Made by a program: the position numbers and the translations under genes. A stretch of 63,882 nt of DNA, counting the filler, from an uncultured Methanosarcinales archaeon (GTDB lineage Archaea; Nanobdellota; Nanobdellia; Woesearchaeales; CAYSVS01): assembly GCA_964434475.1 (NCBI GenBank). It is 32 parts of 32 records of this genome, joined end to end, with 100 filler letters (N's around TTAATTAATTAA, not from the genome) between each part and the next. Parts side by side here need not be neighbours in the genome. Positions count along the whole stretch, not along the records: positions 4,778 to 7,017 come from CAYSVS010000111.1; 31 more parts are not named here. One strand, 5' to 3'. Under the pieces are notes generated by a model that saw only the letters and a program-made list of their open reading frames with translations, did not search any database and was not told where the DNA came from. Shown here one piece after another: positions 1 to 63,882 of the stretch; the first letter of the stretch is position 1; each line of letters starts with the position of its first letter.

Positions 1-2102
1 CCCAACTTGCACCAACCAATCGCTAAGTCTATGCTATTCAATAGGGTGAGGTCTTGCATGGGGCACTACAAATTTTGTTCTGGCAAGAGGCATGGATGAC
101 ATATTTAATGATCGATAGATAGTCATCGCTTCATTGGTGGGTTGCGAGCATGTTCTGATCGTTATCGTTTTGTTGTCTCTGGTTTTCTGTGATACTGTGC
201 AAACCTTCTGCGTATTCATACTAAGGACTACATTCCTCCAGTCCTTATGGATGCCTCGCTGTTTTAGCTGATAGCGTATTGGTGCCACGATATTGTATGC
301 AAGAAATCCCAGATGAAGATGGGCTTCCACGTTCTCATCACTCTGATGATAAACTGGGCGCAGATTCATGTCTGTCTTCAAACATCTAAACGTTGATTCC
401 ACTTCCCTGACCATGTTGTAGATGTCCCAAACCTCCTTTTCGTCCTGAATATCGGAGTTTGTCCTCAGATAATATTCGCCGCTCCTTTCGTTTGGCTCTA
501 TCTCTTTTTTATGCCATTTTACTTCTGTTACTATATCTTTATATGATTTTATATCTATATCATAATATTTATTTACTCTTCTGTTCCTTTCCTTGATCCT
601 GCCTATTCGCTCCCAGACTTTCTCTAACTTCTTCGTCCCATGCTTCTTCTTTACTGCTTTGCTTACTGCTTTAAGCTCCTCTTCGTATTTCTGCAGGGCT
701 CTCTCATTCATGGATATTTCTTTCTTTTCCTTACCCTCGCTCTTTACATATACCCACTTGTCTTTCTTGTCCTTTGTTTCCATGAATTTCAGCAGTATCT
801 TCTCTTCTTTTTTACTCTTTATCTCTACCATATTCTCTTTGTCAACCTTGTCATCCTTCTTGGGCTTTGATCTCGATACGGTTATGTATTGATAACCCTT
901 TTCTCTCAGTAATGTAAGATTTTCTTCTGCTGCTATTCCTGCATCCATGACCAGCATCAGCTTTTTCGTATCATCTTTATTCTCATTATTGCTAATATCT
1001 CCATTACTATTTTTATCTAATGCTTTGACAAGATCCAATACCGTCATAGGATCGCTCATATTGCCTTCATATATCCTGCTATGCTTCAAAAAACCCTGCT
1101 CGTTTATCATTGCTGCCAATACTACCTGTTTGCAGTCATTTCGCTTTTCCTTGCTCCTGCCAAACCTGGCTTTTTTGCTATTTACCTTCCTGCCCTCAAA
1201 GTATGTGTTTGTCAAATCATAAATAAATATACTGTTTTTGATATTGAACATATCCGTTAGTCTGTCATAAAAGAATACTTCCAGATCATCTTTGATCTGA
1301 TATAGCTTTCTTGATGATTTATATAGATCATGCCTGCTTATCTTGTTCACTTTTTTACCGAACAGTTCAATAAGACCGCTATTGCTTGCCAGCCACTTCT
1401 CTGTCCTGTGCTCTGAATGGCTGAATACTGCCCGGCTTATGATTGCAATATATGCGTGATCTATGTCTATATCTTTCCAGCCCTTTTTCCTTAGAAAATC
1501 CTGAAGCCCTATCCTGTCTAACATCTTCTTACTTATTGATTCGCTTCCTATCTCACGGCAATCTATAACTTTCGTTGATTCGGTATCTACCGTCTCAAAC
1601 CTGTCTTCATATTCCTTCTTTTCCTGCTCTAATTCTTCTTTGCTCCTGTTTTTATACAGATACTTCTGATAATATTCATCTGCCAGAACCATAAGCTCAC
1701 GGGGAGCGTTTATCATTTCATCGGAGATAGCAACGTTGCCATTGATCTTGTTTTCTATCAGGTTAGCAAGAATATCACGGTTTTGTTTTTCTTCCAGCAG
1801 TTTATTGCATCCGAGATAGAGGATATACTTCTGTTTTGTCTTTTTGCCAACGCGGTAATTAGATATCAGGTTATACTGGGTAAATCTTTTCCCTGTTTTA
1901 GAATTCTTTTTATGTGATTCTCTTATAAACATACCGCAATATACGAAAAAGGCAATTACAATGCAAATATAAAATATACCATACCTCACCACAATCAACG
2001 ATTCAAAATATCGCTTCTATATATTTCAATGACTTAGCTCGACAACACCCTTAAAATTATCCCATATTTACCCTTTTTTGGTGCGTGGAGCTGCAAGTTG
2101 GG
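1..2102 (-). mobile_element. IS1634-family insertion sequence
   Basis: Terminal inverted repeat CCCAACTTGCA at 1-11 and its reverse complement at 2092-2102 enclose the transposase. Confidence 0.88.
34..1932 (-). CDS. IS1634-family DDE transposase
   Basis: Motifs YDLTNTYFEG, GRSKEKRNDCKQV, VMDAG and EVESTFRCLKTDMNLRPVYH. Likely start is ATG 1932 (MFIRES...). Confidence 0.92.
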   Translation of the reverse strand: MFIRESHKKNSKTGKRFTQYNLISNYRVGKKTKQKYILYLGCNKLLEEKQNRDILANLIENKINGNVAISDEMINAPRELMVLADEYYQKYLYKNRSKEELEQEKKEYEDRFETVDTESTKVIDCREIGSESISKKMLDRIGLQDFLRKKGWKDIDIDHAYIAIISRAVFSHSEHRTEKWLASNSGLIELFGKKVNKISRHDLYKSSRKLYQIKDDLEVFFYDRLTDMFNIKNSIFIYDLTNTYFEGRKVNSKKARFGRSKEKRNDCKQVVLAAMINEQGFLKHSRIYEGNMSDPMTVLDLVKALDKNSNGDISNNENKDDTKKLMLVMDAGIAAEENLTLLREKGYQYITVSRSKPKKDDKVDKENMVEIKSKKEEKILLKFMETKDKKDKWVYVKSEGKEKKEISMNERALQKYEEELKAVSKAVKKKHGTKKLEKVWERIGRIKERNRRVNKYYDIDIKSYKDIVTEVKWHKKEIEPNERSGEYYLRTNSDIQDEKEVWDIYNMVREVESTFRCLKTDMNLRPVYHQSDENVEAHLHLGFLAYNIVAPIRYQLKQRGIHKDWRNVVLSMNTQKVCTVSQKTRDNKTITIRTCSQPTNEAMTIYRSLNMSSMPLARTKFVVPHARPHPIE

Positions 2103-2324
2103 TTAAAACTTCCGAAGGCACTTTGAAATCGGTTTGTGGCAAAGTCTGAGATTTAATGACATTCAAAACCGAAACAGAATGCAAAGCTGATCCTACGCCA
2201 TGTCCGGAAACATCAAGCAGATATATTGCAAAATGCTTTTCATCTATCCAATGATAACCAAAGGAATCGCCGCCTATCTGGGAACTTGGTATGTAACTCC
2301 AGTTGGTCTCTATATAATCAGTTT
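2103..2324 (-). pseudogene. PP2C/SpoIIE (RsbU-like) phosphatase fragment interrupted by the IS1634
   Basis: Manual translation gives YIPSSQIGGDSFGYHW...YLLDVSGHGVGSAL...PSEVL, which runs directly into the IS inverted repeat. Confidence 0.8.
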
Positions 2325-2424
2325 NNNNNNNNNNNNNNNNNNNNNNNNNNNNNNNNNNNNNNNNNNNNTTAATTAATTAANNNNNNNNNNNNNNNNNNNN
2401 NNNNNNNNNNNNNNNNNNNNNNNN
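2325..2424. other. Artificial contig linker (N44-TTAATTAATTAA-N44), the first of 31 such joins
   Basis: The same six-frame-stop 12-mer embedded in Ns recurs every 1.6-2.3 kb, and base composition changes abruptly across many of them. Confidence 0.99.
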
Positions 2425-2846
2425 ATATGTCTGATTTGATTTTTATGGGTAGAAACGATATAGATTTTAGACTCACTGACGAAAATTTATATCTTAACTT
2501 GCCGCCAACTTTGTCTGATACCTTACGCCAATTGTGCGTATTTTTAACACTAAACTATATTTGGCAAGAGTTTTCTAATACTGAGGATGTAATACCAAAT
2601 GATGACAATATTATACCATTACGATATATTGTTGTTATTGATGAAGCACATATTTATTTTAAGAATAGAAAAGCAAGAATAATGCTTGAAAACTTATTAA
2701 GAACAATGAATTCTAAAGGTGTTGTGATTATTTTATTATCTCAAGGTATTGAAGATTATCGTTCTCCCGATTTTGATTTTTCCTCACAAATTCAGTTAGC
2801 AATAAATCTGAATATAAGGAATAAAGATTTTAAACTTATTACCTAA
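2425..2846 (+). CDS. HerA/FtsK-like ATPase C-terminal fragment (DptH/DndH-like), ending at the IS1380 junction
   Basis: Walker B IVVIDEAH and SKGVVIILLSQ motif. The stop codon lies inside the IS end. Confidence 0.6.
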
Positions 2847-4464
2847 ATCTCCAGAGTAAAAAATAGGAAAAGTGAATATAAAGTGTTATATTGTAGTTAT
2901 TTACAAAACAAAATCTAACACAAAATAATTCACCTTTCCGATGAAGAAATATAACAAAAAAAACAGAGCAAAACAAATAGTAAAAGCAGAATTTACGGCA
3001 GGAACGCTAACAAATTTCTCAGGGCTTAATGTCATTCATAATTTTGTAGAGAAAATAGATGTTAGAAAGCTATTGAATAATATCAGCATTGATACACACT
3101 ATAATATAAAATATGAGACAGGTGATATTCTGTCAATACTCGTTGAGGGTATATCATGCGGAATGAACAGATTGAGCAAAATAGAAAACTTTACTCTTGA
3201 CCCACTGGTACAAAAGCTATACGGACTGTCTGATAAGCTAAGTGATGCAACAATATCAGATCGTTTGAAAAGATGCACGATGAAACAGACATCAGAATAT
3301 ATGGACGTTATAGGTAAATTATCTGGTAAAGTGCATAACAAATTACAGACGAAATCAGATATATTAGACCTTGATTCATCGGTCAGCATAGTATATGGCA
3401 ATCAGGAAGGAGCAGCGAAAGGATACAACAATAAAAAAAAGGGCGCAAAAAGTTACCACCCATTATTTGGATTCTTAAACAGCACGAGAGAGTGTCTTTT
3501 GAGCTGGCTGCGTCCCGGAGATACATATACATCCAATGGAGCATCAGAATTCATCAGACAGGCATTTTCATTGATGCCGAAAAAGATAAGCAATCTTATG
3601 GTGAGAGCCGACAGCGGATTTTTCAGCGATAAGATCATAAGTGCAATAGAGCAAAGAAAAAACACTAAATATCTTATAAAAATAAAACTAAAAAATATGA
3701 CAGAAGTGCTTGTCTGTCAGAAATGGTATAGCGTTCCGGGAATGCCGAATATCCAGATATGCGATTTTGAATATCGACCAAAAACATGGAAGAAATCAAG
3801 ACATTTCTCAGCAGTAAGAATTTTGAAAAACGAAATAAAAGATGGAGTTCTCTTCACTCAAAAAGAATGGGAATATTTCTGTTACTGCACAAATATCGTT
3901 GACAATCCATTGCAGATACACAGGATATACGGCGATAGAGGAACGAGTGAGAATTGGATAGAGAACGTAAAAAAGCAGATGTTTGCCGGACAGCTTGTTA
4001 CCAATGATTTCTGGGCAAACGAAATGTTATGGCTTTCTAGCGTTATGGCATACAACATCAGCGTATGGATGCGTAAGCTCACCGACGATAAGACCTGGCA
4101 TGAAGAGCCGGCAACGTTTCGTGCTTGGTTTGTTCAACTTGCCGGAAAGGTTGCAAAAACCGGAAGGCAAACGCTTTTGAAGATGTACAAAGCGTATTAT
4201 TACAAAGACAGGTGGCGAAGAATTGATGAAGCAGTTGATATGCTGTGCTTCTAAATTATCGTAAACTATAAAATAATAATCACTAAACCTATAATACAAT
4301 GGATAGCTATGCCTTGATTATAACAAAATGGCAGTTTTCTCACATAATTCTTTGTTTTTCCTAGAAAAAAATAACATATATTCAATAATTCACACTTGAT
4401 GCTTGTTAATATGAGATATTCCTTGTATATTTTGTGAGTTTAATGGTTACTTTAGGAATTTAGG
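2842..4464 (+). mobile_element. IS1380-family insertion sequence
   Basis: Imperfect IRs CCTAAATCTCCAGAGTAA and CCTAAATTCCTAAAGTAA (14/18 identical), with TTA on both flanks. Confidence 0.8.
2941..4254 (+). CDS. IS1380-family transposase
   Basis: Motifs ILDLDSS, YGNQEGAAKGYN, SYHPL, LRPG, VRADSGF and YGDRGTSENWIENVK. Confidence 0.93.
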   Translation: MKKYNKKNRAKQIVKAEFTAGTLTNFSGLNVIHNFVEKIDVRKLLNNISIDTHYNIKYETGDILSILVEGISCGMNRLSKIENFTLDPLVQKLYGLSDKLSDATISDRLKRCTMKQTSEYMDVIGKLSGKVHNKLQTKSDILDLDSSVSIVYGNQEGAAKGYNNKKKGAKSYHPLFGFLNSTRECLLSWLRPGDTYTSNGASEFIRQAFSLMPKKISNLMVRADSGFFSDKIISAIEQRKNTKYLIKIKLKNMTEVLVCQKWYSVPGMPNIQICDFEYRPKTWKKSRHFSAVRILKNEIKDGVLFTQKEWEYFCYCTNIVDNPLQIHRIYGDRGTSENWIENVKKQMFAGQLVTNDFWANEMLWLSSVMAYNISVWMRKLTDDKTWHEEPATFRAWFVQLAGKVAKTGRQTLLKMYKAYYYKDRWRRIDEAVDMLCF

Positions 4465-4897
4465 TTATAGAATAAATCTCAAGAAGCATATACGAGCATG
4501 ATGGTCGAGAAATAATAGAATCACAATTTTTTTCAAAAAGTATATTTTTTCTATCCAAAATTGTCTTGTGTTTATTTTGCAATGGTCTTGATATATCAAG
4601 GTATGGGATACTGAGACGAAGGAATTGGTCTTTAATAAAAAGCATGATTCAGAGTCAGAAAAAACGACTCGTTGTAGNNNNNNNNNNNNNNNNNNNNNNN
4701 NNNNNNNNNNNNNNNNNNNNNTTAATTAATTAANNNNNNNNNNNNNNNNNNNNNNNNNNNNNNNNNNNNNNNNNNNNTGTTCAACTACCTAATTTTTTCG
4801 GTTTTTAGAAAAATCTGCACAACTCCAGTAAAGAATCTATTTTGGATTCGTTAAGCGGGCACTTCCTTTTCTCTAAATAAGCTTGGGGGCAAATTGA

Positions 4898-5072
4898 GCA
4901 TAACATCGCAACTATACGAAGTTTCAAGGGTGTCGAAAAGGCTTGGACTTACCTGAGACTCATCGGAGGTTAGGGTGGAAACGAAGTTTCAGGATGAAAT
5001 TTGGGAGAGGAACGAATTTTGCTTGGCAAAATAGCGAAGCGGTCGTTCCGAACTGCATATTTGCTGTTAGGC
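4898..5072 (-). other. attC-like recombination site
   Basis: On the minus strand it runs GCCTAAC (RYYYAAC) to GTTATGC, with imperfectly complementary outer arms that leave unpaired bases. Confidence 0.55.
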
Positions 5073-5219
5073 GTAGGCGGACTTTGATGTCCGACGGAGT
5101 TTTTGTCCCACCAAAAGGAAGCGACTACCCGTAAGGGTTGTGCTGACTGTATTTTTATTCTCGGTGTAGTTTTGGATTTAATATATAATTATCAATCGCT
5201 AAGCTACGCTTAGACTATT

Positions 5220-6254
5220 TTATTTCTCGGGGGCTAGTCTATTAGTACTATTTTTTTTTATTTTCTCTATAGTTCGTTGATTATACATTTTACCCCTATT
5301 ACTCATCAATAGAATATCTTTAGGTTGTTTATCACCCATATATTCTTTAAAGGAATTGATTAAATGTCCTGGGATTAACAGCATTTTTCGTTTATTGCCT
5401 TTCCATTTAGCAATCTCTAGTATTTGTTCTTCAATCCTAACATCTTTTAGTTTTATATTTCTAATTTCTCGGGGGCTTAAGTTCATATCAAATAATAATT
5501 GAAGAATAAATCTGTGTTTATTGTTATCTGTTAATCCAATTGCTTTACTTTTATCAATTTCTGGCTTTTTTTCAGCTTTTTCTTTATTGAATGTAAACCA
5601 TCTTTCATCAGTTCTGATCTTCCTTATCTTGTTTTTTATAATAGGTTTAGTTTCTATTAATGATTTATTGTCTCTTATATTTTGTCTTGCATCTCTTATT
5701 GCTCTTATTGACGTTGGTCTTATGTTTAAGAGATATTCTTCTTAATTTTGTATCCAGTTTAGGGCATTGTCAAGAAATCCACAGAAAATGGATTTATCTT
5801 TTTGGTAATATCCTAATGGAATTCTTATCTTTTGTTTTCCTGCATAAAGTTCTGCTGAATGATAGATGAATTGTTTTATTAATCTTTCAATGCTGTCTCT
5901 TTTTATTGGTTCTTCAAAGAAAATCCATAAGTGATAACCTCTTCCAGATTGTTCAATATGAGAATCAATGTTTACTTTGTTTAGGTTTTCTTTTGTTTTT
6001 AGCAGATTTTCTTGGATATCTTCTATTGGCTCATTATTGTGAGCATCATAATCTATTGCTAGCCATTTTACAGTTCCATCTGGTTTTTGTGGCTGTAAGC
6101 CAATTGTGATTTTTCTTTCTAAGTGTTTTTGGATTAAGTCTTTGGTTACTTCTTTGTTTTCAGTTAGCCATGTTCTTCCATTGTGGATTATGTAAAGAGA
6201 ATTGTTGTAGAGTAAGAGTTTGCAGTATTTTTGTATGGCCTGTTTTGATAGCAT
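5220..6254 (-). pseudogene. AEP (TOTE-type) primase domain fused to a degenerate tyrosine-recombinase-like domain, split by one in-frame TAA at 5742-5744
   Basis: AEP motifs WLAIDYD and EQSGRGYHLWIFF. The same frame stays open after the TAA into KHRFILQLLFDMNLSPREIRNIKLKDV...KGNKRK, which resembles a Xer catalytic domain. Confidence 0.7.
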
Positions 6255-6275
6255 ATAATCTTGATTATACTCGAT

Positions 6276-6289
6276 ATATTTATAAATAT
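6276..6289. promoter_or_regulatory. Palindromic archaeal-type TATA box between divergent genes
   Basis: ATATTTATAAATAT is self-complementary and sits about 20-25 bp upstream of both ATG 6254 (-) and ATG 6311 (+). Confidence 0.5.
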
Positions 6290-6310
6290 CTTTAATATTC
6301 AATAACCATT

Positions 6311-6757
6311 ATGACTCAAAAGGAAACAGATGCAAGGATAATTATAGATAGAAAGTTAAAAGAAGTTGGATGGGATATTGAAAATAAAAGACAGGTCGAT
6401 ACTGAAAAGGCTACTACTGATGGTAGGGCAGACTATGTTTTAAAAGATTCAAGAGGAAGACCTCTTGCCGTTATTGAAGCAAAGAAATTTTCGATTGAAC
6501 CATCTACAGCAAAAAGTCAGGCAGAGAATTACGCTAAAGAATTAGGTGTAGATTTTATTTTCTTAAGTAATGGTGAAATTATCTATTTTTGGGATTATAA
6601 TTTTGCTCCTGAAAGATTGATAGATGCATTTTTCAGTAGAGCTGATCTTGTTATCAAAAATGAAAACATAAAACAAAAACAATCAAAATCAAAAGAAAAA
6701 ATAGATCATGTTTTTGATGCTTTGATGTATAGGGCTTTTAATGGGGGATTAGCATGA
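6311..6757 (+). pseudogene. hsdR: Type I R-M remnant: HsdR N-terminal nuclease domain joined to an HsdS-like C-terminal tail
   Basis: ETDARIIIDRKLKEVGW, GRADYVL, AVIEAKK and FLSNG are HsdR N-terminal motifs. The end [17 protein letters not shown] resembles HsdS C-termini. Confidence 0.7.
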
Positions 6758-7017
6758 AAATAGGTAGAAATGCTCTGTGTCCGTGCGGTTCTGGAAAAAA
6801 ATATAAGAAATGCTGCTTAGGCAAAGAGAAATCTGAGACCAATCCAAAAGAAGATGTTTTTTTAACTGAGCCTATACCAGATTATGGTGTTCCAAAAATT
6901 AAAGATGATTTTTTTGATGATAAGTTTCCTAAGATGCCTACAGCTGCTGCACTTCAGCATTTTATGATGTCTCAGAAAGGAATTGATAATTTAATAGGTG
7001 AAATAGTGAATAAGATT
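6754..7017 (+). CDS. SEC-C metal-binding domain protein (3' truncated)
   Basis: [20 protein letters not shown] motif. Confidence 0.85.
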
Positions 7018-7131
7018 NNNNNNNNNNNNNNNNNNNNNNNNNNNNNNNNNNNNNNNNNNNNTTAATTAATTAANNNNNNNNNNNNNNNNNNNNNNNNNNN
7101 NNNNNNNNNNNNNNNNNCCTCAAAGGTCTAA

Positions 7132-7166
7132 TAAACCTCAAAGGTTTTAAAAACCTTTGAGGTTTA
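7132..7166. repeat. REP-like perfect palindrome upstream of cas1
   Basis: TAAACCTCAAAGGTTTT-A-AAAACCTTTGAGGTTTA, with a partial extra copy at 7118-7127. Confidence 0.7.
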
Positions 7167-7194
7167 AGGAACGAAGCTTAAAAACGAGTTTATC

Positions 7195-8283
7195 ATGAAA
7201 CGTCCCTATTACATTTTCAGCATCGGCCGCATCCGCCGACAGCAGAACACCCTGTTCTTTGAAAAAGCCGCGGATGCCGAGGCCGAGGAACCAGTGCAGG
7301 TCGAGCCGGAAGACGAGGTATTGGTGGACAATGCCGATTTTGAAGCCGAACGCGACGAGCGCGAGCGCGTCCAGAAACGCGTCATCCCCATCGAGGATAT
7401 CGAATCGCTCTACTGTTTTGGTGAAATTACTCTCAATTCCAAACTGCTTAATTTTCTGGCACAGCAGCGCATCCCGGCGCATTTTTTCAACTATTACGGC
7501 TTTTACAACGGCAGCTTTGTGCCGCGCGATTATCTCCTCAGCGGCGAGGTGCTGGTTAAACAGGTCCAGTTTTACACCGACACGGACAAACGTTTGCCCC
7601 TGGCCAAGGAAATGATTTTGGGCGGCGTGGACAATATGCTCAAAAACCTGCATTATTACCAAAACCGCGGCCGCGAGCTGAACGAGCCCATCCGCATCAT
7701 GCAACACGAACAACGCACCATCCAAAACGCCCGATCGATCAACGAGCTGATGACCGCCGAGGGCCGGCTGCGCGGCGGTTACTTTTCCGCGTGGGATACC
7801 ATCATTGACGCCGATTTCAAGTTCGAGCAGCGCAGCCGCCGTCCCCCTAAGAATGCTGTCAATGCTCTTATTTCTTTTGGCAACAGCATGCTGTACACCG
7901 CTGTCCTCGGCGAGGTCTACCACACTCAACTCAACCCGACCATCAGCTACCTGCACGAGCCCGGCGCCCGGCGTTACTCGCTCTGTCTCGATCTCGCCGA
8001 AATTTTCAAACCCACCCTGGTGGACCGGATGATTTTNNNNNNNNNNAACCAGGGCCAAATCAAAAAAAATCATTTTGAGGAAAAACTGAATTTTTGCTAT
8101 TTAAACGAGGCGGGACGTAAAATCGTGGTGCAGGCCTGGGACGAACGGCTGAAAACCACCATCAAACACCGGCGGCTGAATCGGAATGTTTCGTACCGCC
8201 GGCTGCTGCGCCTGGAAGCCTATAAACTCATCAAACACATCACCGCGGACAAGGTGTACAAAGCCTTTCGCATGTGGTGGTAA
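7195..8283 (+). CDS. cas1: CRISPR-associated endonuclease Cas1, type I-B
   Basis: YYIFSIGRIRRQQNTLFFE, FFNYYGFYNGSF, RRPPKNAVNALISFGN, LDLAEIFKP and a C-terminal MWW. There is a 10-N gap at 8037-8046. Confidence 0.96.
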   Translation: MKRPYYIFSIGRIRRQQNTLFFEKAADAEAEEPVQVEPEDEVLVDNADFEAERDERERVQKRVIPIEDIESLYCFGEITLNSKLLNFLAQQRIPAHFFNYYGFYNGSFVPRDYLLSGEVLVKQVQFYTDTDKRLPLAKEMILGGVDNMLKNLHYYQNRGRELNEPIRIMQHEQRTIQNARSINELMTAEGRLRGGYFSAWDTIIDADFKFEQRSRRPPKNAVNALISFGNSMLYTAVLGEVYHTQLNPTISYLHEPGARRYSLCLDLAEIFKPTLVDRMIXXXXNQGQIKKNHFEEKLNFCYLNEAGRKIVVQAWDERLKTTIKHRRLNRNVSYRRLLRLEAYKLIKHITADKVYKAFRMWW

Positions 8284-8292
8284 GGGGGCTGT

Positions 8293-8556
8293 ATGTACAT
8301 TTTACTGGTTTATGATGTGGAGGAAAAACGCGTCGCCAAGGCTCTGAAAACCTGCCGGGCCTATCTGCACTGGGTGCAAAACAGCGTCTTTGAGGGCGAA
8401 TTGACCGAAGGCCAATTGAAAGAATTTCTCGCGAAACTGAAAAAAGTCATTAGCGTGAAAAAGGATTCCGTCCTCCTTTACAAAATGTCGTCGGATTCCG
8501 CCTTTGAAAAGCAAATCATCGGCCAGGAAAAGGCGCCGACCGACAGTTTCATCTAG
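8293..8556 (+). CDS. cas2: CRISPR-associated endonuclease Cas2
   Basis: MYILLVYDV...VQNSVFEGEL, directly after cas1. Confidence 0.96.
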   Translation: MYILLVYDVEEKRVAKALKTCRAYLHWVQNSVFEGELTEGQLKEFLAKLKKVISVKKDSVLLYKMSSDSAFEKQIIGQEKAPTDSFI

Positions 8557-8655
8557 TCGTCGTGCCCCCGGGGATTATGCATGACCGCCCCTCGACGGAT
8601 TTTTCGCTTGCAAAATAGGCTCTAAAAGCCTATTTTTTAGCCGTATTTGCGCGGT
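8557..8655 (+). promoter_or_regulatory. CRISPR leader
   Basis: Non-coding 99 bp between cas2 and repeat 1, starting with a GTCGTCG...TCGACG motif and containing an AT-rich inverted repeat. Confidence 0.65.
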
Positions 8656-9318
8656 GCCTTAATCGAACCAATGTGGGATTGAAACAACTTATTAGAGGAA
8701 GGCGATATGACAAAGAAAACCAGCCTTAATCGAACCAATGTGGGATTGAAACAACTTTTTGGGAGTCCATCACACATCACTTCTTAACTGGCCTTAATCG
8801 AACCAATGTGGGATTGAAACACGGACAGTACGACGTTTTTACTGGTTGATTGGTTGGCCTTAATCGAACCAATGTGGGATTGAAACACAAGCCGTCCACC
8901 CTTTGTCAGTTTTTTGCTTTTTGCCTTAATCGAACCAATGTGGGATTGAAACAAAATCCTAATGATTGAGTGATGTTTTGTATTGTAAAGCCTTAATCGA
9001 ACCAATGTGGGATTGAAACGAACTTTACGACGAAGCCCAAGCAAAAGGCACTACGGCCTTAATCGAACCAATGTGGGATTGAAACATCAAAGCTTGCAGT
9101 CTTATCGGTTGACGCTTCTCGCCTTAATCGAACCAATGTGGGATTGAAACAGAGATGCCAAAAGTCCCGAAATGGATGGGCGCTGCCTTAATCGAACCAA
9201 TGTGGGATTGAAACAGGTTTAATCGTTGAGCATCCTTAAAATATTCACTCGCCTTAATCGAACCAATGTGGGATTGAAACCAAATACATCTGATCTGAGG
9301 TCGCTGTTGGGCCTGGAG
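8656..9318 (+). CRISPR. CRISPR array: 10 identical 30-bp repeats GCCTTAATCGAACCAATGTGGGATTGAAAC, 9 complete spacers (34-38 bp) and one spacer cut by the contig end
   Basis: Repeats start at 8656, 8723, 8791, 8857, 8923, 8990, 9056, 9121, 9185 and 9251. The 3' ATTGAAAC handle fits type I-B. Confidence 0.99.
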
Positions 9319-9548
9319 NNNNNNNNNNNNNNNNNNNNNNNNNNNNNNNNNNNNNNNNNNNNTTAATTAATTAANNNNNNNNNNNNNNNNNNNNNNNNNN
9401 NNNNNNNNNNNNNNNNNNCTTGACTCCTTCCTTCTTATTCCTGGAAGGGGCGAATGTCTTTGACTTATCTTCCTTCATCCGGGCCCTCAAGTCGCGTCGT
9501 TCAAATAGGGTTCGGTCAGCACACGGCCGCCTTCTAATTTCAAGCCGA

Positions 9549-9773
9549 TCAACCAAAACCGGCTGAAGATCCGCAAACGCCTGAAACGGAGCTTCCCCGA
9601 TTTCCTCCGGCTGATCCACACGCAAACGAAGACAAAACACGTCTTGCATTTCCCTTCCCACATGCCGGACAAATCACCTTTTCGTACTTATCTGAAGAAA
9701 AAACAATACGTTCAAAAACCTCTTCGCATTCATCACACTTATACTCGTAGATGGGCATGGCTATCACCTCCAT
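9549..9773 (-). CDS. FmdB-family zinc-ribbon protein
   Basis: MPIYEYKCDEC...CPACG...RVLSSF. Confidence 0.88.
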   Translation of the reverse strand: MEVIAMPIYEYKCDECEEVFERIVFSSDKYEKVICPACGKGNARRVLSSFACGSAGGNRGSSVSGVCGSSAGFG

Positions 9774-10015
9774 TGATATCTTTCATATTGATACATGAAA
9801 ATGAAAAATGTTTCACCAAAAATTTCCGAATCTCAGGACAAAGGAGGCTTCTACGGCAATAGGCCCGAAAGGTTTTGCATATTGTTCGCAAGTGATTATA
9901 ATTAAAAAGTTAATCTCTCGGCGATGGCTGCGGTTAGAAAACACATTGATGGATAAATTTCCCGCCCAATCTTGCCGGCGGGATTATGAGAGATCTGAAG
10001 GGAGTCCTGGCGGAG

Positions 10016-10915
10016 ATGAAGATCCTACTGCTTGGAAGCACAGGAATGCTTGGAAGTGACTGCAAACAGGTCCTTGAAAGGGAACATGAAATACTCGCGC
10101 CCGACAGAAACACTTTGGATATAGTGAGCTGGGACAATGTTATCGAGACCATGCAGGCTGTATCCCCGGAAACGGTTATCAACTGTGCAGGCATGACGAG
10201 TTTTGATGAATGTGAAAACGAAGAATTGTCCGTCCGGAAAATCAATGTTGAAGGCCCAAGAAATCTGGCCCAGGGATGTGCCAGATTTGATTGCAAATTG
10301 ATACATATATCAAGTTATTGCGTGTATAACGGGTTGAAAAGCATACCCCAGCCATATTTCGAAGATGATACTGTGGATCCATTATCAGGATACGGTAGCA
10401 GTAAAGTTTACAGCGAAACAGCCGTTAGAGAAAATGCTTCCCGCTATATCATTGTACGTACAGGCTGGCTTTATGGGATTACTGGGGATAATTTTATTAC
10501 TGATCTATTATTAAAGGCTTTTCAAGGTGGAAGAAAAAAGCAAACTATTTATGTAGAAGAAGACCAGTACGGATCTCCTACGTGGACATATCGTCTTGCT
10601 TACCAGCTTCGGGAAATGCTTAGCGAACACGTACACGGGACATATCACGCAACTTCAGAAGGATACTGCAGCCTGTTAGGTTTCGCCGAAGCTGTCTTAA
10701 ATAAGCTGAACGTCAAAGCTAATCTTGAGGGGCTGAAAAGCTCTGAAATACAAAAATACATTCAAAGGCCGTGTAACGGGATTTTGGAGAATCGTCTTCT
10801 GAAAAAGCAGGGCATTAATATAATGCAGGATTGGCAGAGCGATCTGGACCTTTTTTTGGATCAATACGGAGAAGAATTGATAAGAAAAACCAAAAATATC
10901 TTGAAAAGCAATTAG
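10016..10915 (+). CDS. rfbD: dTDP-4-dehydrorhamnose reductase family protein
   Basis: MKILLLGSTGMLG, YGSSK catalytic motif, RTGWLYG and DQYGSPT. Confidence 0.85.
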   Translation: MKILLLGSTGMLGSDCKQVLEREHEILAPDRNTLDIVSWDNVIETMQAVSPETVINCAGMTSFDECENEELSVRKINVEGPRNLAQGCARFDCKLIHISSYCVYNGLKSIPQPYFEDDTVDPLSGYGSSKVYSETAVRENASRYIIVRTGWLYGITGDNFITDLLLKAFQGGRKKQTIYVEEDQYGSPTWTYRLAYQLREMLSEHVHGTYHATSEGYCSLLGFAEAVLNKLNVKANLEGLKSSEIQKYIQRPCNGILENRLLKKQGINIMQDWQSDLDLFLDQYGEELIRKTKNILKSN

Positions 10916-11592
10916 ATTTTTCTGCCAATCACAGCTCCCTCGTAGATAGCCGCCTTTGCGCTTCTGGGTTCAAGGCAGTCTCCGATGCGGTAAACGGGGA
11001 TACCCAGGCGGCTTGATCCTTCTTGTAGGCTGTTTTCGGGTCTCACTCCGGTCACTAACACCACAAGGTCGGCCTCTATGAAGTGCTCGCCTGAATCACG
11101 GTTGCGTGTCACAACCCCTTTTTCACTAATGGAGCAAACCTCGAAGCCGGTCATCAGGGTGACGCCTCGTTCCTGAAGCCTTTCGAGAATCATCTTGCGC
11201 GTCACCGCTTCAATGCGGGGGCCTATTCGCATGAGTTTTTCGACTACCGTAACCGGACAGCCGTTTTCCGATAGATACAGAGCCAATTCACAGCCGGTTG
11301 AGCCCCCTCCGATGATAACGCATGAACCACTTTTAGGAGGAGCTTGCAAAAGCACTTGGGAAAGCGGCCTCACAATAGGGCTTTTTATGCCGGGAACAGG
11401 CGGATAGTCAGGGACTGAACCTGTGGCCAGCACGAGCACGTCCGGATTCACCTCAGCCAAGGTGTTAGGTGTTACTTGCACGCCCAGATGCAAGCGGACA
11501 CCATATTTTTCCGCCTGTCTTTTTTGATATTCGATGAGGGAAAGCAGTTCGCGTTTGTAGCTTGTAACAGCCCCCAGAAGCAGTTGTCCTCC
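10912..11592 (-). CDS. NADH:flavin oxidoreductase (2,4-dienoyl-CoA reductase-like), C-terminal part
   Basis: LATGS, IIGGGSTGCE and IGDCLEPR...AIYEG motifs; 5' truncated by the contig end. Confidence 0.85.
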   Translation of the reverse strand, partial: GGQLLLGAVTSYKRELLSLIEYQKRQAEKYGVRLHLGVQVTPNTLAEVNPDVLVLATGSVPDYPPVPGIKSPIVRPLSQVLLQAPPKSGSCVIIGGGSTGCELALYLSENGCPVTVVEKLMRIGPRIEAVTRKMILERLQERGVTLMTGFEVCSISEKGVVTRNRDSGEHFIEADLVVLVTGVRPENSLQEGSSRLGIPVYRIGDCLEPRSAKAAIYEGAVIGRKI

Positions 11593-12042
11593 NNNNNNNN
11601 NNNNNNNNNNNNNNNNNNNNNNNNNNNNNNNNNNNNTTAATTAATTAANNNNNNNNNNNNNNNNNNNNNNNNNNNNNNNNNNNNNNNNNNNNATCAGCGA
11701 TTTTCTTGTTAGAGTTTATTTCAGTTAATCACCAGATATCTTTAACTTCTTAATTGCACCTGCTTTTTGTTTTGTTTGTTAATTCTGTTGAAGGGGAAGT
11801 TTATTTCATCTTAGTTGTTTGTTGTAGAGTCACATAATATAAATTTAAAAAAGGCGGCATCTATGTTAAAAGAATAAACTAATCAAGTAGGTTGCTTTTC
11901 AAAAAAAAACAATAAGAATAATGATAAAAGAGGGTTTGTATCCTTGTATGAATTTTGAATTTGTTGATAAGTTTGTTAATAAGCCGCCATATATAAATAT
12001 AGCTTATCTTGATTTTTGTCTTATCTTTAAAAGAAAAGCATT

Positions 12043-12480
12043 ATGGGTGAGACAATATTTATTAAAGGATTAAAGAAAGATTTTCCGGTTAACAGCCATG
12101 ATAAACTTGCCATGAAAATGGCTATGCTCTTTGAGGCTCATTGTACTATTGGTGTAAAAGAATCAATTAAGAAATATGGTTATACCGAGCAAAGATTTTA
12201 TCAACTTAAAAAGAAATATGAAAAAGGAGGCACAGAGGAAATAAGGGATAAAAAACGAGGTTCGGAAAAGCAACCGGTAAGAAGTGAAGAAGTGGTCAAT
12301 CAAATTATAAGGTTGCGTTATCTTGACCCCCTGGCTTCTACCGATGTGTTGACCCAAAAGTTAAACCAAATGGGATATAAAGTAAGCAAACGCAGTGTTG
12401 AGAGAACGATAACAGAATATGGGCTCCAAAAAAAACTCACGTTCAAAACCCTCAAAAGCAAAAACAAAAGAAAGAGGTAG
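12043..12480 (+). CDS. Transposase N-terminal HTH ORF (OrfA)
   Basis: Two HTH-like segments (YTEQRFYQLKKKY; KVSKRSVERTI) with an A8C run near the end. Confidence 0.75.
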   Translation: MGETIFIKGLKKDFPVNSHDKLAMKMAMLFEAHCTIGVKESIKKYGYTEQRFYQLKKKYEKGGTEEIRDKKRGSEKQPVRSEEVVNQIIRLRYLDPLASTDVLTQKLNQMGYKVSKRSVERTITEYGLQKKLTFKTLKSKNKRKR

Positions 12481-13820
12481 AGATTCACTCTACCAAACGC
12501 GAGAAAAGAAAGCCAAAAGTAAATGACCAGGATATAGAAAGATCATTCAGGGATCAGTTATCAAAAAAAGTGTGCAGCACCTTAGTAGGGTTGTGGTTTT
12601 TGACAGCCGAGCATCTGAGGTTAGGCAGTTGGGACATAATCAAAGCATATACCGGTGGCAGTGACACATCTCTGGAATCACGTATAGGTATGCAAGTAGT
12701 AAATGAGGCAGCTATATGTAAAGACCGTATTAGAAAGAAAAACTACATCACTCACCAGGGTTTTGAACTCTTGAATGGCCTGGGATTTTTAGTAACAGAT
12801 CAACAAGTTCATAAATTATTATCAACCAAGACCATTTCACAGGCCAGGTCTTTACAAGAAGAGCTTTCAATGATAAGATACAACCTGGGGCATTTTAAAA
12901 ATGATTGTATTGCTATTGATCCCCATCGTATACTTTCTACAAGCAAACGAATAATGCCTGCCAAGAAAAAACATCCTCATGAACCCTCGCGTAAAATGCT
13001 GCAAACATTTTTTGCCTTGGAATGTGCAGGGGAACAACCTATTTGTTTTGGCATGGGAAGTACCGGGGTCAATACCACCAAGGCTACCAAAGGTTTATTA
13101 AGGATGTTGGAAAAGACCAATCCCTGCGCCCTTATTCTTGGTGATAAAGAACACTTTACCAGGGAATTGACTGCTCACATAAAAAATAAAACAAAATTTG
13201 ATTTTTTGATACCAACTATAACCTCCGATCGAATCAGGAAAATTCAGCGCTCCCTGGAGTTTTCCCCTTTATGGGCCGGTTACGCTATTGCTGAAACAGA
13301 GTTTAGTTTTAAAAATGATAATAACAAACACAGGCTGATTGTCCAAAGAGAAGGCGAGATAGAATCGCAATACGTTTACAAATCTTTTTTAACTTCCTCA
13401 AACAGGTCTGCTGATCAACTCTTATGCCAGGATTACAAAAAACGATGGTCTATTGAGGACTTTTTCAATTTTGATGGAATGATGGGTTTTGACAGGGCAT
13501 CAACGCTTAATCAGAATATCCGCTATGGTAAAATGACATTGTCTTTGCTGGCTCAGGCAGCCAATTACCAATTACGTCAAAAAATGCCTGCGCCATACAA
13601 TCGATGGAATGCCTTACATCTTAATGAGGCATTGTTACAGAGAATCGATGGTGATATAAGAGTAAAAGATGATACAATCATTGTTACATGCTACGATTTT
13701 CCAGAAGAATTTAAACTTAAACAACATTACCAAAATCTACCAAATAAATTGGTTAAAGAAGGTATTGATCCAAGAATCCCCTGGATGTATAACTTCAAGC
13801 TTGATTTCCGGTTCCGTTAA
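12428..13820 (+). CDS. Transposase DDE domain (OrfB), probably reached by a -1 frameshift at 12428-12436
   Basis: The -1 frame is open from the A-run through 12570..13820. Motifs IAIDPH, LGDKEH and YKKRWSIEDFF. Confidence 0.75.
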
Positions 13821-13958
13821 TACAGTTACTAAAATCTATTTCCGTAGAAAATCGCTGANNNNNNNNNNNNNNNNNNNNNNNNNNNNNNNNNNNNNNNNNN
13901 NNTTAATTAATTAANNNNNNNNNNNNNNNNNNNNNNNNNNNNNNNNNNNNNNNNNNNN

Positions 13959-14006
13959 GCAATTAATCTAAAAAGCTAAGCTAAACAGCAATTATGCAAA
14001 GTTCTC
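13959..14006 (-). mobile_element. End A of a multicopy archaeal IS
   Basis: Reverse complement of the sequences at 18247-18297 and 57009-57058. Terminal GAGAACTTTGCATAATT. Confidence 0.8.
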
Positions 14007-14197
14007 TAAACAACTGCACATTATAGATCACAAAAAGCTAAACAAGATTTTGCAGCTTTAAATGAAAATATAATCAAAAAAAACACAAGAACAAAAAAAT
14101 GAAGAATTTGAAAAGGGATTTCATGATAAGCATTAAGATTCCAAATGAAAAATAACAGAATATAAGATTTCAAAGATTATAAAAAAATAAAAAAATT

Positions 14198-14794
14198 CTA
14201 TTCTTCAGTAAATTCTTCTTGTTTAAAATCAGGCTCATCACCTTCTTCAAGCAATCCCTTTTTAATAAGATATTGCTTTGCAAGGATATAGAACACCAAA
14301 CCTAAAGCTTTCTTTCCCTTATTATTGCAAGGCAGCACAAAATCTATATTGTTTGCTTGATTGTTTGTATCGCATAATGCAATAACAGGAATCCCTATCT
14401 TCATTGCATCACTTATCGCATTCCTATCAGGCCAAGAATCTGTTACGACTATCACTTTTGCTTCTAAGTAATCCCTTAATTGAGGATTTGTCAATATTCC
14501 AGGAGGATATCTTCCTGCAAAATATTTTACACCTGTTGCTTTACCAAAAGCCCTTACTGGTTTCCATCCGTTCTCTCTTCTGCTCACTATAAGGATATCT
14601 TTTGGTTCATACTGCGCCAGAAAGTTAGCAGCCTGTTTCAATCTTTCATCTATCTTCTGAAGATTAAGTACGCTTAATCCATCCGGTCTTGTCTTGTATA
14701 TGAATTGTGACATATACTTTGTCCTGAATTTTGTTCCTATGTGTATACCTGATTTCAAATATACATCAGTGGGTACTAACAAATTACTACTCAT
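14198..14794 (-). CDS. rpsB: Archaeal 30S ribosomal protein S2 (uS2)
   Basis: YLKSGIHIGTK, GRYPPGILTNP and PCNNKGKKALG are archaeal-type uS2 motifs. Confidence 0.96.
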   Translation of the reverse strand: MSSNLLVPTDVYLKSGIHIGTKFRTKYMSQFIYKTRPDGLSVLNLQKIDERLKQAANFLAQYEPKDILIVSRRENGWKPVRAFGKATGVKYFAGRYPPGILTNPQLRDYLEAKVIVVTDSWPDRNAISDAMKIGIPVIALCDTNNQANNIDFVLPCNNKGKKALGLVFYILAKQYLIKKGLLEEGDEPDFKQEEFTEE

Positions 14795-14913
14795 TTTATC
14801 AACCTCATCTGCGTCTTTTTATTGCCTCACGCAGCTTTACGAACATCCTTTAGCCAAGACGAACGTATTGGCAATATTGTTCAATATTCAACAATAGTTT
14901 ATAAATTTTATGG

Positions 14914-15429
14914 TTAGATAATTTCGTAAATAGGACCTTGCGGCGTTAAAGAGCTGCTTATCAGATTTATCCTTTTTACTTCAAAATCCATTTCTTCTAT
15001 ATTCGTTTCTTCTATAATTTTTTTCAACCTTGCTTTATTCCTTACAAATTTTACTCTCGCTAAAGTAATATGAGGATGGAATCTTTTATCTTTTTCAAAC
15101 ATATCTTTTAGAAAATCATCTACTTGTTTATGAAGTTGATATACCTTGCTGGAATTCTTTACTCCTGCCCATATTACCTTGATATGATCTTTGTCAGGAA
15201 AAACATCAATTTCAGATATTCGCAGTTTGAAAGGTTTAAACTTGATTGAATCTAACCTTTCCTTAATCATCCCTATCTTATCATCATCAACATCCCCTAA
15301 AAACTTCAAAGTAAGATGAAATTGTTTTGGAAACGTCAGTTTAGCATCTATTACTTTTATCTCATCTTGAACAGCCCTTAATCTGCCTGATATATATTCT
15401 GAAACCTCAAGAGCAATAAACAATCTCAT
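14914..15429 (-). CDS. thpR: RNA 2',3'-cyclic phosphodiesterase
   Basis: MRLFIAL, 2H motifs HLTLKFLG and HITLAR, and GPIY. Confidence 0.93.
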   Translation of the reverse strand: MRLFIALEVSEYISGRLRAVQDEIKVIDAKLTFPKQFHLTLKFLGDVDDDKIGMIKERLDSIKFKPFKLRISEIDVFPDKDHIKVIWAGVKNSSKVYQLHKQVDDFLKDMFEKDKRFHPHITLARVKFVRNKARLKKIIEETNIEEMDFEVKRINLISSSLTPQGPIYEII

Positions 15430-15462
15430 AAAAAAAATAAGGAAAAGAAATAATATAAAAAT

Positions 15463-15948
15463 CTATTCTTCTTTTTTCTCTTCTGATTCGTCATCGAATT
15501 CTTCAGGAAGAACGTCCTCTCTTTTCTCTTCTTGAGGCTCTTCACCAAAATCTTCTGTATCTTCTGATGCTTCTTCTGGAGATTCTTCGCCAAAAGTTTC
15601 TGTATTTTCTTGAGCTTCCTGAGGTTCTTCAGTTTCACCAAAGCTTTCTGTATCTCGAGGCTCCTCATCTCGAGGCTCTTCTGAAGCATCTTCACTAACA
15701 GAACCTTGAGCATCCCCTATAACTTCGCCAAATGCTACATTTCTGAGCACTTTGTTAACTTTGATCCTAACTTCATCGCCTGTGTTAGTATCGGACACAA
15801 ATATAACAAATCCCTTTACTTTTGCTACACCATCGCCTTTTTCACCGACTGCTTCGATTTTCACATCAATCTCGTCTCCAACATTTACTGGAGCAAATCT
15901 TGGCCTACTTGGCCCTCTTCCTAAATTTCCGTACATAAAACTTTTCAC
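15463..15948 (-). CDS. Archaeal TRAM-domain protein with a long acidic tail
   Basis: APVNVGDEIDVKIEAVGEKGDGVAKVKGFVIFV followed by an E/D-rich C-terminus. Confidence 0.88.
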   Translation of the reverse strand: MKSFMYGNLGRGPSRPRFAPVNVGDEIDVKIEAVGEKGDGVAKVKGFVIFVSDTNTGDEVRIKVNKVLRNVAFGEVIGDAQGSVSEDASEEPRDEEPRDTESFGETEEPQEAQENTETFGEESPEEASEDTEDFGEEPQEEKREDVLPEEFDDESEEKKEE

Positions 15949-16529
15949 CTATTTAACTAATTTTTCAATCTATGCACAAGGCATATAAAGGCGAAAATAA
16001 TAGCAATAGTATTTAAATTTATTGGAAAAATGATGATGGGTCCTTAAGCTGGCTTCATCATATCTTTTGTATAAATAAGGCTTNNNNNNNNNNNNNNNNN
16101 NNNNNNNNNNNNNNNNNNNNNNNNNNNTTAATTAATTAANNNNNNNNNNNNNNNNNNNNNNNNNNNNNNNNNNNNNNNNNNNNAAATATTGCAAAATTAA
16201 TAAATATAGAAATTGCAAGAATTTTCAAATCGTACAATCGTATTTCTTGATGGTCCTAATTATATGCTCGTCATGCTTAATTACAACAGCTGCACCATAA
16301 TCGCCACCAGCATATCATAAAACTTGTCCTCTTTAAAATCTCCATTGATGTATCCTTTAGGAGCATTATCTGGACATATATTACACCTGTCACCAAGAGT
16401 TCGCTTAATTAATTCATGATGCAGTTTGTTTCCTACTACCAATAAGTTAATCTGATAAATATAGTCTATAGCACATATAAACAGTACTACTTAAAATGTT
16501 AGTATTGAAATTAAAGATATTTAGTAATA

Positions 16530-16997
16530 TTATTGCAAAGACAGGTATTTCCGGATATCATTGTCCCTTTTATCCTGCTCTGTTCGTATCATGTAATAGA
16601 TTACGCTGAATGTTGAGAGTACAAAATGCTTATGATGATCACATATCTCAGACATCTCAGATATCTTATCCTTTAAAAAACAATTGCTATTTTCCAAAAT
16701 ATCCATACTTAGGTTTTTACCACAATAATTCTCTGAAATCAACCCAACAACATCCACTATAGTTTCTGGTTTTACTTGAGGAATATCCTGATTTTCTAAT
16801 ATCATAGCCAATCCAGTAAGCCAGATGCCTTCTGCCTGCACACTTTTATCATCACAATAGTTTGTCATAAAAGAGATATAATTAAATAAAGGTTTTTGCT
16901 CCATCTTTATCCTATCCCTGATTAAAGAAATATATTTATGCTTAAAATTATAATTAGTCATAACTTCATCGATTACTGTTTTAGGTACTGTCTGCAT
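16530..16997 (-). CDS. Hypothetical protein
   Basis: 155-aa ORF co-oriented directly downstream of mnmH. Confidence 0.6.
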   Translation of the reverse strand: MQTVPKTVIDEVMTNYNFKHKYISLIRDRIKMEQKPLFNYISFMTNYCDDKSVQAEGIWLTGLAMILENQDIPQVKPETIVDVVGLISENYCGKNLSMDILENSNCFLKDKISEMSEICDHHKHFVLSTFSVIYYMIRTEQDKRDNDIRKYLSLQ

Positions 16998-17021
16998 ACA
17001 ACAGATAAGTTATTTATCTTT

Positions 17022-18032
17022 TTAAAAATTATGGAAAAATGCTAAAATTTCTTTCGAAGCAGAATCAACATAATCATTATTAACAACAAGATTATATTTC
17101 ACATTATCTACAGTATAAGAATACAGCGGATCATAATAATGACTTAACATCAATTCTGTAAATTTATCATATTCTTCATCATCAATAGCTTGCTTTAATT
17201 CTTCAACAACCTTACTGCTCAGCTTTTGCCTTAATGAATCCAGAACATTATGAGTATATTCTATATCTTCTTTACCCATAGGAGTGTATTCCTTGACCAA
17301 TCTTTTTATCCTATTATTTACACTACATTCTATCTTTACATTTATTGAATTCTTTTTCATCTTGTTCCATAAAAAATCAGGCATCTGCACTTTGCCTATT
17401 TTTCTGGATTCTCCTTCCATGAATACATATTTTTCATCTTGTAATTCTGTTATTTTCACATATAATAGTGCATCAAACATCTTTTGAGTTCTAGGCTTTA
17501 ATCCTATAGGTCCCAATAAAGAGCTTCTATGCTGCGCTAATCTTTCTAAATCTATAACAGGAGATAATTTTTGCAATAACTCTGTCTTACCAGCTCCAGT
17601 CAATCCATAAAGAACTATTAGTTTAGGCTTAAAATCCATCTCTTTAAACTCTTTCAATACATAATTCCTAAATGCCTTATGCCCTCCTTCTAATCTTCTT
17701 ACATAGAATCCCAAAGAATCCAATAATCCTGCAATGCTCTTGCTTCTCATACCTCCTCTCCAGCAATAAAGTATCAATTTCTTGTTCTTTAGCTCGAAGT
17801 ATTGTTCCATCATGCTAGATAATTTGTTTCCTATGATATCCAACCCTTTTTTCATAGCAATATCTTTTCCTTCTTTTTTATACAATGTACCTACAATAGC
17901 TCTCTCATCATTATCAAACAAAGGAATATTTATAGCATCAGGAATATGCGCTTCTTCATATTCTGCAGGTGAGCGAGTATCTACAAAGATTACATCCTTT
18001 TCTTTCAAAGCTTCTTTAACAGATATTAGCAT
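17022..18032 (-). CDS. mnmH: tRNA 2-selenouridine(34) synthase
   Basis: Rhodanese DTRSPAEY...HIPDAINIPL and CWRGGMRS, P-loop GLTGAGKT, HRSSLLG, EGESRKIG and YYDPLY. Confidence 0.93.
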   Translation of the reverse strand: MLISVKEALKEKDVIFVDTRSPAEYEEAHIPDAINIPLFDNDERAIVGTLYKKEGKDIAMKKGLDIIGNKLSSMMEQYFELKNKKLILYCWRGGMRSKSIAGLLDSLGFYVRRLEGGHKAFRNYVLKEFKEMDFKPKLIVLYGLTGAGKTELLQKLSPVIDLERLAQHRSSLLGPIGLKPRTQKMFDALLYVKITELQDEKYVFMEGESRKIGKVQMPDFLWNKMKKNSINVKIECSVNNRIKRLVKEYTPMGKEDIEYTHNVLDSLRQKLSSKVVEELKQAIDDEEYDKFTELMLSHYYDPLYSYTVDNVKYNLVVNNDYVDSASKEILAFFHNF

Positions 18033-18246
18033 AATACTTAATAGAATAAGATTGATTTATAAATTTAAGTGAACGAAAAATCACAATAGGTATATATCAG
18101 CATAATTTTACTAATATTAGTAAAATGTTATTTAAAACCAAATTAAAATAGTTAAAGAATTTTTAGTAGATTACAAAATTATGATTACAGGCAGCCATAT
18201 TGCCAAAAAAAAGCCTTAATCAAAAAACAGTTTCAAATTTACTTAA

Positions 18247-18297
18247 GAGAACTTTGCATAATTGCTGTTTAGCTTAGCTTTTTAGATTAATTGCACA
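18247..18297 (+). mobile_element. End A of the multicopy archaeal IS
   Basis: Identical to the copies at 13959 and 57009; flank TTAA. Confidence 0.8.
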
Positions 18298-18513
18298 NNN
18301 NNNNNNNNNNNNNNNNNNNNNNNNNNNNNNNNNNNNNNNNNTTAATTAATTAANNNNNNNNNNNNNNNNNNNNNNNNNNNNNNNNNNNNNNNNNNNNTAT
18401 GATGAATTCGTAAAAAGTCACCATTCATTTTATATAAATTCTTGAAAAAATCAAATACAATCATTATAGTGCTCTGAACAAATTCAGTCTTTCTTTGATA
18501 AGGAATTCGACTA

Positions 18514-20310
18514 TTGTTTGTCCGCACACCTCTGCAAGTCAAGCTGTTCCCATGCGACGACAAATATAATGATCGTGAGATATCCGATCTGCAAACCAGT
18601 TGGGCAGAGATTCTCAAGACCAGGCTTTTACCCTGGCTTGGAACTCTGGAACAGGAATTTGCCAATTTTTTTCACAGCCGCATGGGACGACCGATCAAAT
18701 ATATTTCATTATTGATCGTTGTCCACATATTCAAGGAACTCTACGACTGGACAGATGAAGAGCTCCTGGAGCACGTTAAATTCGACAAGCGTTTTGAATA
18801 CGCTTTTGATCTACCCTATCATGAGCTGGTGTTAAGCCAAAAGACGCTGCACAACTTTCGTTCGTTGCTGAACAACCACAACATGGCACGGACAGTTTTT
18901 GATCGTGCCACCAAGCATATCGCAGAAATATTCAACATCGACACCTCCGAACAACGTCTGGATTCGACGCATATCGTCTCCAATATGGCTCGCCTGTCAC
19001 GGTTGGGTTTGTTTGTTCGCGTCATCGAAAATTTGTTGAACAAGCTGAAAACGATTGATCCTGGCGCTTATGAGGCGCTGCCGTCGCGTTTTTCGGATCG
19101 ATATGGTCGCCGCCGCGGCTATTTTGCCGATGCGCGCAGCAAAAAGACCAAAGCGCGTCTGGGCGACGCGGCCAACGATATGTATGATCTTTTAGATCGT
19201 TTCAAAGAGCATGACGAGTTGTCGAGTATGAAAGTATACGAACACCTGCAGCGCGTTTTTAACGAACACTGTTCTGTTCGGCAGACAATCGATCATACCG
19301 AAATATGTGTCGACGAAAAACCGGCGCCGACAGACAGCACATCGCCGATAAGCGATGCACCGTCAGCAGACGATGCACCATCAACTGAGGGCGCCTCATC
19401 GATAACTGATACATCATCAACAGATGACATATCATCAACAGAAGACACGCCGGAGCCGGTTACGGTCAAAGAGCCGAACGAGATGCCGTCCGGCACGCTG
19501 CAGAATCCGTCGGATGAAGACGTCACCTGCGGTCATAAAGGTCCGGGATATGAAGCGACCTTTGCCGAGACCTGTAACTCAAACAATCCGTTTCAGATCA
19601 TCACCGACGTCAGCATTGACACATCAAACATCAGCGACCAACACAAAACCGTGCCGACCATGGATCGTCTGCACGCCAAGGGCATGAAGCCCGACACAGC
19701 CTTTGGCGACGGCACGTTCACCAGCGGCGACAACATTGTCGAGTGTCGAGAGCGCGGCATAGATTTGCAGGGCAACCTGGTCGGTGCTGATAAAGAACCG
19801 AATCGTTTGAAACTGGCTGACTTTCATTTTGCAGAAGACGGCGTTACGATGACCGCCTGTCCGGCCGAACACCCGCCGACCAGTCAACGACTGGAGAACA
19901 CGAAAAAACCGAAAAAGAAATCGCAGCACAATTTCATTGTGCACTTTGACAAAGAAACATGTGCAACATGCAAATTCGCCGGTGACTGTCCGGTAAAACG
20001 ACAGAAGAAAACAGCCGTCATTCGATTTTCACCGGCACAACTGGCGTCATCTATTCGGCGACGAGAACAAAATACAGAAGCTTTCAAAGAACGAAACAAC
20101 ATACGCGCCGGCATTGAAGCAACGAATTCGGAAATGAAAAATTCGCAGGGTCTTGGAAGACTTAAAGTACGAGGTCAGCCTCGTGTGACACAGACCGTCA
20201 TATTCAAAGCCCTCGCCTGTAATGTCAAGCGTATGGTGAAGTATGCCCTGAAAGACCTAAAAAAGGCCGAAACAGCAAAAATTGAAGCAAATATCGCATT
20301 TTCGGCATAA
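18514..20310 (+). CDS. IS1182/IS5-like DDE transposase
   Basis: GRP...LHNFR N-terminal domain, RLDSTHI, QNPSDEDVT, FGDGTF, a Cys-rich insert and RAGIEATNSEMK. Confidence 0.85.
   Translation: MFVRTPLQVKLFPCDDKYNDREISDLQTSWAEILKTRLLPWLGTLEQEFANFFHSRMGRPIKYISLLIVVHIFKELYDWTDEELLEHVKFDKRFEYAFDLPYHELVLSQKTLHNFRSLLNNHNMARTVFDRATKHIAEIFNIDTSEQRLDSTHIVSNMARLSRLGLFVRVIENLLNKLKTIDPGAYEALPSRFSDRYGRRRGYFADARSKKTKARLGDAANDMYDLLDRFKEHDELSSMKVYEHLQRVFNEHCSVRQTIDHTEICVDEKPAPTDSTSPISDAPSADDAPSTEGASSITDTSSTDDISSTEDTPEPVTVKEPNEMPSGTLQNPSDEDVTCGHKGPGYEATFAETCNSNNPFQIITDVSIDTSNISDQHKTVPTMDRLHAKGMKPDTAFGDGTFTSGDNIVECRERGIDLQGNLVGADKEPNRLKLADFHFAEDGVTMTACPAEHPPTSQRLENTKKPKKKSQHNFIVHFDKETCATCKFAGDCPVKRQKKTAVIRFSPAQLASSIRRREQNTEAFKERNNIRAGIEATNSEMKNSQGLGRLKVRGQPRVTQTVIFKALACNVKRMVKYALKDLKKAETAKIEANIAFSA
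19321..19446 (+). repeat. Degenerate 18-bp tandem repeat (about 7 units) inside the transposase
   Basis: Units such as GCACCGTCAGCAGACGAT and ACATCATCAACAGATGAC encode (A/T)(P/S)S(T/I/A)(D/E)D-like hexapeptides. Confidence 0.75.
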
Positions 20311-20510
20311 GAAAACCTTGAAAAAGGACTGTATCTGAAAAAATCTTGATCATTTTTGTCAACTTGCAATGATTTCCGGCAATCTCGCAAAAAATTCTGC
20401 GCGGGTTGGANNNNNNNNNNNNNNNNNNNNNNNNNNNNNNNNNNNNNNNNNNNNTTAATTAATTAANNNNNNNNNNNNNNNNNNNNNNNNNNNNNNNNNN
20501 NNNNNNNNNN

Positions 20511-21701
20511 GTTCTTGTCCCGTTTTCATTTCTCATTTCTGTCTCATCCCAAACAGATTTCACCTTTGTAGTAGACCTTCTATTTTTCTCATATACATTC
20601 CATTTTCCATCACTTTTCTGCCTTGCCATTATTTGGCTTTTATCGAGGTCATTCAAGACGATATTGTCTGAAGCCTTTATCTTACCCCACCGCCAAACGC
20701 TTTCTCTCCCTTCACTGTTATACGGTTTCACCTCAATTGTATGTTGTTCATCTCTTTTCAAACTAACAGAGCAGTATCCATCTAAGCAGTTACTTGGATT
20801 GATGTAAAATGGATAAAATAGGTTGGGACGATTGCCACTATGAAATTTGGGATTCCTATTCCTTAACTCTCTTATATTGTAACCGCCCATACTATCACTG
20901 AAACTAAACTCAGTTTCTTTAGGTATCTCGTTTAACTCAAGACCATCAGATTTTGCAAAAGCAATAAGATATTCATTTGTGACAGCCACTTGTTTGTAAT
21001 CTCTTCCACCCGGATTTGAAATTGGGATGATTTGGGCTTCAAAATTCTCCTCTCCAAAAATCTCATCGCAGATCTTCCGCAGGTTACTCACTTCGTTATC
21101 ATCTATGCTGATGAAAATAACACCATCATCACTAAGTAGATTTCGAGCGAGTTTCAGACGTGGATACATCATGTTGAGCCAGTTTGTGTGGTATCTCCCG
21201 GATGTCTCGGTATTTGCTGACATTTTATATCCTTCATCGTCAATCTGGCCGGTGTAGCGCAAGTAAGTGTCAAGATTGTCCTGGAATCTATCAGGATAGA
21301 TGAACTCCTTACCTGTATTATACGGTGGGTCAATATAAATCATCTTTACTTTTTTGTGATAGGACTTCTGGAGAAGCTTAAGAACCTCGAGGTTATCTCN
21401 NNNNNNNNNCCTCAATGAAAAGATTCTGTGTAGTATCCCAGTTAACGGATTCTTCTGGACATGGCCGAAGTGTACCGGTGGAAGGGGTTTGGGCAATGCG
21501 TCGCGCCAGGCTTTTGCCGTTCCAGTTAAAGCTATATTTTTCCTGACGGTCGTCTATATAGTCACCCAGGGCTTCACGCAGAGCGTCAAAGTCAACCTTC
21601 CCCTCAGTGAAAACATCGGGAAATAGCTCCTCCAGCTTCTCGATATTCTGCCCGACGATATCCATTGTCGCTCCATCGTTTTTCGGGTTCAGCTTTTCCA
21701 T
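20511..21701 (-). CDS. mod: Type III R-M methyltransferase Mod (3' truncated, small N gap)
   Basis: NIEKLEELFPDVFTEGKVDFDAL, DNLEVLKLL, IYIDPPYNTG and WLNMMYPRL. Confidence 0.92.
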
Positions 21702-21718
21702 GCGCGTTATCCTCCTAC

Positions 21719-22471
21719 TTATAACTCGGTACTTTCCTTCAGTAATTGTTTCTCCAGCTTCTTTATTTTTGTATTTATTTCTACTTGGCGATTGAACTGT
21801 GTTTCCTTCTTGATAGCAGATTTGTATTCTGCAATTTGCAGCTCCAATTCATGGCAGCGAGCAAGCCGCTGACGACGATGCTTTAGCTTCTCAGCAGCAG
21901 TTTCAACTCGATACTCGCCTGTCAAACGGGCGCAGTCCAGTGCTAAAAGTCGATCCCAGATGGCCGAATAAAACGCAAAAAAATGCGTGTGCGGCAAAGC
22001 TGACACCACTAGACTTGCGAGGAAGGCCTGCTGCAAAGACGTCGGTGCCAAAAGGTCGATCCAGTCGCTAGTGATGAAATCCTCAGCAACGATGGCTCCC
22101 TTCTCTGCTTGACTGAAACGCTTATGCGCCAGGCTTAGGGCGCACATTTTTCCATAGATGAGGACCACGACTAATGGATACGGAATCGCTCTGTGTATTA
22201 CCTCTATAATTCGGCTGGTGCGCTTCATAGTTTTCAAGTCCGCCTGGAGAACATGTACCTCCAGATACTCTCGCTGATGGTCCTCATAAGCCTGAATAGG
22301 GATCGTGCTGGGCTTAAAAGTATATTGCCAGATTATGGTATCAATATCTTCCTGCAACGCTTTTTTATCAGTCGCGCCGAGTTTGGCATTCTCGTGGAAC
22401 AGCCTCTTGAATACGCGCTTACCGAGGTAGCAGGCTTCAGGGACGGCCATAGCACTGTAGAGAACGTCCAT
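21719..22471 (-). CDS. DUF4391-family protein
   Basis: IHRAIPYP, LAHKRFSQAEK and KETQFNRQVEIN, directly upstream of mod as in helicase-DUF4391-mod-res loci. Confidence 0.8.
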   Translation of the reverse strand: MDVLYSAMAVPEACYLGKRVFKRLFHENAKLGATDKKALQEDIDTIIWQYTFKPSTIPIQAYEDHQREYLEVHVLQADLKTMKRTSRIIEVIHRAIPYPLVVVLIYGKMCALSLAHKRFSQAEKGAIVAEDFITSDWIDLLAPTSLQQAFLASLVVSALPHTHFFAFYSAIWDRLLALDCARLTGEYRVETAAEKLKHRRQRLARCHELELQIAEYKSAIKKETQFNRQVEINTKIKKLEKQLLKESTEL

Positions 22472-22616
22472 TATATTCCCTCCCCGGCATCGCCAAGAAC
22501 AACCAGATAGGAAACTNNNNNNNNNNNNNNNNNNNNNNNNNNNNNNNNNNNNNNNNNNNNTTAATTAATTAANNNNNNNNNNNNNNNNNNNNNNNNNNNN
22601 NNNNNNNNNNNNNNNN

Positions 22617-22959
22617 GCTCGAAGTGGTACTGCCCGGTGCGCTTCTTGGGCTTGACCCCGATCCCCTCGCGGCGGCAAAAACCGGTCAGCGTGGAGTAGG
22701 GAATCGAGACCCCCTCGCCCTCGAGCTTCTCGTGCACCCGCACCAGGTTTCCCAGGCACTCGACGTAAAGCTCCACGATGCGCTCCCGGTAGGGCTCCGC
22801 CGCCGACGGCCGCTCCAGCTCCGGCACCGCGTCCTGGCCAGAGGCCAGCACCTTCCTCACCGAGTTGACTGAAATTCTCAGCACCCGCGCGATGGCACCG
22901 GGGCCGTGCCCCTCAGCCGAGAGGCGCAGCACCGCCGCCCTGGTCATCTGGTCCAGCAT
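22617..22959 (-). CDS. istA: IS21-family transposase N-terminus
   Basis: HTH IARVLRISVNSVRKVL, then PYRERIVEL...VHEKL...YSTLTGF; 3' truncated. Confidence 0.75.
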
Positions 22960-23830
22960 GGGCTCGCTTCTCCATGACTTCGGCCAAGGCCGCAAAAGAC
23001 GACCGCGCGGATAACCACGACTCGACCACCGTGGCGGGCAGCCGCGCATACGCTCCCAGCTCCCGGACACGCCGCCGCGCGCGACCGCTCACCGCGTCCA
23101 GGATGCTCATGTCCTCGGACACCGTCCGACAGGGGTCGCCGGCTCCCTCGCCCGGCCCCCTGTTCACCTCGTCCGCGCTCCGCAGATACAAAAACGGCCT
23201 CTGCACGATCCGCAGCCGCTGCTCGGCGTCCCCCCGCTTCCACCCCTCGTAGATCCGCTCCACCTCCCGCGTGCTCGTGCGCTTGCCCGAAAGATTTCGC
23301 GCCAGCTCCTCGCAGTCCGACCTCTTGCCGCGCGACAAGGGCACCAGATACTTCGCCGCCGCGTCGCTACAGACTCGACCACGACGCACCAGCTCCTGCA
23401 CCGACTCGGGGAGCTCCCGCACCAGCGACAGCCGCCGCGAGACCCAGCTCTCCGACCGATGCAAGCGACGGGAGAGCTCGGCCTGGCTCAGCCCGTGCTG
23501 ATCCACCAGCTCGCGCAGCAGCCACCCGTCCTCCAGCGCCGACCGAGGCTGCGCGCTCTGCTGACAATGTCGAAACATCAGCGCTGCCGACTCCTCCAGC
23601 GCTAGCACCACCCCCTCCACTGTGTCCCGCCCCAGCTCCTCGAGCGCGTGCACTCGACGGTACCCGTCGATCAGCACGTACCCCGCCCCCTCCCCTTGAT
23701 TCTCCACCACCAGCACCGGATGAAGCTGTCCCTCCGACGCCAACGACGACATCAATCGACCCTCGTAGCCAGGCATCGAGATCCGAAGCTCTGCGTACCT
23801 CTTCGCTATCTGATGAAATTCCAGCTCCAT
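22913..23830 (-). CDS. ParB/RepB/Spo0J-family protein
   Basis: EGQLHPVLV, LIDGYRRVHAL and HTH LSQAELSRRLHRSESWVSRRL. Confidence 0.85.
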   Translation of the reverse strand: MELEFHQIAKRYAELRISMPGYEGRLMSSLASEGQLHPVLVVENQGEGAGYVLIDGYRRVHALEELGRDTVEGVVLALEESAALMFRHCQQSAQPRSALEDGWLLRELVDQHGLSQAELSRRLHRSESWVSRRLSLVRELPESVQELVRRGRVCSDAAAKYLVPLSRGKRSDCEELARNLSGKRTSTREVERIYEGWKRGDAEQRLRIVQRPFLYLRSADEVNRGPGEGAGDPCRTVSEDMSILDAVSGRARRRVRELGAYARLPATVVESWLSARSSFAALAEVMEKRAHAGPDDQGGGAAPLG

Positions 23831-23863
23831 CCGGGGCGCCCTCCTCGCGCGTCTCTCTCCAAT

Positions 23864-24292
23864 CTACGGAGGAGGCCCCAGACCGCCTATCTCGTCTCGC
23901 GGCACCAAAGGAGGGTGTCTACCGATTTCCCCTTTATTTACTGAGACTTGCCTGGCTATCTCGTCTCGCACCCAACCGACGAGATGTCTGCCGATTTCGT
24001 CAACAATAACATACACTTCCAGGTCCACTACGTCTCGCGCTGCCGCTTCGTCCACTCCGAGAAACGGGTCTCCCCCACAGCCTCCATTCCCAGCCGCCGC
24101 CTCCCGTTTCAGCTTCCGCCGCAAACGGTCCTCTCGATCGTAATTCGGATTCTGCTCGTGCCAGTCCGCACAAGCCCGACGATGCCGCTCCCGCTGGCAC
24201 CGAGCGTCGCTACAGACCTTCTGCCGTTTCCCCACCCGAGGATTCGGATAGAACCACCGCCCACATATCCGACAAGGTCGCTTCTTCGTCAT
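23864..24292 (-). CDS. Small zinc-finger-like protein
   Basis: CRIC...CSDARC followed by a basic helix. Confidence 0.65.
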   Translation of the reverse strand: MTKKRPCRICGRWFYPNPRVGKRQKVCSDARCQRERHRRACADWHEQNPNYDREDRLRRKLKREAAAGNGGCGGDPFLGVDEAAARDVVDLEVYVIVDEIGRHLVGWVRDEIARQVSVNKGEIGRHPPLVPRDEIGGLGPPP

Positions 24293-24408
24293 GTAACCGT
24301 CTGAACCGACGGCGGAGGGGTCTCACAACTATCTGTCTCAATCCTGATTCAATACCCGATTCAATCGATCACTTTTGATGAGCACATTCCGATCATTTTC
24401 GGTGAGCG

Positions 24409-24612
24409 GTGCAGCCCAACAATTGGGGGGATGAAGATTGTGGAGAAATTCGCTTATATGATGGGCAATGGAACGATCTTCGATGCAATAGTCGCCGTGG
24501 TTACGTTTGCGAGACCACACCTGATTCGGCCGAGGGCCCTCGAGCCCCAGACTCCGCGTGCATCAGGGAGGCACGAGGTGATGACATCTATTGGTTCTGT
24601 TCGAATCGCCGC
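24409..24612 (+). CDS. C-type lectin domain fragment
   Basis: QPNN..EDC...WND.RC...YVCE signature; the 5' part is missing next to the IS end. Confidence 0.7.
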
Positions 24613-24712
24613 NNNNNNNNNNNNNNNNNNNNNNNNNNNNNNNNNNNNNNNNNNNNTTAATTAATTAANNNNNNNNNNNNNNNNNNNNNNNNNNNNNNNN
24701 NNNNNNNNNNNN

Positions 24713-26323
24713 GGGCTGGCTGATGGTTCAGCTCTGCCGCCGGCTCGGCATCGCCGCCCGCTTCGTCTCGGGCTATCTCGTCCAGCTGAAGGGCGATGCC
24801 GAGGCCGGCGACGGCCCCGAGGAGGATTTCCTCGACCTCCACGCCTGGGCCGAGATCTATTTGCCGGGGGCCGGCTGGATCGGGCTCGATCCGACCTCGG
24901 GCATGCTCGCCGGCGAAGGCCACATCCCGCTCGCCGCCTCGCCCCGACCGGATCATGCCCCCCCATCACCGGCACGGCATCCGAGGTCAGCGCCGGCTTC
25001 ACCCATGCGATGACCGTCACCCGGCTGGCGGCACGGCCGCGGCCGAACACACCCTTCACCCTGGACGAGTGGACAGCCATCTCGACGCTCGCCGGCGCCA
25101 TCGACGCCCGGGCCGCCGGCCTCGGGCTGAAGCTCGGCCGCGGCAGCACGATCGCGCCCACCGCCGGGTGGGACGAGCACCTCGCCGCCCTCGAGCGGCA
25201 CTACGCCACCGCCGCTGCCGGCCACTATCGCCCGGACGGCCTGCCGGCGACCACCGCACCCTGGCCGGTCGTGGTCGACGGCCCCTCGCTACAGCGGCCG
25301 GAACTGCTCGCCTCGCTGATCCGCTACTGGCAACGCCATCCGGCACTTTCCTACCTCTTCTCCGGCGGCCGGATCGGCGTCGATGGCCCGGCACCCCGGC
25401 TCGACGAGCTGGGTGCCGAACGCCTCGCCGAGGTGGCGCTGGCGCTGACGAACGGCGCCGGGCTCGGCGATCTCCTGACCGATGCCACGGGCGATCCGCA
25501 GAGGGCGGAGCTTGCCCTGGATACCGCGACCGGGCAGCTGGCGATCCGCAGCTTCGGCGAGCCGCCGTCGCCGCGCATGGCCGCCCTCGAGACGCTGCTC
25601 GTCCAGGCCCTCGTCGTCCGCTTCGCGGCAGAGCCCTGCCGCCTCGCCCTCGACCCCAAGGACGGCCTGCACGACCGCTGGCTCCTGCCCTACTGGCTAG
25701 AGCGCGACCTCGACGTCGTGCTGGCGGAACTCGCCGATTTCGGCCTCGCCTTCGAGCCCACCTGGTTCGCGGCGCATGCGGGCCTGCGCACGCCGCTTTT
25801 GGGCACCACCGAGATCGCCGGCGTCCGCCTGGAGTTGCGCGCCGCGCTCGAGCCCTGGTGCCTGCTCAGGGCCGAGCCCGACGGGACACGACTGATCGAC
25901 GAGTCGCTCGACCGCCTCGAGCTTCGCGTGCGGGGCGAGCTTGCCCGACATCACGCCCTCACCTGCAACGGCTGGACCCTGCCGCTGGCCCCCTTGCCGG
26001 ATGACGGCCATGTCGCCGGCGTGCGGTTTCGCGCCCGCGCACTGCCCCGGATGCGGCACCCGGGCCTCGGCGTCACGGCAACCCTCACCTTCGATCTCGT
26101 CGACACCCGCCTCGGCCGCTCGCTCGGCGGTTGCCGCTACCACGTGAACAAGCCGGACGGCACTTCGTACGATGCACCGCCGATCAACGACCTCGCCGCC
26201 GAGCCCAGGCGGCTTGCCCGGTTCGAGCCCATGCGCCATACCACCGGCATGCTGCAACCCAGGCGTGCACCCGCTTTGCCCCACCAGCCGCATATGCTTG
26301 ATCTCCGCCATGCGCGCGATTGA
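24713..26323 (+). pseudogene. Transglutaminase/DUF2126 protein with a frameshift in the C-run near 24957-24964
   Basis: AARFVSGYL and [21 protein letters not shown] are in one frame; PITG...MTVTRL, YWQRHPALSYLFSG and LELRAALEPW are in another. Confidence 0.7.
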
Positions 26324-26338
26324 GGAAAGGCCGCTGCT

Positions 26339-26708
26339 TTGAGCCTCACGCTCTCGGCCCCGATCGCCCCGGACGAGCGGCTGCTCGACGCCTACCGGCC
26401 ACCCACGAGTGCCTTCGACGAATTGCTCGGCCCGGACGGCGCGCCCGGGCCCGCCTGGCGGCCCTTTCTCGACAAGCTCGAGGCCGTGGGCCCGCAGGGC
26501 CGCGAACTGATCGCGCGGACGACCGAGCAGAAGCTGCTCGAGAGCGGCATTGCGTTCAACGTCCACGCCGACCCCGAGGACCGCCAGGCGGCCTGGCGGC
26601 TCGATCTCTTGCCGGTCATCCTCGACGCCGCCAGCTGGAGCGAGCTCGAGGCCGGGCTGATCCAGCGCGCCCGGCTGGTCGAGGCCGTGCTGCAGGACCT
26701 CTACGGGC
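26339..26708 (+). CDS. Circularly permuted type 2 ATP-grasp protein (3' truncated)
   Basis: FDEL...WRLDLLPVIL...WSELEAGLIQRARL...DLYG. Confidence 0.85.
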
Positions 26709-26808
26709 NNNNNNNNNNNNNNNNNNNNNNNNNNNNNNNNNNNNNNNNNNNNTTAATTAATTAANNNNNNNNNNNNNNNNNNNNNNNNNNNNNNNNNNNN
26801 NNNNNNNN

Positions 26809-27174
26809 GAGTTCAAAAAGATTTTTTACAGAAGCTTCCACCACTTCTTTATTCTTATCCCTCCCATAACAAAGTTTGTTTCTGAGATCTTCTTGGTTTA
26901 CAAGCAGCTTCAGTATATTTTCTTTTTGAGGAAACTCAAAATCAAAAACATCTTTTGCTCTTTTTTCAGAAGCAAAAGATCTGTGATTTACATTAAAACC
27001 AGGGCTTATCAGTTTCTTTTCATGAAGCAGTATCGAGAGAAGATTATTGGATGCTTCCGAAGCAGCAAAACCTATGATCTTTTGTCTTTCTAAAAGCAGG
27101 TCTGCTCTGATCTTTTCGTTTATATCATCAAGCAGTTCTTTAAGTATTTTTTTATGTTCTTCTAATATAGTCAT
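26809..27174 (-). CDS. Archaeal hypothetical protein (HEPN-like)
   Basis: Helical ORF with RNKLCYG and an archaeal-type TATA upstream; 3' truncated. Confidence 0.5.
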
Positions 27175-27307
27175 ACGATTTTAAAGACTTAAAAGCTATA
27201 TAAATTTTTCTGTTATAAGTAACATAATATATGTTATATATCACGTAATAGTATGTTACAAATAACATATTTTATGTTAAAAGTCACATATCAACCATAA
27301 TCAATAG

Positions 27308-28252
27308 GACACTGTCAATTAATCGACACATATAAATAGTAGTGCCTCTTAGAGTTATTTGAGGTGAAATATTGTGTTTAAATGCCTACATTGCAAAACA
27401 AATTCTGCCATAAAACGAGGTGTTAAGAAAAATAAATCTGGATGGATACCCCGATTTAGCTGTACAAAATGCGGCAAGTGGTTTGTAGACAGAAAAGGCT
27501 TTGAAAACTTCAGACATTCTTCTGAGGTAATCACTGCTGCTCTTGATTTAAGGGCTAAGGGGTTATCCTTAGCAGATGTCGTTGACCATATAGATCAACA
27601 TCACAGGGTCAAAGTTACTAGGCAAACCATTTTAGACTGGCAAAATAAATTTGGGAAGAAGCTTAAAAGCTTCTCTCAAACTTTGACACCTCATCTTGGA
27701 AAAATATTTCATGCAGATGAAATGTTTGTAAATCAAAGAAAAAATTGGATTTATTATTGGGATTGTATCGACTATGAAACTAAATTCTTAGTTGCAGATC
27801 ATTTAAGTGAAGAAAGAAACTTTGATGAAGGTACAGATTTTTTGAACAAAGTAAAAACAGGAAGCCCAGAAATACCAAATGAAATCCATACGGACAATAG
27901 TTTTGATTATCCTGTTGCTTTCAAAAGGGTTTTTCCAAGAAAGAAAATCCATAAACATTATCCTGCATGGAAACATAAGTTTAGGAATAATCCAATCGAA
28001 AGACTTCATAACACTCTAAAACAGCGTTATAAAGTATTTAGGGGATTTGACAATCCAAAAAGTGCTGAAAAATTCTTTGATTTTTATAGAGTTTATTACA
28101 ATTTCATTAGAAAGCATATGACTTTGGGTATGATTACTCCTGCTCAATCAGCTAAGATTGACTTAAACTTATCGAGAAATCGAATAAGAAGCATGATCGA
28201 AATTTTTCTGTTCATGAATAGAAGGAATTATTGCTTATAAGTTAACAGTGTC
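27308..28252 (+). mobile_element. IS6-family insertion sequence
   Basis: IRs GACACTGTCAATTAA and GACACTGTTAACTTA. Flanks ATCAATAG and ATAAATAG match 7/8, consistent with an 8-bp target duplication. Confidence 0.85.
27374..28240 (+). CDS. IS6-family transposase with N-terminal zinc ribbon
   Basis: CLHC...CTKC, HADEMFV, IHTDN and NNPIERLHNTLKQRYK. Confidence 0.9.
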   Translation: MFKCLHCKTNSAIKRGVKKNKSGWIPRFSCTKCGKWFVDRKGFENFRHSSEVITAALDLRAKGLSLADVVDHIDQHHRVKVTRQTILDWQNKFGKKLKSFSQTLTPHLGKIFHADEMFVNQRKNWIYYWDCIDYETKFLVADHLSEERNFDEGTDFLNKVKTGSPEIPNEIHTDNSFDYPVAFKRVFPRKKIHKHYPAWKHKFRNNPIERLHNTLKQRYKVFRGFDNPKSAEKFFDFYRVYYNFIRKHMTLGMITPAQSAKIDLNLSRNRIRSMIEIFLFMNRRNYCL

Positions 28253-28309
28253 ATAAATAGAAAGTTTTATAAAACAAAAAATCAAATTCTAATTAAAAGA
28301 GGTGCATAG

Positions 28310-28720
28310 ATGGAAGCTGTCATCACATTATTGTTTGTCTTTTTGTTTATCGTGTGGCTCTATATTATGAATACGCATTTGACAAAGAAACATTCTGTGA
28401 AGATCAGAAAGAAATCTGAAAGGATAAAACACAGACAAAAACTTAGTGTGATGAAATGGCGTTTCTCTACACTTTCAACAGTATTTTTTATTTTCCTTAT
28501 ACTTCTATTGAACAGAAATCCTGTCTTTAGGATCTTAAGGACAGAATTTACTTTTACATTGCTTTTATCATTGCTTATGTTCTTCATATCCTTTATTGCA
28601 ATAGTGATAATAGATATCCTGCTTCCAGAAGAAGTCCCTATAATAAAAAGGGCTTTCGTTGAGTTCAGCATATTCATAGTTATGTATATAATATTGTTTT
28701 TTGTGCTTTCGTGGTTTTGA
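28310..28720 (+). CDS. Hypothetical membrane protein
   Basis: Four hydrophobic segments; GAGGTG ribosome-binding site. Confidence 0.7.
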   Translation: MEAVITLLFVFLFIVWLYIMNTHLTKKHSVKIRKKSERIKHRQKLSVMKWRFSTLSTVFFIFLILLLNRNPVFRILRTEFTFTLLLSLLMFFISFIAIVIIDILLPEEVPIIKRAFVEFSIFIVMYIILFFVLSWF

Positions 28721-29235
28721 AGATGGAATTTTATATAACCTTAGCAATCGTGATTTTGTTTTTGGTGCTTTTCNNNNNNNNNNNNNNNNNNNNNNNNNNN
28801 NNNNNNNNNNNNNNNNNTTAATTAATTAANNNNNNNNNNNNNNNNNNNNNNNNNNNNNNNNNNNNNNNNNNNNAGACTGCTACCTCTCTGCCAAGGAAGA
28901 TGACGGATTAAATTCGAGAATGACTATATACACGAGAATAATGATTACAAAATCAAGATTTCTGTTTGCTCTTGCCAAATGCAAATTTTCACAGTAATTT
29001 CTCTCAGACATTCAGATAGCGGGATCAAATCATACTTTTATGACCAACCTGCGTTTTTTTCATATTCTCACACAGTATTATTGAACCAATTCGCAAGATA
29101 TACAAGTAGTCATCAAAGAGCTAAGAAGGCTTTTCAGAGCTTCATTAACACAACAAGAGTGGAGATTATCCTGAGATATAGCATCTGATAAGATTATCAA
29201 GCTTGAACAAAAGCGAAAAAGAGGAGGGGGTAAAG

Positions 29236-30816
29236 ATGGAAAGAAAAGATTCTATACTTGCGCTAAAAGAAACTGAATCTGTTCAAAAGAAAATAATTGG
29301 TGAACTAATATTGGCAGAAAATCTTCATGATATTTTAACTATATCATATGTTTATATATTAAATTATTTACCATTGTTGCAATTTTCATTAAAACATATG
29401 CAACATTTTGAATTAGTTAATATTATGAATACTAGTATAACTATCGATCGAATAATGAAAATTAAACTAGACGAGTTGATAGAACGGCAAACCCATGCTA
29501 ATGTAATGGATTTTAGTGGAATTACAAACATAAAAGATGGTAGTAAATTAACTTTATTGTACTTAAAACTTAGTTCAGTACAAAAATACACACATACAAT
29601 AAACATAATGACGTTATTTTCAATGATACGTGATATAATGTTTCAATATCAGACGAAAAATCGAATGTACTTAAATTATGGCATAGGCTGGACCAACATG
29701 TTGAATCATTTTGTCAAAGCGCCAGGATTTGCATATACAATAAGAGATAAAGACATAAATATCTTAGAAAAAGAAATTAATAGAATAAAAAAAATGATAT
29801 TGGGCAAAAATAGAAAATTAGACAAAGAAATAATAGAAATCATATTAAAATATAATTTGTTAGATGAAAACGAGGCGAATAACATGAAAATATCATATAT
29901 AGGATTAAAAATAGATTGGCTTGAGGCTAAATCGTTGCTGAATTACATAAAATATTTGAAAACTAACAACAATATTTATATAAAGAAGGCAATACATTAT
30001 GTTAATGTATTATTGGACACATTAGATTCTGATATTATCTATGATTCCAACTATATGAGGGAGCGTCTCGAATATCCAGGTCCAGACATTCGAGTTGATA
30101 CTATACTTCAAAAGTATAATGACTATATGGCAAATATGGTACTGAACTATGGTGTATTATTTCATAAAAACAAAACAGAAGCCGAATTTGTATTGTTTCC
30201 TACCTCAATAGAGTTTTATTTGTCTAAAAATATTAAGGACAACAATGATGTTAGTCTTTTAAAAAATCATGATTTTATCATAAGATTGCACAAAGAGGGT
30301 ATAAAATTGATATTTGGCATTAGAGATAAGTTAGTAAGCCCAATAGATTCTGAGTATGCGATTAGGATGCGTGAGTATAAAAAATATTTGTTGAAATTAA
30401 GTGAATTTGGCCTTGCTCAAGCATTCTTAGAAAATCAAATGAAAGCGGGAAATACCACAGAGGCTTTAGAGAATGCATTAAAAGCATCAGAAAGTAGTGA
30501 AATAATAGTAACAATATTGACAACATGCATAATGGCCACTATATCCGCATATGGAGAAGCAAGAGGATGGTCAAACCAAACATTATATGCAAATCAACTT
30601 ATGCCGATTGTGTCAAAGCTAATAACATCAAAAATAATCAAAAGCAAAATTTATAAAATACTGAGAGATACCATGCAAGAATCGGAAGATATGAATTCTT
30701 GGGTAGAAGAAGAGGATGAATATGAATCATATGAAGAATTAAAGGCTAATATGCAAGAGATAGATGAAACATCGAGTGAGTTAATTGATTATATGAGTAC
30801 AAAAGGGGTATTAGAG
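29236..30816 (+). CDS. Large hypothetical protein (3' truncated)
   Basis: More than 520 open codons in AT-rich DNA after a GAGGAGG RBS; no recognised motif. Confidence 0.7.
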
Positions 30817-31155
30817 NNNNNNNNNNNNNNNNNNNNNNNNNNNNNNNNNNNNNNNNNNNNTTAATTAATTAANNNNNNNNNNNNNNNNNNNNNNNNNNNN
30901 NNNNNNNNNNNNNNNNTATTGATTGTTACATGCATACAAGCACCCCCAACCCCCTCTTGCAAAGAGGGGGTTAATGATTGTTTACTTTCTCTTTAGAATA
31001 GTGTGAGATTAGGTGGTATTGATTTCTTTATCTTTTGCAATGCATTAGAAATAAAACTCTATTGAGCTTAATGGATTTATAAAAAAGTTAGAGGTTTTCT
31101 ATATAATGGACTCTCCGATAGAAAGAGAGTTCATTTTATTTTGAAAACCTATAAT

Positions 31156-32693
31156 AGTCGACCCTGAAAATGTCATTTTTCAGAATATCTGTCAAAATTG
31201 ATTATCCATCTGATGTTTGTCGTAGGTTATAGATTTATAAAAACAGCTGATTTTAGCTTGCAAATGCTAAAAAATTGTCTGTCAGAGTTCCTTTAACAAC
31301 ATGAAACAGCTTTAAAAAGGCAAAAATAAGCTGGTTTATCAGCTTCTTGATATTAAATGCCATGCAAGAAATCAGCAGATTAATGCTGTCTCCAATAACT
31401 CCTTTTAGAAAGTTTCTACCCAACCTGTAGTCCGCTTTTAGGTGACCAATAATTGGTTCAATAGCAGACCTTCGACGGAACCGTTGTCTCTTTTGCCATC
31501 TTGATAATCCTTTTATTGACTTCTGGTGAACACGGAGAACCTTTGTGTTGCCTATTGTTGATCTTCCTCTATAGCCTTCATCAACCAATACTGCCTTTGC
31601 ATCTTTTCCCATTAGTCGTTTATACTGATCTAATGCCGGTGGTAGTGTATTGCCGTCGTAAATATTTTCAGTAAAATTAACTGCACCTACGATAATATTG
31701 CTGTTCTTTGTAGTCAATATTGATACCTTACTGCCAAATTCATATCTTTTGTGTTTCTTTCCCTTGCTGATACATTTAACATCAGGTTCGTGAAAGCTGT
31801 AGATCTTGTCTTTACTGTTTCTTGTCTGCTCCAGTATCTTATGGCTGTTTATCAGTTCTTCAGAATAAATGCGTTTTTGCTCTTCTGTCATTTCCCTTTC
31901 CAAATCTCTTAATAACCGTCCCGTAATTGTTTTCAGTTTTCTTGCTGCACGCCTACCTTCTTTATCACGTTTCGGACGTCCGATATAGCGGAGTTTCCAT
32001 TCTAATTTTGGTACTGTCCTCCGATAGCTCTGACGCAACTTAATGTTGTTCTTATCTGATATCTTCCAAACCCATTGGATTACTCTCTTCTGCAATTTGC
32101 TGTCTGTTGGAAAAGTGATATTTTTCTCCTGCACTGTCGTATCAGCTATTACTTCTTTTTCCATCGCTTTTTTGCCATGTAGTTTTACTGATACCTCAAA
32201 GAGCTTTTCTACCCCCTCTTCTCCTATCCTTTTGCGGAAATAAACAAGGTCCGTAGGATCACAAGGGTAACGCCATTGGAAAACTTCTTCTCCTGAGAAA
32301 TATTGCCAATAAGGGTTTTCTTCCCATTGTGCTACTGTCTCTTCGTCTGACAGGTTATAAGTATGCTTTAGGATCATTAGTGATACCATCAATCGTATTG
32401 GTTTAGCTGGGCGACCATAATCAGAATAAGTATCTTCGTAAGCTTCCTCGAATACTTCCCAGGGGATAAGTTTCTCAAGTTGGTATAGTGGATGCTTTGG
32501 GTTGATAGTATCTTTCAAACTTGTAAATATGCTTGACTGACCTTGTGGTTTCTCCTTGCTTTTCATGCTGCATTTTATTGTTTAGTTTGCAAGATCTCTT
32601 ATACAAATATACAAATTTCTTGCAATATTTACAAATAATATTTCACTTAATTCCGCTCCCAGTCTAGCTTTGATCACTTTTTCAGGGTGGACT
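31156..32693 (-). mobile_element. IS5-family insertion sequence, complete
   Basis: IRs AGTCGACCCTGAAAA and AGTCCACCCTGAAAA, flanked by direct ATAAT (or TAA if the IR is one base longer). Confidence 0.9.
31253..32566 (-). CDS. IS5-family transposase
   Basis: GRPAKPIRLM, ENPYWQYFSG, DTTVQEKNITFPTD, VDEGYRG and RRSAIEPIIGHLK. Confidence 0.94.
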   Translation of the reverse strand: MKSKEKPQGQSSIFTSLKDTINPKHPLYQLEKLIPWEVFEEAYEDTYSDYGRPAKPIRLMVSLMILKHTYNLSDEETVAQWEENPYWQYFSGEEVFQWRYPCDPTDLVYFRKRIGEEGVEKLFEVSVKLHGKKAMEKEVIADTTVQEKNITFPTDSKLQKRVIQWVWKISDKNNIKLRQSYRRTVPKLEWKLRYIGRPKRDKEGRRAARKLKTITGRLLRDLEREMTEEQKRIYSEELINSHKILEQTRNSKDKIYSFHEPDVKCISKGKKHKRYEFGSKVSILTTKNSNIIVGAVNFTENIYDGNTLPPALDQYKRLMGKDAKAVLVDEGYRGRSTIGNTKVLRVHQKSIKGLSRWQKRQRFRRRSAIEPIIGHLKADYRLGRNFLKGVIGDSINLLISCMAFNIKKLINQLIFAFLKLFHVVKGTLTDNFLAFAS

Positions 32694-33014
32694 ATAATAA
32701 TATTCGTTGCTCGGCTCAAACCACAAAATAAGAAAAAAAGAAGGTCAATACGGATATTATGAGACCAACCATAAAAACTTTATAGCAGATGCTCAGGTAT
32801 TTATATTTTTTATACAACACCTTGGGGGGCAACCTTGGGTTTGCCATGTAAATNNNNNNNNNNNNNNNNNNNNNNNNNNNNNNNNNNNNNNNNNNNNTTA
32901 ATTAATTAANNNNNNNNNNNNNNNNNNNNNNNNNNNNNNNNNNNNNNNNNNNNTATAATGCGTGTTCACTTAAAATCAAAAGCTTTAAATATATAACATT
33001 GTTATATACATAAT

Positions 33015-33392
33015 ATGTGTCAAAATAATAAAAACTCCCAGAAAGGATGTGGGTATCCTGAAAGAAGATGGTTACAATTCTTGATACTTAGAGTAGTGTG
33101 TGAAAAACAAACTTATGGATATGACTTAATTAAGTCAATTGAAGAACTAAGTCAAGGCAGGCACAGTGTCAAGTCAGGGACTATGTACACTACATTAAGA
33201 CGAATGGAAAAAGAAGGGTTGCTAAAATCTGAATGGAAAAAAAGCACAACAGGTCCCGACAGCAGGCAATACAGCATTACAAAAAAAGGAGATACTTACC
33301 TGAAGAATTGGCTTGAGACAATATTAGAAAGAAAAAAGATGATGGACAAAATGGCAGAATTTTACAATAAACAGTATGGAGGTAAAAAATGA
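33015..33392 (+). CDS. PadR-family transcriptional regulator
   Basis: YGYDLIK...GTMYTTLRRMEKEGL...YSITKKG. Confidence 0.9.
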   Translation: MCQNNKNSQKGCGYPERRWLQFLILRVVCEKQTYGYDLIKSIEELSQGRHSVKSGTMYTTLRRMEKEGLLKSEWKKSTTGPDSRQYSITKKGDTYLKNWLETILERKKMMDKMAEFYNKQYGGKK

Positions 33393-33613
33393 GAAACAAA
33401 CACATCCTTGAGAAATTATGCATATTCACATTTATTGTGACTGCTTTGACTTCAATTCCCTTGCTAATTAACTATATCAAGAATGTCTCTCCAAAATTTC
33501 AGTTAATTGTAAATTTGCATGTCTGGTTTGGAACAGCATTCATAATTTTTGCACTAATAAGGATTGTAAATAACAGAAAATCGATAAAAGATAAGATTAA
33601 TGGAGGTAAATAA
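33389..33613 (+). CDS. Small membrane protein
   Basis: Two transmembrane segments with LHVWFG; start overlaps the padR stop; GGAGGT RBS. Confidence 0.7.
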   Translation: MRNKHILEKLCIFTFIVTALTSIPLLINYIKNVSPKFQLIVNLHVWFGTAFIIFALIRIVNNRKSIKDKINGGK

Positions 33614-33614
33614 A

Positions 33615-33920
33615 ATGTACATCAAAGATATAATTTCAAAAGGGAAATTCTTACCAGATAGACCAAATAAAGAAGATGTATTAAAAACAGATAATTTCAA
33701 CATTGTAGTTATTTGTCTTGAAAAAGGTCAAGAAATAAAACCACATCCTGAGCCTTATGCTGTTTTCTTTTTTGTGATGGATGGTAAAGGAGTATTTACG
33801 AGTGAAGATGGTGAAAAAGAATTAAGCAAAGGCGATTCAATTTTTATGAAATCTGATAAAATAAGAGGAATAAAGTGTATTGAAAAATTATCAATCTTAG
33901 GAGTTCAGGATGGACACTAA
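33615..33920 (+). CDS. Cupin-domain protein
   Basis: LEKGQEIKPHPE...FFVMDGKGVF...KGDSIF. Confidence 0.8.
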   Translation: MYIKDIISKGKFLPDRPNKEDVLKTDNFNIVVICLEKGQEIKPHPEPYAVFFFVMDGKGVFTSEDGEKELSKGDSIFMKSDKIRGIKCIEKLSILGVQDGH

Positions 33921-34845
33921 TAAAAACAAAATAATAAAAGCAGAATCATTAGTAAAAAAATTCAACTCTTTTACAGCTGTAGATAATATAAGCTTTGAAG
34001 TTGAGAAAGGAGAAATATTCGGGTTGCTTGGCCCTAATGGCGCAGGCAAAACTACCACAATCAGGATGCTTACCGGAATATTCAAACCCTCAAAAGGCAG
34101 GATTCATGTAAGTGGATATGACATGGAAAAAGAGCCATTGAAAGCAAAGCAGATTATGGGTATTGTTCCTGAAATGGCAAATGCTTATGTTGATTTATCT
34201 GCTTACAAGAATATGGTTTTAATAGGAGAACTGTATGGTCTTGATAAACAAACAATAAAGAAGAAAGCAGAGAATTTACTAAAATTGTTTGGGTTATACG
34301 AAAGGATGCATGATAAAGTTAAAACATTTTCTAAAGGAATGAAACAGCGTTTAATTATAGCTATGGGCTTGATTAATGAACCAGAATTATTGTTCTTGGA
34401 TGAACCCACATCCGGTCTTGATGTGGAAAGCGTCAGGCTGATAAGAAGTCTTATCAGAAAATTTAATGATAAAGGAACAACAATCATCCTGACAACTCAT
34501 AATATTGAGGAAGCTGATAACCTGTGCGATAGAGTTGCTATTATGAATCATGGTAAAATTGTGGCTTTAGACCGACCGGCAAGATTAAAGCATGTAATTC
34601 AGAGCACTTCATCTATTGAGGTTGCATTTGAGAAAAAAGTGAGTATAGAAGAACTCAAGTTTAAGGAAGTTGGTACAATAAAAAAAATAGGTGATAAGAT
34701 AAAGCTTTACACTAAAACCCCTGAAGAAACACTGCCCCTCCTGTTCAAATATTCTCAATCTTCAAAAAACAAAATTATATCTATTAACACTTTAGGGCCA
34801 AATCTTGAAGACATATTTGTAAAGTTAACTGGTGAGAAAAAATGA
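33910..34845 (+). CDS. ABC-2 exporter ATP-binding protein (DrrA-like)
   Basis: GPNGAGKTT, FSKGMKQR and LFLDEPTSGLD. Confidence 0.93.
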   Translation: MDTNKNKIIKAESLVKKFNSFTAVDNISFEVEKGEIFGLLGPNGAGKTTTIRMLTGIFKPSKGRIHVSGYDMEKEPLKAKQIMGIVPEMANAYVDLSAYKNMVLIGELYGLDKQTIKKKAENLLKLFGLYERMHDKVKTFSKGMKQRLIIAMGLINEPELLFLDEPTSGLDVESVRLIRSLIRKFNDKGTTIILTTHNIEEADNLCDRVAIMNHGKIVALDRPARLKHVIQSTSSIEVAFEKKVSIEELKFKEVGTIKKIGDKIKLYTKTPEETLPLLFKYSQSSKNKIISINTLGPNLEDIFVKLTGEKK

Positions 34846-34973
34846 AGGTTTTAGAGTTTATAGGGCAGATAAANNNNNNNNNNNNNNNNNNNNNNNNNNN
34901 NNNNNNNNNNNNNNNNNTTAATTAATTAANNNNNNNNNNNNNNNNNNNNNNNNNNNNNNNNNNNNNNNNNNNN

Positions 34974-35272
34974 GACTGAAACAGACTTGGTACATCACTC
35001 TTCCAGCCATGAAAAGCACCATAATCATCCTCTTGATACTGCGGCTTGGGACCTTCATGGACACCGGATTTGAGCAGCTGTTCCTAATGATCAACGCTAT
35101 GAACCGATCTGTTGGTGAGGTATTCGATACCTATGTCTACGCTACAGGGATACGGGGCGGGCAGTTTAGTTTTGCCTCGGCAGTGGGACTCTTCAAGTCT
35201 CTCGTTGGCCTTATTTTAGTGGTGGCCGCAAATAGTGCCGCGCGGAAGATTGGAGAAGAGGGTGTCTACTAA
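34974..35272 (+). CDS. Carbohydrate ABC permease (LplB-like), C-terminal part
   Basis: GFEQLFL...VFDTYVY..G...ASAVGLFKS. Confidence 0.85.
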
Positions 35273-35284
35273 AGTGAGGTCTGT

Positions 35285-36160
35285 TTGAACAATAATACCG
35301 AGGCTAGGAAAGCATTCAACATCGTGAACTACACCATGCTTTTCCTTGTCGCATCTATATCGGTATTGCCGTTTGTACACATAATCGCCGCCTCCTTTGC
35401 GAGTTATGACGAAATAGTCTCCTCCGACCTGCTCCTCTTCCCGAGAAAAATATCGCTTGATGCATACAGGTACATCTTCTCGTCCGGTACGGTTACCAGT
35501 AGCCTGGGGGTATCCGCACGTTTAACTCTGATGGGTACAAGTGTGAATATGGTGGTGACCACTGTGATGGCATATGCCCTTTCAAAGAAGGCACTGGTCG
35601 GTCGGAAGTACATCATGATAGCCGTCATATTTACAATGCTCTTCAACGGAGGTATGGTCCCGACGTTTCTGGTAGTTAAAGGCACGGGGCTGATTGATAG
35701 TATTTGGGCGTTGATACTTCCCGTAGCGATTAGTCCATTCAACCTCATATTGATCAAAAACTTTTTCCAGCAACTGCCGGAAGAACTCGAGCAATCGGCG
35801 GAGATCGACGGTTGTGGCTACTGGGGCATATTTCTCAGGATTATTCTTCCCCTCTCAAAGCCTGTAATAGCAACCTTCACGTTGTTCTACGCCGTGCGAC
35901 ACTGGAACCAGTTCTTCCACGCAATCCTCTACCTCAATGACTCGGACAAATGGCCAATCCAGATCTGGTTGAGGCAGATAGTCCTGCTGTCATCTGGAGG
36001 ATTCGGTGACAACGAAATAGTAGGCGAGGATTTTCAGATACCTTCGGTGTCGGTAAAGATGGGGGTAATCGCGGTAGCCACCGTTCCCATCCTCCTTGTA
36101 TATCCGTTTCTTCAGAAGTACTTCGCTAAGGGTGTCTTGCTGGGCTCAGTGAAAGGTTGA
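35285..36160 (+). CDS. Carbohydrate ABC permease (LplC-like)
   Basis: EAA motif LEQSAEIDG, FNGGMVPTF and YPFLQKYFAKGVLLGSVKG. Confidence 0.92.
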   Translation: MNNNTEARKAFNIVNYTMLFLVASISVLPFVHIIAASFASYDEIVSSDLLLFPRKISLDAYRYIFSSGTVTSSLGVSARLTLMGTSVNMVVTTVMAYALSKKALVGRKYIMIAVIFTMLFNGGMVPTFLVVKGTGLIDSIWALILPVAISPFNLILIKNFFQQLPEELEQSAEIDGCGYWGIFLRIILPLSKPVIATFTLFYAVRHWNQFFHAILYLNDSDKWPIQIWLRQIVLLSSGGFGDNEIVGEDFQIPSVSVKMGVIAVATVPILLVYPFLQKYFAKGVLLGSVKG

Positions 36161-36229
36161 GCACCAGAGTTGTTTTAGGTATTGGTCACGCATGTGATTG
36201 ATATAAAACCATTTTTCAAGGAGTGTGGT

Positions 36230-36810
36230 ATGTGCAGAAAGAAGAGTTCTATTCTACCAGTTGTATTGTGTTTGTGCCTGCTATCGATCGTGCCGGTATT
36301 AATAAGTGCAACAGGTCAAGAGGAAGGTGAAGGAGCCACGTCAGGGGGAATCGAAGAGGCACCACTGACGATTTCAATGTTGAACATCCTCTATTATGAT
36401 CAGGCACCACCGGAGCACAATCCCCTTATGACCGCTATTGAAGAGTACGTGGGTGCTGAGTTCGACATCACGTGGGCGCCGGCTGAAAACTATGAGGATA
36501 AAGTTAGTGTCACGATCGCCGGCGGTACCATTCCCATGGTTCTGATGGCTCGTGAAGACAAGGATCCAGTCATCGTCAGCGCCGTACGCTCCGGAGCGTT
36601 CTGGGAGGTCGGTAAATACTTTAACGAATTCGTCAACTTGAGCAGAAACGGTGGCGGTAGGACAGCAGTTGCCCTTGAGAACTCTATGCTTGATGGAGCG
36701 AATTACTCCATCTACAGAAACAGGGCTCCCATTCGCCAGGGTATAGCGTTCAGACAGGACTGGCTAGACAATCTCGGTCTCCAGAGGCCGTATACTCTGA
36801 ACGACTTCTA
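36230..36810 (+). CDS. Extracellular solute-binding protein (3' truncated, spirochaete-like)
   Basis: Signal peptide ending ATGQEE and an RQDWLDNLGL motif. Confidence 0.85.
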
Positions 36811-36910
36811 NNNNNNNNNNNNNNNNNNNNNNNNNNNNNNNNNNNNNNNNNNNNTTAATTAATTAANNNNNNNNNNNNNNNNNNNNNNNNNNNNNNNNNN
36901 NNNNNNNNNN

Positions 36911-37547
36911 AAAAAAGTGATTGTCCGGTCACGCGGGTATACTGGATGACCGATTCGGGCGGGATGAACTTGCAGGCTGCATTCTGCAGACTGGTTTTTC
37001 CGGCTCCGGGACGGGACAGAACCAGAAGCGCCAGCGGATCCGGCTGGAGGCGGGATACTCCGGCAAGGTAGGCCAGCGCCTTGTTGTGTTTCTCGCCGAT
37101 AAAACCGATAGCATCGAAGTCGGATACGATATTCTTCAGCAAGTCTTTGTGTTTGAGCGCCGCGATTGCCTCTTTCTGTTCCTCATCGGTCATCTTCGGG
37201 GCCTCGCCGCCATTGTTGCCCTTCTCCCGCATGCTCACCCGTTCGGCTTCCAGTTCGGTGATAAGCGCCGAAAGCTCGGCCATAACCGTTGCCGATTGGG
37301 TTTTCAGATACTTCTCGCACGCCTGCGCGTACGATTCGCGGCTGCGGGCATAGTACAGGTCGAGTTTGTCGGCGTGGAACGTTGCGGGTGCGTCTGGTTT
37401 GTACGCTTTGATGGTCACATAGAGGCGGTCGAGGTTATAAGCGGTCAGGCCGGTAATCCGGTAGTGCAGCGTGTCGCCGTGGTACTGGAGACCTTCAGCG
37501 TTGCGGGACAGTCTGGAAGCGGGATTGTCTTTGCCGTTGCTGGACAT
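36911..37547 (-). CDS. Mobile-element P-loop helicase (C-terminal module of CHC2 primase-helicase type proteins), 3' truncated
   Basis: FHADKLDLY, GFIGEKHNK..AYL..VSR, Walker A PGAGKT and TGQSLF. Confidence 0.7.
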
Positions 37548-37848
37548 TGGGAAAGCTCCTTTCGTAGGGTTTGTAAGATGCCCCGCAAGAACTCAAGGCC
37601 GTATCCATTTTCCGGCGCATGTCGTTCATGCTGTTACGAAAGGCGGTCATGTCCAGTTCTACCTTTTCACTCCGGTATGCTTCCCGAAGCTCCCGAACAC
37701 GCGAACCCACGAACACGAACGACACCCGCCGACGGTCGTTCTTCTCCACCCGGTCGAGTTGGCACCCGACGCAGTGAAGAAACGCGGCAAGGAACAAATC
37801 GTTCGTGATTATGGCAGGTTCGCCTGCGGTATGGTATTTTTTAGACAT
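37495..37848 (-). CDS. DUF5659-like small protein
   Basis: TNDLFLAAFL...RVSFVF pattern. Confidence 0.6.
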   Translation of the reverse strand: MSKKYHTAGEPAIITNDLFLAAFLHCVGCQLDRVEKNDRRRVSFVFVGSRVRELREAYRSEKVELDMTAFRNSMNDMRRKMDTALSSCGASYKPYERSFPNVQQRQRQSRFQTVPQR

Positions 37849-38015
37849 CAAGCCGCCTTTTATGGGCGTTTGGTTTATTGGCCGACGGTGGAAGTTTGCA
37901 GACAGACACCGGCGGCCTTTTTTTATCTCGCCAAAAACTTGGCAAGTACTTTTTTCAATACTTCCAAAGATACATTTCGGTACATTCATGTGCAAGTGGA
38001 TAGTATTTTTTAAGT

Positions 38016-38411
38016 ATGAAGAAAGGAAAACCCGGCCCCAGCAGGGGCAAAAAACATACACAGGTTAAACGGTCACCCTTGGGAACAAGACTCTATAGAG
38101 CACGCCGGGCACGAGGACTGACTCAAGAAAGACTTGGTACACTTGTCGGTTTATCAAAGCGGATGATTGCGCACTATGAAGCCGGCTCGAAAGCCATGAC
38201 GGTCGAGTCTCTACAAAAAATTGCGGCGACCCTTGGCGTGACTGTCTCGCAGCTTCTGGGGGAAAAATCTGCACCACCGGATTTAGAGAACGGCATAAAG
38301 CCTTCTGTCCGTAAGCGCATCGAGGCACTCAAGGAGCTTCCCGTAGCAGACCAGCAAGCAATATTCAGGATGATTGACAACGCTTTGAAAAAGGACACTG
38401 AAGAAAAGTAG
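38016..38411 (+). CDS. XRE-family HTH regulator
   Basis: RRARGLTQERLG..VGLSKRMIAHYEAG; divergent from the replication genes. Confidence 0.9.
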   Translation: MKKGKPGPSRGKKHTQVKRSPLGTRLYRARRARGLTQERLGTLVGLSKRMIAHYEAGSKAMTVESLQKIAATLGVTVSQLLGEKSAPPDLENGIKPSVRKRIEALKELPVADQQAIFRMIDNALKKDTEEK

Positions 38412-38521
38412 TAGCCGCTGACGCTGGAACGTGCTTGATAACCCCGCCCGCCGTCCCTGAAGAGTTACCGCCTTCAACCCCCGTCCTACCGGCAGCCGCA
38501 CTCCGGCATCGTGCCTGCGTG

Positions 38522-38636
38522 CTTTTACATAATGCGGGTTATGTGTCCGGTCGCCCGTCCATGGGCTCCCACATGCTTGAAGTATGGTATTGATGTCGTT
38601 ATAGCGCATGTCAACATAACCGGCATTATGCAAACT
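38522..38636. other. Pair of inverted dif-like (Xer) sites
   Basis: CTTTTACATAA-TGCGGG-TTATGTGTCCG (38522-38549, +) and AGTTTGCATAA-TGCCGG-TTATGTTGACA (38609-38636, -). Confidence 0.65.
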
Positions 38637-39012
38637 GACCGGCTTTACTTCGACTCCGCTCAGCACAAGCACGGCCGGGGGCTTCAGTCGGTAAGCGTTC
38701 CGGCGGCGGCCTGTCGTTCGCTTTGCGCNNNNNNNNNNNNNNNNNNNNNNNNNNNNNNNNNNNNNNNNNNNNTTAATTAATTAANNNNNNNNNNNNNNNN
38801 NNNNNNNNNNNNNNNNNNNNNNNNNNNNTTAAATTCAATAAATATAATTAACTAAAGCCTTTGGTTGCAACAGGCTTTTATAGAGTAAAACCGAGGTAAA
38901 GAGAAAATTTCTTTTTCATTTTTGTTTTCCTCTGTTCACCTCTGTTACCTCTGTGGTCATATGTTTATTTGAATATTAAAAAATACAAATTGCTCACCCA
39001 CAGGAGACCCCG

Positions 39013-40320
39013 TTGAAAACCATTGCAGTTATCGGACTTGGATATGTCGGCCTGCCGTTGGCCGTTGAATTTGGCAAACATCGCCCCACGCTGGGATTTG
39101 ATGTCAACGCCAAGCGCGTGCTGGAGCTGGAATCCGGCCACGACAATACCCTCGAAGTCAAAGATAAAGACCTGGCGGCCGCCACGCACCTGACGTTTAC
39201 CGCCAAACTCGACGACCTCAAAGCCGCCGACATTTTTATCATTGCCGTACCCACGCCGGTGGACAAGAACAAACGCCCCGACCTCGGTCCGTTGCTGAGC
39301 GCCTCGGAAACCGTCGGTAAGGCGCTGAAACGCGGTGATATTGTGATTTACGAATCCACCGTCTATCCCGGCGCCACCGAGGAAGATTGCGTGCCGGTGC
39401 TGGAACGGGTCAGCGACCTCGCCTACAATCACGATTTCTTTTGCGGCTATTCACCGGAACGCATCAATCCCGGCGACAAGGTCAACACCCTCACCACCAT
39501 CAAAAAAGTGACCTCGGGCTCGACCCCGGAAATTGCCGATGAGGTGGACGCCCTGTACAACGAGATCGTCACCGCCGGCACCCACAAGGCGCCGAGCATC
39601 AAAGTAGCGGAAGCCGCCAAGGTAATTGAAAACTCGCAGCGCGATATCAACATTGCCTTTGTCAACGAGCTGGCGGTGCTGTTCAACAAGATGAACATCG
39701 ATACCCTGGACGTGCTGCAAGCCGCCGGCACAAAGTGGAATTTCCTGCCGTTTCGGCCCGGACTCGTGGGCGGCCATTGTATCGGCGTCGATCCCTATTA
39801 TCTCACCCACAAGGCCCAGGAACTCGGCCACAATCCCGAGATCATCCTCGCCGGCCGCCGGCTCAACGATAACATGGGCTATTACGTCGCGCATCAAGTC
39901 ATCAAACTGATGATTCAAAACGATTTCAAAGTCCAGGGCTCGCGGGTTTTGGTGCTGGGCATGACGTTCAAGGAAAACTGTCCGGATATCCGCAACTCGC
40001 GGGTGATCGATGTGGTGCGCGAGCTGCAAGAATTTAGCTGCAAGGTGGATGTGTTTGATCCCTGGGCCGATGGCGCCGAGGTCAAGCACGAGTACGGCAT
40101 CGACCTGGTGCAGCTGCCGCAAAACGGCGACATTATTGCCGATCTGCCCGAGGACGTCGACCGCCATATCCGCACCATCGACGGCTATCAGGCCGTGGTG
40201 CTCACCGTGGCGCACGCGCAGTTTAACCATTATCACTATACCTGCGCCCATAACAAGAGCTGTATCGTCTACGACATCAAAGGCCGCCTGCCGCGCGACC
40301 TCGTCGCCGGACGGTTGTAG
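39013..40320 (+). CDS. UDP-N-acetylhexosamine dehydrogenase (TviB/WbpO family)
   Basis: IGLGYVGLP, YESTVYPG, YSPERINPGD, GGHCIGVDPYYL and FKENCPDIRN. Confidence 0.93.
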   Translation: MKTIAVIGLGYVGLPLAVEFGKHRPTLGFDVNAKRVLELESGHDNTLEVKDKDLAAATHLTFTAKLDDLKAADIFIIAVPTPVDKNKRPDLGPLLSASETVGKALKRGDIVIYESTVYPGATEEDCVPVLERVSDLAYNHDFFCGYSPERINPGDKVNTLTTIKKVTSGSTPEIADEVDALYNEIVTAGTHKAPSIKVAEAAKVIENSQRDINIAFVNELAVLFNKMNIDTLDVLQAAGTKWNFLPFRPGLVGGHCIGVDPYYLTHKAQELGHNPEIILAGRRLNDNMGYYVAHQVIKLMIQNDFKVQGSRVLVLGMTFKENCPDIRNSRVIDVVRELQEFSCKVDVFDPWADGAEVKHEYGIDLVQLPQNGDIIADLPEDVDRHIRTIDGYQAVVLTVAHAQFNHYHYTCAHNKSCIVYDIKGRLPRDLVAGRL

Positions 40321-40345
40321 ACAAAAAGAAAGGCTGCAAAGATAG

Positions 40346-40629
40346 TAACCACGGAGGACACAGAGTTTAACAGAGGAAAAAAATAAAATCTTTTTCTTCC
40401 GTTCCCTCCGTGGTTAACAGTTTTTTGTCTTTGCGTCCTCCGCGAGTCCTTTGCGTTCTTTGCGATATGTTTTTAAAGAATTATCGCAGTTCGCAAAGAG
40501 ATAGAAACCACGGAGGCCACAGAGTTTAACAGAGGAAAAAAAAGATTTAATTTTTCCTCCGTTTCCCTCCGCTTCCTCCGTGGTTAACAGCTTTTATTCT
40601 TTGCGGTATGTTTTCAAGTATCGCAAAGG
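40346..40629. repeat. Tandem pair of about 159-bp hairpin repeats (AACCACGGAGG...CCTCCGTGGTT)
   Basis: Units start at about 40347 and 40506. A related half-site CCTCTGTTCACCTCTGTTACCTCTGTGGT lies upstream of the gene near 38929-38958. Confidence 0.8.
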
Positions 40630-40779
40630 NNNNNNNNNNNNNNNNNNNNNNNNNNNNNNNNNNNNNNNNNNNNTTAATTAATTAANNNNNNNNNNNNNNN
40701 NNNNNNNNNNNNNNNNNNNNNNNNNNNNNGAAGCTTCATCAATGAAGCTGAAACAATCATTAATTTTTGAGGTGAAAAA

Positions 40780-41055
40780 ATGGTGTTATTTATTATAAAA
40801 GAATCCTTACTGGCTGGAGAACCTAGCATGATTAAGTATTTGAATCCTAAAGACAAAGTTTTGCTAATACAGGACGGTGTGCTGATATTAAATAAAGGAG
40901 ATTCAGGCATTCAGGCTTTAAAAGAGAAAGATACTGAAGTATTAGCATTAAAAGAAGACTTAGAGCTTCGAGGAATCCAAAATAATGCTAAGGTCAAACT
41001 TATTGATTATCATGGCTTTGTAGAATTAATAGAAAATGAGAAGGTGTTTTCTTAA
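40780..41055 (+). CDS. dsrH: DsrH/TusB sulfur-relay protein
   Basis: VLLIQDGV...ALKEDLELRG...IDYHGFVEL. It is preceded by a DsrE/F-like C-terminus (EAETIINF*). Confidence 0.85.
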   Translation: MVLFIIKESLLAGEPSMIKYLNPKDKVLLIQDGVLILNKGDSGIQALKEKDTEVLALKEDLELRGIQNNAKVKLIDYHGFVELIENEKVFS

Positions 41056-41057
41056 AG

Positions 41058-41897
41058 ATGCTTATGCTAAAAAAGATTCAGATTCCTGAATTTGAAAGAA
41101 AAGAATATGTGAAAACTAAAGAGCTTATTGAACATAACAATCTGACAACTGTATGTATTGAGGCAAATTGTCCCAACAGATATGAATGCTTTTCAAAAAA
41201 GACTGCTACGTTTATGATACTGGGTGATACATGCACAAGAAACTGCCTTTATTGTAACATCAAAAGTGGTATGCCTGAAAAAGTTGATGATGATGAACCA
41301 GCAAGGATAGCAAAAGCAATCAAAAAGCTTAACTTGAAATATGCAGTTATAACTTGTGTTACAAGGGATGATTTAAATGATGGCGGAGCAGGACAATTCG
41401 TTAATACAATAAAAGAAATCAGAAAGCTAAATCCTAATTGCAAGATTGAAGTTCTAATTTCCGACCTTAAGGGAGATTGGAATTCGTTGAAAGAAATAAT
41501 TAATGCAAAGCCAGATGTATTAAACCACAACATCGAAACTGTAAAGGAATTGTTTCCCAGATTAAGACCAAAGGGTAATTATGAATTATCTATTCAATTA
41601 TTAAAGAAGGTAAAAGAATTTAATTTAAAACTAAAAATAAAATCAGGTTTTATGCTCGGCTTTGGAGAAGAAAAAAGTCAAGTTATTCAAACTATAATTG
41701 ATTTAAAAGATGCTGGGTGCAATATTGTTACAATCGGACAATATTTACAGCCAAGCAAAAAACATGCTGAAGTGAAAAAATATTATAGTCCTGAAGAATT
41801 CAAAGAAATTGAAAAAAAAGCAAGGCAAATTGGCGTAAAACATGTTGTTGCAGGCCCTTTGGTAAGAAGCTCTTATAAAGCAAGTGAGTGTATATGA
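41058..41897 (+). CDS. lipA: Lipoyl synthase
   Basis: CX4CX5C (CIEANCPNRYEC), CX3CX2C (CTRNCLYC), NHNIETV and VRSSY. Confidence 0.96.
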   Translation: MLMLKKIQIPEFERKEYVKTKELIEHNNLTTVCIEANCPNRYECFSKKTATFMILGDTCTRNCLYCNIKSGMPEKVDDDEPARIAKAIKKLNLKYAVITCVTRDDLNDGGAGQFVNTIKEIRKLNPNCKIEVLISDLKGDWNSLKEIINAKPDVLNHNIETVKELFPRLRPKGNYELSIQLLKKVKEFNLKLKIKSGFMLGFGEEKSQVIQTIIDLKDAGCNIVTIGQYLQPSKKHAEVKKYYSPEEFKEIEKKARQIGVKHVVAGPLVRSSYKASECI

Positions 41898-42519
41898 AGA
41901 TGGAAAAATACAGATTGTTGCCTTTAATTGAGGATGATTGCAAAATGCAGATGGCAATAGATGAAGCCATAACTCTTGCATGTTCAGAAGAAAGATCACT
42001 TCCTACTTTAAGATTTTATGTTTTTTCTTCTCCTGCAGTAACCTTGGGATATGGACAAAGAACAAGTAATTTTAATTTTGAAAAAGAAGGAAAAAAGTTT
42101 GATTATGTTAGAAGAATGACCGGCGGAACAGCTGTCTTGCATAAAAACGATCTGGTTTATTCATTAATACTGCCTGAAGAATCTCTGCCTCATAAAATAG
42201 TTGATGCTTATAACTATTTATCAGATGGTCTTGTTACAGGATTTAAAAAATTAGGCTTGAATGCTGAAAAAAAAAATTCAGAATCCAAAGAGAGAAAAGA
42301 CAGCTGTTATTTAAATTCAAATCCTTATGATGTTGTTGTGAATGGTAAGAAGATTTCAGGAAATGCTCAGGCAAGATTAAAGGGCATTGTATTGCAGCAT
42401 GGAACAATAATCATTGAAGATAATTTGAATGAACTCATTGATTGTATGTCTCTTAGTGAAGAAAAAAAAATAGAATTGATAAATAGGGCAAAGACTAAAG
42501 TTACCTGTGTTAAAAATGA
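41894..42519 (+). CDS. Lipoate-protein ligase / octanoyltransferase (LplA/LipM family), 3' truncated
   Basis: MAIDEAI, VRRMTGGTAVLH, GKKISGNAQ and LQHGT. Confidence 0.9.
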
Positions 42520-42650
42520 NNNNNNNNNNNNNNNNNNNNNNNNNNNNNNNNNNNNNNNNNNNNTTAATTAATTAANNNNNNNNNNNNNNNNNNNNNNNNN
42601 NNNNNNNNNNNNNNNNNNNCGTTGGAAGGCAATACAATAGCCGAGCAGGG

Positions 42651-43148
42651 CTACCCCCGAGACCGGTCGGCAAGAGCCAGAAGTTCGTCAAAGGCATAGC
42701 GGTAGCTCAGCTTTGACATCACTATCCGGTTCAGTCGCCGATTGACTACCGGTAACGAATGTCCCATTTCCAAAAGGTCGCATTTGACCTGGCAGACGAG
42801 CTGGTTCATCGACGCCAGCACTCGACGATCACCAGTCTTGCAGAAACTGACGGAATCCAAAGCCGAGGCAATCTTCGTATCAAATGTGCTCACGATACCA
42901 TCGAGCGCCATGTTATCGCGCAACGCATTCATACCCTGCTCTACGAACGCCTGCCCGTTAGGAACACCTTTGCCGGGGAAGACGACAGAATACAAGCTCG
43001 CTGAGTTAGTGAGAATAATACACTGCCAGCGCGATACCATGAACAGGTTAGCCGTCCAGTCTAGGAGCGGATTCTCGTGTGGTGGCAGCGCCGCGGCCGG
43101 AACAGCTTTGATCTTCTTGGCGAGTTTTTGTGTTATTCGAAATATCAT
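42651..43148 (-). CDS. DUF6933-like hypothetical protein
   Basis: TQKLAKK...LDWTANLF...KTGDRRVLASMN pattern. Confidence 0.55.
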   Translation of the reverse strand: MIFRITQKLAKKIKAVPAAALPPHENPLLDWTANLFMVSRWQCIILTNSASLYSVVFPGKGVPNGQAFVEQGMNALRDNMALDGIVSTFDTKIASALDSVSFCKTGDRRVLASMNQLVCQVKCDLLEMGHSLPVVNRRLNRIVMSKLSYRYAFDELLALADRSRG

Positions 43149-43210
43149 GAATCCTATTCATCTCTCGAGTCAGACGCGGTAGGCAGCATCGGTCAGGTGA
43201 TACGTCACTA

Positions 43211-43654
43211 CTATTTGAGAAACTCCGGATGATTCTCCTCGAACCAATTCCTCACTTGTTGGCTTAGCTCATCAGCAACTTTCATCGCCGCATCAGCCTC
43301 CGCATCTGAAATCATGTCGACCGAATCATAGGTTGCCGTATGGCGCATCTTTCTGATTTTGTGCAGAAGCTTGATCGTGTCAGCTTCAATCGAGGGCACC
43401 GTGTAAGTCAGCGAATCGATGGTTCGTTCGTGCTCGCGCTCACGTGCCGGCCGATACCCACAAGCATACAAGGCGGCCCTGGCGTACCGTAAAGCCGCTG
43501 TGTAGCCCATGTTGAGTCTCCATCCGGCGGCGATGCCTTCAATTTGCGCACTGCGGATGTCTTCCTCGGCGCTGTGCAACAGCGCCTGGATTTCTTCAGC
43601 GCTCGTTTCATGGCGGTGAAGCCAACGGTTATTCAGCCAGTCGTCTAAACTCAT
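43211..43654 (-). CDS. HEPN-domain toxin-like protein
   Basis: Helical, with RKMRHTATY (RX4Y HEPN variant); overlaps the upstream MNT gene. Confidence 0.7.
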   Translation of the reverse strand: MSLDDWLNNRWLHRHETSAEEIQALLHSAEEDIRSAQIEGIAAGWRLNMGYTAALRYARAALYACGYRPAREREHERTIDSLTYTVPSIEADTIKLLHKIRKMRHTATYDSVDMISDAEADAAMKVADELSQQVRNWFEENHPEFLK

Positions 43655-44234
43655 CCTCAGATCCAATTATGAATTCCTTCTCTGCATTGGCTACCGACCT
43701 GATGAAGTGATTCTTCTCTGACCACTTCTTCTTGAACTCTGCCGCCGAAAAGAGTGTGGGATTAATTTCGCGCCCAATTGCTTGCTCGACACTTGAAAGA
43801 GCGCTGACTAAATCATCAAGCCCGATATTACCAATGACAAACAGATCAAGGTCGCTGCTTGAAACCTCTTCGCCTCTGGCTAACGACCCATATACGAAAG
43901 CGACTCTGATTTGCCCCCCAGCCGGATCAAATGCTTCCCGGATCTGACCTATTACGCCATACGTCTTGAAAATGATATTTCGCAGGTCCCGGAATATGGG
44001 GTGCTTCCGATTGACAGCATAGAATTTCTGGCGACCCCGCTTCTCCGACAAAAGGATTTCCGCTTCAGTAAGGCTCTTTAGTTCGCGCTGAATTACGCCT
44101 TGCCTTGTGCCAGTCAATCGAACGACTTCAGAGAAGTAGTACTCCTGATCCGGATTAAGAAAGAACAACGCAAGAATTCTGCGTTTTGTCCCCGGAAAGA
44201 GAGCTGCCGATATGTCCTTCGTCTTCGTACCCAT
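43629..44234 (-). CDS. wHTH plus minimal nucleotidyltransferase (MNT) antitoxin
   Basis: YGSLARG...SDLDLFVIG with an N-terminal ArsR-like HTH. Confidence 0.88.
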   Translation of the reverse strand: MGTKTKDISAALFPGTKRRILALFFLNPDQEYYFSEVVRLTGTRQGVIQRELKSLTEAEILLSEKRGRQKFYAVNRKHPIFRDLRNIIFKTYGVIGQIREAFDPAGGQIRVAFVYGSLARGEEVSSSDLDLFVIGNIGLDDLVSALSSVEQAIGREINPTLFSAAEFKKKWSEKNHFIRSVANAEKEFIIGSEDEFRRLAE

Positions 44235-44585
44235 TTAGGGTATCAATGTACCCAAATTGAGTAAAGTCGTCAAGGCGAAACATGAGACTGCGGTACTGAG
44301 ATTCGATGGTCTAAATTACGGAAAGTACTGGGAGAGTGAGGTTTGCAACAATTTACAGGCTGTAATTTATTGATCCACAACAGGCTNNNNNNNNNNNNNN
44401 NNNNNNNNNNNNNNNNNNNNNNNNNNNNNNTTAATTAATTAANNNNNNNNNNNNNNNNNNNNNNNNNNNNNNNNNNNNNNNNNNNNAAGCATATAAGAAA
44501 TAATAAGTTATAAAAGAAAAAGCTATGAAAAGTGCAAGGAAATCAGTATATTATGGTATAAATATCATGCATTTAGAGGAAGAAA

Positions 44586-46121
44586 ATGATAAGATATACC
44601 AGCCAAAAACAACAGAAGATAGAAGAATTCTCAACGCCATTTGAACAGAAAATATCATCAGATAACCGCTGGGTAAAACTATCTAAGATAATCCCGTGGG
44701 ATAAATTAGCATCAATCTATAACAAAGCAATGACACCGGGTAAAGGTCGCCCTTGCATAGATAGCCGACGAATCATAGGAGCGATAATAATCAAACATAA
44801 GTTAAATCTAAGTGATGAGGAAACAGTACAACAAATATTAGAGAATGCATACCTGCAATATTTTCTGGGTTATACGAGCTATGAAGACAAACCAATATTT
44901 TCTCCCACACTATTTGTAGAGATACGCAAGCGTTTGGGAGAAGAAAGATTCAATGAGATGCACGATTGTATAATAGATATTGCTTTACAGACAAAACCAA
45001 AGAAGAAAAAGAAGATCAACAAAGGCAATAATAAAAATAATGAAAAAGACAACGATAAAAACAATAATAAACCAATTAACAAGAAACCCGGTGAATCAAA
45101 TTCAGAGGAACAAGAAGAACCCGAAAAGAAGGGTAAGCTATTGATGGACGCAACGGTAGCCGAACAGAGGATCAAATATCCGAATGACCTGGAACTTTTA
45201 AGTGATGCACGACGAATATGCGAGACGATCATAGACAAGCTATATCCATTAACAGGACTAACGGTCAAACCACGAACATACAGGAAAGTAGCACATAAGG
45301 AATTCCTCAAAGTAGCCAAACAAAAGAGTAAGAAATGTAAAGTTGTAAGAAAAGCCATAGGCAAGCAATTGAGTTACATTGCACGTGATTTTAAACATAT
45401 AGACAAGATGCTTGATATGATGGATCTCCAATATTTCCCTTTATCATATTGTTATCAGAAGCAGCTATGGAAAGTAAAAGAGATATTCCGACAACAAAAA
45501 GAGATGTATGATGAGAGGAAAAATAGATGTGATAACAGAATAGTCAGTATCAGTCAACCACATGTACGCCCGATAGTAAGAGGAAAGACAGGCAAAAAAA
45601 CGGAATTTGGATCAAAAATAGGAACGAGCATGATAGATGGATATGCCATACCTGAGCATATCAGTTGGGATGCATACAACGAATCATCAGATTTGATAAT
45701 GCATGTGGAAAATTATCTGAAGCGATTTGGTTTTTATCCTGAAGTAGTGATAGCCGATAATATTTATGGGACGAAGAAGAACAGGGATTATATGAAAGCA
45801 AAAGGAATAAGATTCAGTGGAAAACCATTAGGAAGACCAAAGAAGATGACTGAGGAGAACAAAGAAGAGATCAAAGAGGAAAGAAGACAAAGAAAACAGG
45901 AATACAGAGAGCGAATACCGATAGAAGGCAAGTTTGGGCAAGGCAAAAATGGATATAATCTGAACATTATCAAAGCAAAACTTCAAGACACATCTGAAAG
46001 TTGGATCAATTCGATATTCTTCGTAATGAATTTAATCAATATGTACGCTAAAAAAATTAACTCTTTTTTTTCTTACCTTATTTTTGCCAGAAATGATATT
46101 ATATCTTCTTGTTTTTCCTAA
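44586..46121 (+). CDS. IS5-family transposase
   Basis: NRWVKL..IPW, ENAYLQYFLG, MDATVAEQ.IKYPND, ADNIYG and RIPIEGKFGQGK. Confidence 0.92.
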   Translation: MIRYTSQKQQKIEEFSTPFEQKISSDNRWVKLSKIIPWDKLASIYNKAMTPGKGRPCIDSRRIIGAIIIKHKLNLSDEETVQQILENAYLQYFLGYTSYEDKPIFSPTLFVEIRKRLGEERFNEMHDCIIDIALQTKPKKKKKINKGNNKNNEKDNDKNNNKPINKKPGESNSEEQEEPEKKGKLLMDATVAEQRIKYPNDLELLSDARRICETIIDKLYPLTGLTVKPRTYRKVAHKEFLKVAKQKSKKCKVVRKAIGKQLSYIARDFKHIDKMLDMMDLQYFPLSYCYQKQLWKVKEIFRQQKEMYDERKNRCDNRIVSISQPHVRPIVRGKTGKKTEFGSKIGTSMIDGYAIPEHISWDAYNESSDLIMHVENYLKRFGFYPEVVIADNIYGTKKNRDYMKAKGIRFSGKPLGRPKKMTEENKEEIKEERRQRKQEYRERIPIEGKFGQGKNGYNLNIIKAKLQDTSESWINSIFFVMNLINMYAKKINSFFSYLIFARNDIISSCFS

Positions 46122-46594
46122 TGATCTCTGTTTTCTGCTTTTTTTCTAAATTGTTTTTGAGGATACTCTATTTACGAAACACAAGACAAAAGAAAAGCTG
46201 TAAAATTATTTATTAATTGGATTAATAAGACAGAAGAGCTATGTATAGAAAANNNNNNNNNNNNNNNNNNNNNNNNNNNNNNNNNNNNNNNNNNNNTTAA
46301 TTAATTAANNNNNNNNNNNNNNNNNNNNNNNNNNNNNNNNNNNNNNNNNNNNCTCGCTCGGTTTTCATAATAATTCTAAAGAGTTGGTAAATCGCCAGTA
46401 CCAGCCTATACCTTTCAATAAAGGCTTCACTTCGAAGCAAACATCCACCCTGGTTTTTCGACCGCAGCAGTTGACGATTCAGTTAAAACAATCCAACCTG
46501 AGGGGCGGGAAGCACTTAACCTGCTGCCCGTGTCCCCCGCCCGATAACGGGGTTATACAGGGATGATACATTAATCCACTTTAAGGAGTTGAAA

Positions 46595-47053
46595 ATGATG
46601 AACGCAATCTTCCATACCGGCATCACCGTCGCCAACCTCGACCGGTCTCTTCCCTTTTACCGCGACAAACTCGGTTTCAAGCTGGTGACCGGTCCCACTG
46701 ATATCTTCGAAGGAGAACAGCTGGAGAAAGGATTAGGAGTGCCGGGAGCTAAACTCAGGTTGGCGATATTTGAAATCGGTGATGGTTCTCTCGAACTGCT
46801 CGAATACCAAACCCCGCCTTCTCCGGTCGATACGCCTTTGCCCCCCAACGGACTTGGATCCATGCATGTGGCGTTTCGTGTGGACAATGCTGTCCAGAAA
46901 ATGAAGGAACTCGAAGCCAAAGGCATCCGCTTCCTGTCTGATCTTAACGTGGTTGATGAAGGACCGCTGGCCGGTTGGAAGTGGGTTTATTTCAAAGATC
47001 CTGATGGGATCACCCTGGAAATTGTAGAATACAATCCACCGACGTCAGCTTAA
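46595..47053 (+). CDS. VOC/glyoxalase-family protein
   Basis: HTGITV..LDRS..FY, HVAFRV and YFKDPDGITLE. Confidence 0.9.
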   Translation: MMNAIFHTGITVANLDRSLPFYRDKLGFKLVTGPTDIFEGEQLEKGLGVPGAKLRLAIFEIGDGSLELLEYQTPPSPVDTPLPPNGLGSMHVAFRVDNAVQKMKELEAKGIRFLSDLNVVDEGPLAGWKWVYFKDPDGITLEIVEYNPPTSA

Positions 47054-47174
47054 AAGGCTCATAAAAAGCTTTTTTCCGTAAAACATTCTTCAACTGGCTG
47101 TTTTCGCTTTTTCCAGAAATTAAGTGATCAAAGCCGCTTCACCGAATCAAAATATCACCACCTCCACCGAAAAA

Positions 47175-47615
47175 ATGAACGTTCTCTGGCATCACGTGGC
47201 CATTGCCTGCAAAAGCATGACGGTCATGCGGGACTTTTATACGGACGTTTTAAACTTCAACATCGAATGGGAATTCGAGCATTATTCCGGAGAGCATTTC
47301 TCCAACGTCGTCGGTATGTCGAATGCCGACGCCCACGTGGTCATGCTTTCCGGACATAACGGGCGAATCGAACTCTTCCAATACCACCGTCCCCGAGGGG
47401 AAACCGCCAAGCATATCCGCCAGTGTGATTTTCGCATCACCCATTTTGCCCTGGCCGTAACCGATATCCATCAGCACTACCAAAAACTGGCACAAAAAGG
47501 TGTTCCATTCAACTGCCCCCCCCAGGAACTGCGGCCCGGAGTCTGGGCCACATACTTAAAAGACCCTGAGCGAAACACCATCGAACTAATCGAATACCTT
47601 GATTCATCCGGATAA
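47175..47615 (+). CDS. VOC/glyoxalase-family protein
   Basis: HHVAI...FY, THFALAV and YLKDPERNTIELIE. Confidence 0.88.
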   Translation: MNVLWHHVAIACKSMTVMRDFYTDVLNFNIEWEFEHYSGEHFSNVVGMSNADAHVVMLSGHNGRIELFQYHRPRGETAKHIRQCDFRITHFALAVTDIHQHYQKLAQKGVPFNCPPQELRPGVWATYLKDPERNTIELIEYLDSSG

Positions 47616-47720
47616 TACCTGCGGATGGATATCGATTCATCCGCCAGCAGAACGGTCAAAACTAATCAGATTGGGTAGAACCAGGCAGGTAGGTTGGTTG
47701 GTTGGAGCCAAGCAGATAGG

Positions 47721-48111
47721 TTAAAACCAAGGTGGCGTAATCGCCCAGATGACGATGGCTTTTTCATCACCGGGGTTTTCCCATTGATGTTTTTGATAGG
47801 CCTTGAACCAAACCGTATCCCCTTCGCTCATGTCGTAAGTCTCTTCACCCACATAGACCCTGAAGCGGCCCTTGATGACATAACAGCACTCTTCCCCGTC
47901 ATGAGAGAGCCACGACCCACCGCTGGCCTTCGGTTCCACCTCCTGGTGCAATAATTCAAGGTTCTTCTCGGCGATCATCGGTGTCAGATAATGGTAAATC
48001 GCTTTGGACCCCTTCACATCCAGTGATTTGCGTCGGTCTTTGGCGATGAAAGCGGCCTCTGTTCCAGCGCCGATTTCTTTGATTTCCTCGTCAGACAATC
48101 CCACCTCCTGA
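47721..48111 (-). CDS. Cupin domain of an XRE-cupin regulator (5' truncated)
   Basis: HDGEECCYVIKG...GDTVWF...H.WEN...WAITPPWF. Confidence 0.85.
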
Positions 48112-48211
48112 NNNNNNNNNNNNNNNNNNNNNNNNNNNNNNNNNNNNNNNNNNNNTTAATTAATTAANNNNNNNNNNNNNNNNNNNNNNNNNNNNNNNNN
48201 NNNNNNNNNNN

Positions 48212-48261
48212 ATCAAGTAGATATATAGAGTTTACGTTTTTGCTAATTTTGCAAAGTTCCC
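48212..48261 (+). mobile_element. End B of the multicopy archaeal IS
   Basis: Identical to the copies at 51873 and 55427. Ends AATTTTGCAAAGTTCCC, the inverted repeat of end A. Confidence 0.8.
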
Positions 48262-48379
48262 TATAGAAATTAGTATCATTATAAGTCGGAAATATGTTTG
48301 CATCAAGTATAGTGATTTTTTCAGCCATAAAAATCCTAAAATGTAATATGTATATAAAAATAACTGAAATATTAAGACA

Positions 48380-48988
48380 TTAACACCTTTTTTTGAATAT
48401 GCATATATTTTTATTATTCAAGAATATGATTTCCATATTAAACATATCTGCAAGAATTTTCATTGTTTTATGTGTAAAAAATCCTATGTGAGTGATATCT
48501 TTTCTATAACGCCAATTCTTAAAATCTTCTGGAATAAAAGAAGTCATTATGGCTATAGTTCCTTTTGGATTGAGTATTCTTGTTAATATTTCCATAACAG
48601 AGACAGGATCCTTAAGGTGCTCAAAAACTTCAGTTGATGTAATGATATCATATTTCTTGTTTTCAAAAGAATTATCTTGTGCAAAGTATATATCAAATAT
48701 ATCTACATCATATCCTTGCTTCTTGAGCAATTCCGCCAATACAGGATTTGGTCCTGAACCAAAATCAAGACATCTATTTTTTTTAGGCAGAAGTGCTATA
48801 AAATCTTCAAACATTTCAACATACCCTTTGTTTTCAAGCGTGTTATTATGTTGAAGATATCTTGCTTTCTCTTGTTCAGGCGTAGGAATATTATTCGTGA
48901 ATATATATCCGCAATAAACGCATCTGAAATACGTTTGATTATCTATAATTTCTTCAGAAGTATCTGATTGACATATTTTACATAGCAT
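48380..48988 (-). CDS. Class I SAM-dependent methyltransferase with N-terminal zinc ribbon
   Basis: CKIC...CVYC, LDFGSGP and TEVFEH. Confidence 0.88.
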   Translation of the reverse strand: MLCKICQSDTSEEIIDNQTYFRCVYCGYIFTNNIPTPEQEKARYLQHNNTLENKGYVEMFEDFIALLPKKNRCLDFGSGPNPVLAELLKKQGYDVDIFDIYFAQDNSFENKKYDIITSTEVFEHLKDPVSVMEILTRILNPKGTIAIMTSFIPEDFKNWRYRKDITHIGFFTHKTMKILADMFNMEIIFLNNKNICIFKKRC

Positions 48989-49035
48989 ACAGTAAAAGAA
49001 GCATTAGTTGTATTAAAATGTTTTTGGAAATAAAA

Positions 49036-49204
49036 CGCCACGGCCCAGACTTTCTCACTGACGTTCAAAGCATTACTGCTTCAGGCGCCAATATTTGAAC
49101 TGGGATACCCCGAAGGGAACTAGCTGACTTGCATATGCAAGCAAGTAGATATCCTTATTGCTTTGCCTCAAGGCTAGCGCAATACCAGGTTATGCGACCG
49201 TGGC
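49036..49204 (-). tRNA. Archaeal tRNA-Ser(UGA) with two introns (37/38 at 49126-49166; T-loop 59/60 at about 49050-49093)
   Basis: Acceptor GCCACGG/CCGTGGC with G73, anticodon stem CTAGC/GCTAG with loop CT-TGA-G|A, long variable arm and T arm CCCAG-TTCAAA|T-CTGGG. The anticodon intron has a strict BHB (CTTG/CAAG). Confidence 0.9.
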
Positions 49205-49282
49205 ATGAATGAACTTAAGGTCATAAGTTCTATTTATAAATTTAACGGAAGTTTTTAAATTCAAACAAGCATTTCTAATACT

Positions 49283-49909
49283 ATGACTCTAAACAAAGAA
49301 AATATTTTATATTTGGCTGACGAAGCATTAACTTCGACTAATGTTAATAAACTTGACAACATCATTAACTCAAGAAATGCTATATATGATACTTCTCATC
49401 TTAATAAGATAACTAAGACAGGTCTTGAAACACCTGTAAATGCAATTTTGGCATATAGTTTAATTAAGGTTATGAATCTTGGTATTGATAAATTTTTTGA
49501 CATAAACAAAAAACAAGAATATGAATTTCAAACATCTAAATTTAGTAAATTTTTGCAATCTTATTTTCATAAAAAGGGCACAGCTTCATATTTTTGCGAT
49601 ATGAAATACGATAATGTTTAGTTTGAGATAAAACAACAAGATAATATCTCTAAAACTGATTATATGATAGATATAGCAAAGCTTGTCTTTCAGGTCAATC
49701 ATAATAAGGACAGTAATGCAGTAGCTGTACATTATCAGTCTTATCCAGATCCTAAGTCTGCAAGAGACAAAAAAGTATTATCGCATCATAAACAAATGTG
49801 CAAATATTTTGATTCAAAAGGTAACATGCCTGATGTATCTTACTCTTATATAAAAGGACCTAGTGATAGATTTATAAGATTGTGTTTTATAGGCAAATTT
49901 CAATTGTGA
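49283..49909 (+). pseudogene. Hypothetical protein split by an in-frame TAG (49619-49621)
   Basis: ORFs 49283..49621 and 49664..49909 share a frame, with 14 sense codons between them. Confidence 0.5.
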
Positions 49910-50053
49910 AATTCGATAATTCTGCAAAATTTATTTGATCAAGTTGGTTTATANNNNNNNNNNNNNNNNNNNNNNNNNNNNNNNNNNNNNNNNNNNNTTA
50001 ATTAATTAANNNNNNNNNNNNNNNNNNNNNNNNNNNNNNNNNNNNNNNNNNNN

Positions 50054-51112
50054 ATCGTAGACAACAGCCGAAAAGACGACCTGATCCAGAAAATATTCCG
50101 CCAGATCCGAAAATACGGGACCGGCCTTATCATCATCGACCAGACCCCATCGCTTATCCCGAACCCTGTATTTGAAAACCTCTATACCAAAATTTCCTTT
50201 TCCTTGAACCACCAGCAAAATGTGCGGGCCGTGGCAAATGCCATGAACATGACCTTTGATGAGCAGCGGTTTATCGGGATGCTAAAAACCGGCCAGGCCA
50301 TCTGCCGATTGATGGGAAGATATCAATACCCTTTTCTGGTGGAAGTGCCCTTTACCCAAAGCGCCTTGAACGTTTCCGATGAGGCGATAAAAGAACGTAT
50401 GAAGCCGTTTTACGAGATTTACAGCCCGAATAACCTTCAGATGGCTGAAATAAAACCGCTTCGCACCCCTACACATCGGTTTACTCCCTCCCCCCTTGAC
50501 CGGATTTTCCTTGAAGATCTCATCAATCACCCCCTTGAAGGTGCCCACAAGCGGGCCAAAAAGCTCGGCCTTACGCCAAGAGACGCGGCAAGAATACAAG
50601 AGAACCTGGTCGAGCACGGGATCATCACGCCGGTGATAGTGGACAGGAAAAAGCTATTCGAGGTGACCCGAAAAGGCGCCGATGCCCTTCATAAGATCGG
50701 ACTCGATGCAAACCAGGATGGAAACACGAGCCTGGAACACCGGTACGCTTCGGAACAGATCAAGCAGGCATTCATCCAGGCAGGCTGGTTTGCGTACAAA
50801 GAAAAATCAGACATCGACCTGGTGCTGGAAAAGGATGGAAGCACGATTGCCGTCGAGATCGAAACCGGCCGCAACAATAAAGATCAATTTGAAAAAAATA
50901 TCGACAAGCTTTCCCGGTACCGGGCAGATTCAAAGTATATCGTTGCCACAAACGAGATCGCACTCGATAGGGCAAAAACCTCCCTTTCAAAATCAAGAGA
51001 CCTGCATCCCGATTCCATCCGGGTGTCCCTGGCCCGGGACCTCCTGAAATCCCTCCCCATCGCTTCACGCTCACACCCAAGAAAAACCACTACTGTGAAT
51101 AACCAACCATAG
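50054..51112 (+). CDS. HerA/VirB4-like ATPase C-terminus plus wHTH and PD-(D/E)XK-like domain (5' truncated)
   Basis: RQIRKYGTGLIIIDQTPS, followed later by IDLVLE...IAVEIETG. Confidence 0.7.
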   Translation: MVDNSRKDDLIQKIFRQIRKYGTGLIIIDQTPSLIPNPVFENLYTKISFSLNHQQNVRAVANAMNMTFDEQRFIGMLKTGQAICRLMGRYQYPFLVEVPFTQSALNVSDEAIKERMKPFYEIYSPNNLQMAEIKPLRTPTHRFTPSPLDRIFLEDLINHPLEGAHKRAKKLGLTPRDAARIQENLVEHGIITPVIVDRKKLFEVTRKGADALHKIGLDANQDGNTSLEHRYASEQIKQAFIQAGWFAYKEKSDIDLVLEKDGSTIAVEIETGRNNKDQFEKNIDKLSRYRADSKYIVATNEIALDRAKTSLSKSRDLHPDSIRVSLARDLLKSLPIASRSHPRKTTTVNNQP

Positions 51113-51185
51113 CGAAAGGAACAGCCGGCTTTTCAACAACTCACGGCAGAAGACCATTACAGTGACTTTGGAGCCATTTGTATGA

Positions 51186-51212
51186 CCGCCTCCGTCGGGA
51201 GGCGGGTTTTAT
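51186..51212 (+). terminator. Intrinsic terminator-like hairpin
   Basis: CCGCCTCC-GTCG-GGAGGCGG followed by GTTTTATTT. Confidence 0.65.
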
Positions 51213-51300
51213 TTAGATATACCTACGTCTGATTTTCTTCCGGCAAAAACCTTAATTTTTTCTCGATTTCAAAGACTTTATACAGAAAGGAGGTGATGGT

Positions 51301-51627
51301 ATGGCCATCAATTTTTTCGAAAAGGAAGTACGTTCTGCGCAACAGAAGTTCAACCAGACGTTCGGCATGCTCACCGTTTGCGATCTCAAGCTGAGGCAGG
51401 CCGCGATTGTTTCAATCTGTCTGCTGGGAAACCTTAGCAAAAAAATCGATGTATCGAAAAACAAACAGGAGGCCCGCGAAGAAATCAAAAAATTCATGAG
51501 GATTCGGGCCGCGCTGAGCAAAGTTTTTGGAGAGATCGGAAACCACTTAAAAGAAAGGAGGGCTTATGGCGATTCAGTTGACCAAACAGAGGGCTTTTCA
51601 AACAAAAAAAGCGGCACCGGAGGATAG
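51301..51627 (+). CDS. Hypothetical protein
   Basis: Strong AAGGAGGTGA RBS before the ATG. Confidence 0.65.
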   Translation: MAINFFEKEVRSAQQKFNQTFGMLTVCDLKLRQAAIVSICLLGNLSKKIDVSKNKQEAREEIKKFMRIRAALSKVFGEIGNHLKERRAYGDSVDQTEGFSNKKSGTGG

Positions 51628-51769
51628 GGTGGATCTCTGCCAGAGATGCGGAAACGCTTATCTTTTGATCTGGCTCAGGGAAGGTGAGTACTACAACGAC
51701 TTCGGATTTCGGTACTGCCCGTTCTGCGGGCTTCTTACGGACGAGGTGACCGGAAGCGTGGTCGAATAG
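51566..51769 (+). CDS. Small zinc-ribbon protein
   Basis: CQRC...CPFC; AAGGAGG RBS. Confidence 0.65.
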   Translation: MAIQLTKQRAFQTKKAAPEDRVDLCQRCGNAYLLIWLREGEYYNDFGFRYCPFCGLLTDEVTGSVVE

Positions 51770-51872
51770 GGANNNNNNNNNNNNNNNNNNNNNNNNNNNN
51801 NNNNNNNNNNNNNNNNTTAATTAATTAANNNNNNNNNNNNNNNNNNNNNNNNNNNNNNNNNNNNNNNNNNNN

Positions 51873-51923
51873 TATCAAGTAGATATATAGAGTTTACGTT
51901 TTTGCTAATTTTGCAAAGTTCCC
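51873..51923 (+). mobile_element. End B of the multicopy archaeal IS
   Basis: Identical 50-bp end, inserted in the cyclase gene; flank TTCA. Confidence 0.8.
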
Positions 51924-52262
51924 TTCACCGAAAACATCATCATTTTTAATACCTACTTCTCCGCTGTTTATTGCAACTCTAACTTCAAGTTTATCTTCTT
52001 TACTTGCTTTTTTATTGTGTTCATCAAGAACATCCTGAATCTTTATTCCGCATAGTACTGCATTAGTAGGGCTGTCAAAAACAACAAGAAATGCATCGCC
52101 TATTGTTTTAATTACTTTTCCAGAATATCTTTCAAATATAGGTCTTACAAGATTATCATGCAGTTCAAGATATATTTTAAGCTGCTCTCTTGAGCTTAAT
52201 GAAGTTTTATATGTGAAGCCTTTAATATCTGTAAACATTATCGTAAGATGTTTTGTTTTCAT
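51924..52262 (-). pseudogene. Class III adenylate/guanylate cyclase interrupted by the IS
   Basis: IMFTDIKGFT, KTIGDAFL and RVAINSGEV...DVFGE, after which the frame reads into the IS inverted repeat. Confidence 0.88.
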
Positions 52263-52372
52263 TATTTATCATGATTGGTATTGTTTGTTTTTAAATCTTG
52301 TGCTGTTTATTGCAGTTGAAAAAGCAGGATTATTAGAATAATTTAAAAAGTCTCTTATCTTTAATATATGTG

Positions 52373-53212
52373 ATGAAACAAGTAATCATTGACTCAGACA
52401 TAGGAGATGATATTACAGACGCTTATGCTTTGGTATTTGCATTAAGAAGCAATTTTGATATTAAGGCTATAATCTCCAACAACGGTCATGAAAAAGATAG
52501 AGCTACGATAATCCATAAATTAGTGAAAGCAAGCGGAAAAAATATTTCTGTATTTCAAGGCATACATAAGGGCAGAGGAAGATTGACCAATCAAAAGGAA
52601 TTTATCAAAGGATATTCTTGCAATATAAGAAAGCTTAAGGATAATTTAGTTTATTTCAAAAGAATGTTCAAGAAAAAGATCTACTATATTTCGCTTGGTA
52701 CATTAAGCAATATTGATTTCTTTATGAAAAATATTCCTGATTTCAAAAAAAATGCAAATATTATCATGATGGGTGGGGCGATAAAAAAGGACTATCATGG
52801 AAGAGATAGGCATCTTGCAGAATGGAATTTGTTATGCGATATTAAAAGCGCTCAGGAAGTTTTTAATAAACAATTAAATATTACTCTGGTTGGATTAGAT
52901 GCTACATGGAATCTTGAGCTTAGTAAAGACAAGGTAGATAAGATAAATAATTGTGATTATATACTGAATCAACATCTTAAACGCTTGTATAGTATATGGA
53001 AAAAAAGCCATAAAAGACTGCCTATACAATATGATTCTTTTACTGTTGCGTTAGTGAATAATCCTGAATTAGCATCGTATAAATACTACTCTCTTTCTGT
53101 AGATGATAAAGGAAAAACTGTTGTTGATAAAGACGGACTAAAAGTAAAAGTAGCTATGAACTCATATAAACGAAAGTTTCAGAAATCATTTATGGACAAG
53201 ATGACAATGTGA
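52373..53212 (+). CDS. Nucleoside hydrolase (IUNH family)
   Basis: VIIDSDIGDDITDAYAL, LGTLSNI, MMGG, AEWN and VGLDAT. Confidence 0.85.
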   Translation: MKQVIIDSDIGDDITDAYALVFALRSNFDIKAIISNNGHEKDRATIIHKLVKASGKNISVFQGIHKGRGRLTNQKEFIKGYSCNIRKLKDNLVYFKRMFKKKIYYISLGTLSNIDFFMKNIPDFKKNANIIMMGGAIKKDYHGRDRHLAEWNLLCDIKSAQEVFNKQLNITLVGLDATWNLELSKDKVDKINNCDYILNQHLKRLYSIWKKSHKRLPIQYDSFTVALVNNPELASYKYYSLSVDDKGKTVVDKDGLKVKVAMNSYKRKFQKSFMDKMTM

Positions 53213-53234
53213 ATTATTTTAAAAAAAAGTGAAA

Positions 53235-53537
53235 CTAATTTTTTTCTAATGCTTTGGCTATGTTGTATGAAACCATGTCTCTTGTTATGTTATAATTAAT
53301 ATCTAAGCTTCTTATATCTTCTTTTAAAGGATAATAATCTATCTCTTTGATATATCTTTTTATTTCTGAACAGAAATATGGTACGATTATTTTTTCGATG
53401 TCTTTGTTTCTGGAAATTCCTACTTCTGTTAATATTTCTTCTGTTTTTGGTTTTGTTCCGGAAAATACTGCAGATTCAATTTTATCTCTTATGTTTTCTG
53501 CAGTTTTAATGGGTTTTTCTAAACTTTCTGAAATCAT
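53235..53537 (-). CDS. Hypothetical protein
   Basis: 100-aa ORF with an archaeal-type TTTAAA upstream. Confidence 0.5.
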   Translation of the reverse strand: MISESLEKPIKTAENIRDKIESAVFSGTKPKTEEILTEVGISRNKDIEKIIVPYFCSEIKRYIKEIDYYPLKEDIRSLDINYNITRDMVSYNIAKALEKN

Positions 53538-53667
53538 AAGTTAGTTAGGTGTTGTTTATTTTTAAATNNNNNNNNNNNNNNNNNNNNNNNNNNNNNNNNN
53601 NNNNNNNNNNNTTAATTAATTAANNNNNNNNNNNNNNNNNNNNNNNNNNNNNNNNNNNNNNNNNNNN

Positions 53668-55326
53668 GACTACAAGACCATGGATCCGGACTACATGGAG
53701 TCGATCTGGTGGGTCTTCAAGCGCCTCTACGAGAAAGGGCTCGTCTATGAGGGGCACTACATTCTCCCGTACAGCCCCGCCCTTGCCACGCCCCTGTCCA
53801 ACTTCGAGGTAAATCTCGGCGGGTACAAAGAGGTCCACGATCCTGCAATCACGGTGAAATTCACTCTCAAGGATCATCCGAAGACCCATATTCTCGCCTG
53901 GACGACCACTCCCTGGACTCTCTCCTCCAACGTCGCCGCGGCGGTGCATCCGGAGCTGGATTATATCAAGCTGACTCAAGGCGGCTGGACATATTATCTG
54001 GCCAAGGCTTTGACGGATCGGGCGGTCAAACCTCACGGCGAATTCAAAGTTCTGGAGGTGATGAAGGGAGAAGCGCTGTTGGATTTCACTTATGACGGGC
54101 CCTTCGACGAACTGCCTGCGCAGCAGGCCTCCCGGCTGGAACATCGGGTCATCCCTTGGAAGGAGGTCAGCGCTGAGGAAGGAACCGGCATTGTTCACAT
54201 CGCGCCGGGCTGTGGCAAGGAGGACCGGGAACTGGGAATTGAATTCAAACTCGACTCCATCGCCCCTATCGATGAAGATGGCGTTTTTATTGATGAATTT
54301 GGCTGGCTTACGGGAAAGAAGGCTGGAGCCGCGGCCAAAGAGATTTTTGCGGATTTGGAGAAGAAGGGGCTGTTGTATAATGTAGAAGCATACTCCCACT
54401 CTTATCCGCATTGCTGGCGATGCAAGGCGGAGTTGCTGTTCCGGGAGGTGGACGAGTGGTATATCGCTATGGACGGCTGGCGGGATGAGATTAAAGATAT
54501 AGCGGCTCAAGCCCGGTGGATCCCCTCCTTTGGCCGGGAGTTGGAGCAGGATTGGCTAAGCAACATGAAGGATTGGATGATCTCCAAGAAACGCTATTGG
54601 GGGCTGGCACTGCCCATCTGGGAATGTCACGACTGCAAATCATTCCAGGTTATTGGCTCGCTGGCGGAGTTAGAGGAAAGGGCGGTCTCCGGCTGGGAGA
54701 AATTCGACGGCCATTCGCCTCATCGTCCGTGGATCGACGAGGTAAAGATTGGCTGTGATAAATGCGGCCAGCCTGTCTCCCGCATCACCGACGTGGGCAA
54801 TCCCTGGCTGGACGCCGGCATCGTGGCCTACTCCACGGTGCATTACCAAACTGACCGGGAATACTGGAAGAAGTGGATTCCTGCGGATCTAGTTCTGGAG
54901 TGCTTTCCCGGCCAGTTCCGCAACTGGTTTTACAGTCTTTTGGCCATGAGCACGATGATGGAGAATGTGCCTCCTTTCAAGACTTTGGTGGGGCATGCTC
55001 TGGTTAATGACGAAAATGGCGAGGAGATGCACAAGTCCAAGGGCAATGCCATTCTCTTTGAGGAGGCGGCGGAGAACATGGGCTGCGACGTCATGCGCTG
55101 GATATACTGCCGTCAGGAGCTGAGTCATAATCTCAATTTCGGCTTTAGCATAGCCAAGGAGGTGCGAGGCAAGTTTTTCAATACTTTGTGGAACACCTAT
55201 GCCTTCTTTGTCAACTATGCCCGGTTGGCGGAATGGACGCCGCCCGCTGAGCAGACTCCGGTGGAGACGCGGCCGGACTTTGACCGATGGATCATCTCTG
55301 ATCTTCAAATTTGGATTAAGCGCAGC
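53668..55326 (+). CDS. ileS: Isoleucyl-tRNA synthetase (internal fragment)
   Basis: WTTTPWTL, GTGIVHIAPG, YPHCWRC, DWMISKKRYWG and the KMSKS variant EMHKS. Confidence 0.93.
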
Positions 55327-55426
55327 NNNNNNNNNNNNNNNNNNNNNNNNNNNNNNNNNNNNNNNNNNNNTTAATTAATTAANNNNNNNNNNNNNNNNNN
55401 NNNNNNNNNNNNNNNNNNNNNNNNNN

Positions 55427-55477
55427 TATCAAGTAGATATATAGAGTTTACGTTTTTGCTAATTTTGCAAAGTTCCC
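55427..55477 (+). mobile_element. End B of the multicopy archaeal IS
   Basis: Identical 50-bp end; flank TATA. Confidence 0.8.
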
Positions 55478-55613
55478 TATAAGTATCTTTGTTATTGAAC
55501 AAGTAAAGAATTAATTTCAAAGATAAGATTATGCCTATTATAAATCTTAATCAATATATAATGATTTGCTGTGTTTAAAGAATTCATAAAAAAAATAAAA
55601 AAAATAAAAAGCT

Positions 55614-56570
55614 TTAATCGCTTTTCTTAGGTTCTATGTTCAAGTTACCTGTACATTGGCCGCTTAATGCTGTAACTCCATCTGTTGCTGTTGCTGGTAC
55701 GTGAAGACCATAGAATATTGTTGCGTTAGCTTCTAATGTTGTTGGAACTCCACTTGCAACTGTGCTTACTGCCAGATTAACTTCTTGACTTGCTTCTGTA
55801 CCTGCATCATTAGGTACTGCTCCGCCATCTCCAGCATAATCTGTTAAATCGCTTGCAGGTTTAACCTTGATCTTATCTGTTGTGATGTTTCCGCCTGCGC
55901 AATCCATAGTCAATCCGTCACTTAATGCGGTTGCATAAGCTACAAATAGAAAATCAAGCTCGACATTTCCCCAGTTATAAACACTGTTGTTCTGTGAACT
56001 AGAGTCATCTGGTGCGTATGCATCCAATTGCATCTCTCCCCAGTCTATATCGCCGTCTTCAATGTCTGCAGCAACAAGTTCGTTTACTGTATGTGTTACT
56101 GATTCTAATGAATGCGTTTCAGAACCATCGCTTGCTGTTACATTACATTTCCAGCTTGCGCTAGGATTTGCGTGATAGTAAACATCAAACAGACATTCAT
56201 AAGTTCCGTTCTGTGAACCGCCATCTTGTGATTCTGTACAATCAGCGTTACTGTAGTGGTTTCTATGGTCGTCTGAGTCGCCTGAAGCTGCTACAGCAGA
56301 ATCATATAATGTAGCGGTTATTGAAATTGCGTCCGCATCAACATCATAAAACTTTCCTGAACAGTTCAGGGATTTTGTTGTTGCTTCAACCAAATCAAAA
56401 TTATCTTCGATTGAAACGTTGTCTCCGTCGTATATATCTGCTGTTTGTACAAACGGTCCTGTGTTACCTATCAATACTTTTGTCGTTAATGTTTCGTTTG
56501 TTGGGTTGCCTGCAAATACGCTAGCAGCACAAACAACCATTGCTAATAAAAAAATCAATGATTTTCTCAT
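55614..56570 (-). CDS. Secreted acidic beta-rich surface protein (S-layer/pilin-like)
   Basis: Signal peptide, D/T/S/A-rich composition, paired cysteines, several N-x-S/T sequons and a GGAGGT RBS. Confidence 0.65.
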   Translation of the reverse strand: MRKSLIFLLAMVVCAASVFAGNPTNETLTTKVLIGNTGPFVQTADIYDGDNVSIEDNFDLVEATTKSLNCSGKFYDVDADAISITATLYDSAVAASGDSDDHRNHYSNADCTESQDGGSQNGTYECLFDVYYHANPSASWKCNVTASDGSETHSLESVTHTVNELVAADIEDGDIDWGEMQLDAYAPDDSSSQNNSVYNWGNVELDFLFVAYATALSDGLTMDCAGGNITTDKIKVKPASDLTDYAGDGGAVPNDAGTEASQEVNLAVSTVASGVPTTLEANATIFYGLHVPATATDGVTALSGQCTGNLNIEPKKSD

Positions 56571-57008
56571 TCACATTACCTCCTTTTTTTTTGTTTTTTT
56601 TGAATGTTACACTTTAGGTTATTGCTATATAAAACACGCCATACAGTGCATAGGTATATGATTGCGTATACTCATATATAAATATTTCTATAAGGAACTG
56701 CTTGAATTCTGCTCATTTTACCATAATGTTAAAAAAAGGATTATTCAATTTTCATTAAGATAATATGTTTTATGGTTGTTGTATTAATTTTTTATTGAAA
56801 ATTTCGTAGAGATTTGAATAGGGGTCTAATACTTTGCACTTTAGTCTGAGATTTTCAATCCCAAAAATTTGTCTTAATAGTGGGTCTGTAATATCCAGTC
56901 TTTAGGTTGAGGATATGCTGACAAATCCTAGATTTGTGGCATGTTGAACAAAGTTCAACAGGACGAACAATCAAAAGATAAATTTTTGTTATTTGTAATA
57001 ATGGTAAA

Positions 57009-57058
57009 GAGAACTTTGCATAATTGCTGTTTAGCTTAGCTTTTTAGATTAATTGCAC
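57009..57058 (+). mobile_element. End A of the multicopy archaeal IS
   Basis: Identical to the copies at 13959 and 18247; flank TAAA. Confidence 0.8.
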
Positions 57059-57483
57059 NNNNNNNNNNNNNNNNNNNNNNNNNNNNNNNNNNNNNNNNNN
57101 NNTTAATTAATTAANNNNNNNNNNNNNNNNNNNNNNNNNNNNNNNNNNNNNNNNNNNNACTATTTCTTTTCTGCTTTCGTTGTCTTTTCAGTTGATATTT
57201 TTTAGTTTTATCTATAATTTACTAAATTATACCTTTTATGTTAGATAGAATTAACCCCCATTATTCATGAAACCATAAAAAATACTAATATTAAAATATA
57301 AAGATGTCATTTTATCCTTTAATAATTAAATCAAGCTGATATTTGATGATAAAGATGTATTTATAGGATTTAAAATAGAAAATAATATCAGTATTTATGT
57401 GGTATATTGAGTGTTTTTGCCTGTTTAGTCGCAGCTGTCCATTGCGTTGTTAAAAAAACTGACAAATCCTGAAGATGATCTAA

Positions 57484-58790
57484 CTAACACAAAGCTACTA
57501 TTTTGCAGAATAAATCCCTGCAAACATAAGATTTTGAGTATTTAATCGTGATTGTTCGTTTCCTTCTTACTATTGTTGCTCCTACTTTCATCAAAAGAAG
57601 TCTGATGTTATTGACTTGCCACTTCGATGCTTCTTTGTTTCCTGTTTTCTTTATTAATTCTCTGATATACCTGAACATCTCATAAGCGAGACTACTGATA
57701 AATAATCGTAAATAATTTGCTGTGAACTTCTTGCATGACAATCTGTCTGAAAAACACATATTCTTGAGTTCCTTTATCCTGTTCTCACTCGTTTCCCCTC
57801 GCTTGACATAAAAATCCCAGTATAGATCTTGAGCAGAGCTATCTTTCATATTTGAACAAAAATATCTGACATTCATGCCTTTGCCCGTTGATTCTACTTT
57901 TGCATAACAGTTCTGGGGCTTATGCCATGATTCTGCCTGATATGTAAAAGCTCCTGCGAAATACTGATACTTTTTGCCCTCTGATAAATAGTTTGTTCTG
58001 ACTGATTCCTCTGCTGTTTCAGTAAAACTTTTCAACCTTTTATTTGTTGTTAAGCCAATACAAAACTTAATATTTTCTTTATCTGCTAACTTGTAAAATT
58101 CTGCATTTGAAAATCCTGCATCTGCTCTTATACATATCTCTATCTCCGGATGTCTCTCTCTGACCTTTGTTACTATTATTGATAGTATATGAACAAACCA
58201 ACGATTTGAATGACAGTTGCCAGGACGCAGAACAGGAAGTATTATCTGACCTGTTTCTCCATCGTGAAACAGCAGCTCGTTGTACATATTTTGACAATAA
58301 TATCCATTGAACATTGACAGTTGCTGCTTCCCATGTGTCGGATCATCTGTACCATCTATATCTATGACTATTTGCTTTTTATTTACAGGTATTGAACTAA
58401 CATATTTTTCGAGAAAGTAGTTCTTTGATATGTTATATATATCTTTTACTCTTAGCGTATTCTCCAATCTTGATAATGTCGGCTGTGAGGCAAGTTCACC
58501 ATCTAATGCTTCTTTTATTACAGGGTCATTACGCAGATATGATTCATCGTTGCAATCTTCATACCCTTGTATCATTAGGAATACCCTTTGCTTGATCATC
58601 TTTTCTATGCTATGTTCGATTTTAACTTTGCTACGGTGGTCTGGCAGGAATTTGCAGAAATCTTTGATAACCTTGTTTTTTCGCTCTATCTTTTCACTAA
58701 GAAATATTGCTCCGTCTGTGCTTATTTCTTCTGCTGAAAAAATATATCTTACCTGTTGCTTTTTCTTGTAAAATAATGTATCTAGCTTAC
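57484..58790 (-). CDS. IS1380-family transposase (5' truncated)
   Basis: GYEDCND...LRNDP, ASQPTLSRLEN, IDIDGTDDPTHGKQQ, RADAGF and RGETSENRIKELK. A candidate end CCCCCATTATTCAT lies at 57255. Confidence 0.92.
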
Positions 58791-58890
58791 NNNNNNNNNN
58801 NNNNNNNNNNNNNNNNNNNNNNNNNNNNNNNNNNTTAATTAATTAANNNNNNNNNNNNNNNNNNNNNNNNNNNNNNNNNNNNNNNNNNNN

Positions 58891-60454
58891 GCGGGTCCTT
58901 CTCGGTGATCATGTCGGGCAGCAGGTCTAGGAACCCCGTGCTCACCTTTCCATAAGAATTCTCGGACGTTCCTTGATCCACTGCGGGGCTGCCAGAGGTC
59001 AGGCGAAAATCGCCTGACCCTTTACTTACGAATATATCCTCTATCTTTCCCTGTACAGAATGACGATCGTTTTTATCACCACTGACATATCGGGATACCG
59101 CATCGATTTTACTTCTCACCATTTTCTCCCATTTGCCAAACCGATACGCAGAATTTTCGATTTCCCACACTGTTCCATTTTTTGAAAACAGGTTATAATC
59201 AGATACAACCTGCAAATCATCTGCCTGCCCTGTTGTTGAAAAGCAGGGAACAGTACCATCGGTAACAATGATATTGTTATAGAATTCGTTTTTATATGCA
59301 CCATAATTAAGTCCTATGGCATAGAAAGCACCACTGGGCATAATAATCGTGTTGTGAATGACGTAATTGTCATTTGAAGGTTTTGCGCCATCACCTTTGA
59401 AAAATGCTATACCCCTCTTAGTATTGTCGTACAGGAGGTTGTTTCTGAAGATAGACTCCGTAACACCATCACAGTTAATGCCCGTCGCTCCATTCCTGTA
59501 TATAATATTGTTCTCCACGATTGCCTTCGAAATTACACCGTCGCCGCTTCGGCGATCACCATTCATGTGGAGTCCTATGGTAGAATTATCATGCAGAACA
59601 TTATTTCTGACAACTGGAAAATCGGAACTGTCTGAAACATAAATGCCTATCTTGCCATCATACGCTTCATTACCATCAAAAACAGTTCCATTGCTAAGGG
59701 AGCAAAATATATTTGCATGCCCAGCCCCCGTTACCTTGCATTTTCTGATTACACTGCCGTTTGAGTGAGTTAGCCGAATTCCTCTGCTATGTTTCGTTTT
59801 CGGAGCCACTATCTCCAAATTTTCGATTCTGACATAGTTGGCAAAGTATACCTCAAATCCGTTTCCCTTATGGCATTCTGATAGATCAATTACAGCTCCT
59901 TTGCCATTCCCTCGAATAATAATCGGTCTTTCTTTTGTGCCTGATTTTCGAACGCTTATCTGCCTCTTTTCTTTATATCTACCAGCATTTACCAAAATAA
60001 CATCGCCGGCATTAACTTTTCCTACAGCAGTGCTAAGTGTCCTCCAAGGTGTATCTTTTGAACCCGAACTACTATCATCTCCATTTACGTCTATGTGATA
60101 AATGTTCCCTCCGCAAGGAACCGTCTGCCAAACCCCATCACAACAATAACCAGAATCTCGCCTTTCACCATCACATATACACCCAGATTCTGAGATAGGG
60201 CCTTCCTTGCACTTAGCACATACCAGGTCGCTCCCAGAACAATCTTCATCTAAACCATTACCACAGATCTCTTTACTCGGAATACAATCTGAAGGGACTT
60301 CACCGCCAATAACATTCCCTAAATTTACAAATACTAGAACTACAGAATAAAAAAGAACGGGGAAAATAGTAAACGATGACATCAGTTTCTTACGAGTTTT
60401 CCCTCTACAGATTATCATATCTATATAACCCTCCCCCAAAGATAACGAGGCCAA
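58891..60454 (-). CDS. Secreted right-handed parallel beta-helix protein with N-terminal Cys-rich metal-binding repeat
   Basis: EICGNGLDEDC motif, GDDSSSGSKDTPWRTL, repeated NNxx beta-helix turns and DFRLTSGSPAVDQG. Confidence 0.82.
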
Positions 60455-60768
60455 ATTGTTCTGGTCCCAAGATAAAGCCCATTAAATTCATACAGAAGGC
60501 GTAGTGTCATCCGTTACTGANNNNNNNNNNNNNNNNNNNNNNNNNNNNNNNNNNNNNNNNNNNNTTAATTAATTAANNNNNNNNNNNNNNNNNNNNNNNN
60601 NNNNNNNNNNNNNNNNNNNNATCTGATAAAAAAAGATGTGATTATGGATTCTTATAATGAAAAAAGAAAAAAATAAAGCATTTGATCCTGATCTTCTTGA
60701 TATATTTCTCGATCCCAAAGATAAAATATATTTGAGGTATATAAGTGATTCCAAGACCCCGCATCACC

Positions 60769-60819
60769 CTTGGTAATACCCACAAATCGCTTGTATTGCA
60801 ATTTGTGGGTATTACCAAG
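60769..60819. terminator. Perfect 19-bp-stem hairpin
   Basis: CTTGGTAATACCCACAAAT-N13-ATTTGTGGGTATTACCAAG. Confidence 0.5.
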
Positions 60820-60996
60820 TTCTTCAGCAATTAATAGTCCTTGGCCAAAAAAAATAATATTTTACTACAATTTTAAATTAATGAAAGAATTACGATACCA
60901 CACTAAAACTTTAAAATTCAAAATTCACCTCACCTTTCATTTAAAATAAAAACAACAATATATTTTAAAAACAGCGGATACATTTTGATAATATTA

Positions 60997-62214
60997 TTAT
61001 GAAGTGTCAAAATAAAAATTAACAGTTTCAAGATTTTTCCATGAAAAAATTTTGGTCATAAAATGCCTGATTAATTTTGTTGTTAAATATTTATAACCTT
61101 TAAATAATTTTGCTATTTCCTTTTTCGTGAAAATGCCCTTTTCAAATAGTTGATTTACTGTGTGAGCTAACTGCAGAAAATAAACATAATTTTTCATGGC
61201 ATTTCCGTCTTTACAATACAAATGTTCTAAATTGTACCCACTGTTTTTTTCTTCATTAAATCCTTGATTTTCAATTTTCCAGCGTTGTCTGCCTCCATAA
61301 TTTATTAAATTAAAAATATTTTCATGAGATGCAATAATGCTTGTAATAAATACAAAACGAGTTGTTTCTTCTTTTTCAGTTTTTAAACATTCAATAACAT
61401 TCAATTTAAATGATTTATATTCCATATGATTTTTCCAAAACATCTGTTGTGAAATTATATTTCCATTTTCTTTTTCTATTTTAAAAGTTTCTTTGCCACC
61501 TGCGTCCATTTTTTTAAAATCTTCATAATCGAAAAATAAAGCTTTTGCGCTTCCTTCCTTAAATGTAATAATACTTTGCCAACCATTTTCTCTGCATTTT
61601 TTAAAAATATTCTGATTTACATAAAGACTGTCTGCCAACAAACAAAGAGGAAGTTGAGGAAAATATTTTTTTATTCTATCAATTAGTCTGTATGCTGCTT
61701 TAGGTTCGCAGTCCTGTTTAATAAAACCTTTACTTTTTGTAAGATATTTTTCATCATTTTCAATGAATTCCGTGGCAATTGGAAGGGTAATTCCGTTTGG
61801 AAATATAATTTTTGCTACTAAAATATTGTGATGATATGTAATTTTTCCACTTTTATGCTTTGTTGATAAACATTTATTACAATGCCTATGATCAAAACGA
61901 ACCTGCTCCGTACCGTCTATTGCAATAAGAAAATATTTTCCTAGAAATCTTAATTTATCAAAACATTTTTTTCTAAGCAATTTTTTAGTTAATTTAACTC
62001 CAATTTTTTCAGCATCTAAAGGATTAATTTTTATCATAACATCAGATACAGTTTTTGGATCCGGAACTCTGGTAATATTTGGGTCTAGAGATAATTCTAT
62101 AAAATTTTTTATGCCTATTTCTTCTCCATTTAATTCACAACTAAGGCCTCTGTTTGAACCGAGTTTGAAAACAAAAGTTAAAAAAGAATATATACAAATA
62201 GTTCTTAATTGATA
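60997..62214 (-). CDS. DDE transposase (ISNCY/IS4-clan-like), 5' truncated
   Basis: IAIDGT, KQDCEPKA, LADSLY and GRQRWKIENQGFN..KN.GYNLEH. Confidence 0.85.
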   Translation of the reverse strand, partial: YQLRTICIYSFLTFVFKLGSNRGLSCELNGEEIGIKNFIELSLDPNITRVPDPKTVSDVMIKINPLDAEKIGVKLTKKLLRKKCFDKLRFLGKYFLIAIDGTEQVRFDHRHCNKCLSTKHKSGKITYHHNILVAKIIFPNGITLPIATEFIENDEKYLTKSKGFIKQDCEPKAAYRLIDRIKKYFPQLPLCLLADSLYVNQNIFKKCRENGWQSIITFKEGSAKALFFDYEDFKKMDAGGKETFKIEKENGNIISQQMFWKNHMEYKSFKLNVIECLKTEKEETTRFVFITSIIASHENIFNLINYGGRQRWKIENQGFNEEKNSGYNLEHLYCKDGNAMKNYVYFLQLAHTVNQLFEKGIFTKKEIAKLFKGYKYLTTKLIRHFMTKIFSWKNLETVNFYFDTS

Positions 62215-62314
62215 NNNNNNNNNNNNNNNNNNNNNNNNNNNNNNNNNNNNNNNNNNNNTTAATTAATTAANNNNNNNNNNNNNNNNNNNNNNNNNNNNNN
62301 NNNNNNNNNNNNNN

Positions 62315-63882
62315 ACGCAATCGTCTCTTCGGAATATGTATATGCAATCTCCTTGCCGTCCCTGAGAGAGATGATCGCGTTGGGTGGTACGGATGACGGT
62401 ATTTTTACCGAGATTCCCCTCATGGGAACCGGATCATAGAACGTCGTGGCAAAATGGCCCGATGAATTGACGAGACTCAAGAGAAGTTGTTTCGGTTGGG
62501 TGCATTTTCGCTGAAGGGTAATCTCAACCATCGGACCTGCATCGGTTTGTATCTGCTCCATCTCTAGAACGTCACCCAGCAATGCAGTAATGAACCTGGA
62601 GGTGTTCACATACCCCTCACGGAAGAAGAGTTCTCCAGGCAGCCACGGAAGATATACCGCACGCCCCTTCCCTGCCTGCTTCACGGTGAATCCAGGCAGG
62701 GCTGTTTCCTGAGTGTAGTAACACCGTTCCGGCGGTCCATATTGATGCGGTGGTATCATACAGAGATGTTTGCTCGTATCTTCGACGTAGTCCGCGAAGA
62801 CGTAAGTATCGCCGAAATAGAGGAGTTCCGTATCGGATACGGTAGGGAACGACCCAGCTTCGCCAATCTCAAACATCGCACTGCGCATGTCCGATCGGAT
62901 ATGCACAACCTTCTTGATTCCTAACGAATCAATTACGGGTTTCTTCCGTTCCTCGTACTCTTCGGTATAGAAACCGGTCCTGCCTGTCGCGACGATGCGT
63001 CCGCCGTTTGAGACAAATAGGTCGATCTTCTTCCCGAGAGTGTCTGAGAGATATTTCACCTCCGGCAGAACAATGCATGAATATCTACCAAGATCCAATT
63101 CGGATAGGTTCTCTATACGAACTTCATCGAACGGAAAATGATCTTCGGTGAGGAATCGGACCCATCCCTTGTCCTCGGAGCTCAGGCCGCCACCGAGATC
63201 TCTCACTAACAATGTTTTCGCTCGGGATTCCAATCCCATATAGATTTTTTCGTTACGATTATGATAACCGAACACCTTCTTGACCCTGGCGAATCCCGAT
63301 CGGTCCCTGTGGTTGTCGAGGCGCCCGATGAGATAGTAATCCAAGGCTCCCCCGTTTGCCAGATTCTGCCAGAGACGCAACTCCTGCTGTGCGGGATTGA
63401 CCGCTACATGCCGATAATAGAATCCGATAAAATCTACGCTAGTGTTCGAACTTACCGTCTCCGGTTTCGAAGTACGCACCCACCGAGTATTCGAGGAGGC
63501 GTCATACTGCCAACGCGGCAGAGGCCTATCAATTTCCGTGTTCGATTCCTGCCGTTGGAATTCGTAATGATTCATCGCCACATCGGGTCGCAGTCTCCTG
63601 ATGAGGGAGTGCATTCTATCTTCCCAATCACCAACCCATTGCTTCTTGAGAATCTCATATTTCCTCACGATCGGATCCGCAAGGTCGGCACTGCTGGGAA
63701 GATCCCATCCGGTTTCACTCCTGAAACGGTCTCTACATGCCTTGCAATGGCAAATTCCATAGTGGTTGTAGCTGTAATCCCTTACCTGGAATCCACCCAT
63801 GTTGAAAAACACTCCATCGATTTCGAGGGTGTTCAGAATCTCTTCGGCGATCGAGAACGCGTACTCCTGCTGGTAGCCGCCG
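62315..63882 (-). CDS. Glycoside hydrolase-like protein with beta-galactosidase trimerisation-type domain (internal fragment)
   Basis: DGVFFNM, CHC..C...F motif and a GATase-like region IVLPEV...GGRIVATG. Confidence 0.75.

Follow-up and report, generated by a model that had tools for sequence, protein, structure and literature searches.

The gene examined here, AEP-IntN, lies on the minus strand of the window, which is the whole stretch of 63,882 nucleotides that was analysed and consists of many pieces of approximately 2 kb with very different GC content, separated by N spacers. The piece carrying this gene is 2240 nt long (4778–7017), and the N spacer starts at position 7018. AEP-IntN occupies 5220..6254 (−), from an ATG at 6254 to its native TAA stop at 5222–5220, and would encode a protein of approximately 344 aa if an in-frame TAA at 5744–5742 (−) were read as sense. 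This protein is composed of an AEP primase-polymerase domain (5667..6254, −), in whose last helices the TAA is located, a basic Lys/Arg-rich linker (5574..5666, −), and IntN (5223..5573, −), a tyrosine-recombinase catalytic domain of which only the first ~115 residues are present. In the upstream “cargo” position, a small HSDR_N / PD-(D/E)xK-type protein is encoded on the opposite strand at 6311..6757 (+) (PF13588 and PF04313, E 3e-9; PADLOC REase_I N-terminal region, E 6e-10), which is followed by a SEC-C-motif protein at 6754..7017 (+) that is cut by the end of the piece (PF02810, E 4.5e-10). Downstream of the gene, a series of conserved non-coding elements and hairpins extends toward the other end of the piece.

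Reading frame and the internal stop codon

The original prediction held that two minus-strand ORF pieces of the window, 5742..6302 (186 aa) and 5220..5486 (88 aa), are one reading frame, which was confirmed by translation. The region 6302..5220 (−) was read as one frame with a sole internal stop at residue 187 (counted from TTG 6302), beyond which the frame remains open for 173 more codons. Between this TAA and ATG 5486 there are 255 nt, corresponding to 85 sense codons that contain no ATG, GTG, or TTG and read into KHRFILQLLFDMNLSPREIRN...KGNKRK. The likely start codon was assigned to ATG 6254 from the N-termini of the homologues, and it matches the end coordinate given originally.

A search in the length range of 198–630 aa gave 27 homologues with 55–84% identity, mostly of ~345 aa; their sources are small MAGs of archaea that carry the labels Woesearchaeota, Nanoarchaeota, and “Methanosarcinales”. 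All 27 possess Gln at the codon occupied by the TAA, which indicates a single CAA-to-TAA transition in the window copy. Judged from the sequences compared, the nonsense codon is confined to this copy, in which the change has inactivated the gene or, at the minimum, interrupted it. If instead the TAA were read as sense through recoding or read-through, or were a sequencing or assembly error, this would agree with the open frame behind it and with the dN/dS between the window and the relative at locus L006 (0.12 overall), which is as low for the codons after the TAA as for those before. However, the terminator of the gene itself is also TAA, and no sign of another genetic code was detected in the gene's piece. 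Furthermore, a contig of the independent X1 assembly (depth ~11) that spans 5095–5829 is identical to the window including the TAA, with no variant among the rows listed, which are assembled contigs that drop rare variants. We hence regard a sense-coding or erroneous TAA as very unlikely, and take the window copy as an interrupted member of an otherwise intact family.

Domain composition and the homologue family

According to the original prediction, the gene encodes an AEP primase joined to the beginning of the catalytic domain of a tyrosine recombinase, and both parts were identified by Pfam and by a predicted structure, which consists of two folds and has a mean pLDDT of 84. The N-terminal part matched PF22548 (AEP-TOTE) with an E-value of 7.8e-19 and a score of 68.6 bits (cut-off 27), and model residues 1–196 were superposed on a CRISPR-associated Prim-Pol (CAPP; 7nqf_B) over 195 residues with a Z-score of 25.6, an rmsd of 2.2, and 26% identity. 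Across 28 sequences, there is almost no variation at D84 and D86 of motif I, AIDYDAH (DxD), and none at S119, G120, R121, G122, and H124 of motif II, SGRGYH. For the acidic residue of motif III, the alignment points to E151, which is invariant within SAE(L/I)Y, as a candidate. These features are consistent with a Prim-Pol-type domain that keeps its catalytic motifs and is predicted to be active.

The part behind the stop codon matched PF00589 (Phage_integrase) with an E-value of 3.1e-8 and 34 bits against a cut-off of 27.1, and the match covers profile positions 22–117 of 172 only. Structurally, the last 115 residues align with the first half of the catalytic domain of Xer and integrase recombinases (XerA 4a8e and 5hxy, XerD 1a0p, and the integron integrase 2a3v) with Z-scores of 10.7–12.1; model residues 228–343 were aligned with residues 99–221 of the 266 in XerA 4a8e (Z 12.1) and with residues 111–237 of XerD 1a0p (Z 10.7), which identifies the recombinase fold expected for this half. 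Sequence similarity to ordinary integrases of ~270 aa reaches E ~1e-12. Unlike those recombinases, AEP-IntN has NLSP(R/Q/L)E in box I instead of GLRxSE, with Ser at the Arg-I position in the window copy and 26 of the 27 homologues and Asn in the remaining one (P0022). In comparison with integrase sequences, its end (…LAPEK) falls ~3 residues short of the HxxR box, so that HxxR, Arg-II, and the Tyr nucleophile are all absent. The alignment therefore agrees with the original description of a replaced Arg-I (NLSPRE) and a missing HxxR and Tyr region. A frameshifted continuation of the recombinase domain past 5220 was sought and is absent in all three frames. No SAM-like core-binding domain was detected by Pfam, and the linker was only partly modelled with confidence (pLDDT <50 at model residues 218–228).

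Intact fused homologues, which the original prediction suggested searching for, were thus obtained in number; both Pfam domains are present in 19 of the 27 by precomputed annotation, and a common C-terminal end point was observed in all of them. Together with the Gln in every homologue, this indicates that the family is natively built as a fusion with a short recombinase part. Natively devoid of Arg-I, HxxR, and Tyr, the protein is therefore unable to cleave or rejoin DNA in the manner of tyrosine recombinases; as judged from these residues, AEP-IntN is not a recombinase. An alternative is an SSV-type split integrase, for which the full gene would exist only on the excised circle and be cut at an internal att (site A', described below), leaving the C-terminal half at the other end of the element. 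This would account for a protein that stops just before HxxR and whose end coincides with a repeated site, and for tails beyond LAPE that differ in length among the homologues, as if running into foreign DNA. However, no longer form was found among the 27 near-length homologues (range 198–630 aa) or, in a set of 1.84 billion proteins, among the 150 top-ranking representatives, 20 of which were checked with Pfam, and no isolated C-terminal integrase piece was detected in five genomes at E ≤ 0.01, a threshold that a short piece could escape. The repeats flanking the units are also inverted, not direct, and P0029, a relative belonging to another 50%-identity cluster, breaks off at that very point, lacking Arg-I and carrying a different tail. 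A split integrase is hence highly improbable, and a natively short recombinase part remains the preferred reading.

The original prediction offered two alternatives for this architecture, namely a primase that targets DNA through a catalytically dead recombinase fold and a decayed mobile-element fusion. The latter, taken as a description of the whole family as a pseudogenised and functionless remnant, would explain the nonsense codon of the window copy and the incomplete recombinase part, but is contradicted at the family level. The dN/dS was 0.04–0.37 for 7 pairs in segments of at least 68 codons, which indicates purifying selection across all gene segments, and 0.06–0.37 for codons 273–355, the IntN part, in 7 pairs. 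The 27 homologues are intact and share the same end, P0029 is built alike, the catalytic AEP residues are invariant or nearly so, and the fold was predicted with confidence. Decay of the family is thus the least probable of all the readings considered, and the targeting alternative is favored by inference. A viral origin was also considered and rejected; the single viral_contigs match, with 35% identity over 48 residues, is not a relative. In line with the original prediction, no description of this architecture was found in the literature searched.

Conserved sites, inverted elements, and hairpins around the gene

The 3' part of AEP-IntN contains an exact 14-nt direct repeat. Its first copy, site B' (AGCCCCCGAGAAAT; 5464..5477, −), lies within the codons for LSPREI, and the same 14-mer recurs as site A' (5222..5235, −), which overlaps the last codons (LAPEK) and the stop. 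This G-run site at the gene's end reads CTCGGGGGCT on the opposite strand. Both sites are kept in all 12 tabulated sources that hold the 3' part of the gene (11 loci and the window). Directly behind the gene is a conserved non-coding element, “mod1” (5105..5219, −), for which the alignments gave the order TAGTCT.., TTAAATCCAAAAcTACACCGAGAA, a variable hairpin, and GGTGGGAC; its 23-mer occurs without mismatch in 12 of 17 sources. The conserved element 3' of the gene measures ~115–150 nt and was aligned in 15/15 loci up to the respective contig ends. In 7 of these 15 loci, the mod1 element was found again in inverted orientation, with matching G-run sites, 1.4–5.4 kb upstream of the gene; this upstream element also mirrors site B'. 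Within a locus, the upstream inverted copy shares the same site variants, such as CTT in L001 and CGAGGGGG in L002, L003, and L011, and the L001 group exhibits the same G-to-A change in A', B', and the upstream copy. No convincing direct repeat that would represent a target-site duplication was found outside the elements in 4 cases.

Between the inverted elements there are fast-changing, mostly defence-like genes, whose matches include ThsB-TIR, IetA, LmuB/GajA-like, DUF262/HEC-05, and HIRAN-VRR_NUC, and AEPs that are 86–92% identical to each other have different neighbours. This raises the reading that AEP-IntN is a cargo or effector gene of a TOTE-like or CAPP-like defence island, whose position is historical and without any mechanistic link to its flanks. 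The top Pfam match is named “TOTE conflict system AEP”, weak PADLOC matches to CRISPR-associated PrimPol were obtained (E 1e-9), and units with the same flanks are known without the gene. On the other hand, the element 3' of the gene is conserved at every locus, and the coding sequence itself holds site B' and ends in site A', both of which co-vary with the upstream inverted copy. In addition, some of the AEP relatives from the deep search are fused to PriCT, D5_N, ResIII, or helicase domains (Pfam, 20 scanned); PF22548 also matches such AEPs and is therefore not TOTE-specific. The partners of TOTE systems, which consist of TPR, OB, TBP, and Effector (PMC12458937), set them apart from AEP-IntN, as no TPR, OB/CSD, TBP, or Cas genes were detected among 36 neighbour proteins (6 from the window and 30 from five loci). 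A defence-island cargo gene without a link to its flanks is hence unlikely, though it keeps more weight than the other rivals.

Following mod1, an A5 run and a small hairpin with a conserved ATCAAAG loop are located at 5073..5104 (−), whose stem exhibits compensatory changes. The next feature is a larger hairpin, “M2” (4892..5072, −), which begins with GCCTAAC (5066–5072), continues with a covarying stem with asymmetric spacers and a variable interior, and ends with GTTATGC (4898–4904) followed by TCAATT. The R-box consensus of attC sites is RYYYAAC/GTTRRRY. M2 in the window matched model R1 with 69.5 bits and model R2 with 39.7 bits (E 4e-7), and 11 of its 22 stem pairs were changed on both sides, a covariation score that was reached by 0 of 500 shuffles. 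An initial scan for TAAC...GTTA hairpins gave results no better than shuffles at a score of 14, and scores of at least 16, and then model R2 instead, were used. The calculated folding energy was −54 kcal/mol on the strand antisense to the ORFs versus −34 on the other strand. The piece ends 114 nt past this first hairpin site, and neither a second hairpin nor an upstream inverted element was found elsewhere in the window.

The hairpins occur in arrays at other loci. In L009, four co-oriented hairpin sites were located on one strand, three of which each follow a single ORF; the gene-side hairpin heads three co-oriented single-ORF units, each closed by a related hairpin. L010 contains 2 hairpin sites and one further two-ORF unit. 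Moreover, the hairpin is present without AEP-IntN in G154, G112, and G082, and locus L033 holds a unit with the same kind of bounding elements that also lacks the gene, indicating that the sites do not depend on the AEP-IntN protein. The hairpin core was detected in 4 of 151 genomes of the class, and because of this patchy distribution, integration into a host RNA gene of universal occurrence was rejected; a multi-copy repeat within MAGs was ruled out by the 1–2 matches per genome. No tRNA was found 3' of the gene by ARAGORN, and the piece gave no relevant Rfam match at E ≤ 1.

Covariation, together with G-U pairs and the invariant T5 run after the small hairpin, which favor the strand antisense to the gene, could also point to structured small RNAs that are transcribed toward the gene, whose G-rich 3' ends would be used by the Prim-Pol as primers or templates, like a retron or ColE1 RNA II. 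The two elements are directed toward each other and terminate in G-runs, and solo copies of them exist. Covariation and strand bias are, however, equally expected of single-stranded DNA hairpins of attC type, and the four loci searched with Rfam gave only a distant tRNA and no family for the elements. The two putative RNAs would also not be equivalent, because the end hairpins of L033 are in direct orientation while its inner elements are inverted. The small-RNA reading is thus doubtful, ranking below the defence island and slightly above a sense-coding TAA, and we retain the interpretation as DNA sites. The conserved inverted non-coding elements and the attC-like hairpins around the gene form its decisive context, which is a new observation.

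Likeness to known systems and proposed function

The sites described here resemble those of integron and CALIN arrays in possessing R''/L''...L'/R' inverted repeats, two spacers, and a variable loop, and are hence attC-like by anatomy. Such inverted repeats, spacers, and variable loop make up the anatomy described for attC, of which integron recombination uses the bottom strand and needs replication for resolution (PMC8352920). The hairpin beside AEP-IntN differs from attC sites in its unusually conserved interior and in the additional mod1 and G-run sites. Ghaly et al. (2022, Sci Adv) described archaeal integrons, also from Nanoarchaeota, which are mostly CALINs, and the word “primase” is absent from that paper. 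Like archaeal CALINs, the present sites are co-oriented with single ORFs and patchily distributed. An IntI above the TIGR02249 cut-off (265 bits) was found in 0 of 5 genomes, which are incomplete MAGs, and the matches were split around the IntI-specific segment.

Among solved structures, CAPP of Marinitoga sp. 1137 (PDB 7nqf, 7p9j, 7nqd, and 7nqe) is the closest to the N-terminal 196 residues (Z 25.1–25.6, rmsd 2.2–2.6, 26% identity), and AEP-IntN resembles it as a Prim-Pol-type AEP that lies beside DNA-integration machinery. In contrast to CAPP, the partner module is part of the same polypeptide and consists of a dead tyrosine-recombinase half, and no Cas families were found among the 36 neighbour proteins; the Cas1/Cas2 ORFs at 7195–8556 belong to another contig piece with different GC content. 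AEP-IntN also resembles AEP replication proteins with PriCT-1/2 or HTH modules and RepB' of RSF1010, in which a primase domain is combined with a DNA-recognition module. AEP fusions with C-terminal DNA-binding modules were described by Kazlauskas et al. (2018), and a recombinase-derived module is absent both from the fusions in the part of that paper available here and from the 20 relatives scanned. With TOTE conflict systems, AEP-IntN shares the match of its AEP to PF22548, which was named after them.

We propose that an active Prim-Pol is tethered by the dead recombinase domain to the G-run sites or the hairpins, an assignment to which we give about even chances and whose mechanism is inferred. 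The recombinase half would act as a DNA-recognition module, by which IntN would tether the Prim-Pol to G-run sites or folded hairpins at the unit ends. The Prim-Pol could then prime or fill in DNA where single-strand recombination or unit mobilisation needs synthesis, in parallel to CAPP, which is thought to serve Cas1-Cas2 integration. The link between IntN and the sites is suggested by their positions. In a more specific version, AEP-IntN may serve an archaeal integron-like system as its dedicated module for DNA synthesis, with a non-catalytic recombinase domain that would hold the Prim-Pol on folded single-strand recombination sites or on the G-run end sites. It would thereby supply the replication step for single-strand cassette recombination, or drive the copying of a new inverted-repeat-bounded cassette unit with defence genes between attC-like sites. 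This version is considerably more tentative than tethering as such, and we rate it no higher than the defence-island reading.

Prim-Pols are usually aimed by helicase, PriCT, zinc, or HTH modules. The aiming module here would be a recombinase half that keeps its fold and has lost its chemistry, which makes it a clear case of the reuse of a recombinase domain. Through the fixed position of the gene next to attC-like hairpins, DNA priming and cassette-type recombination are connected in small archaeal genomes, and the parallel with CAPP and Cas1-Cas2 suggests, by analogy, that Prim-Pols have repeatedly been paired with integration machinery. Should the connection at this gene be functional, one small protein and a few oligonucleotides would suffice to test the completion of single-strand recombination intermediates as well as the movement of defence cassettes in DPANN-type archaea.

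The reading frame, its internal stop and the gene family

The open reading frames at 5742..6302 and 5220..5486 on the minus strand were verified by translation to be a single frame, interrupted only by a TAA at 5744–5742, as originally predicted. None of the 85 codons between this TAA and the ATG at 5486 could serve as a start. The resulting gene, denoted AEP-IntN (6254..5220), had been proposed to join primase and tyrosine-recombinase halves, and Pfam matched both: PF22548 (AEP-TOTE, E 7.8e-19) the first part and PF00589 (Phage_integrase, E 3.1e-8) the second, the latter only at profile positions 22–117 of 172. A search using the read-through translation with X at the stop yielded the intact fused homologues that were sought, namely 27 proteins sharing 55–84% identity with the window protein, of which 19 are annotated with both Pfam domains and 23 are 342–361 aa long. 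All 27 carry Gln in the alignment at the codon that is TAA in the window, implying one C-to-T change in this copy. An independent assembly of run X1 has the same letters at a depth of ~11, in the form of contigs where a minor variant could be hidden. The TAA is a recent nonsense change, a polymorphism, or an error.

In every full-length homologue, as in the window copy, the C-terminus falls at ...LAPEK or slightly beyond it (a few residues), and judging from this alignment the short recombinase part is native to the family. The dN/dS ratio (Nei–Gojobori) was 0.04–0.17 for the AEP part (7 pairs), 0.04–0.28 for the linker (6 pairs, one saturated), and 0.06–0.37 for codons 273–355 (7 pairs), with erratic values for the 17 codons 256–272 (maximum 3.15, window versus locus L006). 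Between the window and L006 the overall ratio was 0.12, with no relaxation past the stop. The low dN/dS, the kept Gln, and the common C-terminal end together indicate that the family is functional. A decayed fusion, which the original prediction had offered as one option, is contradicted as a reading of the whole family and is at that level unlikely or ruled out.

The gene lies on a 2240-nt piece (4778–7017, GC 0.32). This is one of about 30 short pieces of contigs, roughly 1.6–2.3 kb each, that are strung together with spacers of N44, 12 nt (A/T), and N44. Since the GC of the pieces ranges from 0.27 to 0.72, adjacent ones need not share one organism. The preceding piece contains an intact DDE transposase (2941–4254, +; PF13701, E 1.8e-53). 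The next piece (GC 0.45–0.53, 10-N gap), which has no linkage to AEP-IntN, carries ORFs at 7195–8283 and 8293–8556 (+) that appear Cas1-like and Cas2-like in translation.

A Prim-Pol joined to half a recombinase

An AlphaFold2 model was constructed for the intact homologue P0004 (24 sequences, mean pLDDT 84). Its residues 1–196 matched the CAPP Prim-Pol domain 7nqf_B (Z 25.6, rmsd 2.2, 26% identity), and D84, D86, SGRGYH, and E151 are kept across the family alignment. The recombinase fold foreseen for the C-terminal half was borne out by residues 228–344, which correspond to the first half of the catalytic domain in archaeal XerA 4a8e (residues 99–221 of 266, Z 12.1) and 5hxy (103–224 of 280, Z 11.9), integron integrase 2a3v (100–262 of 317, Z 10.9), and XerD 1a0p (111–237 of 271, Z 10.7). 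The predicted losses were also observed: Ser occupies the Arg-I position of box I in the alignment, and the polypeptide terminates roughly three residues short of HxxR. The protein is an active-looking Prim-Pol with a recombinase half unable to catalyse strand exchange.

Among the 150 best matches of a profile search over 1.84 billion representatives, only the clusters of P0024 and the more distant P0029 covered both halves; P0029 is likewise truncated, with ALQLTAKE where the Arg box would be. Scanned with Pfam, 20 other matches proved to be either common integrases or AEPs with different partners. P0088 (314 aa) and P0127 (346 aa) each contain two Phage_integrase stretches, the IntN-region match lying near the N-terminus (residues 8–114 and 25–130) and the best Pfam stretch at 173–304 and 176–333, respectively, which suggests a partial integrase domain preceding a fuller one.

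Membership of a TOTE or CAPP system is unlikely, as their partner genes are absent from the 36 neighboring proteins scanned. An SSV-type split integrase is also disfavored: neither the 27 homologues nor the 150 best profile matches include a longer form, a separate C-terminal half was sought in 5 genomes (E ≤ 0.01) and not found, and the repeats on the two flanks are in inverted orientation. Full-text searches of the literature retrieved no account of an AEP joined to an inactive recombinase domain, and none of a primase located at cassette arrays in archaea.

Inverted elements, G-run sites and cargo

Neighboring genes of AEP-IntN are not conserved between loci; the non-coding DNA is. Directly past the stop, conservation in alignments is far above that of the protein, and 12 of 17 sources share a 23-mer there without mismatch. 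On the gene strand, site A' (5222–5235) overlaps the last codons and is followed by the conserved element mod1 (5105–5219), an A5 run with a small hairpin of loop ATCAAAG (5073–5104), and the large hairpin M2 (4892–5072). Site B' (5464–5477), inside the gene, repeats site A' exactly. The gene thus has a fixed placement, its 3' end lying within a repeated G-run site.

A second conserved non-coding element was located 1.4–5.4 kb upstream in 7 of 15 loci, the remainder being too short upstream or having that side not resolved. Read inward, it carries the blocks TTTTTCTTCCACC, TTCTCGGT, TTTTGGATTTAA, site A, and site B, which are those of the downstream element in opposite-strand reading, so that the two elements are inverted repeats. 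Site variants agree between upstream and downstream within each locus: L001 has CTT in all its sites, and L002, L003, L005, and L011 have CGAGGGGG in their B sites. At L004 (5693–5735, 10773–11035), sites A and B of the two ends have traded their left halves (x|p, y|q versus y|p, x|q), which looks like the pattern expected of a crossover within the G-run (GGGGG).

The cargo between the elements turns over fast: AEPs that share 86–92% identity differ in cargo and outer flanks. Many of the cargo-position genes immediately 5' of AEP-IntN match defence models, including ThsB-type TIR, IetA, LmuB/GajA-like ATPase with nuclease, DUF262/HEC-05, HIRAN-VRR_NUC, and RmuC, as well as an HSDR_N protein in the window copy's locus. 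An abundance of defence systems has been reported for integron cassettes (10.1101/2024.07.02.601686). Inverted conserved elements flank a fast-changing, defence-rich segment, with attC-like hairpins outside.

attC-like hairpins and the possible role of AEP-IntN

Compensatory changes were observed in the hairpins: across 17 distinct sequences, both sides were altered in 11 of the 22 pairs, and the covariation score was reached by 0 of 500 shuffles; 87.5% of cells were paired, versus 33–43% in slid controls. Folding is more favorable for the antisense strand of the gene (−54 kcal/mol versus −34 for the other strand), whose fold has many G-U pairs. M2 has a GCCTAAC ... GTTATGC base, which was compared with the attC consensus RYYYAAC/GTTRRRY. 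Its spacers are asymmetric, its second stem covaries, and its interior is variable. This is the anatomy of attC sites described in PMC8352920, and by this resemblance M2 and its relatives are attC-like. The M2 interior also contains an 11-nt direct repeat, ACGAAGTTTCA (4916–4926, 4981–4991, +), and an ACTTCG motif (gene strand) present again in all related hairpins.

At L009, three single ORFs in the same orientation come after M2, and a related hairpin closes each of them; at L010 a second site follows two ORFs. A model of such sites, R2, gave 25 matches in 24 sources, those at AEP loci all on the gene's strand, and scored the window site at 39.7 bits (E 4e-7). Reading the hairpin as attC-like also explains why 8 of 15 contigs, including the window piece, end 52–453 nt past the gene, and why the summed depth of the hairpin core is far above that of the gene in all four runs (274 versus ~10 in X4). 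The hairpin is sporadic (4 of 151 genomes of the class) and also occurs without AEP-IntN. A solo large hairpin at L021 (1398–1597, G005:C84) directly follows a TrmB-like gene, lacking mod1 and G-run sites.

Our preferred reading is that the dead IntN domain would recognise the G-run sites or folded hairpins, and would thereby deliver the Prim-Pol there to prime or fill in DNA. Bottom-strand attC recombination needs a replication step (PMC8352920), which makes an attractive analogy, as does the role proposed for CAPP. Against such site recognition, the conserved elements also exist without the gene. The unit L033 has inverted inner elements of the same kind and direct outer hairpins, and its cargo (3492–7332; two radical-SAM genes and a double-wHTH regulator) resembles that of L002 (1136–5632) in opposite orientation; AEP-IntN is present in L002 and absent in L033. 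Genomes G154, G112, and G082 likewise lack AEP-IntN altogether. Nor was an integron-type integrase detected above the curated cut-off in 5 genomes, which likewise weighs against site recognition. AEP-IntN could be just another cargo item. Archaeal integrons, mostly integrase-less arrays, have been reported, including in Nanoarchaeota (Ghaly et al. 2022, Sci Adv), in a paper that does not mention a primase. Among the supported observations is a conserved Prim-Pol joined to a dead half-recombinase. AEP-IntN is classed as a Prim-Pol with a novel putative targeting module, and its genomic context could prove to be more than that.
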